Source of the DNA: Chloropicon primus
Taxonomy: Eukaryota
DNA: 64,000 nucleotides
NCBI GenBank assembly: GCA_023205875.1
Contig: CP060765.1
Location: 62,001 to 126,000 of the forward strand
Direction: 5' to 3'
The notes below the pieces were generated by a model, which was not told the DNA's origin, ran no database searches, and was given only the letters and a program-made list of their open reading frames with translations. This document shows, piece after piece, positions 1-64,000 of this stretch (position 1 is the stretch's first letter; each line of letters opens with the position of its first letter). Position numbers and translations under genes: made by a program.

Positions 1-440
1 CCCAGTCAGAAGGTCTCTCCTTGAGCGTCCCGTTGTAGAAGAGTACTGGGACAGTTGGCCTGCAAGGAATGTAGGCAGAGGAAAGAAGCAAAAGCGCGTG
101 GGAGAAAGGTACAAGTCAGAGACGGATTCAATCCAATTCATGGTAAAAACCAAACTCTGTTGGAATGTCTTTGCACACAACCTTCCCCATGCTCTGCAGG
201 ACTTACTTGTGGAGGCCTGGCCCAGACTCCTTTGACTGGGATACCTCTGTCCGTCCATATCGTGTCACGCGTCCAGTCCCTCGCTTTGGTCTTCTAGTGA
301 ATGTATGTTTCTGTGGTACCTGAATCCCAATGGTCCTTCTCCTTGTGTTGTGTCTCGTTGTGCCGCGCTCCTCCTCATGCCAAGGGTCTCGTCCTGCGGC
401 CTTCCTCCATCCTCCTCTCCTCTCTCCTCTTCTCCATCGG
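1..440 (-). CDS. Possible 5' part of a spliced gene running off the left edge (exon ending at 207, intron 206-60, exon 59-1); product unknown
   Basis: Minus-strand GTAAGT donor at 206 and TTGCAG acceptor at ~60 join in frame (...GPGLHK/PTVPVLFYNGTLKERPSDW). No start codon identified. Confidence 0.3.
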
Positions 441-466
441 TCAATTGACGCAGTTCCAGTGCAATA

Positions 467-700
467 CCATTTCCTTAACCAAAACCAAGGTGCATCCCAT
501 TTCCTTAAGTAAAACCAAGGTGCATCCCATTTTCTTAACCAAAACTAAGGTGAATCCCATTTCCTTAAGTAAAACCAAGGTGCATCCCATTTCCTTAAGT
601 AAAACCAAGGTGCATCCTATTTCCTTAAGTAAAACCAAGGTGAATCCCATTTCCTTAAGTAAAACCAAGGTGCATCCCATTTCCTTAAGTAAAACCAAGG
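467..700. repeat. 30-bp minisatellite, ~7.8 copies (CCATTTCCTTAAGTAAAACCAAGGTGCATC)
   Basis: Head-to-tail units visible directly, with few substitutions and no spacers. Confidence 0.95.
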
Positions 701-732
701 GATGCGAGAAAAACCAAGGGAAAGATCCGATT

Positions 733-734
<2 letters not shown>

Positions 735-766
<32 letters not shown>
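735..766. repeat. poly(T)32 tract
   Basis: Directly visible. Confidence 0.9.
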
Positions 767-934
767 CGGGATGTGTGTGTTGTGTTGTCCTGGTGTAGTG
801 ATGGTGTGTTGGACTGTGTTTGGATCCGAGTGAGTTCTTTTGTCTTCCCGCGGCAATTTGAATCTCCCCACCGCACGAACGGGGGGCGTCAGGCCTCAGG
901 ACTGGGAACGAGGGAGGGGACGGGCTTGGACACC

Positions 935-3585
935 ATGGAAGCGGCGACAGCCGTGAGTACTGAGAGCGGTAGGCAGTACCAGCACGAAACTGGGATGCAG
1001 GGGGAGCAAGATTTCGGTCTCTTCCTTCAAGACGTAAGGCTCACACCTCGGCAGGAAGTCTTGGACAAAAGTATTGCCTTCTGACACCACCCACTCTCTC
1101 ACTTCTCTCTTCAACTTGTTCTTCACCTTTATGCTTTGCTCCTGGCCGTGGTCTTCAGGTGGCTGCACGAGTCATCCAGCATCACTACTTGCAGTGGAAG
1201 GGAAGGAGGACGGCCAAGATGGACGACTTGAGTGCGGACCTAGGCGGCGTGGGAGCGGAAGGAGGCAAGGGCCTGTCTGGTGCTGGCCAAGGCAAAGCGT
1301 TTGTCCTGAGGCGGTCAAAGTCTCTGGAGGTTTCCACGACGGAGGTTTGCTTCGACACGGAGAGTGACATGGAGAGCGAGAGGGACGAGGAAATGCGTGG
1401 CGAGGTCAGCACCTCGCTGGGGAGAAGCGCGGAGTCCCCTCGGAGACGACTCACTTCTAGCTCTGAGGCAGAGGCAGTGGTGAAGAGTCCTGACCGTGTG
1501 CCAAGGAAGAGGACGCCCAAGGAGTTGCCGCATCGCTTGAAGGCGCTTAGGGAGAGGGACAGGAATGTCTTGTCCCGGTCTCAGGCGCGCAACGAGGAGA
1601 CTGCCGGGAAGCCTGGCTTTCTCCTGGACAACACCCACGACCTCCTCAAGTCCACGGACAAGCTTCAAGACATCCTGCAGTTCCTGAAAAGAGCTGACAC
1701 GAGCATCGATGTGGAGCAGTCCAAATCAAAGCCTGTTTTCAGGACCGCTTCGCCCAATGCGGACACGACGAGTCCTCCTGACACAAGCGCAAGGGCGACG
1801 GGCACGGTGTCGCCTTCGATACTCAGAATCAGCGCGAACCTCGAGAGGGTGGGGGAGTCTCTTGTCGGCCTCAGCAGCCAGAGGCCCTCCGAAGGAAAGG
1901 CGGGCAACGGACGAGTCTTGGAGGGGCTCCCCGCAGGGAACGGGGGCGAGGACTTGGGCACCGTGGAGCAGACTGAAGCGATTCAGAACGTCTGCAGTGG
2001 CGTGCACAACAAGGTCAAGGGCCTGCACAGCAGGATACAGATGCAAAAGGAGGCGATGGCCGACCTGGAGAATCAAGTAGATGAGGGCAAGAAGAGGGAA
2101 AAGAAGCTGGAAGCGGACTTCCTGGAAAGGATAACCCAAGCCTTGGACAAGCAGAGCAAGGAGCACGAGACATCCCTGAAGCGGCACTTGAGCTTCATCG
2201 ACCGCATCCTGAAGGACAAGGACTTGCTGTCCAAAAAGTGCGAGAAGCTTGCAGTCGAGCTGAAGAGCTTGGAGGAGATGTACAATAAGAAGATCGACAG
2301 GCTCCAGACGCAGTGGGCGATTGAGCTGAAGAAGCAGAAGGAGGTGTGGCAATCCGCGGAAAAGGCGAGGAGGGAGGCTTGGCTCTCTGAGAAGACGAGG
2401 GAGATCAAGGAGCTTACCATCAAGGGCCTCGAGCCCGAGATTCAGCGCCTGATTCAAAAGAGCAAGGCAGACCTCGAGGACCTCGAATCTAAGCACGCCC
2501 TGGACATGAGGAAGAAGCTTGACGAGTGCAAGGACTACTACGACTCGTACATCCATTCCCTGCGGGACCAGTGGAGGCGCGAGAAGGACGACCTCATCGA
2601 GCATGAGCGGACGAACGCGTCAAGCAGGCTCAGGGAGCAAGGGGACAGATACGACTCGCAGATGGAGTCCCTCCGCATGAGGCTGGTGTCCGACTTTGAC
2701 TCGAAGCTGTCGTCTCTAGAGACTTCAAAGCGCGAGGAAAACTCTAGGAGCGAGAACACTTTGATGAGGCTGAGGCAAGAGCACGCCACGGAGGTCTCCA
2801 AGATGAATCAGGAGTTTGAGGAGAAAGCGAAGCAGCTCGACAGGGCCAATGACTTGGAGAAGGAAAGGATGAGGGAGAAGTTCGAGACCGAAAGGGAGGG
2901 CTGGAGGCAAATGATCGTGAAGAAGATCAAAGAAGAGTACGGGGAGAAGGAGAAGGAAATGAGGTCCAAGGTGCAACACGAAAGGAATGCCGAGCTTGAA
3001 ATGATCGTGACCAAGCTGGAACATGAAACGCAGATGACGAGGGAGAAGCTGCACGAAGAGTTTGAGATAAGGACAAAAGAGATGAAACGGGACCACGCCG
3101 AAGAAGTGAGGGAGCTCAAAGAGAGCAATCACAAGTTCTCAGAAAAGTATAGGGAGGCGGCGCAGCTCTCCCAGAGCAGCAAGAAGGAGATCACGTCCAT
3201 CCAGTCCCTGAACAAGGCTTCCGCGAGAGAGCTGGAGGTGAAAGCCGAGACAATCTCTTTCCTTGAGAAGCAGCTTGGGGCCACAAGGAAAGAGTCCTTG
3301 GAGAAAGAGAAGGAGATCAAGGCAATGTACGAGGACAAGGTCTGCATCTTGACCGAAAAAGTTTCGAGCTTTGGCCAGAGGGCCGAGAAGTCTGAAATCA
3401 AGTTGGAGGAGGCCGCGAACGAGATCAGTAGGCTGAAGGCAAAGAACAAGAGTGATATGCTGGAGGTAGAAGCGAGGGTGAAGGAAGCCATTACGAAGAG
3501 GGAGAATATCATTGCCCATCTCCAGAATCAGCTTGTCTCCCTGCAGCAGAACTTGGAGCAGACGGAGGGTCTCTTGGACCACTAG
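935..3585 (+). CDS. CEP131: Centrosomal/centriolar-satellite protein CEP131 (AZI1); exons 935-1033, 1159-3585
   Basis: IQ-like motif (VAARVIQHHY) after the splice, long coiled coil, and conserved LKRHLSFIDRILKDK and EKTREIKELTIKGLEPEIQRLI segments. GTAAGG...TTCAG intron in phase 0. Confidence 0.8.
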
Positions 3586-3662
3586 GCGACGACCGACGAG
3601 TCTATAATGTTCTTCTCCTCCTTTTGTGTAATATTCTTTTGTTACATTGGTACAAGGAAACT

Positions 3663-4465
3663 TCACGTTTTCGCGAAAAAGTTCAAGAATTCCTTGATGG
3701 ATATCTGGCCGTCTTCGTTCGTGTCCATGCTCTCAAAGACCGTGTCACACAGGTTGATGTCCATCAGACCCGTTCGATGAATTCCTTCCTTGAACTCAAA
3801 GATGTCCACGTGCCCGCTCTCGTCCAAGTCGTAGAGAGAAAAGAGCTCGATGAAGTCGCCCCTCTCCTGCTCAGTGAGCTTGCCCAGGACCCTCTTCTTA
3901 GCCTGAACCTGGCTGGGCAGTGATATCTTCAGAATCTTGTCGTATTGTGCCTCCTTTCCCCCCCTATTGGCGGCAAAATCACACAAGTCAGTAAGCAAAA
4001 GTATGGGCACGAGATGAAGAGCGTGGGCACCACCAAGTGCAGGGACGGGGATGGGGTCAGAGCGTGGCACTTACGGGTACAGTGTCTTCACGAGCTCCTT
4101 GAAAGATATCTTTCCATCTTTGTCAGAGTCAAGAAGAGAAATGTAGTCATTCAAGAACTTCTGCGCGTCCATAGACATGTGCTGCTTGAGGTTTTTACTC
4201 AACTCGGAGCGTCCAATATATCCGCTGCCGTCGAGGTCGATCTCATGGAACATCTCGTTCAGGAACTTCACGTCCGACACCGAGAAGGTCTAGAAAGGAA
4301 GCGAGAAACAAGTATTGTTTTAGAACAACAGAAAGAGAAGGCAAGAAGTAGGTTTTTTGCTCTGGGCAAACGATAGTGCTGAAGAAAACGTACCACACTG
4401 GTGAAATCATTCGCCTTGCAGGGCTTAATCCTGAAAGTCGTCTCCTTAGTCCTCTTGAGCACCAT
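3663..4465 (-). CDS. Four-EF-hand calcium-binding (calmodulin-like) protein; exons 4465-4394, 4289-4075, 3963-3663
   Basis: EF loops DLDGSGYIGRSE, DSDKDGKISFKE, DLDESGHVDIFE and DTNEDGQISIKE. Two GT-AG introns give a continuous frame. Confidence 0.85.
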
Positions 4466-6856
4466 GGCCTCTGCTCTCCTTCCCCTTGCTAGGCCTTTCT
4501 TCCTCCGCCTCCTCAACCCCCCTTTGATTGATTCGGAAGAATCTTGAATGAAATCAAGGGAAGAAATCTGAAAAGTAAAAAGGGAACAGGGAAGTGAACA
4601 AGGAAGTGTAACGCATACTCAAGGGGACCACTGCCCCAATTCACAGCAATGGAAAGCGAGAGCGGCACCCTCACTACGACACCCCCCTTTATTGCGACGA
4701 TTTGAGCATAAACCCAAACCAAGCTCATTTCAAAGCTCAATTGAACGAGGAAGTGTTCTGACGCAAAGGATTTCCATTTCTTCTTCCTTGTACTCGATGT
4801 TCGTGCTATCCCACCTGACGGAAAAGAACCTCAGCACGCCAGTAGTCTGGCGTCGCATTTTTTTCGAGACAGCTGTCTGCTTGAGCTCTAATCTCGATCT
4901 TAGGGTCACCACCGGCGGCTTTTTGACTTCATATATGCATTGATAAAGGATGTGGAATAGGTTAAAACCGAGCAGCAAAATCAGCAGTGGAGGTATTTAG
5001 AGCTTCCATGTCCGACTGAGTGAACGCGACAACCGAGTTATTTGCTGTGAAACACTCAGACAGGATTAATAATGTCTTAAACAACCAGCATTTGCATGTT
5101 TATCAAAAAAGATCTCATCCGGCAGTGAATAGCATTGCAAGCAAGAATAAGTTTCACAAACACACAATACTTTTTGGTTTTAAGAAAACATTGCGGACAA
5201 GGAAGAAATATATTAACATAAAATCATAGCAAAATATTAGTTATCTACACATTGATATGTTTCACAAATTTCTGCATTCAAAACTTTGTTCTAAACGTAA
5301 GCAGTTTGAGTTTTTAAAGAAATGATCGAGAGTGATGGTTCCACGTACAAGCCAGTCCGCCTTTTCTTTTCTCATGATGGAATGTTTAGATGGAAGTGAT
5401 ATGAACATATCTAGTCCTATAAAGCATGATTATGCAATGTCTCTTTTACCAATCAGTTTAGAAGCAAATAAAGCTTATATTTTAAAGATATTCTTTTTTA
5501 CACACAAAAATTAATATTTACCAGTTGCCCTCTTGATAACTTTAACTTGATGCGCTCTGCAGCTGAGAAAAATATCTATGCAATGCTTTCATAATTCATG
5601 GCATGATATATGTTTGCACCAAATGATATATTTCCCTTTCTTTATGCATCACGACTGCAATGATCATCACAAATTGATTTGTTGTGCGGAGGAAAATATG
5701 GAAAATTTTTAATGCATAATACATCTAGATGTGCAAGAAGAGAATGAGCACAGCACAAGAACAGTTTTTGTTTACCGTTTCGATAATAATATTATATCAA
5801 GCTGAAACGAATGAAACATGAACGAAGCATGTAATAGTTAGTGGGCGTACTTGATGTTGAGACGGCCGAAGAAAATCATTGCTTTGTATAAATACTTTTA
5901 TTGCAGATAGTTTCGTTTACTCTAAACCGACTATCAAACCAGTTTTGATTTCACGAGGCAAGACAGGCGTTGCTTGCCTATTCAAACACAAATGAAGGAA
6001 ACCCTTTTTTTTTTTCGGGTTGAAGCTTTCTGTTACAACTCGAAATACAAAAACTAAAGGACTGAATTGGAGATGTATTTCAGACATATTTTGCGTCATG
6101 GATACAGAACAAAAATTGGGGCACAAACGGATACCTATGATCGACTGGGATCTATTTTGCTTAGCTCTCTTTGCCCTTTCTCTGATTGCGGATTTGTTTT
6201 GACATCGCTGCCAATAAATATTGGCTTCAGTTCTAGAAAATGTTTCGTCTTCGTGGCAAGGTCGTTGGAACTGGGCGAAGCTATATATTTGTGACATCTC
6301 ACCGGATCAAGTTTGAAGGATTGTTTTCTTGCGAGCTTGTGAAGACCACCTTGATTGCTTATTATCCGCATTAGGTATTCTACACATCACGGTTTCTGTG
6401 CAACTAGATATATATTGGTATCAGAAGGGCACAAACGTCAAGATAGCTCTTGTTTGTCCATTCGTAACTCCTTGCTGCCAAGCTGACTAGGTAGCTGACT
6501 TCCACTGGCTCTACCGCCAGATTGTCCTGGAGACCAACCAAACCCTTTGGGTTCACAACCGCCGTAGACGAACTAGTCTCGTTGGCGTCGGCATGCGCGC
6601 TGAATTTTGTCTTTGGCCCCTCTTGTAATTGATTAGCGTTTGCTTGGGCCGTTTGCAGGATATCATATAATTGATATTTTCCCGCAATTAATGATAACTG
6701 ATGGATCCTTTTAGCCGCACCTACAAAGACTGGCAACAGCGACGATGCTAATCTTCATTCTTTTCACTTTGAAGGGTTTTTGTTACAAAAAAGCTCATTT
6801 ATTCATCTTCTTTTTTTTTTTACGGTTTGGGTTCTCCTGATGAAGGAGGCTTGTCT

Positions 6857-8008
6857 TTACTTCTTTACCTCGTTGGCGAACTCAGAGGCGTCGTCTGCAC
6901 GGAGAGATCCGAGGTCCTTTGGTGCAGAGGTCTGGACGATGTGGCTCGAGGCATACTTGGAGATGTCTCCTCCCTCCTTCTCAAGCTGGCTTTTGATCCA
7001 GAAGTAGGTGATCCTGAGGCCGTCGGCAAGCTTCACGGATGGCTCCCAGCCAAGCTTTTCTTGGATGAGGGAGTTCTCAGAGTTCCTTCCTCTGACGCCC
7101 TCTGGGCCTGGGATGTGCTTCATGGTCATCTTCTTCTCCTCGAAGCCCATGACGAGGGTCATCATCTCGTTCATGGAGACCTGCTCGGTGGTTCCCAAGT
7201 TGAGAGGCTCTCTGAAGTCGGACTTGGTGATCCTGAGGATTCCCTCGACGCAGTCGTCGATGAAGGTGAAGGACCTCGTCTGCTTTCCGTCACCCCACAT
7301 CTCCACGACGTCCCCAGAGGTCAAGATCTTCCTGCAGAAGGCGGCTGGGGCCTTCTCCCTTCCCCCCTTCCAGGTTCCGTATGGCCCGTAGATGTTATGG
7401 AAGCGGGCGATCCTGCACTCCATCTCGAAGTCCTTTCCGTAGTGCATGTAGATCTCCTCGGACGCGAGCTTCTCGAGCCCGTAGGCGTCCTGAGGGGCGG
7501 CAGGCCAGGCATCGCTCTCCTTGAGTCCACCTCCCTCAACCTCGACGTCGGTCTGCTTGTGCTCAGGGTAGATGCAAGCCGAGGAGGCGTAGAAGACCCT
7601 CTTGGCCCCGCACCTCCTGGCGGCCTCCAGGACGTTGAAGGAGATCATGGTGTTGTTATACATGATCACACCGTGGTTGCTCTGGATGAATCCCATGCCA
7701 CCCATGTCCGCGGCGAGGTTGAAGACGTGCTCGCAGTCCTTGCAGACCTTCATGCAGTTGTCGAACACGCGCAAGTCAACGAGGTGGAACTCGTTGCAGA
7801 ACATCTCCTCCTCCATGTGCTCGTTCCTCTTCCAATCGCAGGCCACGATGTAGTGCCCCTCCTCCTTCAGCCTCTTGGCGAGGTGCGAGGCGATGAACCC
7901 TCCCGCACCAGTGATGCATATCTTGAGGCCAGACTTCTCCGGCCAGTATGGCTCGAAGCTGTACTTGGCCAGCTTGCTCACCTCCTCCTTCGTGTACACA
8001 AGGCTCAT
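6857..8008 (-). CDS. GME: GDP-mannose 3,5-epimerase
   Basis: ITGAGGFIASH, NLAADMGGMGFIQSN, YASSACIYP, YGLEK, GGREKAPAAFCRK and GPEGVRGRNS motifs. Confidence 0.97.
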   Translation of the reverse strand: MSLVYTKEEVSKLAKYSFEPYWPEKSGLKICITGAGGFIASHLAKRLKEEGHYIVACDWKRNEHMEEEMFCNEFHLVDLRVFDNCMKVCKDCEHVFNLAADMGGMGFIQSNHGVIMYNNTMISFNVLEAARRCGAKRVFYASSACIYPEHKQTDVEVEGGGLKESDAWPAAPQDAYGLEKLASEEIYMHYGKDFEMECRIARFHNIYGPYGTWKGGREKAPAAFCRKILTSGDVVEMWGDGKQTRSFTFIDDCVEGILRITKSDFREPLNLGTTEQVSMNEMMTLVMGFEEKKMTMKHIPGPEGVRGRNSENSLIQEKLGWEPSVKLADGLRITYFWIKSQLEKEGGDISKYASSHIVQTSAPKDLGSLRADDASEFANEVKK

Positions 8009-8422
8009 CTTCTCTCCTCTTCGTCTCGTCTTTGTCTTTCATTCATTCATTCATTCATTCATTAGAGAGAGAGGGAGAGAGAACCCATCAGTCAGTCTCA
8101 TCCTGGTTGGAGTTCCTGCACGACGACGACGCGGCATGGCGAAGAAGCAGAAGCGGTTTTCCTTCATCCTCGCGACACAAACGCACACACACACACACAA
8201 CACAAGCAAACACCACCAAGCAAGAAGAAAGAGCGAACAACCGATCCAAGGGACCTCCATCCACAACGTGGCCATGGCCATGGTCGTGGTCCTGGGTGGA
8301 CGCCGGATGGTGGCGGAGCTGGAATCAAGCCAAAAGAAAAAAAGAAAAGAGAGAGAGAATTGCGTGACGGAGAGAGAAAAGACGAAGGAAAGACGAGGGT
8401 ACCACCGCGGTAGGTCACTCAC

Positions 8423-8463
<41 letters not shown>

Positions 8464-8601
8464 TGTGTTTTGTGGCTGCCGCCTTTTTCTTTTTTTCTTT
8501 CCGCTTTTTGTGAACCACATTTTCTGAAACGTCCATATTGGGTGTACATATACGTACACCCTAGGAACGACACGATCTCTTCCTCTTCCAGCAGAACACT
8601 G

Positions 8602-8993
8602 GAGGACGAGGACGAGGCACGTGAGGAGGACAAGGGACGAGAACGAGGCGGACGTGAGGAGGGAAGAGAGGGTTGGGGGGTGAGAGAGGGTGAGGGTTGG
8701 AAGCGTCTTTTCGTGATCTTTCGATAGAGGGGTCGCTTGATTGCTACGACCCTGGGGTGTGCGAGTGAGGACACGAGGACACGAGGACGAGGACGAGGCA
8801 CGTGAGGAGGACAAGGGACGAGAACGAGGCGGACGTAAGGAGGGAAGAGAGGGTTGGGGGGTGAGAGAGGGTGAGGGTTGGAAGCGTCTTTTGTGATCTT
8901 TCGATAGAGGGGTCGCTTGATTGCTACGACCCTGGGGTGTGCGAGTGAGGACACGAGGACACGAGGACGAGGCGCACGTGAGGAGGACAAGGG
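8602..8993. repeat. ~180-bp tandem duplication (2.2 copies; units start at 8602, 8783, 8963)
   Basis: Near-identical copies differing by about 2 changes, in the divergent intergenic region between GME and the MFS gene. Confidence 0.95.
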
Positions 8994-9055
8994 GGGATTG
9001 TGAAGTGTGAGGTCGTCGTCGACGGGTGGGGACTCGGCTAGTCGTCGTGTTCGTG

Positions 9056-10712
9056 ATGAGTGAATTTGAGGGAAGGTCGAGCACCTCCGGGGAGGAGAGT
9101 GAGTTGACGACGCGGGAGAAGGCCGTGGTGATTGCGATGATGACAAGCGTCTCCTTCAGCTCCAACATCACCATAAGCCTCGTCCTCCCGTTCCTTCCGC
9201 AGGAGATCAACGCGCTGGGGCTTCCGGGGCAGCTGCTCACCGGGTTCATCTTTGCCATATTTCCATTCATGTAAGTGCGTGCGTGAGTGTGGCTGCGTGA
9301 TGTACCCTTCCTTCTTTTGCGTGTGCCCGCTGCTGACACCGCTTGGACTCTCCCTCTGCCCTGCGCGCGCGCACAGGATACTTGTTCTCTCACCGTTGTG
9401 CAACTTACTGGCCAAGAGGCTAGGGAGGGTGTTCCTCCTGTACGCCGGCGTGCCACTGCAAACCGTGACCGTCGTAGTGTTCGGCCTGTCGAAGATGGCG
9501 TGCAAGAATCCAAAGGGGGTTATCGGAATGTTTCTCGTGAGCAGGGGCTTGCAGGGCTTCGGGGCAGCCATGGCGAACCTTGCCATCTTCGCCATTGTTG
9601 CCGAGACCTTCCCCAACTCCTTGGGAAAGGTGATGGGTCTGAACGAAGTCATTATTGGGATAGGCTTCATGACCGGACCGGTGCTCGGGAGTTTGCTTTA
9701 CACGTCGGGCGGGTTCTCTCTCCCTTTTTTGGCCGCCTCGGGCTTGCTGGCACTGTCTTTCCCCTTTGTGATCCTGTACCACAGGCTGCACAACAAGAGG
9801 AGGCTGACGATCACGAGCTACCACCACATCGGGAGCTCTGGGGACCGCGGCGCGGCGGTGGGGGCGGAGGAAAACCTCGTTGATTTCACTTCCGGGGAGG
9901 AGAAGCAAAACGGAATGTCCTTCCTCGACCAGGTCTGGGGGGTACTGACGTGGAGAGTGATGGTGACGGCCGCTGTGCTGCTGCTCGGGACGGGTGCATT
10001 CGGTTGGGTGGAGACCATCCTTTCCCTTCACTTGCAGGACGACCTTAACGTGAAGGACAAGTACATCGGGGTCATCTTCGCGGTGATCAACGTCACCTAC
10101 TCTGGCTTTGGCCCGTTTGTCGGGGCGCTGGCTGACACGTGCGGCTACAAACCCATCATGGTCGGGGGACTCATGCTGAGCGGGCTGTCTTTCGTGCTCC
10201 TGGGGCCTGCTGCCACGAAAGTCGGGGACGAGGCGGGTCTGCAAGCGCAGAGGTACTGGGAAGTAGCTCTCCTTGGTCTTTTCGGGGCCTTCCAGTCCCT
10301 CTGCATGATCCCCACACTTCCTGCCATGAAGGAGAGCGTGGGGGGGAAGCTGGATCAGCACACCGTGAATACAATCGTGATGATCTTCAACCAGTTCCAG
10401 AACACAGGGCTGATGTTTAGCCCCCCCGTAAGTGGAGCTCTGAGCCCTGCTATTGGCTGGGAATACACCATGGCAATCTACGGCTCGGTGTGCTTGGGGG
10501 TTGGCATCTTTGCGTCCGCGGTGTTCTGGACGTATGGCGGGGTGCCCGAAGAGGAGGCGGTCTATGAACCAGTATCGCCGTACGCAAGCACCGAGCCCTT
10601 GCTAGTTCCTCGAACGCAAAGCGACCTCGAGCATATGGAATCGTCTCATTCTTTCTCTCGGAGCCACTCTTTGCAGTCCCCGATCAACTACTGCAGTCCC
10701 CGGGGCGGGTGA
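9056..10712 (+). CDS. MFS transporter (SLC18B1/vesicular amine transporter-like); exons 9056-9270, 9377-10712
   Basis: About 12 hydrophobic segments, MFS motifs (SRGLQGFGAA, GPVLGSLLY, GALADTCG), and a GTAAGT...CAG intron that restores the frame. Confidence 0.85.
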
Positions 10713-10755
10713 AAAACGCTTCAAAAACGCTTATAATACAAAACTTTTCGGGTCT

Positions 10756-12987
10756 TCAATTCTCCGGATACTGGCTCCTCAGCAAATCGTTAGGAACGTA
10801 TCGCTGGCCCTGCGCGTTCTCTGACGCGAACCGCAAGTAATCAAAATAACGCCCGACGTCGGGGTGCTTGATCTGTTGAATCTCGCTGTCCAGCGTAATG
10901 TTCTCCTGGGCGACGTAGGTGCTCTGCAAGTTCCTGTCCATGCAATCCACAAGAACCTTGTAAAAAGGCTGGTTTCTGCCTCCAGGCAAGTCGTCCACGC
11001 CCATTTGCTTGATCCATTCCTCGCCCGCCGCGCAAGTGAAGTCCCAGCCGTAAATGACGCCCCTGTAATTGTATCTCGTATGACGCATCGTCATGCCGAT
11101 CTTGAACCGTATGTTCTCATTCCTGGTACGCTTGCACGTGAGCTCCTTCAGGTGCAGCATTTTTGCCTCTTTAATCTCGAGCGCAACTTTCTGCGAGTGA
11201 AACCCTGCGCCGAAAGAGCGACCGAGTCGGTTCAGACTCTCGATGGCCTCGTCATAGTTGTCGAGCACAGCCTGCACCTTTGCGTAGCTCATCAGCATTT
11301 CCGGATGGTTCGGGTGAAGCGCCAGCGCAAGCCTCAAGATAGGCGCGAGTTTCTTGTAGGTCCTCTTTCTCGAGTAGATGTCAACAAGATTGATGCACAG
11401 CCTCAGGTTCAATGCCTTGGGAGCAGCGCTTGCTGTCCAATCCATATTTAGGTTCAGCCTGCCATAGGAGTGAATCATCGACACAAGCTGGTCCTTGGAC
11501 CTTATTTCGCCTCCGAAGAAGACGTCCACAAACGCGTCCTGGCCAACGGCGGCCACAAAATGCATTGGGGCGTTCACTAACCTCACGGGGATGCCACACC
11601 GCCGGCCAACGGCAGCGTAGATGACCGCCAAGTTGATTGGGTTGCCACAACACTCAATCATAACAAGGTTACCCATGTCAATCAAAGGGGTGCCCTCCTC
11701 GGACACGGTAGGAAACACGTTGTCATCGCCGTACCCCAAGACGTGATCTATCAAGCTGTTGTGCGGGTCGTAGTAGCTCTCTTCGTTGCCGCGCAACCCA
11801 AGGCCGTGGAACCCCGCGCAGAAGTCTCTTGCATCTTCGCGGACTCTGCTGCTCAGAACCTCTGGATCAGTGGACGGCGGAGAAGCGCGAAACTTCTTCA
11901 AGAGATCCGGGACTTCGCAACTCGTTAACCCGTTGGTCTCGTTGAAGCACACCGAGTTCAAGCAAGCAATTTGCTCGATATCCGAGAGGTCCGACCTCCT
12001 TTGGCAGACGCGGGACTTCCTTGTCTCCACCGGAGGGTCGCAGTGCTCCCCCCTCTTGGCAGCGGACATGATTTTCAGCCTCCTGTCGAGCTCCAAAGCC
12101 AGCACGTCCAGGACGCCAGAAATCGCTTCCTTCCTGAGATCCAGGTTGCTTATCGACGCTATCTGGACGGCGCCCTCCTCGATGTACACTTCCTCTCTGG
12201 TCTGGCACAGCCTTTGCCACAGTGCATCTTCATCTTCGGCACTCCCTTGCCCCTCCGCAACCGAGGATGAGGTCGTGCCCCCGTCTTCCTTCCCCCCGCA
12301 AGACGCTCTCGCCATCGCCCCCAAGGCTTGCTCCACCCTTATCCTCCCGAGCATTTGGTCCGACCAGTACTTTAACCCAATGTGGTGGCACTGCTTGTTG
12401 TGATACTCCATCAGATCCCCCTCCGCCACGCCCAGGAGTGCCCGAACGTTCCGCCGCACCCTGCGCACCGCCCGCTCCGCCGCCTCCCCCCCTCGGAAGA
12501 CTTCCTGCAGGACTTTGTCCTTCCTGTTCGGCCATGCCATGTCACTCGCCCGCCCCCTGATGCGCCTCAGCCAAAGCAGGTTGGACCGAACCGCCAACCT
12601 CCACTCCGCCTCCGTCCCGAAGCACTCGGTGATCTCGTGACGCCGGCCGTAAGCGCAGAGATGCTGGAGGGTGAAGGCCCTTCCCCAGACGAACCTCTCG
12701 GCGTTCGCGCGCCTTCCCTGGTTCCCATCCCGTGCGGCGTCCCCGACGTGGCTCGTGCCATCCAAAGCATCCCTCCAGGACGAGCACGAGCAAGCGCACG
12801 ATGCGAGTACCCTCCCAACGTCGATCCACACGGGCTCCTCCCTCTCGGCCTCCCTCTCGGCCTCCATGTCCAAGTACCGAGGGTTCATTCGCGACCTCAG
12901 AGGATGCGGCGTGTGCTGGACCACCACAAACTCGAAGATCTTCACCAAAGCATCACGAGGAAGCTCCGCAGCTGTCGTCGTCGCCAT
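10756..12987 (-). CDS. FBXO21-like protein: F-box-like N-terminus, SirB1/transglutaminase-like core, TPR, C-terminal YccV/HspQ-like domain
   Basis: ELPRDALVKIFEF (F-box-like), GNPINLAVIYAAVGRRCGIPVRLVNAPMHF and FKIGMTMRHTRYNYRGVIYGWD...QPFYKVLVD...YVAQENI. Start placed at the MATTT Met. Confidence 0.8.
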   Translation of the reverse strand: MATTTAAELPRDALVKIFEFVVVQHTPHPLRSRMNPRYLDMEAEREAEREEPVWIDVGRVLASCACSCSSWRDALDGTSHVGDAARDGNQGRRANAERFVWGRAFTLQHLCAYGRRHEITECFGTEAEWRLAVRSNLLWLRRIRGRASDMAWPNRKDKVLQEVFRGGEAAERAVRRVRRNVRALLGVAEGDLMEYHNKQCHHIGLKYWSDQMLGRIRVEQALGAMARASCGGKEDGGTTSSSVAEGQGSAEDEDALWQRLCQTREEVYIEEGAVQIASISNLDLRKEAISGVLDVLALELDRRLKIMSAAKRGEHCDPPVETRKSRVCQRRSDLSDIEQIACLNSVCFNETNGLTSCEVPDLLKKFRASPPSTDPEVLSSRVREDARDFCAGFHGLGLRGNEESYYDPHNSLIDHVLGYGDDNVFPTVSEEGTPLIDMGNLVMIECCGNPINLAVIYAAVGRRCGIPVRLVNAPMHFVAAVGQDAFVDVFFGGEIRSKDQLVSMIHSYGRLNLNMDWTASAAPKALNLRLCINLVDIYSRKRTYKKLAPILRLALALHPNHPEMLMSYAKVQAVLDNYDEAIESLNRLGRSFGAGFHSQKVALEIKEAKMLHLKELTCKRTRNENIRFKIGMTMRHTRYNYRGVIYGWDFTCAAGEEWIKQMGVDDLPGGRNQPFYKVLVDCMDRNLQSTYVAQENITLDSEIQQIKHPDVGRYFDYLRFASENAQGQRYVPNDLLRSQYPEN

Positions 12988-13399
12988 CTTCACCCAACAA
13001 AACGAACGAGGGATCTTTGGAGAGCTCGGGAGACGACGCGTGCGATGGATGATGATGATGCTGGACAGGGATGCGACCAATGCGACCACAATCCAAGCAA
13101 GCAAGCAAGCAAGGAAGCCGATCGATCCATCGATTGCGATGTTGTCCACCTCGTCATCCCCGGAAAAGATCCGAGTCCACACTGACATGAAAAAAAATCA
13201 AATCGAAAGATCCGATCTCCACGTGTGGGACCACTTTGTTCTCTATGAAGTTCGGTCCCACGTGGTTTCCCTGGACCTCGTGTGACGTGATAGAATAAAA
13301 CCCAATGTCGGACATAACGTCGGCCCTTTTTGTCCCCGTTTATGGGTTTGCGTGTGACGCGTTAGTGTTAGTTTGGCGCTTCGACTTCGATGGTGAGGG

Positions 13400-13430
<31 letters not shown>

Positions 13431-13432
<2 letters not shown>

Positions 13433-14236
13433 GCAACTGACGAAAGAGGCTTTGGATGAGTTGGGGCACTGCACCATCCGTGACGCTGCGAACTATCTCG
13501 GTGTCTCCACTCAAGCCGTCAAGCAACTCAAGGAGGCCAACTTCGAGAGGACAACGTTTGTACAACTTGGGGTAAGACAGAGGTTATGGATAAGATTAAG
13601 GTGCCTTGGATTGAGGCTGACAATGCGTTTCATTTTCGTTTTGTTTGGTTTGGTTTGGTTTGGCCCTCGGGGTGTGTTGTTGTTGTGCAGGACAAGCGGG
13701 GCTTCAGGGACGTGTGCGAGTCCCTCAATGTGGAGGAGGAGACCGAAGACTTGAAGAGGATGAGGGACATGTACATCCGTGTGAGAGATGCTGTGGAGCG
13801 GTACGGAAAAAATATCACCGGGAATGCGGATGATGCGGATGCGAGCTTCTTTGTGACGCCGGGGCCGGGGGAGGGTGCCTCCAGGTTCAACACGGGGAGT
13901 GTTCTGACCCAGAAGGTCTGCACGGGGATGGGCGACCTGATCAATACGGTCTCAGGAGGAGTACCAAGCGGTGAAGTGAACAAGGTTGGTGATGGGGACG
14001 AGGCAGGGGTCGGTGAGGACGCGGAGATCAGCGTGAATGACCGGGAGAAGCGGCTCGTCCAGAACTGCATCGAGGTAGAAGCCATGATGGTGGACGCGTT
14101 CAAGTTCTTGAAGAATCTCAAGCAGTTCCAAGCCCTGTGGATGAAGCACTATCAGCAACCAGACTCCAGAGAGGCAGCCAAGAAGGAGTCGCCGAAGTGG
14201 AAGAAGAGGATATTTTCGTCGGGGCAGGACCAGTGA
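13431..14236 (+). CDS. Protein with an N-terminal RWP-RK-like helix-turn-helix; exons 13431-13571, 13691-14236
   Basis: LTKEALDELGHCTIRDAANYLGVSTQAVKQL resembles the RWP-RK HTH. GTAAGA...TGCAG phase-0 intron. Confidence 0.65.
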
Positions 14237-14964
14237 CGGTGACGCTCGGGGACTAGACTGTCGAACAGACAAGGGGATCGATCGCTTAAATGCACATCGT
14301 TGAAGAAATAGGATAGAATAGAATTTTAGGTTCTTTGGTTGAGCTCAGACACGCTCCCTATCCATTATTCGATCCCCCTCCTCGTCCCTTCCCCCATCAA
14401 GGGAGGACACTTGCTTTGGACAGCGAAAGGGAAGGAGAAAGGCGACAGGACAACGCCACCTGGCAGCTGCACCACCAGCATCAAAATCCTCCTCCCCTTT
14501 TCTCTCCCTTTCCATCGCGGTCCCCCGCCACCATTCTCGCCAATTGAGGACATTTTGGAAAGATCGAGAGACGATGCATGCACGAGTCCCCTCCTCCCTC
14601 TTCCCCCCTCTCCCCCCTCACCATCATCACCGCCATCCTCCCCTCTCCGTCTCCCTCTCCTCCTTGAGGGCAAGTAAAATATCTCTTCCCCTCAAAAGCA
14701 AAAGGCAAAAAGGGAGAGGGAGAGACGAAGGAAGAGAGAGAGAGAGGGAAAGGCAGAGCAAGGGCGGGAGGAGACGTTGACAGAGGAAGGAGAGAGTCGT
14801 GGAATCGAAAGGAACATCTTATCCTCTTTCGAATAAGCCGTCGCACGAAAGAAACGACGCAGTGGGGGAGGATTTGAAGCGAGGAAGGGACGGACTCATT
14901 CACTCGACAGAGAGGGAGAGAGAGAGAGAGAGAGAGACTGAGGCGAGACGAGAAGCGGGAGACA

Positions 14965-16860
14965 ATGGAGAAGGACAGGGCGAAGAGGCGTATCGCGGAG
15001 GTGAGGAAGATGCTTGGCGCGGACCAGGAGCAAGCGTTGAGCCAAGCCCTTGCGGTCGCCCTCACGCCGGACAACAGGGAACATCGGGAGAAGATTAAAA
15101 GGTATCTTGAGTCCTCGAGCTTGTTCTCTCCGAGGTATAACATCCCGCTGGCGTCAGAGAGGGAGCTCGCGCTTCATAGGCTGAGAGCCATCCAGAACGG
15201 CGTCGGCGCCCTCTCCGTGAAGGACTTTAGGAACGACCCGATGAGGATCTTCGCAGCGCACGAGGAGACTGGACTGTGCGACGGAAGCCTCGCGACGAAG
15301 ATGACCGTCCAGTTCAACCTCTTCGGCGGAACGGTGCTGAGGCTTGGGACGGAGAAGCACTTTGGCGGCAAAGAGGAATCCTTCCTCAAGTCGATTGATG
15401 ACATCGACTCGGTGGGCTGCTTCGCGCTGACGGAGTTAGGGTTCGGCAACAACGCGGTGCAGATGCAGACCACAGCTGTGCTGGACGAGAGGACGGACGA
15501 GTGGGTGATCAACACGCCGACTACCGTGGCAAAGAAGTACTGGATCACGAACGGCGCGTGCCACTCCCAGTGGGCGGTCGTGTTCGCCAGGATGCTCGTG
15601 AGAGGCGAGGACCACGGCGTCCACGCGTTCTTGTGCAGGATCAGGCAGGACAAGGGCCTGGTCCCCTTGCCAGAGGTGACGATTGAGGACATGGGGCACA
15701 AGATGGGATGCAATGGAGTGGACAACGGGATCCTTACATTTAATGGCCTGCGCGTGCCGCGCGAGGCTCTCCTTGACGCGTTCACCCAGGTCGACGCGAG
15801 GGGAAACGTCGTGAGCAGCATCAAGAAGCCTCGCGACCGCTTCCTCAAGGTCGCTGATCAGCTTCTCAGCGGAAGGGTGTGCATTGCGAGCATGTCTCTG
15901 ACTGCAACGAAGTGCGCCTTGCTGATCGCGATCAGGTACTCCCTGACCCGATTGGCGGTTGGAAAGACTGGACAGAGCGACACCCCAATCTTTGATTACC
16001 AGCTTCAGCAGAAGGCCCTGCTTCCCCTTTTGGCAAGGACTTACTGCCTGGGATTTGCTCACAACCACGTGAAGGAGAAGCTTGCCCTACAAATGACTGG
16101 AAAGTCGATGAGCAGTGACATCGTGAAGCTTTGCTGCGTGATCAAACCTCTCATCAGCTGGAACTGCGAGAATACGGCTACCATATGCAGAGAGAGATGC
16201 GGTGGCCAGGGGTACTTGTCGTGCAACAGGCTCGGCCAGATCATCGGGTTCTCGCACGCCGCAATCACTGCCGAGGGTGACAACCGGGTGCTCATGCAAA
16301 AGGTTGCAAAGGAGCTGCTTGCGGAGGGCCCTGCGTCGGAAATCGATTACGACGGCGGCTCGTCCGGGTCTTTCTCCATGAAGAACTTGGAAGACCTCCT
16401 CAATCTGAGGTACGCGAGGCAGCACAACGCCCTCATCGGCAAGCTCGCGGTCTTGAAGCCCTCCGAGGTGTACGACGTTTGGATGAAGAAGGAGTCGGAC
16501 CTCGTCCAGGCAACCGCGGAGTCTTACGGAGAGTACTTTGTCATGCACCAGGCCATCGAGTCCCTGGAGGCACTCAGCATTTTTGCGGCCAAGGACGTGG
16601 TCTCAGAGCTCGCCAGTCTCTACGCCCTGCAGTGCGTCGAAGCCAACCTTGCTTGGTACATGTGTGAAGGCATATTGGACTCCAGAGCAGCAGAACAGAT
16701 CAAGAGGGACACCGATAGGTGCATCATGAACCTCGTCCCCCACGTTCCTGCCCTTCTCAATGCCTTTGAGATCCCCGAGTCCCTGATCAAGACGCCGATC
16801 GCAGAGAACTGGGTGGAGTTCAACGAGCACGAGAACAACGGGGAGGTTCTGAGAATGTAA
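14965..16860 (+). CDS. ACX: Acyl-CoA oxidase
   Basis: [43 protein letters not shown] and TAEGDNRVL motifs. Confidence 0.93.
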
Positions 16861-16905
16861 ATTAACGTGAGTGTTGAGTGGTGGGGAAAATTTTGTTTCA
16901 TGCTT

Positions 16906-19701
16906 TTACTTTCTTTTATTTGCCATCCTTTGAATCCGAATGGACTTTTCCAGCGCCCTCCTCCATTGCTGCTTCTGCTTGTTCATCGCAGATCCTCCTA
17001 ATTTATTCCACCTGGCCTTCTTCAGGAGATTCGCCAAGAACGACATGACCACATCGGCCTGATGATCGATTCGAAGCTGCCTTTCTTCGGGCGCCTGATC
17101 GTCTTCCTCTGTTATCAGAACCTTCAAGGTGGACCCATGCTTGGCATAAGCGAGCCTGCAAATTCCTTCCAGGAAGCCAGTGAACGTTATCCTCGTATGG
17201 GTGTCATCCTTGGAGACGATTCTCCGAAAGATGATGTCCACGTCGTCTAGGTGGCTCCTGTCATTGTCTTCCGGGGCGCCGCCCTCTGTGTCAAAGTAGC
17301 CTATATCAGTGGCAAACTTGAGCAGTTGCATCTGATTCATCAAGAGGTTGTGGCCCTCCCTGTTCACCTCTCCCAGCTGTGCGTAATAATTGTAAATATC
17401 CTGAAGAGACTCCACATTGTTGCATAGCACGTCGCAGATCTTGTGCCTGATCCTGTTGACGTCCTGGTTTTCCTTCTCGTCGCCGTAGCCAGGCTCATAG
17501 TCCACCATCAAGTCGTGGGTGTTCAAGTTGTTCACAACCTGTTCCGCTCTGGATGCGAGGGTAATAGGGTCTTCCGGAGCAATAATCCTTCGCTTGGTTT
17601 TGCCCCCCTTGGTGTAGGTCGAGACCTTGATGTCCAGCTCCTTGTTCTTAGCTTCCGTGTCCAGGAGCTTCTTTCTCAGAGCGACAAGCTGAGTTCTGAC
17701 AGCAGCGACAGTTTCCTGCTCCTCCGCAAGTCTTGCTTCAAGCTGCTTCTTTTCGGCATCCGCGACGGATTCCTTGGATTTGAGCTTCACAGTCTCCGCC
17801 TCCAGACCCCTGCACTTATCCTTCAGCTCGTCCCTGATATCCTCCAACTTTGTCACCCTCTCCTTCATCTCATTCTGCCTCTGATCCTCGATCCTTGACA
17901 TTTCGTAGTTCTCCTTCTCGAGGGCCGCAGACTTCTTCTTGTAAATGTCGCACTCCACGCTGAGCTTCTTCCGTTCCTTCTTCAAGTTTTCATTCTCCTC
18001 CTTGAGCTTGATGATCTCGTTGGTCGAGGATATCTGGTCGGCTTTCCTTCTCTCCAGCTCCCTCTTCAGCGCGGATTCCGTTTGCTCCAGCATGTCGTTC
18101 TGCTGCTGGATTTTCTCTTTCAGGATCTCGATGTCCTGAGACAAGGCTTCCACCAGACTGGACTCGAAAGAGCTCAGCGCTTCGTTGCTGCGGGCTGATT
18201 TGGCCCTGGACTGCAAGCCTCTGGACTGCAACCCCCTCGCAGAGGTTGGCCTGGAATGTATCTTGAGAACCTGCGCCTCCGAGGACGAGAACTTTGCGCT
18301 CTTTCTCATCGGGGATGCGCTCCTTGGGCGATTGCTCAGCCTTGAAGCGGACTCCCTTGCCGCCGTGTTAAACCTCGATTGAGAGGCCGAGCCCCTTGAC
18401 ATCCTCGATGTGGGCAAGCCATCAAGCATCACGAGCCATGGCCTCCCTTCGAGGCCTCGGACAAGCTCAAAAACTCCGGATCCGATGTGGAGCCTGTGGT
18501 TCCTCTCTATGAAATTGACCATAGAAGTCACTGCCTTGCGAACCTCAGACTTGAAACTCAAGTCCCTTGGGTGCTCCGGAACGCTCTCCGATGAGTTGTC
18601 CTTGAAAAACTTCTTCTTCTCGTCCCTCGTCTTTGTCGGAGAAACCTCCTTCGGTGGCTTCACGCCACCCTCCCCCTCGACGTTCAGGTTGGTGGGCTTG
18701 GGCAAAACGTCGGCGGTCATCAGCTGGTTTTTCACCGTTTGGGTCGCCCCCTGCACGGCCTGGCTTACGGAGACGTCCAAGTTGTTGGTATACCGCTCGC
18801 TGAACCTCCGGGCCAGGATGCTGAACCCAACCTTTCCGGAGGCTTTGTCGCTGCTGTACCTGCACACGTAGCGCCTGTCCAAGGACGGAGGAAAGTACTG
18901 CTGAAGCATAAACGCCCTGCTATAAAAGTCCTTGAACTGGCCTTCGATAATCTCCTCCGCGTTCTGCGCTTCCTCCTCCTCTACATCCGCGTCGGCCTGG
19001 CCAAGAGTCTCGTCCACCGCGGCAGCAGGAGTCGCGTCCTCCACAGCCTTGGCCTGGTCTCCCCCCTCGACCTCAGCGGATTCCTCCGCTGCAGCGGCCG
19101 GCTCTGCCGCGTCTCCAGCCTCCTCGGGCTCCTCCTTCGCTGCAGCTGCAGCATCCGACCCCTCCTCGTTCTCTGGGGGAGGCTGCTTCTCCTCCGGTGG
19201 AGCCTTGGCACTGCCAAGTGGGCTCGCCTCGCGACTCTGGCTCTTCTGTTTCTGCTTCTGCTTCTTCTCCTTGGTCTTCTCCGCCTCGGTCTTCTCCATC
19301 CTCTCCTTCTTCCTCACGATGTTCAAGATGTCGCTCCTTCGAAGCAGGACGCGCCTCTGGTCCGCAAAGTAGGCCACAGCAACGTACAAGTTGGGGTTGA
19401 CTCGAGTATCCTCAAACATGTTGGCACAAAACTCAGTCACGGCTTCCTTCAAGGTAGAGCGCTGCACGCTCTTGCTCGAGATGTATCCCCCCTCAGTCGT
19501 GCAGTACCACGACAAAATCTTTTGCTCCGAGTCCACCAATATCGTATCCGGCAGGTTCACCCTCATCTTCAGTCCACTGCTGGGCAACAGTTTGTCAAAC
19601 ATCTTGGACCACTTGTATATCTGTTCCCCATCGCTTATGATGTTCGCAGTGTTGACCCTCGAAGACGAAGTGGTGGGTCTTCCACCTCCACGGGAAGCCA
19701 T
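16906..19701 (-). CDS. Large coiled-coil protein of unknown function with a C-terminal EF-hand/p25-alpha(TPPP)-like segment
   Basis: Open frame of ~930 codons with typical codon usage, central heptad region, and DDVDIIFRRIV...RITFTGFLEGICRLA near the C-terminus. Confidence 0.75.
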   Translation of the reverse strand: MASRGGGRPTTSSSRVNTANIISDGEQIYKWSKMFDKLLPSSGLKMRVNLPDTILVDSEQKILSWYCTTEGGYISSKSVQRSTLKEAVTEFCANMFEDTRVNPNLYVAVAYFADQRRVLLRRSDILNIVRKKERMEKTEAEKTKEKKQKQKQKSQSREASPLGSAKAPPEEKQPPPENEEGSDAAAAAKEEPEEAGDAAEPAAAAEESAEVEGGDQAKAVEDATPAAAVDETLGQADADVEEEEAQNAEEIIEGQFKDFYSRAFMLQQYFPPSLDRRYVCRYSSDKASGKVGFSILARRFSERYTNNLDVSVSQAVQGATQTVKNQLMTADVLPKPTNLNVEGEGGVKPPKEVSPTKTRDEKKKFFKDNSSESVPEHPRDLSFKSEVRKAVTSMVNFIERNHRLHIGSGVFELVRGLEGRPWLVMLDGLPTSRMSRGSASQSRFNTAARESASRLSNRPRSASPMRKSAKFSSSEAQVLKIHSRPTSARGLQSRGLQSRAKSARSNEALSSFESSLVEALSQDIEILKEKIQQQNDMLEQTESALKRELERRKADQISSTNEIIKLKEENENLKKERKKLSVECDIYKKKSAALEKENYEMSRIEDQRQNEMKERVTKLEDIRDELKDKCRGLEAETVKLKSKESVADAEKKQLEARLAEEQETVAAVRTQLVALRKKLLDTEAKNKELDIKVSTYTKGGKTKRRIIAPEDPITLASRAEQVVNNLNTHDLMVDYEPGYGDEKENQDVNRIRHKICDVLCNNVESLQDIYNYYAQLGEVNREGHNLLMNQMQLLKFATDIGYFDTEGGAPEDNDRSHLDDVDIIFRRIVSKDDTHTRITFTGFLEGICRLAYAKHGSTLKVLITEEDDQAPEERQLRIDHQADVVMSFLANLLKKARWNKLGGSAMNKQKQQWRRALEKSIRIQRMANKRK

Positions 19702-20320
19702 CCTGACCACCACCACCACCACCACCGCCTCTGTCCAAACCCAAACCTAAACCCAAACCCAAAGCCAAAGGTCAAGGTCCTCCGCTCGACGTCGCTCTAG
19801 TTCCCCTCAGCAGTTGACCGAATTTTCGGCCACTTTAAAAATCAACGATCGGAAAAGTTGAAGCTGAAATTTCCGAGAGACCGCGCGATCAGAGCGAGAG
19901 AGAGGAGAGGAGAGCGCCAAGCGAGCGAGCGAGCAAGAGAGCAAGAGAAAGAGAGAGAGGAGGGTGCGGCGTTCTTGTTTGCTCTTCGTTTTTTTTCTTT
20001 GCCTTTCTTTTCTTTCTTTCTTTTTTTTTGAGAAACCGGCGTGGTGGTGCTCTGTCCTCACCCTCACTTCACTTTCACAAGAGAGAGGGAGAGAGAGAGA
20101 GAAGAGAAGAGGAGGAGGAGAGGAGGATCCCTTCCCTTTCGTGCTTCGGTTTGGAGTCGCGATCCATCCTTCTCAGAGGGAGTGGCGCTCGCCAGCCAGG
20201 ACCTCAGCAAGGAAGCAACCACACGACGCAGAGAGGCCGAGAGAGGCCGAGGCCGAGAGAGGAGCAAGGATAGGATAGGATAGAGGAAGACATCTTCTGT
20301 TCACTTCGGGTGTCGTTGTG

Positions 20321-21271
20321 ATGGTGGCGAAGGTTGTGACGAAGGCATCGGCGTCGGAGGGGAAGAGGAGCCTCCTTCTCCTTCCCCGCTGGAACGTGGC
20401 CCTGCCCCTGGCCCTGGTGCTCGCGTCCCAGGTCCTCGCCGTGTGCAGCGCTGCCGGAAACAAGGACGGGGGTGACGGGCACAAGGACGGCGAGTGGAAG
20501 AGCGACGCGGCGCACTTTCTTTACCAGTTCTTTGGCTGGACCGCGTTCTTCTCGTGGTCGTGCAGCTTTTATCCCCAGATATGGGAGAACTGGAGAACGT
20601 ACAGCGTGGAGGGTCTGAGTTTTGACTTCGTGTCCTTCAACTTCATCAAGCACTCCTCCTACGGAGCCTTCAACGTTGTGCTTTACTTCAGCAAGGCCGT
20701 TCAAAGCCAGTACATGCTGCACTACAAGACGAAGACGATACCTGTGGCGCTGAACGACGTGGGGTTCTCCATCCACGCCGTGCTGATGGTCATGATACAG
20801 ATCGGGCAGCTGTGCACGCACGAGAGGGGCAACCAGAGGATCACCTTCACGGCCACGATGATACTCGCGGTGGCCGTTCTTTTCATCCTCGTGAGCCTCA
20901 GCATCGCCCTCTCGGGCAAGAAGGTGTTCGGCCTGACGGATTGGCTGGGCTTTATAACAGCGATGAACCACCTTCAGCTCACGATGACTTTCATAAAGTA
21001 CTCCCCGCAGGCGTACTACAACTGGAAGCGAAAGAGCACGGACGGGTGGTCCGTCTGGGGCATCATACTGGACTTGATGGGGGGGATCTGCAACCTCTTC
21101 CAGCTCCTCCTCCTGTGCTGGAACAACAACGACGTCACTCCACTCACGGGGGACGCGGGAAAACTCGGGCTGAGCATCGAGACGCTCTTCTTCGACATTA
21201 TATTTATATTCCAGCACTACGTCCTGTACAATAAGAGATCCAAGACTTCCTACAGATACCTCGAAGAGTGA
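20321..21271 (+). CDS. Cystinosin-like PQ-loop lysosomal/vacuolar transporter
   Basis: Two PQ-loop repeats (SFYPQIWENWRTYSVEGLSFDF, KYSPQAYYNWKRKSTDGWS) and a C-terminal YRYL tyrosine-type motif. Confidence 0.9.
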   Translation: MVAKVVTKASASEGKRSLLLLPRWNVALPLALVLASQVLAVCSAAGNKDGGDGHKDGEWKSDAAHFLYQFFGWTAFFSWSCSFYPQIWENWRTYSVEGLSFDFVSFNFIKHSSYGAFNVVLYFSKAVQSQYMLHYKTKTIPVALNDVGFSIHAVLMVMIQIGQLCTHERGNQRITFTATMILAVAVLFILVSLSIALSGKKVFGLTDWLGFITAMNHLQLTMTFIKYSPQAYYNWKRKSTDGWSVWGIILDLMGGICNLFQLLLLCWNNNDVTPLTGDAGKLGLSIETLFFDIIFIFQHYVLYNKRSKTSYRYLEE

Positions 21272-21465
21272 AGCGCATGTAATACAACAGCAACGAGTTA
21301 TGATGGTGATGATGGTGACGAGAACGGCTCCGAGCGGCGAATCGTCGTTCGCGCGTGTGCGCTCGGTTTGTCTCCTCAAACCGTGTGGCGGGGAGTGACA
21401 GAAACAAAAGAACAACATTTCTATTCAGACATACATTAGTACAGGATTAAAACACACAAGAGAGT

Positions 21466-23806
21466 TCAGGCACTCCCGTTCCCGTTGGCCTCGTGGAAGA
21501 CCCCGTTATCTGCCGGGGCGACGGCCTTGGCGGGCTTTCTCGCTTCACTTTGCATCTTTCTGCTAACCATCTGTCGCCTGTGACAGATGGCACAGAACGT
21601 GTTGAGCTTGCATTTCTTCTCAGGGGAAATGTACGAAGCAAAGTTCTTCCAGGTGTGGCACTGAGTGCACCACTTGAGGAACACCTTCCCGTCCTTGGAC
21701 TCAAGGCACAAAAGATGCCTCAGCCTGTGGTCGACCTTCTTGCGATTCAGGTTGAACCCCCGGATGGAGGCACAATTCGCGTCGATCCAAGCCTGGTAAG
21801 AGGCCTGGCCCTCCCCCTTGACGCAATCGGAGCAGAAGCCGGTGAACTTGTAGTTTTCCAGCTTCTTTTTCGCCTCCGAAGTGCTTCTGACGTTGCAGCA
21901 GGAGTCCGATTTGGTGGCCACGAATCTCCAGCTTTTCTCGCCAGTCTCCTGATCCAGGTTTGGAAACATCAGCACAGGGCCCAGGGAGTTTATGCACACC
22001 TTTTGGTTGTCGCTCACCCTCAAGTTTGGGTGGTACACCTTTCCCTGGCTCCTCTCGCGCTCGATGATTTCTGACAAGTTCCCCCTTTTCGGTATTGGAT
22101 TGTTCTCCTCAACAAAGTCAGGAATTTTGTCAAAGGGAAAGAACAGAATGTCTCCCACCCTGTTAGGGCTCTCGTAGTACTCCCTCAGTGTCGCCTTATC
22201 GACTTTCACGCTGTCCAGGGCCTCCACGAACACCTGCTCATTCGGGTACCAGAAAGAAAAGTCGGTCACGGGTATGCTGTTCAAGTACTCCAGCTGCATC
22301 GCCCTGAGCCTCTTTGCTTCCTCCGGGCTGACTTCCGAGTGCTTCCTCTTGCTCTTCTTCTTCGCACAATTGCTGCCAGCATGATGCTGCAGTGAAGAAC
22401 GCGCGGTTGTGGCAAGCTGGCCGCCCTCCCCTGTCGTAGCCGCGCCGTTTCCGACCGCCTCTCCGTTCAACTTCTGCTGCTCAGAGATTTCGGGCGTCTT
22501 CGGGGCATCGACTACTGCGGAGACCCCTCCTATGGTGACGTTCCCGGCCACGGGCAGCCCATTCACGCCCTGAGTGGCGTGGGGCTGAGCCGCGTCTTCG
22601 ATGACTTCGCGAGCCTGCTCCACGACGCTAGCGGGGACCGAAGGCTGGGTGATCCCGGCCCCAACCCCCTGCTGGATGGCATCGCTCGACATTTTGCTCT
22701 TCTTCTCGTTCCTTCTCTTCTGCAGCTGCTTTTCCCTGGACTTGACTTGCCTCTCGTAGCAGTTCCCGCAAAAGGTGTCGATGCCTGGGCTGGGATCCTC
22801 CGGATTGCTCATCATCCCGGAGCAGAACTCGTTGAGATTCTTCCACAGGTGGCACTGGGTGCACCACTTCAGGAAGACTTTCCCTTCGTCCATCTCCAAG
22901 CAAAGCATGTGCCTGAGCTTGGTCTCCCCCTTGTTCCTCTGCAAGTTGAAGCCGCGGACAGTCTTGCAGCCGTTGACCCTCCAGTTTTCCTCCGAGCCCA
23001 TTTCGGAACCAAACACGTGGTACTGGCAGAAGCCCGTGTTCTTGTAGTTTCCGAGCGTCTTCCTGTTCCTGTTCTGGGAGCAGCAGTTCCCCTGGCCGTC
23101 CTTGGCGAGCTCGGCCTCGACGAAAGAGTTCTCCCCCTTCATGGGATACAGCAAGGTTGGCCTGAGGGAGACGATGCAACGCCCTTGAAGGTCGCTTATT
23201 TTCGTCAGGACCCTCCCCTTCTCCTGGAGGGAGTGCTCCGGCTCCAACGCTGGGTGGGGTGCGTGCGCCACCTCGCCGTTGGGCATGGGGATGATGGGGT
23301 GCTTCTTCCGGATCATGCGGGAGCTCACCTCGAAGAGCGGCAGGCCGCGCTCCCTCTTGAAGCAAAGGATGTCGAACAGACGGTTCTTTCGGGACAGGTG
23401 AGTCCTCAGGACCTCCTTCACCTGCAGCAGCGGAGATAGGGCGAATAGTGAGGACGCGAGTTAGTTAGTTCAAAGAAGCGGGCGAGAGGTAGTGGACGTG
23501 ACGTGACGTGACATGACGGGACGGGACGTGATGCGACTCGCATTCTCAGGAGCAGAAGCGAGCGCAGTAATCGTCCAAGAAAGCCGAGACGTATTCGTCC
23601 AAGAAGTTCTTGCATACCTGGGCATCCTCCGTCTCGCCCTCGGCCCCGTCGTCCTCGACAAGCCTCTTCGAGGACACCGTGATGGAGACCCTGTCCACGG
23701 CCTTCCAGAACGTGTCCTCGTTCGGCTCAAAGGTCGCCGGATCCGAATCCTCGCTGCTCGCCTTCTCGCCCCCGAACCCTTGCATCTCCACCAGGGAAGA
23801 GTTCAT
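21466..23806 (-). CDS. Protein with an internal duplication of a Cys/His-rich SBP-like zinc-binding module; exons 23806-23618, 23421-21466
   Basis: CAG|GTATGC donor, CTAAC branch and CTGCAG acceptor in phase 0. Two copies of ...GFC...RGFNL.R.K...LRH.LCLE...GKVFLKWCTQCH.WKN...TFC..C..RQ. Confidence 0.8.
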
Positions 23807-25020
23807 TGCGACTGGCTGACTCTCCAGGAGAGAGACAGAGACAGATAGAGTGTGTGTGTCCCACCGAACTCCAGCAACCTTTGTGGTGGTGGTTGGTGGT
23901 CCCGCCGCGCTCGACAAGAAGTCTGTGACACGCCGATCCAAAAGCCCTTCACCTCCTCCTCTTCCCTCGATCCTTTGGTCCTCCCTCTCCCTGCTGCCAG
24001 GTCGTGACACACGAATCGAATCGAATCGAATCGATGGTTGTGACAAAACACTCCGTTGCTTCTCCTCTGTCCCAGCAACCTCGACGCCTTCGCCCCTCTC
24101 GCGTTCACCACAATCCCTCGCAAGAGTTCAGTCGATGCGATTGGATGCAATGTTTGGATCAATGACGAAACAAGGAAGGGTCCTCCTCCTCCTCCTCCTC
24201 CTTTTGCTGCTGCTGATGCCCCGTTTACCGATTACCGATGCCTTCGTCTCGTTCTCGTTCTCGTCCTAAACCAAAAAAAGGATGAAGAATTAGAAGAAGA
24301 GGAAGAAGAACAAAAACCTGTCGTCGCCTTCCGCTCTCGTCCTCGTCGCCGCTCTCGTCGTCGTCGTCGTGATGATGTTCTCCTTCTCCTCGCCCAGGAC
24401 GCGGCACCTCGTGACTCCGGTCTCTGTCGATCTCCGCAATTCGCGAGACGAACGCAACGAGGCCAACAATGAGTGTACAAACATCGAACGGAACGTCACA
24501 AGGAGAACAACTACTACGATACGTGTGTCCCATTCTACGTGTGAGGTTTAATGTGTTGTTTTGGGTGTAAACAGCCGCCAGAGAACAAAACGAGGGAATA
24601 AAAAAAGTCGGCGGATCAGAAAAGGAGGAAACCTCGTCGGCGGCCTAGAGCGGAACGCATCTCGCTCCTCCTTCAAACAAGCAAGCGAGCGAGCAATGAA
24701 GTGAGGAAGAAGCTTGATGAATGCGCACATACACACACACGCTCTCTCTCTCTCTCTCTTTTTTTTTGTTCACCTCTCTCTCTCTCTCACACACATGGGG
24801 ATGAGGAAGACGAGAAAGCGGCGTCGGGATCATAATGGGTTCCCGACGTCCAGCCACGACGACGACGACGATGATGATGAATTGAAATGAGAATGGGAAT
24901 GGAAGATCTCACCCATTGACATGACTTTCGATGACTCACAAGGTAAGGCTTGGGACATTGGCTCCTCCCTTCCTCCTTTCTCTTCTCTTTCTGTTTTGAT
25001 TGGAATGGAATGGATCTCGT

Positions 25021-25120
25021 AGCTGCGAAGTGATGATACAACCAAACAACAACCATTTCCTTACCGAAGACTCAACATGAGAGAAACACTTTTACATGCA
25101 CCACCAGCTGATCGCTAGCT
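25021..25120 (+). ncRNA. Box C/D snoRNA, predicted guide for the 18S rRNA Um equivalent to yeast Um1269 (snR55/SNORD33-like)
   Basis: Box C GTGATGA 25030-25036, box D CTGA 25108-25111, terminal stem 25011-25028/25112-25128. Guide CATGCACCACCA is complementary to conserved 18S UGGUGGUGCAUG; the D+5 rule selects the U. Confidence 0.85.
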
Positions 25121-25321
25121 ACGATCCACAACAACTTTAACAGCAACAACAACAACAAAGGGTTGCTTGCTGCTTCTGCTGTTGTTGCTGTTGTTGTCTT
25201 CGCCTCCAACCACCCTCCCTGCCTCTCTCTCTCTTGAGTTGTTTCTCTCCCAATTGATCCATTGCAATTGGACTGACGCATCGCCTCCCTTCTTTCCTTC
25301 GCCGCCCTTGCAGGTAAGGTG

Positions 25322-25560
25322 CAGTTCGAAGGGCCACTTTCGGTGGACTCCATTTTTCCACTGGGCGAAAGTCCCCGGGCTCTGAGGCAGAGAGTGCCAA
25401 CCCTAACAGGGTGAGACCCCCGTGCCGGCTCTCGCTCCCCGGAGCTTGCTGCCCGCGGGGTAGATAGCCAAATCACACAGTTATGTGGCCAGCAGGCTGG
25501 AGTCTCCTCCCAGGAGGAGACGAAGGCCTTGCCAACTCAACGGGGCTTACTCTTGGGCTG
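25322..25560 (+). ncRNA. RMRP: RNase MRP RNA
   Basis: CR-I GAAAGTCCCCGG (25367-25378) pairs with CR-V ACGGGGCTTA (25540-25549) as P4. P8 GGCA-GAGAG-TGCC has the MRP-specific GARAR loop. Also P2 GGCCAC/GTGGCC, CR-IV AGTTA, P1 CAGTTCGA/TTGGGCTG and a P19 hairpin. Confidence 0.93.
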
Positions 25561-25668
25561 ACACCCCTCTCTTGAAGTGTGCGTTTCCTCCCTTCGTTCC
25601 AGAGAGAACAAGGTAAGGCGATGCGCAGCAGAGGGGAACGGACCGGGGTCGTGTGTTTTGTATTGCGC

Positions 25669-25755
25669 GTGAAGTGATGATTAGCAATCACCCATATCAC
25701 CTTGCAGACCTGTTCTGAATCTCGTTGATTGACACTCATGCACCCCTCTGATCAC
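25669..25755 (+). ncRNA. Double-guide box C/D snoRNA: 18S Gm equivalent to yeast Gm1428 (snR56/SNORD25-like) via D', probably Gm1271 equivalent (snR40/SNORD32-like) via D
   Basis: Box C GTGATGA 25674-25680, D' CTGA 25715, D CTGA 25748, GTGA/TCAC stem. TTGCAGACCTGTT pairs with 18S AACAGGUCUGUGA; CATGCACCCCT pairs with GUGGUGCAUG with one mismatch. Confidence 0.85.
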
Positions 25756-25971
25756 AAGCAAGCAAAACACACGAACCCCTTTCCGCCTCAGAAAAAAAAG
25801 TATCCAGAGGCGAGCGACTGACTCAAACCCCCCTCCCCTCCTTTCTTCATTCAGCTTAGGCGTGTCGGTATACAAGCATATATTCCTAAAGAAAAAGAAG
25901 AAGTCAGTCGCACAATAACGGCTCACTGGCACGCTCGTTGTCATTCATTACATTACTATTGGCTATTGCCT

Positions 25972-26699
25972 CTACTCGGCGCCGTCTGTCCCTTCCACGG
26001 CGACGACGAGGTTCTTGTGCAAGATGTAGCAGTCCGGAGGGTCGATCCTCTTGTAGTAGTTCGGGATCATCTCCTTGATCGAAAAGCCGTGCTTGCCGTA
26101 AAACCTTATCGCCCCATCGTTGTTTGTCTGCACGTGCAGGTAAGCCTCTTCTATGTTCGGGTCCTCCCTGGCCACCCGCAGGGAGTGCTCCAGAAGATGT
26201 GTCCCCACGCCAAGGTCCCTGTAAGGCGCTAATACTCCCAAAGTCATGATGTACAGTTTGGCTTTCCCTTCCCCTTTGCTTTCCAGACGGCAAGCGATCG
26301 CCCCCACGAGGATGTCGTTATAATACGCTGCAGCGCACGGGAAGAGGACAAGAAGGAGACTGTCAGCCCTCCGCAGGAACTAATTCTTCCCCCGAGCCAG
26401 CCCAATAACAACAACAACATCGACCATCAACTCACCTAGCTGCGTCACGTCGCCGCACGCTATGCAGTCACTGTAGAACTTGTCCTGAAGACAATTCGCG
26501 AACATCGGATGAGTCAGTGGCCTTCCCATTCCCAAGCAGGCAGGAAGGAAAGAAAGAAAGATGAATGGGCCAGTCAAGGACCGAGGAGATCCCATGGCAC
26601 CCCTACCTTATACTTGACAGGAAATATCGCAGCATTCAGTTGCTTCATTTGCTTCAAGTTCTTGTCCCTGACGGAATCCAAAACAATGTGGATCTTCAT
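25972..26699 (-). CDS. NAA50: N-alpha-acetyltransferase 50 (NatE catalytic subunit); exons 26699-26607, 26484-26436, 26327-25972
   Basis: LNAAIFPVKY, AYYNDILVGAIACRLE, YIMTLGVLAPYR.LGVG, YLHVQTNN and NYYKRI.PPD motifs. Both introns are in phase. Confidence 0.93.
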
Positions 26700-27215
26700 C
26701 CTGACTCCCTTCAGCTTCCTGGTGACCCGCCTCGACCTTGGCCGATCTGCTTGGCACTCCCTGACAAGAAACAAAACACAAACCCAGCAAACCATCATCA
26801 AACCTTCAGTTCAGTCTTCGTCACATCCTCACCAGGGCAACCCATCGTTCGACCAACCACTCGAAAGAAAGAGGAAGACTTCTTCCTTCGATCTACATCC
26901 TCCAACCACCGCTCCGACGACTCCTCCGCTCGTCCCGTCGCCTCGAACTCACCTTTCCAATGATGTGTCACTCTCCCCCTGCTCTCCAAGTTCCCGCCAA
27001 ATTGTGGGAAGCAACAGCTCGAGGAGGTGAGTGAGGGAGCGAGGCACGGCGACGGACGAAGGACGACGGGAGAGAGCGAGGAGGCGGACGAGAGGGTCTC
27101 AGTCGTGACCTTCGCGTCTCGATCTTTCGAACGACCCCTCGCCCGAAAGGAATGACGTTCTGGTGAGGCGTGGAGAGACTGAAACGTGTTTGCTTTTTCT
27201 TACGTCGTGTTTGGC

Positions 27216-28076
27216 ATGGGAAGGACCATGGCGCTCGGGGGAAGAACGCTTGCGAGGCTCGTGAGAGGGCATCCATCCCGGACCTTGAAGGGTGTGACTG
27301 GTTCGAGGAAAGTTTTGAGAACGCGCCGTCGCTGCAGCAGGCAGGGCTGGACGCCACCCAAGGCCCTCGATGAGAGTCTGTCCGAGATTACTCAAAGGAT
27401 TGCTACGTTGCCTGACCTCGGGACGGTGGTGTCGCTTCCTCCGCTTCCCGATGGCACGGAGTCCGTAAATAAAGTCCAGCTCGCGACCTCGTGCATCATT
27501 CTTTGCGTCCAGGTCGCCCTGATGGGTTCCGCGAGGTTCGGCGCGGGGAAGGAGAAGGAGAAGCAGAGCCTGTACACCAAGGAGGTCCTCAAGGAGGTGG
27601 AAGCCTTGAGAGGCCAGGTCGCCAGGATCGAGGGTGCTGCCGAGGAGCTGAGGGCGGAGGACGAGGAGGCCGAGACGCGTGTTCGAGACCAGCTCGAGTC
27701 CTCCAGGAGCGACTTCCTGGAGCTGAGGGAGCAGTTTTGCTCGTTGGAGGAAACCCAGGCCCAGATTCTGCGAGACCAGGTGCTGAGCGTGACCGAGGAG
27801 GTCGAATACATCCAGATCCTTCAGAACAAGTACAAGAGCGTGTCCAAGGACATCGAGGAGCTCAGGGCGTGCTTTGAGTCCCTCCAGTTGAAACTGGAAC
27901 AGAGGGAGAGCAAGGAGGAGAAGGAGGAGGGGGAGGCAAAGAAGCGCAGAGCCGGAGAGTCCCTTGCTTCACTCGCGTCGCCGGAGGCTATGAGAGGCAA
28001 GCCCCCTCCTTCCCTGCCCTCAATCAAGAGCGCGGAGAAGGAGCCGGAGAGACGGAATAACGAGAGCAAGCTTTAG
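27216..28076 (+). CDS. Hypothetical coiled-coil protein with one hydrophobic segment, possibly organelle-targeted
   Basis: Open frame with coding-like codon usage, Arg-rich N-terminus, LATSCIILCVQVALMG segment and heptads. Confidence 0.6.
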   Translation: MGRTMALGGRTLARLVRGHPSRTLKGVTGSRKVLRTRRRCSRQGWTPPKALDESLSEITQRIATLPDLGTVVSLPPLPDGTESVNKVQLATSCIILCVQVALMGSARFGAGKEKEKQSLYTKEVLKEVEALRGQVARIEGAAEELRAEDEEAETRVRDQLESSRSDFLELREQFCSLEETQAQILRDQVLSVTEEVEYIQILQNKYKSVSKDIEELRACFESLQLKLEQRESKEEKEEGEAKKRRAGESLASLASPEAMRGKPPPSLPSIKSAEKEPERRNNESKL

Positions 28077-28310
28077 TGTTGTACTTTTGATTTTGGATTC
28101 CAAGGACGAGGCGGGTCCTGGCCCTGTGAGGATCACCCCCGAGCGCCTCCTCTTCTCTCTTTCGAGCGAGAGTCACAGTAAAACTACCGATGGACGGTGC
28201 CCAACAATCTTCCGCAATCGTGAAGGGGATCTCCCTCCTCGTCCCTCCACGCCTTTGCCATCCATTCCATCACCACCTTCTTCCCCTTGTCTCGGAAGCA
28301 GAGAGGCAGC

Positions 28311-28345
<35 letters not shown>

Positions 28346-28527
28346 AGGGAGCGAAGGCGGAGGAGGACGGCAGTGCATGACACGTTGTGGACCTTCCCCT
28401 CACCCTCCGCTTCCTCCTTCCTAATGTGCGACATTAGAAAGGCACTGTCCCTAAACCTTCATCTCATCCGTTTCTCTTTCGTTATCCAGAATGAGAGGCT
28501 GGGAGAGAACGAAAGAGAGAGGGCGCC

Positions 28528-29361
28528 ATGGAAGGGAGCAGGGCGACGACGCGGAGGGCCGGGACGAGGGCGGTTGGGCTGGCACAGGCAGCGCGAGGAC
28601 GCGCCGTGAGGGCGATGTCGGGATCAGCCAAGCTTTACGACATCCCGGTGAGCAACAACGGAGCTCGCTGCAGGATTGCCATCTACGCTAAGGGCCTCGA
28701 GGACAAGATCGACATCGTTCCACCGTCGGATCTCGGTGGGATCAAGTCCGAGGAGTACATGGCGCTGAATCCGAAGGGCAAGATGCCGCTGCTGATCACG
28801 GAGGGCGGGATAGCGTTGTGGGAGAGCGAGGTCATCCTTCAGTACATTCTGGACAAGTACGATGGGCCGAGCTTCACCCTGGAGACCCCGGAGGAGAGAG
28901 CCCTGTGCGCGCTGAGCACCAAGATCTTCGACACGTACATGCAGCCGATCCAAGGTTGCCTGTACCGTGTGTCGGAGTCCGCCGAGCAGAGGGCGTCGGA
29001 GCTCAAGGTGATGGATGAGAATTTGCACACGCTGGAAGACTATTGCAGCGGCGGGGAATACTTTTGTGGCCCGAGCCCCTCGAGTGCGGACATGTCCCTC
29101 TTTCCCTCGTTTGTCTTCTTTGAGGTCATGCTCGAGCGGCACTTCGGCTGGAAGGACTGGGGCTACGAGAAGCCCAAGCTCAAGTCGTGGTACGACAACC
29201 TGAAGAGCGGCGGCGACGGGAGCGAGTTCACCAAGCACACGAGGAGGGTCTACGACGAGATTTACCAGGCCCTGGTCGCGTGGGAGGAAGGCGGGAGGTG
29301 GGAGACCACGGGGGTCAACGCCCACAAGAAGGAGGAGGAGTACAAGTGGGTGTACCCCTAG
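28528..29361 (+). CDS. Glutathione S-transferase family protein with a putative transit peptide
   Basis: LNPKGKMPLL...LWESEVILQYI (GST N-domain cis-Pro and ES motifs) and YFCGPSPSSADMSLFP in the C-domain. Confidence 0.85.
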   Translation: MEGSRATTRRAGTRAVGLAQAARGRAVRAMSGSAKLYDIPVSNNGARCRIAIYAKGLEDKIDIVPPSDLGGIKSEEYMALNPKGKMPLLITEGGIALWESEVILQYILDKYDGPSFTLETPEERALCALSTKIFDTYMQPIQGCLYRVSESAEQRASELKVMDENLHTLEDYCSGGEYFCGPSPSSADMSLFPSFVFFEVMLERHFGWKDWGYEKPKLKSWYDNLKSGGDGSEFTKHTRRVYDEIYQALVAWEEGGRWETTGVNAHKKEEEYKWVYP

Positions 29362-29523
29362 GCAGGCAGGCCTACCAGAGAGTTTCGATGTCGGCCAATC
29401 GAACGGTTGGTTGTTGTTGTTGTTGTCGTTGTCGGGGGGGCAAGGGGGGGCGAGGAGCACTCCGCCACAAACCAAGCCTCGCAGGATGATGAAAAACAGA
29501 GCTACCTTACATAATTGGTTTCT

Positions 29524-30495
29524 TTATTCGCGGACGGCCTCCAAAATTCTTGAGAAATAAAAGCTCGTAGCGGTCATGTCCCTCTTGGTGACCTTGAACC
29601 CGTTCTTGTTTAGGGCCCTCTCGACGTCCTCCTCGGCGTGCAAGTAGGCCCTGGTCGCCTTGGACTTTCCCGGGAAGAGCTCCCCGATCCTCTTGAGCAG
29701 CGAGTAGTACGGGGTCTTGGGCGCGAAGCTCATGATGATCCTGTCCTCCGACATGGACACGAGGTGGCCGATCATCTCCTCCATCTTGTTGTCCGGGTAG
29801 TGGATCATGACGTCGAGGCAGGCCACGGTGTTGAAGCTTCCGCGCACGCTCTCCAAGTCCGAGGCCTCGAAGGAGGGCCTCACAGCCTTCGAGCTCCCCT
29901 CGGCGGCGATCTCGAAGCGCCTGCTGGCCTCCTGGGTCATGGCCCCCGAAATGTCGCTAGCGCAGACGCTGGCCCCCCTCAGCGCGAGGGGGATGGTCAG
30001 GGACCCGGTGCCGCAGCCCGCGTCGCAGACGGTCATCCCCTCGATGCTCGCTCCGAACCAGTCGAGGGCGATGTCGATCGTCTTGGCGTGCCCATCCCTG
30101 ATGTCCCTCTGGACCTTGTTCACGTCCTCGGACTCGTCGTCGTAGATCCTCCTCCACCGCTGGAAGCCCTCCCCCTCAAAGTAGTCTCCGACCGACCTCA
30201 GCTCGTCCCCACCGGCCTCGTCCGCCATCTGCTGCCGCCTGACCTCCGGGTCCGTCGCGCTCTGGAACGCTGTCGCCAGGGCCCCGCCTCCCACCACCGC
30301 ACCAAACCCAGTCGCCACCGTGAGGACGTCCTCGCTGACCGCACGCGTCGTCGTCGTCGTCGTCGTTGTGGTGGGGTTAGTTGTCCTCCTCTCCAACGCC
30401 ATCCCGTGAAAACGCGGACCCGCCCTCGCCACGGAGCAGACGCCCTTCCCCTTGCACACCCTCGCGGCCACACTAGTCGACTTGCTGCTCATCAT
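29524..30495 (-). CDS. CHLM: Mg-protoporphyrin IX methyltransferase
   Basis: GFQRWRRIY, VNKVQRDIRDGH, VCDAGCGTGSL, CLDVMIHYP and SKATRAYLH motifs, plus a transit peptide. Confidence 0.96.
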   Translation of the reverse strand: MMSSKSTSVAARVCKGKGVCSVARAGPRFHGMALERRTTNPTTTTTTTTTRAVSEDVLTVATGFGAVVGGGALATAFQSATDPEVRRQQMADEAGGDELRSVGDYFEGEGFQRWRRIYDDESEDVNKVQRDIRDGHAKTIDIALDWFGASIEGMTVCDAGCGTGSLTIPLALRGASVCASDISGAMTQEASRRFEIAAEGSSKAVRPSFEASDLESVRGSFNTVACLDVMIHYPDNKMEEMIGHLVSMSEDRIIMSFAPKTPYYSLLKRIGELFPGKSKATRAYLHAEEDVERALNKNGFKVTKRDMTATSFYFSRILEAVRE

Positions 30496-31017
30496 CCTCA
30501 CCAACTCTTGCTGAACTCTTCAATCAATCAATCACAATGGGGAATGGGGAATGGGAATGGGAAAACCAAACCAAACCAAACCAACAGCTGCTTGATCGAC
30601 GGATTGATCTCTGGAACGAATGCGCCAATCGGAAGACCTCCTCCTCGCTGTTGTTGAAACCAATGCCCTGCTCGTGTCCGTCACGCTCACTCTATCCATT
30701 TCCACCGCCGAAACCAAACAGAGACAACACAGACGCTTTCCCCGTCAGTCCACGAAGAAGAAGAAGAAGAAGATGATGATGATGATGAAGAGGATGATGA
30801 TCCACCGCCATGGGAAGCTGCTTACCTTCTCTCCTCCTCGTCCCCGTAGAATGGAATGGATATGAGATGTATCAGGGATCAAACTCCCTCTCTCGCTCTC
30901 GCTCGTCGCACAACAACAACAACAGCAACAACAACAACAAAACGCAAGCGCAACAACCGAAAAAGAAAAACGCGGCGATGGATGGACGCAACTACGTCAC
31001 TGCTCTCCTCTCTCCGC

Positions 31018-31050
<33 letters not shown>

Positions 31051-31465
31051 GGTGATGGTCTGCGCCTTTCTGTTTCCTCATTGGCCGAGGCTCTCTCGTT
31101 ATCCTCAATCTCACACTCGAAATGCGACATCCGAGGATAAGATGAAAACACTACAAGAGGGGAGGGTGAGTTGGTTTACACTGATGTATGCAACCTTCGG
31201 ATCAGATTTTCAAGATGTGGGGCTGGGAAGTCACGAGGCGTCCAGGAGGGCGAAGGAGGCTGGAAGGTGAGTGTTTGGACGAGGCGTGACAACGGAGGGG
31301 GATCGGGATGGACTGTACCGACCTACCAATCGATGATTCGTCTCGATCTCTCGCGAATGAGCCGTCGCTCGTCGTTTTTGGCGAGATTTTGAGTGGACTG
31401 CGTTGCTGATGTTTGTTGTTGTGTCGTGTCCTCGTGAGCAAGCGCAGAGAGACCAGAGGGGAGGG

Positions 31466-32479
31466 ATGAAGCAAGCGGTGAGGCACCAGCACCAGGTGGC
31501 GTCCACGTCGTGCCAGGCGCACCATGGAGTGGCGAAGGCGAGGAGGGGGCAAACCAGCCGCCTGAGGGCCTCCGTCTCGGCGTCGAGGAGGCCAGGAGTC
31601 GAGGGGGGTGCCGTGCTTTGCAGGGCGACGGAGGAGCCGAAGAGCGAGGACGTGTCCTTGGACGAGAACATGTCCTTCGACGAGAACATTAATCCGTTCT
31701 GCTCGTTGGACGACACGGGGAAGCCGGTGAAGAAGAAGAAGACTCTGGGAGAGATGGAACAGGAGTACCTGGACGCCTTGAGGCAGTTCTACTTGAGCGA
31801 CAACCCGAGCCTGAGCGACGAGGAGTTCGACGTGCTCAAGGACGAGCTTCTTTGGGAGGGTTCGACCGTGGTGACGATGACCAAGGAGGAGCAGATGTTC
31901 CTGGAGGCGACCAAGGCGTACTCCATGGGCAAGCCCGTCCTGAGCGACGAGGAGTTCAACGAGCTCAAGCTCAAGCTCAAGACGCAGGGTTCGACGCTCG
32001 CGATTGGGGGGCCGAGGTGCAGCATCAGATCCCGCAGGGTGTACTCGGACATGGGGGTGGACTACTTCAGATTGACCCTCCTGAACATCCCGGGCGTTGG
32101 CATCTCCCTGAGCCTTCTGTTCGTCCTCGACTTCCTCACCGGGTTCAGCATATCCAAGTTCGTGGAGCTCCCGGAGCCCCTCGGGTTCATCGCCGTGTGG
32201 GTCGTCGTCCTCCCCATCCTGTATGTGCTTAGCGACTCCCTGACCAAGGTGGTGCTGAAGGACACCCTGATCCTGAACGGGCAGTGCACCAACTGCGGAG
32301 AGAACCAGGTCTTGTTCTTCGGCAAGGTGCTCGGAATCGACGGGAACGACCCGGTGGCGGACGTCCAGTGCGAGGTTTGCAAGTGCAAGATGACCGCCGA
32401 TAGCGTCAAGAGGGAGCTCATCCAGAAGGAGCTGCCAAAGAAGAAGAAGCCGAAGAAGAAGAAGGCGGTCAAGGCGTGA
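31466..32479 (+). CDS. PGRL1: PGR5-like 1 thylakoid protein
   Basis: FCSLD...TLGEMEQEYLDAL, EEFDVLKDELLWEGS, GPRCSIRS, two TM helices and CxxC pairs (CTNCG, CEVC). Confidence 0.95.
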   Translation: MKQAVRHQHQVASTSCQAHHGVAKARRGQTSRLRASVSASRRPGVEGGAVLCRATEEPKSEDVSLDENMSFDENINPFCSLDDTGKPVKKKKTLGEMEQEYLDALRQFYLSDNPSLSDEEFDVLKDELLWEGSTVVTMTKEEQMFLEATKAYSMGKPVLSDEEFNELKLKLKTQGSTLAIGGPRCSIRSRRVYSDMGVDYFRLTLLNIPGVGISLSLLFVLDFLTGFSISKFVELPEPLGFIAVWVVVLPILYVLSDSLTKVVLKDTLILNGQCTNCGENQVLFFGKVLGIDGNDPVADVQCEVCKCKMTADSVKRELIQKELPKKKKPKKKKAVKA

Positions 32480-32598
32480 AAAGCTTCTCCAGTTCTTCCG
32501 CATTGGAAACTGATCGGGGAAAAAGAAGAAAAAAAAGCGATAAGTATATAAATAGCAAATAGACGGTCCTCCTTGTGTGCTCTCTCGGGAAGACCGCT

Positions 32599-33474
32599 TC
32601 AAGAGGTCTCCCTCTTCATCAGTTCGCTCGCGAGGGACGCCGCGCCCGTCTGCCAGGGGAACTTGAGCTGGGTCAAGGGGAGCTGACGCCTCAGCTTCTT
32701 GAACGTCGTCTCCGCAAAGTCGCTCAGAGACTCTTGCAGGTCCTCCTGGTACTTGAGCTCCTCCAAAGCGATGGACTTGACGACCTCCTTGGCGAGCTCG
32801 TCCTTGCCGCACCTCTGGTCGTTGACGACAAACTCCCTGTTTGACCTGAACTGCACGTTGCCGTTCTCGTAATAGTGCGTGGCCACGTCGCACTTTCCCT
32901 TGAGGCAGAAGGACGACTGGTCCTTCGCGGGGGTCAGGATCCACTCGCTCGTCCATCGCCCGCTCCAGTACCCGCGGGGCTTGTACACGGTGCTGCTGAT
33001 GCAGACCGCGTACTCCTTCCCCCCGCCCCCAACCGAACTGTACACGGCACACGCCCCGAAAGGATAGTTCTCTTTCATGTAAGACTCTTCCAGGCACTTC
33101 TCCAGGGCCTTTCTCGTCTCCTCCGTCGCCTCGTCCCCCTCCAGCCTCTTGCCCTCCTCCCTCGCATCATCCGTCACCTCCCCCTCCTGCTTCAAGTGGT
33201 CGTACCTCACGCATTGCTTGGTCGAGGGATCGTAGTACACACCCGAGTCACTCGTCACTTCGCCGTGCCGTGAGAGCACGAGACTTCTCTCCTCGCCGCC
33301 AAACTTGTACGATGCGAGGGTCATGTTCCTCATGTCATACTGGCGGAGCGTCGCCTTCGCAACCTCCTCCACTTTGGCGTCATCCCCCACGAGGACTTTG
33401 ACATCCTTGAGAACCTCCTTGGTTTGTCCAGGAGGAGCATCCTTCAGCAACTCCTCGATCACCTTCGTCGACAT
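32599..33474 (-). CDS. CAPZA: F-actin capping protein alpha subunit
   Basis: APPGQTKEVLKDV, YWSGRWTSEW, HYYENGNVQ and FKKLRRQLPLT motifs. Confidence 0.92.
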   Translation of the reverse strand: MSTKVIEELLKDAPPGQTKEVLKDVKVLVGDDAKVEEVAKATLRQYDMRNMTLASYKFGGEERSLVLSRHGEVTSDSGVYYDPSTKQCVRYDHLKQEGEVTDDAREEGKRLEGDEATEETRKALEKCLEESYMKENYPFGACAVYSSVGGGGKEYAVCISSTVYKPRGYWSGRWTSEWILTPAKDQSSFCLKGKCDVATHYYENGNVQFRSNREFVVNDQRCGKDELAKEVVKSIALEELKYQEDLQESLSDFAETTFKKLRRQLPLTQLKFPWQTGAASLASELMKRETS

Positions 33475-33847
33475 CTTTCCCGATCAAGTGACACACCAAT
33501 CAAAAGCTCGTGAGAAGACGCTTCTGATGACCTCGCCAGCTTTCGCCCTCTCCCCCGTTCACGGACCTAAACTTCCCGTCGATTGCGATCGACTCCTTGG
33601 ACTCCTTCACCCCTCCCCTCAAGGCTTGCGCTGCCGAGTGTCGGCGGAGAGAGAAGCGCATTGGACCGAGGGGAGAGGCGGTCGAGTCGCGAGGCGTGAC
33701 AGTCGAGAGGCGACGAAGAGTAAGAAGGAGAACAATTCATCGGAAGCGTCTTCTCGCGAGGCTTCCATCGACTCCTCACTCGAAGGGAACGACTCAGAGT
33801 TGAGGAAGCTAGAGGGGAGGGAGTGTGCTGGGCATAGGGCTAGGGCG

Positions 33848-35416
33848 ATGGCGATGGCGTTGGCAGGAGCAGCAGTGAGGGGGGTGGACCTCGATGCGGA
33901 GAGCGTGGAGGTCGTCGTGGTCGATGCAAATGCGGTGATCCACAGCGCGGGCGACTTGGCCAGCATGCTTCCGGCGAAGCTGCGTCAGAAGGCCTTGGAA
34001 GGAAAGCTGAGGCTGATGACGCTGCCTCAGGTGGTGGAGGAGGTGAGGGACAAGAAGTCAAGGGATGCGCTGACGTCGAACTCGGTGCTGGATTTGGTCC
34101 TGAAGGAGCCTACGGAGGAGGCGCAGGAAGCCGTGAGAAGTTTTGCGAGGAAAACGGGTGACGTCCACGTTCTTTCCGGGGTCGATATGTCTCTCATCGC
34201 CCTGGCGTACGACATGGAACGCGAGCTGGTCAAGTCTGTGAGCCACCTGCGTACGTCTCCCCTGTCCTCGATGAACGTGGAGAACACCTCGAGCAGGAAG
34301 AACGCAAAGTATCAGATTGTGATGCCGGGGTGGGATCCGAATGCCAACCACGACGAGGAGTGGGGCTCGAAGCAGGAGGAGGACGCCGGCGAGGCCTCGG
34401 CGGCGCAGAAGAGCAGGATCGTGTACAGCCAGGTGGAGTTTGGCGCCGACGAGGAGGTTCAAGTGTCCGCAGCGCAGGCGCCACTCCAAGTGCGTGAGGC
34501 CGGCCAGGTGGGCTCCCAGAGCAGAGCCAGTGCCGCACTCGGTCCCTCCCCCAGCGGGAGCGAGAAGAGGGAGGAGGAGGCCATCCCGGCCGGTGCCCTG
34601 GAAGGTGTGACGACCAGCGAGGGACCCGAGGAGGAGGACGGTGGGGGCTGGGAGACGGCGAGGAAGAGCAAGAATGCGCAGAGGAAGCAGAAGAGAAAGT
34701 TCTTCAGGAAGCAGAGAATGCAGGACGAGGAGCGGATGGAAGTAGCAACGACGACTGTGGCCCCTGCGCAAGACGCCGCCGCAAAGATTTCCGTGGCAGC
34801 AACAACGGCGACTGCGATTGAGACGGACGACGGCGGTGAGGTGGAGGGGGCCTCGGAGGTGAAGAGCCCCGTGGTGAGCCTCACGGGCGACTTTGCGATG
34901 CAGAACGTGCTGCTCCAGATGGGACTACAGGTTGCTGGGCCCAAGGACGGCATGCTGATCAGGGAGGCGAAGAAGTTCGGACTGAGGTGCCACGCCTGCG
35001 GATACAGCACGGACAACCCCCAGAGTCTCTCGAACGACATCTTCTGCCCAAAGTGCGGGAACATGAACACCCTGGAAAGGTGCCAGATTGTGGTCGACAG
35101 CTTGGGCCAAGTCACTTTTGTGCAGATGGGACGAAAGAAGCAGATGCTCCGAGGAACGCAGTACTCGTTGCCTCAGCCCCAGACGGGCAGGAACGCGAAG
35201 AACCCGATCCTGAGGGAGGACAACCTCAAGATACCCAAGGGCAAGGCCAAGCCGAGGGTCGACGGCTTCACCGAGGCGACTTGGCACCACAGCCTGGAGG
35301 GCATGACGACGGGAAGGCTTGACGACAGGCAGGCAAACTACCTCGAGCAGGTGAAGCAGAGCACAAAGAAAAACCCGAATGCCAGGAAGCTCACCAGGAC
35401 AAACAGAAGAAGGTGA
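33848..35416 (+). CDS. NOB1: 20S pre-rRNA D-site endonuclease NOB1
   Basis: PIN domain VVVDANAVI...V.EEVRD...F.RKTGD..VLS..D, TGDFAMQNVLLQMGL, and zinc ribbon RCHAC...FCPKCGN. Confidence 0.95.
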   Translation: MAMALAGAAVRGVDLDAESVEVVVVDANAVIHSAGDLASMLPAKLRQKALEGKLRLMTLPQVVEEVRDKKSRDALTSNSVLDLVLKEPTEEAQEAVRSFARKTGDVHVLSGVDMSLIALAYDMERELVKSVSHLRTSPLSSMNVENTSSRKNAKYQIVMPGWDPNANHDEEWGSKQEEDAGEASAAQKSRIVYSQVEFGADEEVQVSAAQAPLQVREAGQVGSQSRASAALGPSPSGSEKREEEAIPAGALEGVTTSEGPEEEDGGGWETARKSKNAQRKQKRKFFRKQRMQDEERMEVATTTVAPAQDAAAKISVAATTATAIETDDGGEVEGASEVKSPVVSLTGDFAMQNVLLQMGLQVAGPKDGMLIREAKKFGLRCHACGYSTDNPQSLSNDIFCPKCGNMNTLERCQIVVDSLGQVTFVQMGRKKQMLRGTQYSLPQPQTGRNAKNPILREDNLKIPKGKAKPRVDGFTEATWHHSLEGMTTGRLDDRQANYLEQVKQSTKKNPNARKLTRTNRRR

Positions 35417-35805
35417 TGATGGTGGTGGGGATGACGGTGATGGTGATGAAGCGCACTTCGCTTTTGGTAAGCACGCGCGCGCACCGACACGCTCACCTAT
35501 CATTCAATAAATCATATCTCGCTTTAATAAAACACAAACGCTCGTTAGCAGGCAGAACAAGGACAGATAGAGAGGGAGTAGGGAGAGGGAAAGAGAGATT
35601 AACCTCCATCCGTGCCCACACACACGCACGCGCGCGCACGCACACGCACACACCCGGTCTGGCCTCCCGCCCCGCTCGTCCTCCCATCTTTTGGCCCGTA
35701 ATTCGCTTTCCTTCCCGAATCCCCGCAGTGCACCATACATAAATCGAATGCGACGCGACGGAAAGCCGCGAAGAGGAAAGCGAGAGCGATGGGAGCAGCG
35801 AGGAG

Positions 35806-38286
35806 ATGAAGCGGAGTGCCTCTCGGTGTCGAAGCTATGGCCCAGAATCGCCCCGTGGTTCACAAGAACGTCATCGAGACGGCCGCGTCGTCCTCGTCGA
35901 GCAAACGCCGCACCGGTTTGACGATGGACTTGAACAGGAACAACAACAACGCGGAAACGGAAACCAACGTCGGATCGAGGATCGACTCGATGACCAACCC
36001 ACGAGTCGTCGGCTCGAGGGTCGTCTTGAACCAGTAACCGGCCGCTTGGATCGGCAACCGTCTAGCAGTCGTTCGGAATGGTCCGAGCGTCGAGGAGGGA
36101 TCCATCGTCGAGGAGGGATCCATCGTCGAGGAGGGATCCATCGTCGACTCGATCAGCAGTCGGGACCCGTGCGACGTGGCGGTAGACAACTTGAAGAACA
36201 GCTCAGAGATGGTGATCTCGATGAAGTGTATCCGTATCCGAGGAATCCTTCTGCGATTGTTTGCAGGTATTGGCAGCAGTTTGGAGAGTGCAGGTACAAG
36301 GCGCGATGCTATTTCGATCATCCTCCCTCCGAACAGGGTTCTCGTTCTGCCAGGTGTCAGAGCATGATAGAGGAGTCAAAGAGCAGTGAACTTAAGAGAG
36401 AGAAGGTGAACGGAGCTCCCCCTTCAGCTGCACCTGCACCTGCTCCTGCTCCTGCCCCTGCTCCTGCTCCTGCCCCGGTGAAGAAGAGGGGAATTCCGTC
36501 GAAAGAGGAAGAGAAGGAAGGGGCCAGTGAGCCAAAGCGGGCGAAGGTGAATGCCCCCCTCCCGTCTGCCTCTGGCACCACCTCTGCTCTTGACCCTGTG
36601 TCTATGAAGGAGTTGAACTTCAACCTCTTGCTCAAACTTGCGCCGCGCGTGTTCCGCGATCAGGAGTCGCTTACTTTTAGTGACGCAATAATATCGTTCA
36701 ACGACTGTGCAACGGAGAAGGAGAACCCTCTCGCCAAGTGTGTGAGAGATGCCTTTGAGGGCACCAGGCAAAAAGGTTTGAACATCTCGTCATCAGATGC
36801 CTTTCAAGGAAAGGACTTTGAAAATTCCTGCATGGTGTACCTGCAACTGAGCTCTGGATGTGCTAAGCCATCCGTCATGATCAGATTAGGCGGTATGTTC
36901 CCAAGGGACAACAGCAACTTCAAAAGCCTCGCCAATTTTTGTTCTACAGGCAAAACGGTGCCCGTCATTGATTTTGAGGACAGCTGGGGAGAACCATGCC
37001 GTGCTCAACTCGGTGGAAAGAGATTGTACCTGTGTGCCTTTCCGAATGCAGATTGCTTTTATGGTTGGTTTGCTCACCCCCGGGTGATTGAACACGTGAA
37101 AGAAACGCTTAACAACAGGAGCCTCGCTTATGTTTTTGACCTGGACCAAACTTTGGTTCAGGGGCACACACATCAGTCGATGTGCAAGTACTTGGAGGAG
37201 AAAAAGGAGGAGAAGAGCTCAGAGGGCATGGGCTTGTGCAAGAGGTACCTCGAGACTTGGCGCCCGTGCCTGGACCAATACAGGAAAGGTTTCTGGATCA
37301 GGCACTCCTTCCTGGGTGGTTTGCGGCAGCCTGAGACCCAAATGGTTCAAATGAGCACGGGCAGGAACGCAGAAAGGCAGGTCATTGAGCACAAGTTGCA
37401 AAATGTTGGGAGCGACAGAGACAAAGACAGGGGTCGAATTGCTTTCACTTGCATCGAACCGTGCGATCGATCGACAGCCATGGTGCTGTTCATCCGCCCG
37501 GGATGGGATAGGGTCGCGAGATTCCTGCAGAGGGGAAACGGGCGCAAGAACGCCATGGTTTATGTCAGTACAAAAGGCCAAAAAGAGTATGCCTGGGAGG
37601 TGTGGAGGCTACTGGATAAGAAAGGTGACCTGATACCCAGGAGCGACTTTGGGAGAAAGATAGAGAGCGGGAGCTCCCAGCGAAAGTCTCTGGCATCGGC
37701 TATCTTCGGGGACCCGAACCTCGTGAACCTGAACGAAAGACTTCCATTCGCTATAGCCATCGACGATAGGGTCGACGTGTGGAAGGCTGGAGAGGAAGTT
37801 TACAATATTCGGGACTACACACCGCACTTTCACCTCAAGATGCACAAGGACGTCCTCAAGACGCCTGCGTACGTGAACGATCCCCTGCCCAGCAGCGGGG
37901 ACTCCCGGGCACTCGATCAGTTCACACGCATCATGGAGGTGGCGGAGAGCACAGTCTGGTCCCAAGTAAAGGACCTGGAGGGGAGGGCGAAGAGGCTCAT
38001 GAATGAAAACATGGTCGCGTTCTCGGATTTCCGGGACAGTCTCCCTCACCTTCCCTCCATCATGAAGAAAACCTACAAGGAGGACACCGAATTTCAAGAG
38101 AAGCTCGGGAAGATTATGTCCGACCTGAAACCAGCCTTGTCGTCTCTGAAGCGCTTGGGTCCAAAGAAAACCGCGGCCTTGGAGAGAATAAAAGTCTTCC
38201 TGTCCTCCAAAGGGTGCCACCTGGGTGCGATGGAGGACACAAAAGCCCTCGCTGAGGTCTTTGAGGGGATGCTGAAAGGGATTTAG
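35806..38286 (+). CDS. CCCH zinc finger plus CPL1/CPL2-type RNA polymerase II CTD phosphatase-like domain
   Basis: CRYWQQFGECRYKARCYFDH, VFDLDQTLV (DxDxT), IRPGWD...VYVSTKGQKEYAWEVWRLLD and AIDDRVDVW. Start codon uncertain. Confidence 0.75.
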   Translation: MKRSASRCRSYGPESPRGSQERHRDGRVVLVEQTPHRFDDGLEQEQQQRGNGNQRRIEDRLDDQPTSRRLEGRLEPVTGRLDRQPSSSRSEWSERRGGIHRRGGIHRRGGIHRRLDQQSGPVRRGGRQLEEQLRDGDLDEVYPYPRNPSAIVCRYWQQFGECRYKARCYFDHPPSEQGSRSARCQSMIEESKSSELKREKVNGAPPSAAPAPAPAPAPAPAPAPVKKRGIPSKEEEKEGASEPKRAKVNAPLPSASGTTSALDPVSMKELNFNLLLKLAPRVFRDQESLTFSDAIISFNDCATEKENPLAKCVRDAFEGTRQKGLNISSSDAFQGKDFENSCMVYLQLSSGCAKPSVMIRLGGMFPRDNSNFKSLANFCSTGKTVPVIDFEDSWGEPCRAQLGGKRLYLCAFPNADCFYGWFAHPRVIEHVKETLNNRSLAYVFDLDQTLVQGHTHQSMCKYLEEKKEEKSSEGMGLCKRYLETWRPCLDQYRKGFWIRHSFLGGLRQPETQMVQMSTGRNAERQVIEHKLQNVGSDRDKDRGRIAFTCIEPCDRSTAMVLFIRPGWDRVARFLQRGNGRKNAMVYVSTKGQKEYAWEVWRLLDKKGDLIPRSDFGRKIESGSSQRKSLASAIFGDPNLVNLNERLPFAIAIDDRVDVWKAGEEVYNIRDYTPHFHLKMHKDVLKTPAYVNDPLPSSGDSRALDQFTRIMEVAESTVWSQVKDLEGRAKRLMNENMVAFSDFRDSLPHLPSIMKKTYKEDTEFQEKLGKIMSDLKPALSSLKRLGPKKTAALERIKVFLSSKGCHLGAMEDTKALAEVFEGMLKGI
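36088..36147. repeat. In-frame 18-bp tandem repeat x3.3 (RRGGIH)
   Basis: CGTCGAGGAGGGATCCAT repeated. Confidence 0.9.
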
Positions 38287-38598
38287 TGAAAGGGATTTAG
38301 CCCCCGCAGCTCGGCAACTTGTCATAATACACACTGTAACACAAACACATACATACATGCATGAATAGGAACAGTGCAGAACCGCCTGTCGCGTCCTCGT
38401 CCTCTCGAAGCCAAGCCACCTTCCTCCCACACACCAAGAAAAGGATGATGGGGTGTGAGGTGGAGACAATCACCCATCACAGAACCTTGATGAACCTTTC
38501 ATCTTGCCGCCTGTCCCAACCCACCCTCCATTCCCTCCCATGGCCTTCCGACCACACATCCACCCCCAGCAGCATCTGATCTCCGCGCCAGGGAGGCG

Positions 38599-40503
38599 AT
38601 GGCGGGGGCCAAGGAGGAGGAGGAGGCCATGGCGACCAAGGGAGGCGCCATGGAAGGTGTTGGATTCCGACAGATGGTTCCCCTTCTCCTCGTCCAGTTC
38701 TCTCAAGCCGTCCAGGTAACGAAGGCCTCTTCTGTCGCTCAACCGAAGGCGGCTTCTCCATTCCGCTTTGTGCCAGCATGGTCTGCAAGTTTTATCTGAC
38801 AAGCCATACTCTTCTTTTCTCTTGCGTCGACATCGGCATCGGCATAACGACGGCAGGTGATGATGCTCTTCCCACTGCTTGTGTTCATGGTGGAGTTCTA
38901 CGGCGTAGCGGGGGACGATCCCAAGCTCCTTGGAACGTACACAGGCGTCCTGGCATCCATGTTCCCTCTGTCCATGTTCATCACGTCGTTTTTCTGGGGA
39001 TGGTTGAGCGATAGGATAGGGAGGAAGCCGGTGACACTCATAGGAGGACTCAGCATCGGTATTGGATCTGTGCTGTTGGGTTTCACGACGGACTATTACA
39101 TGGCACTGACGATACGAATAGTGACGGGACTCTTTAACAACATCACCAGCATGCTCAAGTGTATGATATCAGAGATGTCCGGGAAGCATTTGGCCAAGGG
39201 GATGGCGTACTTCAGTGTAGCTTGGACGACAGGGACTCTGATTGGACCTTCACTGGCTGGCATTCTCGCCATGCCGTGCCAGCAGTACGGCCATAGGTTT
39301 CCGACCTGCGAGCACGAGGATGCCTTCCTGAACCGGTTCCCCTTCTTCCTGTCCTTCTTCTTCTTCGGGGTGTTCACCCTCTGCTCAGCGATCTATGCTG
39401 CTCTGGTGGTACCTGAGACTCTGAAGAACAAGAAGCCACTGGGACTGAACAAGGGCTTGAGGAGGGTGCTCACGTTCAGATCAAGCGCGGGCGCGCTTCG
39501 CGGTGCCGATGGCAGCAGCCCGAAGCGAACGTACGAGGACGTCAAGTACGAGCACCTTGAGGATCCAAAGGGGAAGGAGGGGTTGGAGCTGACTGAGGTG
39601 ATGAGCGGGAACGGGAACGGGAACGGGATGGACAACGGGCACCGTTACGAAGAGGGACGGGAGGTTTCAGATGAGGATGAGGACCAAGGGCTGTTGTCTT
39701 CTTCCGCAAAATCGGCAGGTGCGAACGAGGAAAGTTGGTTCAGGAACAGGGATGTCCAGCTTGCGTGCTTCCTTTACGGAATGGTTGCTTTGTTCTACGT
39801 CGCGTTCGAGGAGCTCTTTCCCCTTTTTGGATCTGCGAGGGTCGAGAACGGAGGCCTCTCCCTGGCCAGCAAAGATGTCGGAATTTTCATGAGCATCGGC
39901 GGAGGTGAGTGGAGTCGTCCCTTGCGCGCGTGCACTTGTCCACCTTGATTCTTCTTCTGACTTCATCGCTTGCTTTGCCCAGGGTTCACGATACCGTATT
40001 CTCTTTTGCTCTTTCCCCGGCTGGTCAAGGCGAAGGGAACGCTCTGGCTGGTCAAGTTTGGATCCATCACTTGCATGGTTTTGGCGGTGTTCACGCCCTT
40101 TATGAGGCTGCTGGCAACCCAGGTGGACCACCCCGATGAGGACAACCAGATCAACAGGAGCGGTCTTGGCGATATGAGCCCCCTTCTCTGGGTCGTGATG
40201 ACTGTTCACGCCATCCTCATCCACGTCACGGGTACAAACTGTTTTGCCTCCATTATCATAGTCGTGAATATGGCGTCCCCAAAGGCCCACTTTGGCGCGG
40301 TGAATTCGTATGGCCAGGCACTCGCCTCCCTCATGCGAGTGATCGGTCCGGGATCCGTTGGTCTTCTGTGGACACTGTGCGGCAGGATAAAGGGGAGCAC
40401 CATGCTCCAAGTCAGCTTGCCTTTTGTTTTCTGTGGCCTCACTGCTCTCGCTATGTTTGTTCTCGCCCTGGTGGCGCCAAAGCATCTGGACTCAAGGACT
40501 TAG
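38599..40503 (+). CDS. ZIFL/TPO-like MFS transporter; exons 38599-38715, 38857-39904, 39983-40503
   Basis: WGWLSDRIGRKPV (MFS motif A), GTLIGPSLAGILA and FGAVNS..QALASLMRVIGP. Both introns are in phase. Confidence 0.88.
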
Positions 40504-40846
40504 CGGCCCAGCTTTGTTTGTAATGTAACTCTTCTGTTTGATACCGCTCACCTGTGCCATGAAACCACCCCGTGGGCTCCAACGCATCTGATCCAGCTGG
40601 ACTGGATGCATTGCTCTTGCTGGCTGACTCCTCAGGCCACCAAGAGAGAGAGAGAGAGAAGAGAGAGAGAACCAAGGATGATGGAAAAGACTGATTGCGT
40701 GGCTCCCTCCCACCACCACCATCCCCACCATCCTCACCATCCTCTTCTTTCTGTCTCTCCCTGGTTGGCTCTGATCCAGCTGGACTGGATGGCATTGCTG
40801 ACTCCTCGAGCGAGGAGCTTCATCAAAGGCCGAGTGAGGGGGGGAG

Positions 40847-42538
40847 ATGGAACCCCGTGGCCAAAGAAGGAAGAGCGGGAACATGGAGGGCGGGGGGAGC
40901 AACAGACCCCTGCTGAGCTCCAACACTCACTCCCCGAGCAACAGTTATGGAGGTGAACCCTCGCCTCAAGCCGGTGAGGGAGACAAGCGCGCCGCGACGG
41001 CAACGTGGGCAAGGAAAATCGCCAGCAAACCTCACAATATGTTGATATTCTTCACCATGGCAAACGTTTTGCTTTACCTAGATCGCGGAGCCATCGCCTC
41101 GGCTGGCGTGAATGGTTCCCTCGACACGAGGACGTGCGTTCCCGTGAACTTGTGCGGCCTCGAGGTGAGCAACGGGACGTGTTACGCTTTGCCAAACTCT
41201 CCTCCGGAGACCAAGTGCACGATGCAGGGATCCCCGCGTCATGGGTTTCAGGGAGATTTTGATCTGAACGGAGCCCAAGACGGTTGGCTGCAGAGCATGT
41301 TCCTCGTGGGCCTTCTCGTCGCATCGCCGTGCTTTGCGTTTGCGGCGAAGACCAAGGACAACATCCGGCTCTGTGGGTTGGGCTTGGTGCTTTGGAGTGT
41401 GGCTGTGTTGTGCTGTGGTTTCACGTTTGACTTTTGGTCCCTGGCACTCTGCAGGACGTTTGTTGGGATCGGAGAGGCGGCCCTGATCACCATTGTTCCG
41501 AACTTCATTGACACTTGCGCCCCGCCCACGCAGAAGACAAAGTGGCTGGCTGTCTTTTGTGTCGCGATACCGTCGGGCACGGCGTTGGGCTATGCTTACG
41601 GTGGACTGGTGGCGTACCTCCTTCACTGGAGGTTCGCCTTTTTCATCGAGGGGGCGATGATGATGCCCCTGATGGCCTTTGCGTTCCTGGTCCCCATATC
41701 GAGCTTGGACTACTGGCCAAAGCACAAGGGGGTAGGGGCGGTTGCTGCCGCCCAGAACGAGGGCGGCTTCAAAAGTTTCATCAGCGGCTTGGGAATCGCG
41801 CTGAGGGACATGAGGCTCATCCTTTCCAACAAGGTCTACGTCCTTGGCGCCGTGGGGTACTGCATGTACTCCGCGATGATGGGTGTGTACGCGTACTGGG
41901 GCCCCAAGGCCGGGCAGGCCATGTACCCCGACGTGGAGAAGTACGGGTCGGCCGACACTGTGTTTGGCCTGGTGACTGTTATCGCTGGCATCATTGGGAC
42001 CATGCTGGGCGGCTTCCTGCTTGACAAGGCCGGAGTCTCTGTCGCTGCGTCCCTGCTGCTTTGCGCGGTGATGACGCTCCTGGGGTGCATCAGCTTGCTC
42101 GCCACCCTCTTTTTCAGCCACACGGTGGAGTCCTTCATCCTCGCCATGACGCTTGGGCTCATACTGATCTTTTCGATCCAGGGGCCCATCAACATTGTCG
42201 CGATGTGGACGACCCCCTACATCCTTCGCCCGTTCGCCTGCGCCCTGTACACCGTGTCCATCCACGTCTTCGGAGACGTCCCGAGCGCACCTATTGCGGG
42301 CATGGTCCACGACAGGCTGTACAATACATACAACAAGACTAAGGACAAGGCCCTGAGCGACGACCTGGCGTGGAGACGCACGCTGGAGCTGGCCACTTGG
42401 GTCGGCGTCCTCTCCATCATCTTCTGGATGATTGGATTCCTCGTTCAGCTGTGCTTTGGGAAGAAGCTGGACCCCGAGGAGGAGGAGGAACAGGAAGGCC
42501 GCTACGAGAGTTTGGGAGGGGATTCGAATGGCGTGTGA
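40847..42538 (+). CDS. Spinster-like MFS (sphingolipid) transporter
   Basis: LLYLDRGAIASAGVNG, RTFVGIGEAA, PSGTALGYAYGG and IHVFGDVPS motifs. Confidence 0.9.
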   Translation: MEPRGQRRKSGNMEGGGSNRPLLSSNTHSPSNSYGGEPSPQAGEGDKRAATATWARKIASKPHNMLIFFTMANVLLYLDRGAIASAGVNGSLDTRTCVPVNLCGLEVSNGTCYALPNSPPETKCTMQGSPRHGFQGDFDLNGAQDGWLQSMFLVGLLVASPCFAFAAKTKDNIRLCGLGLVLWSVAVLCCGFTFDFWSLALCRTFVGIGEAALITIVPNFIDTCAPPTQKTKWLAVFCVAIPSGTALGYAYGGLVAYLLHWRFAFFIEGAMMMPLMAFAFLVPISSLDYWPKHKGVGAVAAAQNEGGFKSFISGLGIALRDMRLILSNKVYVLGAVGYCMYSAMMGVYAYWGPKAGQAMYPDVEKYGSADTVFGLVTVIAGIIGTMLGGFLLDKAGVSVAASLLLCAVMTLLGCISLLATLFFSHTVESFILAMTLGLILIFSIQGPINIVAMWTTPYILRPFACALYTVSIHVFGDVPSAPIAGMVHDRLYNTYNKTKDKALSDDLAWRRTLELATWVGVLSIIFWMIGFLVQLCFGKKLDPEEEEEQEGRYESLGGDSNGV

Positions 42539-42710
42539 GCGAGGAGAGGAGAGGAAAGGAGGCTGCAAATGAATTTTATTTTGTATGTAAAAAGATTCAG
42601 AAAACACTAGATGAATCAAAACAAGAAAAAGCGGACTGGGAACGGTCCTCGTGGACTCGAAAAGGAAACACTTGGTGGGTCACACCTGTGGCGTGGCAGC
42701 AGGAAGAGTC

Positions 42711-43514
42711 CTAAGACTCGTAGTACCTCACGGAGGTTCCGGTGCACTTTCCTTTGCCCTCGAATGTTCCAGAGCCCTCCATGGTGCCCTTGCCCTTGAG
42801 GGTGCCGCTGCCGATCAGCTTGCCCGACCCCTTGAGGGTGCCGCTGCCGCTGAGCGTGCCGTTGCCTCTGCACGTGCCTTGGCCCTGGAACTCCCCGGCC
42901 CCGATGAAGCTGGCGATGCCGCTGCCGAGGATGCTGAGCCCGCCGGCCTTGGGAGGCTTGGGCTGGTCGCCGCTCTGCTCGGTGACCCTCATGGCGTCGA
43001 TCGTGAGGTTCGTGGCCTGGGCCGCCTTGTTGGTGAAGACGACCTGGTTCCCCTCGTAGATGCCGTCCCCCTTAAAGGTTCCGGTCGGCGTGGAGAAGGT
43101 CCCCTTCCCGGTGATCGTGCCATTCCCGCTGAACTTGGCCTGGGAGGCCGCGGTCGGGACGACGAACGTCCCGCTGCCCTCGCACGTCCACTTGGCGGCG
43201 CCCTCGGGAGCCTTGAAGGTTCCCCCGGAAATGAAGTAGATCCCCTCGCCCTGGAAGGTTCCCCCCTCGCTCATGAACTCGCCCTCGCCCTCGTACGTCG
43301 CCTCTCCGCTGAACTCGCCCTCCCCGTCGCACAGGGCCGACTCGATGCCGAAGGTCCCCTTGCCCTCGAAGGACTCGTCGAGGGTCGGCTTGGCGGGAGC
43401 ACCGCCACCGGGGGCGGGAGCCTTGGCCCCCGGCGGCGTCGGCGCCTGGGCGGCCACCAGGGACGCCCCCATCATCATCATCAACAGCACCCCCTTGCTC
43501 ATCATCATCGTCAT
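42711..43514 (-). CDS. Secreted Gly-rich protein with hexapeptide G-x-G-T-(F/L)-x repeats
   Basis: Hydrophobic signal peptide ending ASLVAA/QA, Pro-rich linker, many 6-residue repeats and strong GC3 bias. Confidence 0.8.
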   Translation of the reverse strand: MTMMMSKGVLLMMMMGASLVAAQAPTPPGAKAPAPGGGAPAKPTLDESFEGKGTFGIESALCDGEGEFSGEATYEGEGEFMSEGGTFQGEGIYFISGGTFKAPEGAAKWTCEGSGTFVVPTAASQAKFSGNGTITGKGTFSTPTGTFKGDGIYEGNQVVFTNKAAQATNLTIDAMRVTEQSGDQPKPPKAGGLSILGSGIASFIGAGEFQGQGTCRGNGTLSGSGTLKGSGKLIGSGTLKGKGTMEGSGTFEGKGKCTGTSVRYYES

Positions 43515-44057
43515 CCCTTCTCCCTCAACTCCTCTGCTTCGTAACGCACGCACGCACGCACGCTTTGGAGAGATCCGTCGGTTACGAAAAAAAACTTCCG
43601 GTTTGGGAACCGTCGAAGGAGGTCCTAATGGGGTGATCAGCCTCAATCAATCGCCGTTCTCGAGCCGCAGTCGTCGCCGATGTCGCCGAGCAGAATGATC
43701 GATCACCGATGCCGATGGCTCTCCTCCCAAAAACATCTCGGCCTCTTCCAATTCATCCAGGGTCAACGCTGCCCAAATTTCAATTGTCCAGCGAGAGAAG
43801 AGGACGCGCAATGGGAACAACGAGGACGATCGGCAAGAGGGCGAGCGTCGGTAACGAATTGGAGGGCGCCATTCGACGCCTCGCCTTGAGAGCTTTCCGA
43901 ATTGCCCTCGCTTGTCGTTATTCCTTCGAGTGTGGAGGAAGTTCTGAGCCGCTCAATAGGAAGAGCGTTAACGTCTTCCCTCGCACAACCGCATCGAGGC
44001 CGTGTGCGAGACGGTCTCCGTCTCCCCACGCGAGAACAGAGAACAGAGAGGGAGACA

Positions 44058-44123
44058 GATGGTGATGGTGATGGTGATGGTGATGGTGATGGTGATGGTG
44101 ATGGTGATGGTGATGATGGTGGT
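44058..44123. repeat. (GATGGT)n microsatellite
   Basis: Directly visible. Confidence 0.9.
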
Positions 44124-44380
44124 GCACGGGCATCAATCCAATCCTCCTAATCCTTTCAAGCAAGTTGTACTTCTTTTCCATCATCATCATCTCCTTTTTC
44201 TTCTTCTTCTTCTCGCCCCCGGAGGAAGAGCACGGGACTGTTGTGGTGGTGGTGGTGTGGGTGTGGGTGGGTGTCGGGGGTGATCTAGCAATTCGTGAAT
44301 TAATACCACTAAAATGAATAATACCAAGACGGAACCAACAAGAGGCCTGCCCCTGGTTCCGCTCCTCCCCCTCTCCTCTC

Positions 44381-44417
<37 letters not shown>

Positions 44418-44543
44418 TCTCAAGGAGAGGGACGTCTGGGGGGTTGCCAGACTGCGCCACTCCGCCGCTCTCTCCCTCTCTCTCTCGATCCGCGCGCCGC
44501 TTCCAGAAGCGCAAACGAGGACCCTCCCCGGTCTCTAGCGATG

Positions 44544-45334
44544 TCAAGTGGGATTCGTCGACGGGGTTGGTGCAGAGGTGAGCGGGGACTCTCCCTGCGC
44601 CTCCTGCTTGGCGATCTCCTGTCCTATCCGGTTGAAGCGACCAATCTTTCGAGCAGAGCACGCGGTGAGAAACGAAAAGGAAGACCGTCAGCACCAGCAG
44701 TCAAAGCAATCCAAGAGCGAGCAAGTCCACCAGCACATCGGGAAAGGGGAAAGACAGAGCCCGAGCCGTGGTCCCTTTCCCTTTCCCTTGGAAGAAAGAT
44801 GGGAAGATCGTCACAGGGAAAGGAAAGGGAAATTCGTCCCCTCGCTTACCTCCTTGCGGTGGTGGAGGCACTCAAAGTAATCCTCCCTCAGCTCCGCACA
44901 CTTGGACGGCTGATCCGTCTCCATCATGCACTGTGCCAAAAAAAAACAGAAAGAAAAGAGAGGAGAAAGGTTGTCGCTCCTTTGTCAGAATGGAATGGAA
45001 CACGAGCTGAGCCGAGCCGCGAGGCTTCACTTACCCCGTAGAAGTCCATCCATATCGGATAGCAACTGCCAAGTCGAAACCAAAAACGCCAACGCCAACA
45101 ACAACAACAAGAGCAAAAAGGGTTTGCGTTTGTCAGGAAATGAAAATGAAAATGAAATTGGTTTCTTTCGTCTCCTCTCCGCGGTGCGTGGAGGGGCGAC
45201 GAGGGGCGAGGGTTCCGCCCCGTCAGGGAATTCTTCGTTCTGTTCGACGAGTGCTTCCTCCCTCCCTCTCTCTCTCTCTCCTTCCCGCGGACTTACCGCC
45301 CCTGTTGACCCGTGATACCGAACCCCGACGCCAT
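44544..45334 (-). CDS. NDUFS5: Mitochondrial complex I 15-kDa subunit (twin CX9C); exons 45334-45297, 45065-45035, 44930-44850, 44645-44544; 83 aa
   Basis: Spliced product [57 protein letters not shown] matches the plant/algal NDUFS5 pattern. Three canonical introns. Confidence 0.92.
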
Positions 45335-45806
45335 CGTGCTCTCCTCTCTGGTTTGAGAAGTTCAAGGCAGGGGAGGCCAAGATGATGGAGGCCAAGGCAA
45401 GGGGGGGGAATGAATGTTCATGTTCGGTGATGGTCCCTTCCCATTGGTTTGGTTTGCTCTGTTGCCATTCCTCCTTTCTCCCTTGGTCTTCCTCTTGCTC
45501 AAGGAGTCATCACTTCTTGAGGGGAGGAAAGGGAAACCACCCACAACAGGGAGGGTAGAGTAGAGTGCTTGATCGATGCATCATGCCATGGTGGCCTCTA
45601 CACGACACTGGAGAGGAAAACGGTGCGATTGGCGAGGACCTGCTTCGCTCAGTAACCTCCAAGGCGGGTGGGTGGGGGTGGGTGGTAGGACTTGTCGACC
45701 GATGAGGTGCTGAATCATGGATGATGATGCTGAAATAAAACTAGAATTGATGGATTGCGTGCGCGTGCGTGCGTGTGCTTTTGGTTATGCGCCCAGGCCT
45801 TTCTTT

Positions 45807-48272
45807 CTACTCCCCCCGGGATCCCTTCTCCCGGGTTTTGGGGAGGTCCTCGAAGAATTGCCTGGAGTTCTCGTCGAAATCGCCGAGGTCCTTGCCGTTC
45901 TCCTTGCAGCAGTACAGTGCGCTCTCCTTGACGGCGTCGTGGACCCTCACGAAGAGGTTGGAGTCGTGGGAGCCGTAGTACAAGTTCTCCCGATCCCTCA
46001 GGGTACTCGAATCGTCCTCCAGCTCCTCGGGGAAGGCGCGGAGGTTGCCGGCGACCCCCTCCCCCGGGTTAAGCATCGCCCATACCTTGCGGTCGTGCTG
46101 CAAGGACCTCACCACCTGCTGGTTCGGGTTTGCGATCATAAACTTGAGGTTCCTGTTCTCCACGAAGTCTTCCATCATCTCATTGAGGGCGTGCATGGCC
46201 GTGGCGTCGACGTGGCTCACCGGACTCATCTCCATGATGACGACCTTGACCGTCTGGCCAAGCCGCTCGTGCTTCTCCACAAAGTACTCGAACATCTCCC
46301 TCACGTAACTGCAGTTGGCGAAATAAATCGGGGCGCCCACCCGAAGGATCACGACCGAGGGCAACCTCTTGGCGTGGGGGTACTGCTTCAGGCTCCTGTA
46401 CACGGTGGTCCCCTGCAGACGGCCGAGCTCCACGATCGGGGGGAAGGCGGACTCGTAAATGACGAAGAGCAGCGCGAGGCCGATGGCGATCGCCAGACCC
46501 AGCTCCGCGCCAAGGAACAGGGTGCCGAGGAAGGACGCCATCCAGACCAAGAAGTCCACTTTGTTCATCCGGAAGAGGTAAAGGGCCTCCTCAAAGTCCA
46601 GAAGACCCAAGACCCCGGATATCACGATGGCTCCCAGGCCGCTCATGGGCATGTAGTAGAACGGTTTGGTGATGAAGAGCACCGTGACCAGGACGATGAC
46701 CGCAGTAACGCACCCACCGAGCTGCGTCTTGCACCCGGTGTCGTTGCTCACGGCGGATCTGGAGAAGGATCCCGTCGCCGGGTAAGCGCTGAACCCCGCG
46801 CCCACGAGATTGGACATGCCGAGGGCCCTGAGCTCCTGGTTAGGGTAGAGGTGGTACTTGTTCTTCGCCGCGAGCCTCTTGGCGATCGACACGCTCTCCA
46901 GCAGGCCGACGATAGCGCAGGAGAACGAGGTGGTGATGAAGCTGACCTCCGAGGACAGGGGAAAGATTTTGCCGTACGTGACGTCAGGGAACCCTCCCTT
47001 GAACTTGCCCACGAGGGGGATCCCGTACGTGTCGAGCCTCGCCCCGTAGCAGATGGCGATCCCGAGGACCGAGACGGTCAGGGGGCCCACCGTCCTGAGC
47101 CACTTGAGGGGGCTCCTGCTGTCCGCCCTCTTCCCCGTCTCCTTCATGGCTACAAGAATCGCGAGGAAGGAGAGGCCCATGACCAGGACCCTCCAGTCAA
47201 AAGTGCCCCCGGCCTTAGAGTAGGCCTTGATCATGTCCTGCAGGGTCCCCTTGGCGTTCCCGGCCTTGATTCCGATCACGTGCTTGAGTTGGGACAACCC
47301 GATGAGGATGGCGCTGCCGTGCGTGAAGCCCAGGATCACCGAGTGGGACAAAAAGTTGGTCAAGAAGCCGAGCCGGAGCAGGCCCATCACGACCTCGATG
47401 AGGCCCACCACGAAGGTGATCTGCACCGCCATCAAGTTGTACTGCTGCTGGGCCTCGAGCTGGTCGTCGCCCTGGGGGTTGTTCGGGTCCTGGATCGCCA
47501 GGGACGCTGGGATCGCCTTGTGCAGCCCCTCCTTCATGAGCAGGGACACGATGGCGACCGGGCCCACCGCGAGCTGCCTCGAGCTCCCGAAGACAGCGTA
47601 CACGAACACGGGGAGGAGCGCGGTGTACAGCCCGAACTCGCTCGGCAGGCCGGCGAGGGCGGCGTAAGAGATCGACTGGGGCACCACCATCATGGCCACG
47701 CTGAGCCCGGCGATGATGTCCGCCGCGAGGAAGGACCTCACCTTGTACGTCCTCAGCCAAGCCACGCAGGGCAGCACGAGCTGGATCCAGAACACCGCCA
47801 TGGCCCCCCTCCGCTTCTTCTTCTTCTCGCCCTCGTCCTCGTCCTCCGAGTCCGCGCCGTACGCCGGGTTGTCCACGAAGAACCTGTGGAGCTTCTTCCT
47901 GATCTGCTGCGTCCCCCTCGCGAGGCTCTGCTTGGAGAACCGCTTGACCTCGCTGGCGAAGAGGACGGCCTCGCTGGGGGACTTCGTCTCGCCGTCCTCG
48001 AGGCGGCCCTGGAGGGCCTCGTCCTCGGTCGCGGGCCCCGCTCGCGAGCCGAACAGGGCCCTCCTCGACGACGAGGACTCCTGCTGAGGCTGCTCCACGT
48101 CCGGAGGTGGCTTCGTCGTCGTCGTCGGAGGCACCTTCGCCGCGGACCCCGGAGGCGTCGTCACGTCGTGCTCCTTGGGCACGTGCCACCTCCTCCTGAC
48201 CTGCGAGGACCCAACGGCGTTGGCGTAGTCCCCTCCCCCGCCCTCCTCGTCGCTGCTCACGACGCCCGCCAT
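45807..48272 (-). CDS. SULTR: SLC26/SulP sulfate transporter with STAS domain
   Basis: DIIAGLSVAMMVVPQSISYA.LAGLP, GSSRQLAVGP, NQEL.ALG, TGSFSRSAV, and STAS APIYFAN...SHVDATA. Confidence 0.95.
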   Translation of the reverse strand: MAGVVSSDEEGGGGDYANAVGSSQVRRRWHVPKEHDVTTPPGSAAKVPPTTTTKPPPDVEQPQQESSSSRRALFGSRAGPATEDEALQGRLEDGETKSPSEAVLFASEVKRFSKQSLARGTQQIRKKLHRFFVDNPAYGADSEDEDEGEKKKKRRGAMAVFWIQLVLPCVAWLRTYKVRSFLAADIIAGLSVAMMVVPQSISYAALAGLPSEFGLYTALLPVFVYAVFGSSRQLAVGPVAIVSLLMKEGLHKAIPASLAIQDPNNPQGDDQLEAQQQYNLMAVQITFVVGLIEVVMGLLRLGFLTNFLSHSVILGFTHGSAILIGLSQLKHVIGIKAGNAKGTLQDMIKAYSKAGGTFDWRVLVMGLSFLAILVAMKETGKRADSRSPLKWLRTVGPLTVSVLGIAICYGARLDTYGIPLVGKFKGGFPDVTYGKIFPLSSEVSFITTSFSCAIVGLLESVSIAKRLAAKNKYHLYPNQELRALGMSNLVGAGFSAYPATGSFSRSAVSNDTGCKTQLGGCVTAVIVLVTVLFITKPFYYMPMSGLGAIVISGVLGLLDFEEALYLFRMNKVDFLVWMASFLGTLFLGAELGLAIAIGLALLFVIYESAFPPIVELGRLQGTTVYRSLKQYPHAKRLPSVVILRVGAPIYFANCSYVREMFEYFVEKHERLGQTVKVVIMEMSPVSHVDATAMHALNEMMEDFVENRNLKFMIANPNQQVVRSLQHDRKVWAMLNPGEGVAGNLRAFPEELEDDSSTLRDRENLYYGSHDSNLFVRVHDAVKESALYCCKENGKDLGDFDENSRQFFEDLPKTREKGSRGE

Positions 48273-48567
48273 GGCGACGACGCGAGGACGACAATCGCGT
48301 GCGTTACAGACGTTACGGATAAGGAGTGAAGAAGAGGCTGAGGATGCGGGTCCGCGTGCTCACCGAGCGCTCTGTGGGTCAAAACCGTCCACGAAGGCAC
48401 CAATCGAAAGATCTCGAGACGAATCTTCGCTTGGTTCTCCTTCTGTGGCGAGGAACTCCATCCCAAGTGGACGAAAACGCGACGAAAGCCAAAGGGTCTC
48501 CCTCTCTCTCTTCGGCTAGCCGCCCCACAAAACGTTTTTCTGTCTCTCAATTTATGATTCTTCCTAG

Positions 48568-48800
48568 GACATTACTTTAGCTCTAAGTGAACGTCCCTCG
48601 TGGAATATTGTGTCTACTAGAACGTCTCAAGTAAAATATTACGGTATATATATCGTCTCGTGTCGTAATATTCGGGTAAACGACGTTACCTTCACGTGGA
48701 CATTCCCTTTGGGTCCTATGAATCTCTCGTGAAGCATATTGTTTCCATGAGAACGTCTCGTGTAGAATATATTAGTTTATCTATCGTCTTGTCTCATATT
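48568..48800. promoter_or_regulatory. AT-rich array of ~7 degenerate ~31-bp units (AACGTCTCGTG...AATATT) in the SULTR/NF-YA divergent promoter
   Basis: CGTC cores at 48592, 48623, 48654, 48754 and 48785; (A/C)ATATT or GACATT ends at 48609, 48640, 48672, 48704, 48740 and 48800. Confidence 0.55.
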
Positions 48801-49308
48801 GTTCGTTTTGTTGTCGTTAGAGAGTGTGTGCGTCCGTCCGTCACGCTATCCGGAACGCAGCCAATCAGCGGCGCGGATGACGCCAGGGCATCAATTCACG
48901 AAGGGGGGTCGAGTGCTTTGCTTTTTACGAGGACGACGAGGACGACAACCCTTTGGAAGAAAGGGACAATACCTTGCCGCTTGGAATACCCTCCAGCTGG
49001 ATTCCTCTCCTCGAAACCTTTCCGTAGATACCAAGGTCGACGTGGTTCGTTGGGTTCATTCCTCATTCATTCATTCATTCATTCATTCCGTCACTGGGCA
49101 TCGCAATAAGCAATAACATCGCAAAGCAAACGAGGCGAGGAGGACAAAAGTGAAGGGTTCAACGCATCGCGGCGTCGAAGTCTCGCTGCCATCTCTCTCT
49201 CCTCGTTCTTCTTCTTCTTCTTCTTCTTCTTCGCGTTGTCGAGGAGAGAAAAGCATTCAAGCACGAAGGAGCAGGCAGGAGTTTTGCATTCAGATTTTGG
49301 ACAGGAGG

Positions 49309-50178
49309 ATGGCGACGGTGGTGAATCCGAACGAGAGCATGGACGGAGGGCGTCCGATAAAGTTGGAGAAGGGGGCGCTTGAAGCGGCGTGCACGTCTGG
49401 AGGCGTGGGGAACGGGGGAGGGGCGGCCGTGGCGGCCGTGGCGGTGGTGGAGAACAACACGACGACCACGACGACCACGACGACGACCACGACGACCACG
49501 GCGAACGGCAACGGGTCCACCACCAACGCGTTGGGGACCACCAAGGAGCAAGGACCTGGCGTGCACTTTAGTCCGGCGTATGGATCGGCGCTCGGGGCCC
49601 ATGGATTCCCGGCAGGAGGCCCTTACGGGCAGGCTGGGCTGATTCCGCCACCGCACCCGCACCACGCGATGCCTTTGTTGCAGCACCCGGGCCCCCACAA
49701 CTTTCTGCTGGCGAGCCAGACGAGGCCGATCCTGCCCCCGGTGGGGAACATCCAGAGCCTCGTGGGGGGCATGCAGAACGGAGGAGAGGACGGGAAGCAG
49801 CAGGCGAAGAAGCCGGCCGAGCAGTCCGGTGGCGTGAACGGAGGGGCCACGGGCTCGTCGTCGGGCGCCCCGCCGGGACTTGCAGCGGGCCAAGCCCAGC
49901 AGGCCGTGGATGAGGAGGAGCCCCTGTACGTGAACGCGAAGCAGTACCACTGCATACTGAGGCGGAGGGCCCAGAGGGCCAAGCTCGAGGCCAAGTACGC
50001 CATGGTGAAAAGGAAGCGATACTTGCACGAGAGCAGACACCAGCACGCGTGCAGGAGGCAGAGGGGCGCGGGCGGCCGATTCTTGCCGAAGAACGGGGTG
50101 AAGAAGACTGAAACGGGCAAGAAGGGGGGAAAGAAGGACAAGGAGAAGGCCAACGGCGCTTCTTCCGCAAGCAAATAA
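49309..50178 (+). CDS. NF-YA: Nuclear transcription factor Y subunit A (HAP2)
   Basis: [25 protein letters not shown]...[24 protein letters not shown]. Confidence 0.95.
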
Positions 50179-50837
50179 GGCTTTCAGCCAACAACAACAG
50201 ACGAACCAGCAGAAAGGCAAACGCAATTTTTGATCCGATGTCTACGGGTCGGCCGGTCCTTCTTGGAAGCAAACAAAAAGATTCTTTTCACTTAGGATAA
50301 AGTCAACACACATTCATCGTACTCTAGCAGACCTAGCATTTTATAGCAGACCGCACGCACACACACACACGCGCGCGCGCGCGCGCGCTCTCGACGGTGG
50401 TCGTTTGCCCCTCGTCGTCGCCATCCATCATCGCCTTTCCTCACCCACCTTGGCAAGCGAGGGGGTCTCCTTTGTGAAAAGGAGAAGGAGAAGGAGGAGG
50501 AGGAGGAGAAGGAGAAGGAGACACCACCTTCCACCATACCACCATCCCCTCCAATCTTCCTCTCAACCATCATCATCAAAGCACACCACCATCACCATCA
50601 CCATCATCATCACCATCTCTCTGTCCAGCAAAACTGCAAGCGCCGAGGAGCTGAAGGAGCGAGCGCTCGGGAGGAAAAGGAATCAGACGACGACGAGGGA
50701 AAGAGGAGTGACGCGAAGGGCGACGCGTAACGCATCTTCATCGGCTTCTTCATCGGCTTGCGTTCTTTCTCGTCCTTTTTGGACGCCATTGGACACGGCT
50801 TTGACCTCTTGAAGCGGCGAGGCATTAGGCAGCCGCC

Positions 50838-52282
50838 ATGGACCTGATAGCGGAGTACTACGAGGATGGCGAGGACAAGAGCAAGGGAGGGGACGGAGAG
50901 GTGGACGAGGGGAGGGCCAAGGCGGGGATCAAGGGGCTGGAGGAGGTGAGGAGGGCTGAGACGGCCGAGGCGAGCTCCTCCTCGGAATATTATTCCTCCT
51001 CGAGTGAGTACTACTCGAGCTCGAGTGAGGGGGAGGAGGAGGGCGAGGAGGGGAAGGGGAAGGCGGAGGCGGAGGAGTGTGATAGCGAGAGCAGCACGAG
51101 CGCATCTGGAGTGGAGGGGGAGGAGGAGACGGCCCGAGCCGCGAGCATGATCGATTCCCTCTTGCAGTCCAAGGGCTGGGAGGCCTTGAACGAGGCCGGG
51201 AGCGACGACGAGGAGGGCGGGGCCGCAGGGGCTCCGCGGACCAAGAACGAAGTTGAGGCCGATGTGCCCCTGAAGCCGCTGGAGAGGGACCTCATCCAAG
51301 GCACGGACACCATGGTGGAGGTCGGCAAGGTAAGGACGACGGCCCAAAGCAAAGACGTCCTCTCACATCAATCATGGGTGATGGTGATGATGGTTTTGAT
51401 GTGACGGGTTCCACCCTTGCCGTCAGCGCACTGACCTGACCCCATGTGTACTGTTCTCTCTGACTCTGTCTCTCTCTCTCCCTGCCTCTGCCTCTCGCGA
51501 AGATCTCCTGCGTGGTGGAGAACACCGTGGTGGTCCAGTACGGAGGAGGCTGCAGCGTGTACGACATCGGCAGCGTTTTCTGCGTGGGCCAAGGAAACGA
51601 GCAGGGGGAGGAGCAGCAGGCCGAACCTGCTGCCGGAGTGGAGGGCGAGGGGGGGAACCTCCCGTGCAAGCTTGCAGCGAGCGACCACCTCGCCTCTCCT
51701 TTGGGCTACGTGGACGAGGTTTTCGGCCCCGTGAAGCAGCCCCTGTACTCCCTGAGGTGCGACAACGAGACCGTGGAGAAGCACTGCAAGGTAGGCACGC
51801 GCGTGTACGCGGTCGAGAGGCTGTCCAAGGTGGTGGTCGAGAGCAAGCTGTACACGAAGGGGTACGACAACTCTGGAAAGTTCGACGAGGAAGTCGCCCC
51901 GGAGGAGGACGACTTCAGCGACGACGAGAAGGAGATGGAGGTGAAACGGGGCAGGAGGCAAAGGAAAAGGAAGGTCGGGGGAAGGAGCAACCCGAAGCCT
52001 CCCAGGGGTGGGGACCACCACAACAAGGGCTACCGCCCGCCCCAGCAGCTCCACCACCACCACCAGGCCCCGGTGTACCCCTCCTACTACCAGCCTCCCC
52101 AGCACTTGTACCCCCAGCAGCCGCAGCAACCGTACCACCATTCGGTGGGTCCCGCGGCCATGCCTTACGGTGGCGCGATTCCCCCGTACCCCCAGCACCA
52201 GCAGCAAGGGGGCTCGAACCAGGCCCCGGGCGGATACAACAACAACAACAACAGCAACAATAACAACCTGTACCAACAATAA
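50838..52282 (+). CDS. NAF1: H/ACA RNP assembly factor NAF1; exons 50838-51329, 51503-52282
   Basis: PRTKNE, Gar1-like domain (LGYVDEVFGPVKQPLYSLR), KGYDNS...DEEV...FSDDEKE and a Pro/Gln-rich tail. Confidence 0.88.
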
Positions 52283-52445
52283 GAATCAATAAGCACAGAG
52301 GGTGGAGGGTGGCCGGCGCGGCGGTGGAGGGGAGTGTTGGTTGTTTAATCTACAAGCAAGCAAGCAAAGACTGTATGTCAGGTCAAGCAAGCTTTAGGAG
52401 AGAATTGTATAAGAACTGTAGATAGAAATATCACTCTGTGCCATC

Positions 52446-53160
52446 ATGGCCTTTTCTCAATCATCATCCCAAGACCGCCGCGTGCGTTACCAAGCCAAAT
52501 GTGCGTTACAAAGCCAAATGTGCGTTACCAAGTCTTCGAAGGCACACGTCGAGCCAGCGCAGTGTTTGTGTGGTGATGAGGCGTCCCGCGAGACAGAGAC
52601 GCTGGACACGCACCAGGTCGACGGCGGCGATGAACGCGGCGACGAGGGCCGCCGACGGTGGTGGTGCTGACAAGGGAGGAGGGTTGTTCCCAGGTGTCAT
52701 CGCCATGGACGTGGACGGAGAGTGTGTGCAGAGCTTCTCGACGGACTCTGCGACGATCAGATCATCGAAGAGGAGAGTGACAGTGAGGAGGATAGTGGTG
52801 GTGCGGGTTCGTCCTTTCAGCCTGAGCCAGCGTCAGCGCAGGTGACCATGATGAGAGGCAACGCACGTCCTATGAAGACCCGCAATGGAAAGAGAACGCT
52901 TCGGGATGCCATCTATTGCGTTCTTCAAGAGATGGGAGGGAGCTTGCGCGTCAAAGAGATCCTTGGCCGGACGAAGAAGTATGTGTTCAGGCGGAGAGAT
53001 GGCTCTGTTTCTACTGATGAAGAGAGCATGGGGATGTGTGTAATGCTGCTTGCATACGCAGCCCCCTCTTTGTTCGCACTGAACGCGGAAGATATGCCAT
53101 TAGCAAGGAATGCTTGAAGGGGTCCAATGCTCAAGATGCAGCCAGACCCTCAAGGAAATT
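52446..53160 (+). pseudogene. Frameshifted gene with an acidic region and a HARE-HTH-like winged helix
   Basis: TLRDAIYCVLQEMGGSLRVKEIL (one frame) and NAACIRSPLFVRTERGRYAI (another frame) look like two halves of one winged HTH. Further frame switches at ~52650 and ~52725. Confidence 0.5.
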
Positions 53161-53598
53161 CCTCTTGTGCATGACTTGGCGTTCAATGGTTGTCTCGAGT
53201 CGACGCCAAGGATGCAACCATCTCCCTCTTCAATTCTCTCTTGAAATGGGGGGCTATGCCCACCTTATGGCGCGATCCCCTTCCGGAACTCCCAACTTTG
53301 TCAGGATGTCCTCCCAGCATCATCATCCTCTTCTCCTAGTGTAGTGAAGCCCCCCTCCCTCCCTCCCTTATCTTGTCCATGGGATGCCTTCCCCTCCAAA
53401 AAAAACGTGTCGTCACAATCTGACAAATCTGCGGTCAGAAAAGCTTCTCTTAACTTTGGGGCGCCGGCCCCAGAGGTTGTTAAGGGTCCGATCCAATCCA
53501 ATTTCGATCAGACAGAACCACGAGAGCAGCAGCAACCGCTCCTCCTCCAGTTACTTACCTTACCACTACTATCACCACCACCGCTTGGTTCCTTCAGG

Positions 53599-54565
53599 AT
53601 GACGACGATGAAGACGATCGAGGCTTGTGCGATCCTCGCGGCTTTGTTCGCGATCGCGCCCGCGGCGGGCGCATCGGGAGAGTTCACCTACCAGGCAAAC
53701 GGATTAGACTGGGATGAAGTAAGCAAAGAAAAGAATACGCCAAGGCCCGATCTCAATTACTGATCCTTTCCCTTCTTCATCACCATCACCATCTCCTTCT
53801 CCTCGTCCTCTCGTCTCCTCTCAGGTTGCCGAGCTCTGCGGGACCGGCATGGCGCAGAGCCCGATTGATATCGTGAGCGCAAACGCCGTCCCGGCCTCCG
53901 CCCAGAAGGGCAATAGGGGCCTGACGACCTTCGACTTCGCTCCTGGCACGGACATCGTCATCGAGAACACCGGCCACGGCCTCAACACCATGTTCGACGT
54001 GACGGACTTGTCCGCGGTGATCGAAACGCCTGAGGGCCCTCAGTCCCTGGAGCCCCTGCAGTTTCACTGGCACAGCCCCTCCGAGCATTCCATCGACGGT
54101 GTCATCTATCCGATGGAAGTTCACCTGGTGACCAAGACGAACGTTACGGGAGACCTCGCCGTGGTCGGCATGATGTACAAGTACGGCAGCGAGAACGCTC
54201 TGCTGAACAAGCTTTGGCCGTCCGAGGCGGATGACTTTGCCTTCAGAATCAAGGGCGAGGACAGCGCAGCAGAGGAGGCCTACCTCCACGAGAAGGGCGC
54301 CAAGACCGAAACCGGGGCGACCATCGATGTGATGAAGGAGCTCCTCCCGGCGAGCAAGGACTACTTTGCCTACAGGGGGTCCCTGACCACGCCTCCTTGC
54401 TCCGAGGGCGTCTACTGGCATGTCTTGAAGACCCCTCTCGAGGCCTCCGTCGACCAAGTTCTCAACTTCCAGAATGTCCTGGCGGAGACCTCAGCGGGAG
54501 TAAGGACGAACAACCGCTCCCCTACCCCGGTGAACGGCCGCGAGATCGTCAGCTTCCCCAACTGA
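53599..54565 (+). CDS. Alpha-carbonic anhydrase, secreted/periplasmic type; exons 53599-53718, 53825-54565
   Basis: Signal peptide, QSPIDI, QFHWHSPSEH, EVHLV, YRGSLTTPPCSEGVYW and NNR motifs. Confidence 0.93.
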
Positions 54566-54913
54566 GCAACCTCCAAGCTCAAGTGCAGCGCAGGCAAGTC
54601 TCTAGTAGTGCCTAGGGTTGTTTCTAGCGGAGGATCGCTATCCCCAAGCTCAAGTACAGTGCATGCAAGTCTCTAGTAGCGTCTTCTCCTCCCCAGCCCG
54701 TGGTTTATATAGTCTCTCAAGAAGCAGCCAGTCTGTAATGCATGATTGCATGTTTTCGGGTACGAAGCAATCCGTCCGTCCTCGTGGACCAAGCCAATCA
54801 AACGATGAAAGGATACAATTACATTTTCGCGTTGTCTTGTAAGATGTCTTGCGGCGTGACGCCCCGTTGCGCGCTCCTCTCCCCCCCACACACACAACCC
54901 CTTCTCTCCCTCC

Positions 54914-55028
54914 CTACTGAATCGTTGGATTGTCGTAAAGCGGCGACCGGACTGGGTGCATAACACAAGAGCGAGCGAGTGAAAAAGCGAGTCAGCACAG
55001 GTATCGTCCTGCTCCTTCCTCTTCCTCG

Positions 55029-55077
<49 letters not shown>

Positions 55078-55628
55078 AGAGGGACAGGAAAGCAACTTAC
55101 TCAGGGTCGACTCAATCACCGGCGTGCTTAGCTTGAACAGGAGGATCACGATGAAAGCGCAGAGACTGATGAAGCCGATGCGCCAGATTTTCCCTGTTGT
55201 TGAAGATCGAAACGAAACAATATCGTGGGTGTCAGCCTCAGTCTGGATCTCAAAATCCTCAAGGCTTTGGCCGCCGTGTTGGTGTTGTCATCATTCATTC
55301 ATTCATTCATTCATTCCAATGACGATGCCTCAATCTAAAACTCACCGAAGTCCTCTTCGTCGATGTTGGTCTGGTCCGCCTTCTCCGCATCCTCGATCAT
55401 CTTCTCCAGCTGCTTCTCCTGGTCCTCCCCGAAGAAGCTGCTCATCCTCATCCTCATCCTCATCCTCATCCTCACTACTCCTGTGCTGCTCCTCCCACGA
55501 GTAGAAGAAGGGGTTCCTGGCCATCCTCTCCTCCTTGATCTTCTGAAGACCAAAGCACCCGAGGGAGACCCGTCGCAACCTTCCACGACTCCTCCTCCTC
55601 CTCTCGCCATCCTCATCCTCATCCTCAT
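54914..55628 (-). CDS. Small single-pass membrane protein with a transit-peptide-like N-terminus; exons 55628-55346, 55193-55101, 54951-54914
   Basis: Two canonical introns (GTGAGT...ACAG; GTAAGT...CTGAC...CCAG) give ...EEDFGKIWRIGFISLCAFIVILLFKLSTPVIESTLIRSPLYDNPTIQ*. Confidence 0.7.
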
Positions 55629-55927
55629 CCTCTCTCGGACCAATCTCAGGACCGCCTCTCCCTCTCGAACACGTAGGCAGCTCGTTCGAAAGAGGACGAC
55701 TTCAGCGACGACGACGAGACAATTCTTCCAGTAACGCTCCCCTCCTCCTCCGACCGTAACGCCCCGACGCGTCCTCTAACCGCCGCCTTCTCCTGCTGCT
55801 GCTCTGCTTCGCCTGTTATCCGAAGCCAAAGTATTCTGTGGCTCACAGGCGTCCGGTGGAGAAGAGGTAAGTTTGCCAGAGCGATGCAGGGCGGCCGGGC
55901 GAGAGGCGGTCGAGGGGAGGCGCACCG

Positions 55928-56881
55928 ATGGACGCGTCTCGTTCTCCTCTTTCGATGGAGTGGTCGCGTGAAAGATTTGGTTCCGTCATGAGGATGACTG
56001 ACGAGGTTTGGGTTGCTGCTTGCCTAGGGATCAGGAGCGCGAGGCGATGGCCGTGGAGTGAAGGGAATGGGATGTGGAGGGGTTTTCTGGGAAGGAGGGG
56101 AGTGTTGAGCGCAAGGACACGACTGGTGATGACGAGATCATTCTCTTCCGGTTGTTCGGGAGGAATTGGGACCGAGAAGCTCGATTGGGACGTCAAGGGA
56201 AGGGTGGAGGGTGGGAGCAAGGTGGTGCTGTTGGCGTGTGGGAGCTTCAACCCGCCGCACAAGGTGCACTTGAGGATGTTGGAGCTGGCGAAGGATGCGT
56301 TGGATAAGTCTGGGGTCCCCGTCCTTGGGGCTTACATGTCCCCGGTGAGCAGCCACTACAAGAAGAAGGGTCTGGTGGACGCGGAGCACAGGGTGGCTAT
56401 GTGCCAGCTGGCAGCGGCGCAGTCACCCGTCGTCATGGTGGACGACTGGGAGGCGACCCAGCCCCAGTGGTCGAGAACGCACGACGTGCTGGACAGCGTG
56501 CGGGAGCGGGTGGGCCGGGCTCTGGCGGAGAAGAAGGGCGGTGCCGGTGACGTTCGAGTCATGATCGTCTGCGGTTCCGACCTCATAGAGAGCTTCAAGG
56601 TTCCCAACTTGTGGTCGGACGAGCACCTCGAGAGCCTCGTGATCGATCACGGGATAGTGTGCATATCGAGATCGGGGTACGACGGGAAGGCGACACTGGA
56701 CAGCATCCCGGCTCTGCACGAGAGGAAGGAGGAGTGGCAGATGGTCTTCGTGGAAAACGACTTCCTGACTGACCTCAGCTCCACGAAGCTGAGGGCTGCC
56801 TTGGACTCGGACGAGTCCATTGCGGACTTGGTGCCAGAGGGGGTTTACGGGTACATTCTGGAGCACTCCCTGTACAAGTGA
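55928..56881 (+). CDS. NMNAT: Nicotinamide/nicotinate mononucleotide adenylyltransferase (start uncertain)
   Basis: LACGSFNPPHKVHLRM, MSPVSSHYKKKGL, WEATQ, CGSDLIESF..P.LW and LSSTKLR motifs. Confidence 0.93.
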   Translation: MDASRSPLSMEWSRERFGSVMRMTDEVWVAACLGIRSARRWPWSEGNGMWRGFLGRRGVLSARTRLVMTRSFSSGCSGGIGTEKLDWDVKGRVEGGSKVVLLACGSFNPPHKVHLRMLELAKDALDKSGVPVLGAYMSPVSSHYKKKGLVDAEHRVAMCQLAAAQSPVVMVDDWEATQPQWSRTHDVLDSVRERVGRALAEKKGGAGDVRVMIVCGSDLIESFKVPNLWSDEHLESLVIDHGIVCISRSGYDGKATLDSIPALHERKEEWQMVFVENDFLTDLSSTKLRAALDSDESIADLVPEGVYGYILEHSLYK

Positions 56882-56966
56882 ACAAATAATTTTATTCTGT
56901 TAACAACACAAAGCGCAACGATGTGGCGCCTGTAATTTTTTTTACAAAAGCCCTCCCCCTGGATTC

Positions 56967-59900
56967 TTAGACAATCTGCCTCAGTCTCGTGTACCTGTTC
57001 TTCGTGGCCTTTATCTTGTTGCGCCTGCTCGTGGATATTCGCTTCCACAGGAAGAGGAGGGCGAGACAGGCGATGACGACCAGAAAGCCATAAATTTGTC
57101 TCTGGTAGTACGCTTCAAAGATTTTTCTGGCGTCGACTCGGGGCCTCAGCGACGCCCACTCGGGCTCGGTGGTCGTCGGCGGGGCGCGGCCGACCAGAGT
57201 TTCTTCTTCTATGTGTTCCCCGACTCTCTCATCTGCCCGGCCTCCCTGCCCTTCCCCTGGCTCGCCCTTATCAGCCTCCTGGACGGGCTCGGCCTCCTTT
57301 GCTTTTGGAACCTCTTCGGCGCCTTGGCTTTGCCGCTGGTACAGCGGGGCATTGGTGTGGCATCCCATAGGCCTCTTCAGAACTCTCAGCGCATCTTCCT
57401 CGAGGAGTTCATCCGCCCCGGGAGCTCTGGTTCTTGTTCCCACGTATCCCTGGTTGTGCACCTGGCCGTTTCTGATCCAGGAAGGATAAGCTCTTCCAGA
57501 CGCGTAACTGACAAAGTCCAGGAAGATCTCCGGGTGCAAGGAATTGCCGAGGTTCTCATCAAAGGCACTCGTGTCACAGTAAGCGACAACTTTCCCTTTG
57601 CCCGCCGCGGTCAAGCCAAGAACAGGCGAGCCGCCCCCTGAGAGGCTGAAGAGCGAAGACTGCGGAGGAAGGCGGTGCAAGGAAGTTCCCGTGCCCACCG
57701 GAATCGAGGTTCTGCCCAAGCGGAGTTGGCCTTTCGTAACTTCGTCCGAAAATGCGATTCCAAAGGGCGAAAGAAGCCTGTTCAGAGCCGGAACGTTGCC
57801 TCCCCCCACAATGGGGCTCCATATGCTTCTCGTGTTGTCGTCAAAGATTTTCAGTCTTTGCATCTGCCGCCTGTTGTACCACTCCCCGATCACGAGAAGC
57901 CCAAGACCTCCCTGCTTCACGTCACTTTCCAGCTTTGCGATCTCCTCTTGGTGGAACTCTCCCTCCGAGTCGCAAAGCACGAGCGTGCCGTAGTTGGAGG
58001 CGTCGAAGCAGGTCATGGAAGATCCCAGTACCTCAACGTAGTACCCATTACCGGTGAGGTAGTTGAACACTTCGCGGAAATTGGTGTGGGGGTGGTCCCC
58101 GTTCCAGTCCAGCATTTCCCTGCGGTACTCAAGGTCATCTATCGGGATGTAATCGGGGGGGTACTGGATGTTGTGGTAATCGTCCCACAGAACCCTTTGG
58201 TTCCTCGGTGGAGTAGGAATCACCATGGCCGTAAAGTCCACCTTGACCTCCTGCTCCCGCCCGTTCTTCTCCCCAGGAAAAGGAGGGGAATGGATCGTAA
58301 AGGTGATCGTGCCCTTCGCCCGCCCAGAAGAGAAACGCGCTGACTCCTTGACGTGAACGAAAAGGCCCAGGTACCCGCTCCAGGGCCACAAAACGTTGCT
58401 GTGCTCGAATTTGAAGACGAGCTCTCGGCCCAACGTGTTCGTTGGCGTCCACACCGGCTCTTTCTTGAAGTAGCCGTGGGATCCCAAGCCGTTCGTGATC
58501 GTGAGGTTCATCATCAGAGGCATGGCGCTGGCGTACAGAGGACTTCGTGAGTGGGGCCACATGTACTGCATATCATCCAAGAGATCGATTTTGGGGGGAA
58601 AGATCGTCACCTTGGGCTTGTACGTCTGCATGATTGCAAAGGACTTCGCCAAGTTCGCCTTTCCTGGTCCCTGGGCATAGATGCTCACCCCCCTGAGCTT
58701 GTCAGCGCCTTCCATGAGAACCTGCTTCATGGATGCGGGGTTGAGCTTCCAGTACCAGTCCTCCTCGGGCACAGAGCTTGCGATGAGGGCTGCAAGGCCT
58801 GTAGCGACTGGCGCAGCAATGCTCGTGCCAGACGATTCCTTGCAGCCCCTCTCTATCCTGAGGCTGCTCACTTGCTCCCCGTAAGTCACCACGTCTGGCT
58901 TGATTCTGCCATACCCATAAGGAGCCTCTTGTATCGTCATGCCCCTCACCTGAAAGTTTGCAATGTCGAAGTTAGAGTTGTGCCCCCCCACGCCGATTGT
59001 AAACATCTCATCGCCAGGATTATTCGCCGTGCCCCACAACGGACCCATGTTCCCCATCGCCACGATCACTATGATGCCGTTCCCCGCGGCCTCCTTGAAC
59101 TTGTCCACAAAAGGCGTGTCAGAGTAGTCAGGGCCGCCTATGGACACGTTGATGATGTGCACCTTCTTTATCATCGCGAAGTTCACGGCATCGAGGTACC
59201 AGGAAGTGAACGACTCCTGGTCGTCCGTGAAAACCTTGAACGTGTACAGTTCCGCGTCAGGGGCGTTGGCAGGGCACTGGGGGTTGACTGAGGCTATGCA
59301 CCCGGCCACGAAGGACCCGTGGCCGAGACCGTCGCTCAAGCTCTGCTGGTGAGTGAAATTCGACCTGAACTCGACGTGCTTCAGGTCAGGGTGGTCTTGC
59401 CTCACCCCCGTGTCAAAGATCCCCACCCTGATCTTCTGCCCCGTGAAGCCAAGCTTCCATATTTTTTCCGGCTTGTACAGGGACTTCAGCTGCCCTTTCT
59501 TGAAGGACGGCCAACCGAACTTCAAGGTTCTCCCCGCCCTAGTAGAAGTCTTCGTCTGCCCGCTCCCTCCATCTAGGCCCTCCGAGGAGAACGGACCGTG
59601 CAAGCGACCGGGACCTTTCACCAGAATGTCCTCGGGACCCAATTCTTCGGCCACCTTGTCCCACATGGATCTGTAGTCGGACTCTGTCGTGCTCAGGAGC
59701 CCGCGTCCCGCAATTTTGTTGTCCGCGAAGATCCCCTTGACCATATCGACGCCCCGAAGCGCCGGCAGGACGGACTCATCCGTCACCGAAACGACACCAA
59801 AGTCGGTGGGATACTTCACAGCAGCGTTCTTCCTGTCGACCCAATTCCATCCCCCTCTCTGCGTCTCGTTCAGCTCCGTGTTCAACCTCTCCGTCAGCCT

Positions 59901-60386
59901 CGCACGGTGCTCCCCAACCAGCTTGTAGTCCCTGAAAGTCACGACAAACCTCCTGGCAAACCTTTCGACCGGCTCGTCCACCACAGAAGCAGTGAAGTCC
60001 AAGTCAGCCCTCTCCAGGCCCTCCCTTCCCTCCCGCTCCACCCCACCATCGCGGCCATTGGCCTCAGCACTCCTCCAGGCATCGCCGACCGTCAAGTTCC
60101 TCCCCGTCCACAACGCTGGACACTTCCCCTCGTGTCCAACAACATGCTCCTGCTGCTGATGCTGATGCTGATGATGATGATGATGATCATGATGATGATG
60201 ATCATTATAATAATGTTGGATCCCTTCCTCCACAAAGTTCGTCCAAGCGCATGACATGAGAATCGCGACGAGTGCGATGGCCAGAGCTCTTGTAACGCGC
60301 GACTGAGTCGTAACGCACGAGGAGGACCACCGCCCACCCTTCCCGGTCCTCACCTTCTTCTCCTCCATGGGGTTCGTGTTCGTCAT
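56967..60386 (-). CDS. S1P: Site-1 protease (SKI-1/SBT6.1 subtilase)
   Basis: Catalytic triad FDTG, HGSFVAG and SGTSIAAP; YGRIKPDVV; LWDDYHNIQYPP..IP.DDL; DWNGDHPHTNF; C-terminal TM segment and basic tail. Confidence 0.95.
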   Translation of the reverse strand: MTNTNPMEEKKVRTGKGGRWSSSCVTTQSRVTRALAIALVAILMSCAWTNFVEEGIQHYYNDHHHHDHHHHHQHQHQQQEHVVGHEGKCPALWTGRNLTVGDAWRSAEANGRDGGVEREGREGLERADLDFTASVVDEPVERFARRFVVTFRDYKLVGEHRARLTERLNTELNETQRGGWNWVDRKNAAVKYPTDFGVVSVTDESVLPALRGVDMVKGIFADNKIAGRGLLSTTESDYRSMWDKVAEELGPEDILVKGPGRLHGPFSSEGLDGGSGQTKTSTRAGRTLKFGWPSFKKGQLKSLYKPEKIWKLGFTGQKIRVGIFDTGVRQDHPDLKHVEFRSNFTHQQSLSDGLGHGSFVAGCIASVNPQCPANAPDAELYTFKVFTDDQESFTSWYLDAVNFAMIKKVHIINVSIGGPDYSDTPFVDKFKEAAGNGIIVIVAMGNMGPLWGTANNPGDEMFTIGVGGHNSNFDIANFQVRGMTIQEAPYGYGRIKPDVVTYGEQVSSLRIERGCKESSGTSIAAPVATGLAALIASSVPEEDWYWKLNPASMKQVLMEGADKLRGVSIYAQGPGKANLAKSFAIMQTYKPKVTIFPPKIDLLDDMQYMWPHSRSPLYASAMPLMMNLTITNGLGSHGYFKKEPVWTPTNTLGRELVFKFEHSNVLWPWSGYLGLFVHVKESARFSSGRAKGTITFTIHSPPFPGEKNGREQEVKVDFTAMVIPTPPRNQRVLWDDYHNIQYPPDYIPIDDLEYRREMLDWNGDHPHTNFREVFNYLTGNGYYVEVLGSSMTCFDASNYGTLVLCDSEGEFHQEEIAKLESDVKQGGLGLLVIGEWYNRRQMQRLKIFDDNTRSIWSPIVGGGNVPALNRLLSPFGIAFSDEVTKGQLRLGRTSIPVGTGTSLHRLPPQSSLFSLSGGGSPVLGLTAAGKGKVVAYCDTSAFDENLGNSLHPEIFLDFVSYASGRAYPSWIRNGQVHNQGYVGTRTRAPGADELLEEDALRVLKRPMGCHTNAPLYQRQSQGAEEVPKAKEAEPVQEADKGEPGEGQGGRADERVGEHIEEETLVGRAPPTTTEPEWASLRPRVDARKIFEAYYQRQIYGFLVVIACLALLFLWKRISTSRRNKIKATKNRYTRLRQIV

Positions 60387-61019
60387 CCCTTCAAACAATC
60401 CTCTTCACCGAAGCGTTTCTTTCGAGAGAGAGCTCGTTCGAAAGCTAAGAGAGAGACAAAAGTGATCGTGACCCCCCGACTCTCCCTCCCTCCCTGCCCC
60501 GCCCCTCTTCCCGCGCCCCTCCGCGCCGCAACTCCCTCCCCTCCGTCGTCTATATGCGCCACCCCAGCGATCACACACTGAGCGCGCAAAGGTGAGTCGA
60601 AGTGATCGCGATCGATCGCGATCGCGACGGAAAAGTGGACGAGGACATGGGTGGAGGCAAGAGGAGGCGGAACAGGTGAAAGCGTCTTGCTCTTGTCTTT
60701 CGAATGAGCGGTCGTTCGAAGGGATTGAGTTTCGGATGAACTGATTTTGAATCGGTTTTGTTTGGATTGGACAAGCAGCAGCAGAGGAGAGAGAGAGAGA
60801 GGTGAGTCTTCGAGGACGATTCATGGTCTTCGAGAGCAAAAACAGAGGGAGAACGACACACAGGTGAAAGATTATCGTTCTAAGCTTTCGAATGAGTGGT
60901 CGATCGAAGGGAATGGCCTCCGAGATGAGTATTTTTTTTGTTGTTGACACCGATCGATCGATCGATTGCCTTGTTCTCTTCATGGCACAGAGAAGGGAGG
61001 GAGCGTTGACTTGTGAGAG

Positions 61020-61195
61020 ATGAACGCGCAGGAGCGCTACGACAAGTTCGTCCTTCCTGATGACGTGGACAAGGTCACCGTTGTGAAGGACACGAAGATA
61101 GAAAACGCCGTCGCCATCACCGTGGAGAGAGAAGGTGAGTCTTGGGTTTTGGCCTTCTCCTTCAACACCAACGTCATCATCATCAACATCAACAT

Positions 61196-61226
<31 letters not shown>

Positions 61227-61640
61227 GTGGTGGTGGCGTTGTCCTCCTCGAACTTCAATGCTGACCGCCACCACCCTTCTTTCTTTTGTGTGTCTCTTTC
61301 TTCACCACCGCCGTCTGCCGTGTCCTTCGTTTCGTCGTCGTAGACCACACCATAGGTAACTTGGTGAGGCACGAGCTTCACAGAGACACGGAACATGTGA
61401 AGTTTGCGGGATACAAGGTGAGTTGCCTCTTGCTTGCTTGTCTGACCGATGTCCTGACCCCATCGCCCTCGACGCTGTCATCGTCTTCGCAAGGTTGAGC
61501 ACCCACTCGAACACAAAGTGAAGTTTCAGGTCAAGGGCTCCAAGGACAGGGACCCAATCGAGTGCTTCAAGGACGCGCTGCAGCGGCTGGACAAGGAGAT
61601 GGACAGCATCGAGCATGCCATCACATCGAAGATGGCGTAA
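61020..61640 (+). CDS. RPB11: RNA polymerase II subunit RPB11; exons 61020-61134, 61344-61417, 61494-61640
   Basis: MNAQERYDKFVLP...EREDHTIGNLVR...VKFAGYKVEHPLEH after splicing. Confidence 0.93.
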
Positions 61641-61743
61641 GAACACCAACGGGGTGGATGGGGATGGGGCGAAAGGGTGTAGGGAAGAATAACAAACATA
61701 GCATCTGTTGTGCGAACGATGACTAATAGTAAAACAGTTTAGA

Positions 61744-63165
61744 TTAGATCTGGCCAAGAACACCTGTTTTCTTCTTCTTCCCGAGGCCCAGCTGGCCGCA
61801 AGCTGCCATCTTGTCGTCCCCCCGGCTATCCCGAATCGTGCAAACAAGGTTCTGGCTCACCAGGTGTGCGCGAAAGTTCTTCACGGCATCCATGTCCGCA
61901 GGCACAAACGGCGAGCCCTCAAACGTGTTGAACACTAGGAGGTTTACCTTGGCTTCGACGTTTTCCAGCAGCTTCACCAACCTCTTCGCATCGCTCGTCG
62001 TGTCGTTCACTCCTTCCAGCATGACGTACTCGATCAGCACGTGCCTGCCATGGCTTCCCTTGGTCCGGCCCTTTGGAAACAGCTCCTCCAGCGTTTCCAC
62101 AACTTCCTTGAGGGAATACTAACGGCGAGAGCAAGGAGAGGCTCGGTCAGTGGATCGTGAAGAAAGGCCTCGCGTCGAGAGAGAGCGAGAGCGAGAGCGA
62201 GAGCGAAGACGCACCTTGTTGTTTGTAGGCACGATCGATGACCTCGACTCCTCCGTTGTGGCGTGCAAAGACAGGGCGAGCTGGGCATCGGTCTCTTGGG
62301 CGAACCTCCTCATTTCCGGCACCAGGCCGACAGTGCTCACCGTGATCTTTCTCTGAGAGAACTGGGTGTAGCCCTTGGACTCCGTGGTCAGGATTTTGAT
62401 CGCCTTGAGCACCGCGTCCAGGTTGTGGAACGGTTCGCCCATCCCCATGAACACGATGTTAGTGACGGGGAGGTGGGTCCCCCTCTGCATTCTCTTCGCT
62501 TGGACCACTTGCTCGACGATCTCCCCGGCGGTGAGGTTCGCTTGCAGGCCCATGAGTCCAGTGTAACAGAACTTGCACCCCATGGCGCAACCGACTTGCG
62601 AAGAAACACAAACGGTGACCCTCGGCTTGCTTCCCTCCTTGTCGACGGGAATCAGAACCGTCTCTATATTCAGCCCATCCGCTTCCCTCTGGAAGATCAG
62701 CTTCGTGGTTCCGTCAGACGCTGACCTCGAGTCCGTGAGAGTCATCCCTGCCCCTGGCTCGACCCTCTTCTCACCCACTTTGCTGAGAAACCTTTGGGAG
62801 AAGCCCATGTCCTCTCCGTTCCCCTGGCCCTCGTCCTCCCACTCGGACTTGAGGTAAGCATCGCCGTAGAGGTGCGTCCACACGTGCCTAGCTCGCTTCC
62901 TGGGCTCCTCCAGCTCCTTCTCGCAGTAATCCCCAAGCTCCTCGAGCGTGAAGTCTTTCAGGTACGTCGTACTCGTCGTACTCGTCGTCGTTGGATCCTC
63001 GTCCAGCAACGCTCGTGCTGCAGTGCTGCCACGGACACGATGACCAGCACGGAAGGACAACCTCGTGGAGGATATTGGCCTCTGAGGGAGTCCAGACCCC
63101 TCGTCCCTCGTTCGCCCCGACGTACCTTTCCACGACAACGTTGAACCCCTCAATGCCCTCGTCAT
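61744..63165 (-). CDS. rlmN: RlmN-type radical SAM RNA methyltransferase, probably organellar; exons 63165-62215, 62118-61744
   Basis: CVSSQVGCAMGCKFCYTG, VFMGMGEP, SLHA, EYVML.GVND and AACGQL motifs. Confidence 0.93.
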
Positions 63166-63383
63166 CTCGACGCTAGGAATCAATCAATCTTTGCTCCCAG
63201 ACGTCGTCAATCCTTTGGCGATGCGACTCGACCAAGGTACCAATGGAAAGATCGCGAGACGCACTTTCGCGTGGTACCCTTCCCTTCTCCTCTTCTTTGC
63301 CCCTCTCGCTTCCCTCCTGCGCCAAAGTCTTCGTCCTTTCTTGCTCGAGCAAGCGAGCGAGAAGGACAGACAAGTGGATAAGG

Positions 63384-63558
63384 ATGGCGTCGAGTGTGAG
63401 GCTGAGGTTTCGTTTCAGGTCGAGTGGATCACGTGGACGGGAAAGGGGAAGCGTTGAAGGGCGATGCGACTCGATACGTTGCTCATCGACGGCCAGCACG
63501 GGGACAAGCCTCGAGCAACTGGCGAGGATGACGACTCTTTCGGTCGATACGGTAAGCA

Positions 63559-63611
<53 letters not shown>

Positions 63612-64000
63612 ATCTCAACCTTGGAAGCAGCTTGAAGCTGAGTGTGTGTGAGAGAGAGAGAGAGGGGGGGGGTGGCAGTATCATTAACACCTGCTTCACC
63701 TGCTGCCTCACCTGCTGGTTCACTTGATTCGTCCCAGGGGGATCTCGAGACGGTGCGGAGGATGGTGGACACAGGATTGATCACGGATGCCACGACGAAC
63801 CCGTTGTTCGTGTCTCAGGCTGGTCAAAGTGGCAACCCTCTGTACCAGGAGATGGTGGATGAGGCGGTGAGGTACGCGGTGGAGGAGTGTTGGGATCCCG
63901 ACGACCCTCACGGCGGGAGGCTCGGCCTTGCAGTGGATCGGCTGGCTGTCAACCTGGGTGCTTCGATCGCGAGCATTGTTCCAGGGTACATCTCCACGGA
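63384..64000 (+). CDS. TAL: Transaldolase, 5' part (exon 63384-63551, then 63738 to the window edge)
   Basis: SLEQLARMTTLSVDT/GD, DATTNP and AVDRLAVNLG...VPGYISTE, plus a transit peptide. Confidence 0.88.
63560..63609. repeat. (CA)n microsatellite in the transaldolase intron
   Basis: Directly visible. Confidence 0.9.

Follow-up and report, generated by a model that had tools for sequence, protein, structure and literature searches.

RNase MRP cuts ribosomal RNA precursors. The nearest described counterpart of the MRP RNA locus reported here comes from the red alga Cyanidioschyzon merolae, in which one of 23 stable intronic RNAs is MRP RNA (bioRxiv 10.1101/2025.12.01.691491); as here, the alga keeps a stable MRP RNA within a spliceosomal intron and has C/D snoRNAs in other introns. 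In contrast to the green algal case below, that RNA is given a single sentence with details deferred, and the preprint's passages on it describe no host, no helix overlap and no wider distribution. The RNA of the sister ribozyme, RNase P, is intron-encoded in insects and crustaceans, and the relevant sections on Drosophila report that it requires Ldbr, Xrn2 and the exosome (PMC4287351, PMC6797745). Like our MRP RNA, it is described as having left Pol III for an intron transcribed by Pol II and as needing splicing, debranching and trimming by Xrn2/exosome (steps that we infer for the present locus); unlike it, it is an RNase P rather than an MRP RNA, has protein-coding hosts, and takes up 353 nt of a 701-nt intron with long flanks, versus ~245 of 264 nt here. 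The same sections report Pol III signals at MRP in 26/26 insects examined, and the pertinent passage of a 2007 survey assigns MRP RNA to Pol III throughout eukaryotes. Intronic location alone thus has precedent, in C. merolae and in insect RNase P RNA.

Three further systems share single features with this locus. The snoRNA hosts of Candida and Debaryomyces are likewise non-coding: each intron holds a single ncRNA, exons are tiny or of zero length, splicing is recursive as well as nested, and the cargo includes snR55 (PMC5033589); unlike here, they are described in the relevant parts of that study as holding C/D snoRNAs only, with MRP not placed in clusters and no overlap between branch site and product. 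Ot-MRP of Ostreococcus tauri, compared on the RNA alone, is also green algal, 246 nt long, uncapped, and ends exactly in CTGAC (PMC7671301), whereas the passages devoted to it place it between genes and read it as a Pol III gene that has a T-stretch. In SNORD2-EIF4A2, the structure of an intronic ncRNA conceals the host branch point, according to the sections concerned (PMC10324135); there the snoRNA pairs with flanking intron, whereas here the branch motif sits in the closing helix of the mature RNA itself. Neither a whole-intron MRP RNA nor a branch site in helix P1 was found in the titles and abstract openings of literature outside subscription journals.

We analyzed a stretch of 64,000 nt from the green alga Chloropicon primus (GCA_023205875.1, contig CP060765.1, positions 62,001 to 126,000 of the forward strand; hereafter, the window). 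For the alga's chlorophyll methyltransferase, the closest named relatives belong to Chloropicon (a 79% cluster with C. roscoffensis), as expected of this source. An earlier note, made from the letters alone, had placed a complete MRP RNA at 25322-25560 and proposed a search with the Rfam model. Run on the 64-kb window, RF00030 confirmed the call and moved its ends to 25319-25563 on the + strand (103.3 bits, E 7.8e-28, model positions 1-266), the match spanning the full model and exceeding its gathering score of 50; RNase MRP was the sole Rfam family above gathering score in the window. GARAR in L8, a criterion given in the relevant passages of PMC4287351 and PMC6797745, and the P4 strands (CR-I and CR-V) separate MRP from RNase P RNA, and the Rfam alignment places CR-I, the 5' strand of P4, at GAAAGUCCCC, CR-V at ACUCAACGGGGCUUACUCU and GAGAG in L8. 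Helix P1, as drawn from the Rfam alignment and the fold, pairs 25318-25329 with 25553-25565.

RNA evidence consisted of contigs from four of eight listed runs (X1, X2, X3, and X6, the last a seawater metatranscriptome), which show neither strand, ends nor level. Three introns of neighboring protein genes are also spliced in X1-X3, so these runs are RNA. Two joints with GT..AG ends, 24942^25578 and 25612^25855, each occurred in 3/4 runs (X1, X2 and X3, from two studies), and a third, 24942^25314, in 2/4 runs (X1 and X3, from one study). By these three joints, the intron holding MRP RNA is 25314-25577 and the exon behind it is 35 nt long. More specifically, exon 1 of the likely non-coding host (its 3' end, 24913..24942, ending in AAG) is supported by the joints from 24942, with 27-30 letters on their short side. 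Intron 1 (24943..25313, 371 nt) opens with GTAAGG and ends with CTGAC (A 25276), a pyrimidine tract and CAG. At its end lies a recursive splice site, CAG/GTAAGG (25311..25319), at which the 3' splice site abuts the next 5' splice site around a zero-length exon. Intron 2 (25314..25577, 264 nt) is almost entirely MRP RNA (~245 nt), with P1 beginning 4-6 nt downstream of its 5' G, and has AAG as 3' splice site. Exon 2 (25578..25612) is bounded by joints on both sides, one X3 contig spanning 25612^25855 with a short side of 36 letters. Intron 3 (25613..25854, 242 nt; GTAAGG, CTGAC with A 25821, pyrimidine tract, CAG) is followed by exon 3 (drawn here as 25855..25961; contigs from 25853 on), which runs toward a GNAT acetyltransferase gene on the minus strand and converges with its 3' end. 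All these features lie on the + strand, and the intron encoding MRP RNA is spliced in vivo, as GT..AG joints in RNA contigs attest.

Splicing out intron 1 regenerates AAG/GTAAGG at the recursive site, and 24942^25314 is the joint that such a step would leave. This joint falls on an 8-nt repeat, so that template switching may have produced it, and both runs that carry it come from one study. Counting both strands, the octamer AGGTAAGG has four occurrences in the window, three of them within 700 nt here; three AGGTAAG within 700 nt were seen in 0/200 order-1 resamplings. The gene model of the earlier note was thus right in part. Its three introns opening with AG/GTAAGG are present (at 24943, 25314 and 25613), each has its CTGAC and pyrimidine tract, its zero-length exon is backed by 24942^25314 in 2/4 runs, and its joint 25612^25855 was recovered. 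On the other hand, the MRP intron ends in AAG at 25577 and not in CAG, the proposed 10-nt exon is one of 35 nt, and the anticipated joint 24942^25603 gave way to 24942^25578. A 3' splice site at 25602 with a 10-nt exon was accordingly dropped as the main form: no such joint and no 10-letter insert occurred in the four runs, whose contigs drop rare variants. Contigs that keep the MRP intron were present in X1-X3, one of them joined to exon 1. In X1, contig depth was similar for MRP-retaining and spliced forms, a measure by which contigs cannot rank parts; the bin 24510-24660 had no contig cover, and contigs cannot show starts.

The last bases of MRP RNA also carry the predicted splicing signal of its intron. 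CTGAC at 25558..25562 (+ strand), in the 3' strand of P1, is the sole CTGAC of the MRP intron, and CTGAC also closes both flanking introns as well as two introns of the neighboring acetyltransferase gene. The branch site had been expected downstream of the RNA; instead, the motif lies within it. As the 3' AG is just 14 nt beyond the RNA end, the branch site, if of the usual kind, must fall inside MRP RNA, and the alternative candidate, CTTAC, 12 nt upstream of CTGAC, is likewise inside. From shared motif, alignment and fold, we predict that CTGAC within P1 is the branch site and that A25561 is the branch point. In the Rfam alignment A25561 occupies an insert column, and in the folded intron it is unpaired (bulged), with surrounding pairs at probabilities of 0.81-0.998. 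The predicted branch A lies 16 nt from the AG, versus 33-37 nt in the two flanking introns; short branch-to-AG distances are reportedly a feature of stable yeast introns. Pairing with U2 and pairing in P1 would be mutually exclusive, since they use the same bases, and this could order or limit release of the RNA.

The introns on either side each carry a box C/D snoRNA with C, D', C' and D boxes and a terminal stem, close to where they had been placed. SnoRNA 1 (25021..25120, + strand; C 25030, D' 25064, C' 25077, D 25108) keeps its original limits, and the second, formerly 25669-25755, is now 25667..25757 (+ strand; C 25674, D' 25715, C' 25725, D 25748). We sought guide targets in 38 partial rDNA loci of other eukaryotes. 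The D guide of snoRNA 1 is predicted to address the 18S U in GGUGG-U-GGUGCAUGG through a 12-nt perfect match before box D (target in 37/38 18S loci), and the D' guide of the dual-guide snoRNA 2 the 18S G in AACA-G-GUCUG through a 10-nt match before box D' (target in 36/38), at least 10 nt to rRNA being the length that we asked of a guide. The D guide of snoRNA 2 would address the 18S G in the GGUGG-G-UGCAUG context (8 nt plus one mismatch beyond), and for the D' guide of snoRNA 1 the 38 loci gave no convincing target. We take these guides to be U33 (snR55 type) for snoRNA 1 D, U25/snR56 for snoRNA 2 D' and U32/snR40 for snoRNA 2 D, and the yeast equivalents of the three target sites are presumably U1269, G1428 and G1271. 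The Rfam SNORD33/32 model scored 32.1 bits with snoRNA 1 and 24.4 bits with snoRNA 2 (gathering score, 44), and the snR56 model 19.9 bits with snoRNA 2 (gathering score, 54). Thus, the two RNAs resemble SNORD33 and snR56 guides in their predicted work, without Rfam membership.

The host transcript is likely non-coding, as judged from its reading frames and their conservation. Earlier it had been said to hold no convincing ORF, a view that must allow for the up to 144 codons that stay open in the spliced host if the RNA extends to 26232. The first 70 residues of this frame have no significant match in the related loci L065 and L001. The remainder is an antisense shadow of the neighboring gene (minus-strand GNAT acetyltransferase, PF00583, stop near 25972), and only that part matches L065; its exon-3 portion gave no Pfam match. 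A protein-coding host was rejected on these grounds (antisense shadow, no Pfam match to the exon-3 portion, exons unconserved in L001/L065). The synteny comparison that the earlier note proposed came out in its favor: in blastn, only the three ncRNAs upstream of the acetyltransferase gene, and not the exons, are conserved in L001 and L065, and they stand in the same order, each behind its own AG/GTAAG (identity, 89% for snoRNA 1 and 96% for snoRNA 2). As L001 has an exon of ~40 nt between introns in place of the zero-length exon, the recursive site is local and the whole-intron design is shared. The arrangement is real, spliced and conserved.

A metagenome scan with a P4/P8 motif returned at least 119 loci; its P4 pattern fails on the O. 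tauri sequence, so that Mamiellales are likely missing from the set. Rfam confirmed as MRP 20/20 CTGAC-type loci and 20/20 of the others checked. Among the matches listed, 100 distinct entries (the window included) comprised 30 with CTGAC after CR-V, 58 without and 12 incomplete, and the 30 reduced to 25 at <90% identity, i.e., 24 metagenomic sequences and the window. These 25 are kin rather than independent events, and the metagenome loci are known from DNA alone. A 5'-splice-site motif lay 6-9 nt before the GCAG of P1 in all 25 CTGAC-type sequences among the matches listed (23 GT, 2 GC; P1 anchors of L028 and L061 set by hand), against a background of 1841/85758 flank positions (2.1%), and in 24/25 of them the first AG came 10-38 nt after the A of CTGAC. 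When 24 of the sequences were aligned (L032 was left out for length), 96.5% of cells in P1 were paired and 7/8 flanking pairs changed on both sides; the four pairs around the bulge showed no changes. The invariance of CTGAC is circular, because the set was chosen for it; the splice-site association is not, nor is the retention of CTGAC in L050 and L060 despite a changed partner base.

Our sequence comparisons indicate that the whole-intron MRP layout is not peculiar to this alga but widespread. The L031/L056 group adjoins a ribosomal protein gene 93% identical to that of Picochlorum, so that the layout spans at least Chloropicophyceae and Trebouxiophyceae. A second whole-intron design, with P1 opening at the GT and closing 4-9 nt short of AG/GT, was seen in 11/43 non-CTGAC clusters among the matches listed, one of the 11 being haptophyte-like. 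Four of the other 32 non-CTGAC clusters among the matches listed have a T-run of at least 5 just downstream, as Pol III genes have. At 12 other MRP loci with starts set by Rfam, a loose splice-like motif was present in two (L026 and L048) and absent in 10.

We consider it highly probable that the locus is a non-coding host with three spliced introns, in which MRP RNA makes up about the whole of the middle intron and is released through Pol II transcription, splicing at the A in P1, debranching and trimming. That MRP RNA is made by splicing, and not from a Pol III gene of its own, appears likely; for the Pol II origin, the branch point, debranching and the ends of the mature RNA, we argue by analogy from RNase P RNA of Drosophila. 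Pol II would transcribe the host, and intron 1, with its U33-type snoRNA, would be removed to the AG at 25313, regenerating AAG/GTAAGG; alternatively, removal of 24943 to 25577 in one step would lead to an identical product. U2 would then pair with CUGAC at 25558-62 while P1 is open, and a 264-nt lariat would be released. Its debranching would be required, the branch A being part of the mature RNA and only 4-6 nt separating the 5' G from P1. P1 would then close with the former branch A bulged, and trimming, by ~5 nt on the 5' side and by ~13 nt on the 3' side, would leave an uncapped 5'-monophosphate RNA of ~245 nt. The same nucleotides would thus serve as splicing signal first and as the closing helix of the ribozyme after, and one promoter would supply the RNA of a pre-rRNA endonuclease together with three 18S methylation guides. 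In its central claim, an intron-derived MRP RNA accompanied by 18S guides, the earlier note is supported by the spliced contigs from two studies, the recursive intermediate, the lack of a USE/TATA-like motif or T-terminator, and the splice signals at 24 other MRP RNAs.

The host might instead be transcribed by Pol II with splicing playing no part in release: P1 would fold first and hide the branch site, nucleases would excise MRP RNA from the intron-retaining transcript, as with polycistronic snoRNAs of plants and yeast, and splicing would occur on the side or serve to dispose of excess precursor. The folded intron does bury the branch motif in a stable helix, the contigs of X1-X3 that retain the MRP intron (including the one joined to exon 1) could be such precursors, and the passages on Drosophila report a splicing-independent route for intronic RNase P RNA in reporters (PMC4287351, PMC6797745). 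However, in 25/25 sequences the RNA is closely flanked by splice signals on both sides, a pattern difficult to account for if its ends are not set by splicing, and little flanking intron is left to hold an endonuclease signal; we therefore regard splicing-free excision as unlikely.

Release by splicing must also be weighed against an independent Pol III gene lying inside the host intron, with host splicing incidental. Transcription by Pol III is reported as the rule for animals and plants, and Drosophila MRP is said to be a Pol III gene within a host intron. Also in favor of such a gene is TCCCA at 25248, ~70 nt before MRP, which bears a faint likeness to the plant USE. Against it, the upstream USE and TATA of type 3 Pol III genes were not found: as had been noted earlier, the region 24400-25330 holds no CCCRTAA, ACCCAYAW or TATAWA, consensus sequences from other organisms that may differ from the USE of Chloropicon, and a 3' splice tract lies directly upstream of the RNA. 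The passages of a telomerase-RNA promoter survey include some snRNA-type genes without USE. Type 3 genes also have no internal T-run and end in an oligo-T terminator, whereas MRP RNA contains T5 at 25353-25357 and is followed by no T-run of at least 4 until 25656, ~90 nt downstream, both as first described. Across the 25 CTGAC-type sequences, T-runs of 5 lie inside the RNA in 4/25 and after the branch A in 4/25, USE-like matches occur in just 2/25 upstream regions, and all 25 have the 5' splice site right next to P1. GTTCGA at the MRP 5' end was tried as a B box and set aside (wrong place, not conserved). An embedded Pol III gene is thus, to our mind, very improbable. Still less credence is due to the notion that this copy is an unused duplicate of a working MRP gene elsewhere, given the full-length model match, the compensatory changes in P1, the conservation of MRP while the exons diverge, and an identical MRP-only contig (173 nt, wholly inside MRP RNA) in the seawater metatranscriptome X6.

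If release by splicing is correct, a large algal group likely makes the RNA of an essential ribosome-biogenesis enzyme via the spliceosome and from a transcript shared with 18S methylation guides, in contrast to the Pol III transcript otherwise described throughout eukaryotes. A specialist would not expect MRP RNA to fill its intron, P1 to hold the branch motif, the layout to reach so widely among green algae, or a haptophyte-like variant to exist. Whole-intron MRP RNA would offer a compact test of the order of splicing and ribonucleoprotein folding. There are practical consequences as well: pyrimidine tracts may be mistaken for Pol III terminators, and searches based on Pol III promoters will miss whole-intron MRP genes. 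A bolder reading, which we put forward tentatively and consider doubtful, is that P1 is a built-in switch: with the branch site paired to bases just past the 5' splice site, the RNA could either fold or be spliced but not both, and the supply of MRP proteins could pace release. Under the same reading, whole-intron MRP would be the chlorophyte rule, with O. tauri misread as Pol III and a second form in haptophytes; together with the red algal case, it could be old in Archaeplastida, and the Pol III gene of land plants derived.

Searches around the other loci revealed no shared protein-coding host gene linking the groups, and scans of viral contigs found no MRP motifs. Pfam gave 7 matches on 136 flanking frames, exact look-up recovered 2/4 locus proteins, and an atlas look-up of L069 and L044 returned family-level answers. 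The 18S guides of the window, singly or together, were found beside MRP in 8/24 other representatives, many of which have only 300 nt of flank, and U59 was found beside MRP in 5/20 loci scanned.

Among the matches listed from the metagenome scan for the MRP RNA P4/P8 motif, 11 of the 43 clusters lacking the CTGAC-type arrangement, in which the RNA nearly fills the intron and the predicted branch motif CTGAC lies inside closing helix P1, displayed a second, predicted whole-intron design (L004, L005, L036, L045, L052, L055, L075, L082, L084, L104, and L116). Here, the 5' splice-site motif is the 5' strand of P1 itself (CAG|GTGGGG and variants), only 4 to 9 nt separate the end of P1 from a downstream AG|GT, and the predicted introns would measure 261 to 291 nt. 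The L004 MRP locus precedes an endonuclease V gene, the best named relatives of which are from haptophytes.

MRP copy number and length also varied. Three tandem copies were found in L075 and in L049 (2868-4334), each copy in the latter being preceded by its own AG|GTAGGC, and two tandem copies were found in both L099 and L037. MRP-like RNAs longer than usual occurred in L006, L018, L059, and L032 (1061-1592); that of L032 is ~500 nt, with the splice-site and CTGAC layout still present. For the Ostreococcus tauri MRP RNA, PMC7671301 and its supplement describe an RNA without a cap, the mapped 3' end of which is exactly CTGAC; the "T-stretch terminator" described there could be a pyrimidine tract.

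Both 18S guides of the dual-guide box C/D snoRNA (25667-25757 in the window) are retained across distant algae, in which this snoRNA adjoins MRP either upstream (L060) or downstream (L002, L011, L015, and L031). U59 likewise occurs in the MRP/snoRNA clusters of L056, L015, L011, L029, and L012. The D' guide of snoRNA 1 (25052-25063), the box C/D snoRNA of intron 1, is conserved in metagenome locus L001, and no target for it was found among 38 partial eukaryotic rDNA loci. Eukaryotic 18S rDNA contigs (L120-L157) lie within bacterial and archaeal genome records, where they are contamination.

Intron 1 also carries a long AAC/GTT inverted repeat (25127-25200) between snoRNA 1 and the branch site; several microRNA matches to this repeat are chance hits. 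Elsewhere in the window, a spliced minus-strand gene (21466-23617 and 23616-24420) encodes a frame of 664 aa that matches no Pfam family, contains an internally repeated Cys/His-rich unit, and shows 53% conservation in L001.

Follow-up and report, generated by a model that had tools for sequence, protein, structure and literature searches.

How are a snoRNA and an RNase MRP RNA released from one transcript when no exon lies between the introns that carry them? This question is posed by a host gene of the green alga Chloropicon primus located in the window, that is, the whole stretch of 64,000 nucleotides analysed here. GACTGAC starts at position 25271 and contains a candidate branch motif, CTGAC, at 25273–25277, which is followed by a 34-nt tract (25278–25311) that is 82% pyrimidine and free of AG. 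The sole AG between the branch A (A25276) and 25313 is that at 25312–25313, and GTAAGG follows directly at 25314. The initial annotation had described a 3′ splice site (CAG, 25311–25313) abutting a 5′ splice site at this point, and this description was confirmed. The composite CT[GA]AC..[CT]AG/GT[AG]AG occurs once in the whole window on both strands (in 1 of 126 CTRAC motifs the first AG is followed by a donor), compared with 0.017 and 0.003 occurrences per 64 kb in Markov nulls of order 2 and order 4, respectively (300 simulated windows each; the motif was defined post hoc). An acceptor abutting a donor, together with branch site and tract, is far beyond chance.

In the unspliced sequence, introns 1 and 2 each have a complete set of GT, branch and AG. 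A stwintron, described as a nested intron breaking up the donor, branch or acceptor of an outer intron, was rejected because no splice element of an external intron is interrupted and both introns are complete. Our reading, to which we assign a probability of about 0.75, is that the site is a recursive splice point: intron 1 with snoRNA A would be removed first, the rebuilt donor would then remove intron 2 with the MRP RNA, and each lariat would give one RNA after debranching. The features of the locus are listed in Table 1.

Table 1. Mapped and predicted features of the host transcript (window coordinates)
Feature	Position	Strand	Evidence
Exon 1, 3′ part	24906..24942	+	X3 record 17; joints with 27–30 letters on the exon side
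Intron 1, 371 nt; donor GTAAGG 24943–24948, acceptor CAG 25311–25313	24943..25313	+	Contig joint 24940>25312 (GT..AG at cut +2), X3
C/D snoRNA A, SNORD33/snR55-like; C box 25030–25036, D box 25108–25111	25030..25111	+	32.1 bits, below threshold 44; 74/82 letters identical to L001
Intron 1 branch site CTGAC (predicted branch A25276) and polypyrimidine tract	25273..25310	+	Sequence; putative branch
Zero-length exon CAG/GTAAGG, junction 25313/25314	25311..25319	+	Sequence; intermediate joint in 1/3 runs
Intron 2, 264 nt, approximately co-extensive with MRP RNA; donor GTAAGG, acceptor AAG 25575–25577	25314..25577	+	Acceptor: contig joint 24939>25575 (cut +3), X2 and X3; donor use predicted
RNase MRP RNA (Rfam limits)	25319..25563	+	RF00030; predicted P1 helix 25318–25329 with 25553–25565
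Intron 2 branch site CTGAC, in the 3′ strand of P1; predicted branch A25561 bulged	25558..25562	+	Unpaired probability 0.99 (folding)
Exon 2, 35 nt	25578..25612	+	Contig joints, X2 and X3
Intron 3, 242 nt; donor GTAAGG, branch CTGAC 25818–25822, acceptor CAG	25613..25854	+	Contig joint 25610>25853, X2 and X3
C/D snoRNA B	25674..25751	+	Sub-threshold SNORD33, snoR41 and snR56 matches; 77/78 letters identical to L001
Exon 3, as far as mapped; adjoins convergent GNAT acetyltransferase gene	25855..25961	+	X3 record 19

The gene thus runs from exon 1 through intron 1 directly into intron 2 and continues with exon 2, intron 3 and exon 3; the contig covering exon 1 extends 77 letters further upstream than 24906. 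Both snoRNAs matched the Rfam SNORD33 family below its threshold (32.1 bits for A and 24.4 bits for B). Compared with L001, a metagenomic locus described below, identity amounts to 90% for snoRNA A, 99% for snoRNA B and 80% for the MRP intron, and to 27–58% for the exons and intron flanks. An ATG frame of at least 57 codons crosses the spliced exons, and neither exon sizes nor exon sequence are conserved. Judged from this comparison, the host transcript is likely non-coding, with a conserved non-coding RNA in each intron and diverging exons. Between snoRNA A and the branch site, an (AAC)n/(GTT)n microsatellite inverted repeat (25140–25210) forms a long hairpin, which is not kept in L001.

To follow the splicing of this transcript, contigs of three runs (X2, X3 and X10) among the ten listed were examined; the best holder, X1, and the metatranscriptome runs X4–X8 (share 0.05–0.07) were left out. 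The runs were classed as RNA by an automatic guess, and GT..AG joints are present in neighbouring genes, where introns at 23420–23615 and 26328–26435 (minus strand) were confirmed by contig joints. The initial annotation had named an RNA joining 24942 to 25314 as the intermediate to look for. This joint, with the MRP intron retained up to 25604, is present in one contig of X3, one of the three runs (321 nt, mean depth 14.1), with 28 letters on the exon side and 8 letters that fit either side of the joint. It was absent from X2 and X10, the latter hardly covering the locus, repeats aside. The exon-free end product, 24942 joined to 25578, was found in two of the three runs, X2 (depth 26.5) and X3 (depth 26), and both also contained the joint 25612/25855. 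Removal of intron 2 before intron 1 would lead to the same product; a joint 25313/25578 was found in none of the three runs (X2, X3 and X10), whose contigs drop rare forms.

Use of an upstream AG, which had been considered as a source of an ordinary exon ending at 25313, was rejected. The only AG in 25200–25276 is GAG at 25237, upstream of the branch, and no exon lies between 24942 and 25578 in the contigs of X2 and X3. Likewise, the acceptor CAG 25602, which would leave a 10-nt exon 2, was absent from the contigs of the three runs and may be a minor form. Of the 660-nt intron originally proposed, the division at 25313/25314 stands, with its intermediate in X3, and the two lariats would follow from it; its length had to be corrected to 635 nt (24943 to 25577), as the acceptor is AAG at 25575–25577 and not CAG 25602. 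The further suggestion of a similar zero-length site at 24943 had to be dropped: the stretch 24906–24942, which holds the TTGAC in question, is kept in spliced contigs, so that an ordinary exon precedes this donor. Moreover, TTGAC differs from the CTGAC of the three introns here, and the stretch behind it is 60% pyrimidine.

The intermediate joint lies within a direct repeat, AGGTAAGG, present at 24941–24948 and 25312–25319, and therefore template switching by reverse transcriptase or a microhomology deletion in the DNA would yield identical letters. The joint would then be an artefact or a DNA variant, and the site unused or an unproven acceptor. In line with this, the joint comes from a single contig of a single run, intron 1 is left uncovered in X3, the comparison of the joint covers RNA-classed runs, and Chloropicon primus is described as diploid with large indels (PMC6731263). 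We nevertheless consider such an origin improbable. The repeat is necessarily created by any acceptor that abuts a donor, and its two copies are not paired with each other by folding (summed pair probability 0.08). X3 shows the reverse of what template switching would give: the joined form was assembled, but intron 1, and with it the unspliced substrate, is missing. A deletion would take out a snoRNA that is kept in relatives, and on either account the full acceptor with branch, tract and CAG would be without a reason.

The end product by itself is explained equally well by one 635-nt lariat. The donor at 24943, which is used in both joints seen, might take either the CAG at 25313 or the AAG at 25577; the RNA joining 24942 to 25314 would then be a dead end, and snoRNA A and the MRP RNA would be cut from the single lariat by an endonuclease, for which the long hairpin of intron 1 could serve as target. 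Luo et al. raised the same alternative for fungal complex introns (PMC3596301). For the present locus it appears unlikely. The donor context AAG/GTAAGG is identical before and after the first step, that is, exactly rebuilt, and relatives, in which the intron can have no other donor, keep that of 25314 at the 5′ end of the MRP RNA. Use of this donor is deduced from its conservation and from the intron 2 contig of X2, which starts exactly at 25314 with 25298–25313 uncovered; this is depth arithmetic on contigs, which cannot map ends, and it hints weakly at cleavage at the intron 2 donor. In X2 the contig depth, a poor measure, was 65.4 for intron 2 vs 6.9 for intron 1 and 15.6 for intron 3, and the intron 2 contig was the sole intron contig of X3.

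The claim that the downstream intron holds an MRP RNA was borne out by RF00030, which matched 25319–25563 over the full model (1–266) with 103.3 bits at a threshold of 50. In the predicted fold, 25318–25329 pairs with 25553–25565 to form helix P1, which is opened by the intron 2 donor and contains the predicted branch, A25561, as a bulge. When six sequences were compared, 89% of the cells were paired in a P1 with bulged A, vs 29–45% in slid controls. Compensatory changes had altered both sides in 4 of 17 pairs, sparing the donor hexamer and CTGAC. The covariation score of 0.322 was reached by 0 of 500 shuffles, and the count of two-sided changes by 50 of 500; such tests are inflated by kinship.

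T-runs stop Pol III, and the MRP RNA has a T5 run inside (25353), no upstream TATA and no T-run terminator behind it; a Pol III type-3 gene was rejected on these grounds. Metagenomic loci of this type, recognisable by TATA and T-run, fall into clusters of their own (4 of 22), in which both the donor and CTRAC are absent. An independent Pol III gene within one long intron, where GTAAGG and CTGAC would be kept merely as P1 sequence, is thus very improbable, although MRP RNA is of Pol III type in animals and Ostreococcus (PMC4287351, PMC7671301) and the letters in question are constrained by P1 pairing. This constraint acts on the pairs, whose compensatory exchanges leave the two splice motifs unchanged.

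Under recursive splicing, the donor at 25314 would attack via branch A25561 to give a second lariat, and after its debranching P1 would close over both ends. The MRP RNA would thus need almost no 5′ trimming, and no endonuclease would be required to part it from the snoRNA. Pairing of U2 with the branch site and formation of P1 are mutually exclusive, so splicing would have to precede folding, which would account for intron 2 being the retained intron. Sequestration of donor and branch site in P1 may slow the splicing of intron 2 and thereby make the intermediate visible. The modelled P1 of C. primus is short and would even allow the MRP RNA to persist as a lariat.

To examine conservation, metagenomes were searched for MRP RNAs with a pattern of two exact core motifs at a spacing of 147–177 and no splice signal, which samples MRPs unevenly. 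The pattern gave 69 matches at 63 loci in 22 clusters. A search of viral contigs gave no match. Seven of the 63 loci (L001, L035, L050, L007, L015, L020 and L032; five distinct sequences in 4 of the 22 clusters) share the design of the window: the MRP 5′ end carries GTAAGG (GCAAGG in L032), and the last core motif is followed, after three bases, by CTGAC in P1. A guide resembling snoRNA A lies upstream in six of the seven (the sequence of L020 ends early), and one resembling snoRNA B downstream in six of the seven. L001, L035 and L050 represent the syntenic orthologue, in which both neighbouring genes match. Here, the intron 1 branch is located 92 nt before the MRP donor with four AGs in between, which predicts an exon of 40 nt. 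From sequence, exons of 105 nt (L015), 106 nt (L020) and 35–46 nt (L032) were predicted for the other loci, and L007 was ambiguous.

The zero-length state is therefore not conserved, and the expectation that AGGT would be kept in orthologous loci did not hold in this sense; in the relatives, AG/GT would be kept solely as an ordinary donor. Since this donor is kept at the MRP 5′ end in seven of the 63 loci and is preceded there by a predicted ordinary exon, it is functional by descent. Given the 40-nt exon predicted for the syntenic orthologue, the state in C. primus is likely a recent, derived exon loss in a non-coding snoRNA host. One deletion from the acceptor AG to the last AG of the exon would suffice, by which an internal exon of about 40 nt may have been lost between two AG dinucleotides. 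The loss would have been harmless, because the exons lack conserved sequence.

Several further features were seen among these relatives. In L015 (1096–1381, minus strand), L020 (267–556, plus strand) and L032 (359–689, plus strand; with a GC donor), the donor lies entirely within P1, GTAAGG pairing with CCTTAC, an arrangement that would not permit the lariat to persist. In L007 (464–559, plus strand; 46.8 bits) and L015 (2259–2349, minus strand; 47.3 bits), the cluster includes one more snoRNA, of the snoZ159/U59 family, on its upstream side; in the window, no Rfam match to this family passed the threshold. Between snoRNA A and the MRP RNA there is a conserved element of about 130 nt, in three tandem copies in L015 (about 260–590 nt upstream of the MRP core) and once at the 5′ end of L020; it is possibly an unannotated H/ACA snoRNA. 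L063 (1201–1540, plus strand) contains a related MRP RNA whose 5′ end shows CAG/GTGGGG; CTGAC is located outside P1, on its downstream side, and no snoRNAs were seen. It is situated directly upstream of a DXD glycosyltransferase frame, whose 5′ UTR intron is possibly the host. A Pfam scan of 43 flanking frames of the metagenomic loci gave one match above the cut-off, in L063, and one below.

A second set of intron-like MRP loci, termed group B, comprises 29 of the 69 matches (23 of the 63 loci: L003, L004, L008, L010, L012–L014, L018, L023, L025, L026, L028, L036, L041, L042, L044, L046, L048, L049, L051, L052, L060 and L061). P1 starts at the G of an AG/GT, and a second AG/GT follows a few bases past P1, 261–281 nt from the first; TATA, T-run and CTRAC branch are all absent. 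An example is L051 (1282–1562, minus strand), and those scanned scored 103–147 bits in Rfam. L019 and L054 resemble group B by eye. L041, L046 and L061 (1281–2476, minus strand) each contain three tandem units of MRP plus spacer, about 460–470 nt apart, with intron-like ends in each unit. By its sequence, group B appears to represent a second lineage in which the MRP RNA makes up an entire intron. The combined reading, that a second, unrelated group of eukaryotes (the 23 loci) would independently have an MRP RNA filling an AG/GT...AG/GT intron from its first base, and that the short P1 of C. primus permits an MRP lariat, is one that we favour slightly.

At the ratchet points of Drosophila and vertebrates, AG/GT rebuilds a donor after the first step of long-intron splicing. 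The donor is rebuilt at AG/GT in C. primus as well, but the span is 635 nt rather than tens of kilobases, and the pieces are ancestral whole introns with their cargo instead of arbitrary segments; an animal long-intron ratchet point was rejected on account of this span. The initial annotation, which stated that recursive splicing is described mainly for very long animal introns, overlooked the nearest known case, fungal snoRNA hosts whose short introns adjoin without an exon. In fungi, Luo et al. (2013) described 61 or more exon losses and juxtaposed, exon-free snoRNA introns with 5′-to-3′ intermediates (PMC3596301), and Donovan et al. (2016) recursive splicing with an exon size of zero in clusters of Candida and Debaryomyces (PMC5033589). 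As in these 'complex introns' of fungal snoRNA clusters, the host in C. primus is likely non-coding, each intron carries one non-coding RNA, no exon lies between them and a short exon is predicted in relatives. Even snR55, whose family is resembled by snoRNA A, is represented in Candida cluster II. The defining features of the fungal type, a conserved non-coding RNA in each intron and an internal exon predicted in relatives, were both found in the algal locus. Unlike in fungi, the downstream intron is an RNase MRP RNA whose donor and branch lie in P1.

Zero-length exons have also been mapped in a 336-nt snoRNA-host intron of Schizosaccharomyces pombe, SPNCRNA.445 (10.1101/226894), and in a 375-nt intron of Cryptococcus neoformans BOT1 (10.1101/224170). 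In both cases, as here, a short intron is split where an acceptor abuts a donor. Both cleavages or branches were mapped in the two fungi, whereas the branches of C. primus are predicted from sequence; the S. pombe site has been kept across species (10.1101/226894), whereas the syntenic relative of C. primus lacks the zero-length state.

Regarding the MRP RNA, the related RNase P RNA is embedded in introns in insects and crustaceans (PMC4287351, PMC6797745), and in Drosophila, Rat1/Xrn2 and the exosome trim away the rest of an intron that is longer than the RNA (PMC6797745). These RNAs resemble the case proposed here in that an RNA of the P/MRP family is made by Pol II and freed by splicing, but the MRP RNA of C. 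primus approximately fills its intron and overlaps the branch site. In 26 insects MRP is a Pol III gene (PMC4287351), and in Ostreococcus it is intergenic and likely transcribed by Pol III (PMC7671301). An intronic MRP RNA is also listed, in one sentence, among the stable intronic RNAs of the red alga Cyanidioschyzon merolae (10.1101/2025.12.01.691491). The main text of the C. primus genome paper mentions neither snoRNA nor MRP (PMC6731263), and the accessible part of PMC8287931 does not mention an intronic MRP. Neither a green-algal zero-length exon nor splice signals within MRP P1 turned up in a literature search, which covered few subscription papers.

Taken together, the site is backed by sparse RNA data, is lineage-specific, has counterparts of its kind in fungi and extends a fungal and animal phenomenon to a green alga. 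The syntenic relative with its predicted 40-nt exon and C. primus with none provide a before/after pair. Less familiar is the downstream intron, an MRP RNA with donor and branch built into P1, which is common to several relatives and apparently paralleled by group B. MRP RNA is usually regarded as an independent transcript. Here, it is likely made by the spliceosome from an intron with its splice signals within a conserved helix. With such an intron, the competition of a structured RNP RNA with U1 and U2 over shared nucleotides becomes open to test, as does the question whether debranching is needed in rRNA processing. Promoter-based screens and gene annotation will misread MRP loci of this type.

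Two protein-coding genes downstream of the host were assigned as well. The neighbouring gene encodes a GNAT acetyltransferase, which we take to be NAA50-like. At 28528–29358, the window contains a glutathione S-transferase gene, whose best named match is a Chloropicon mariensis transcriptome protein with 69% identity.
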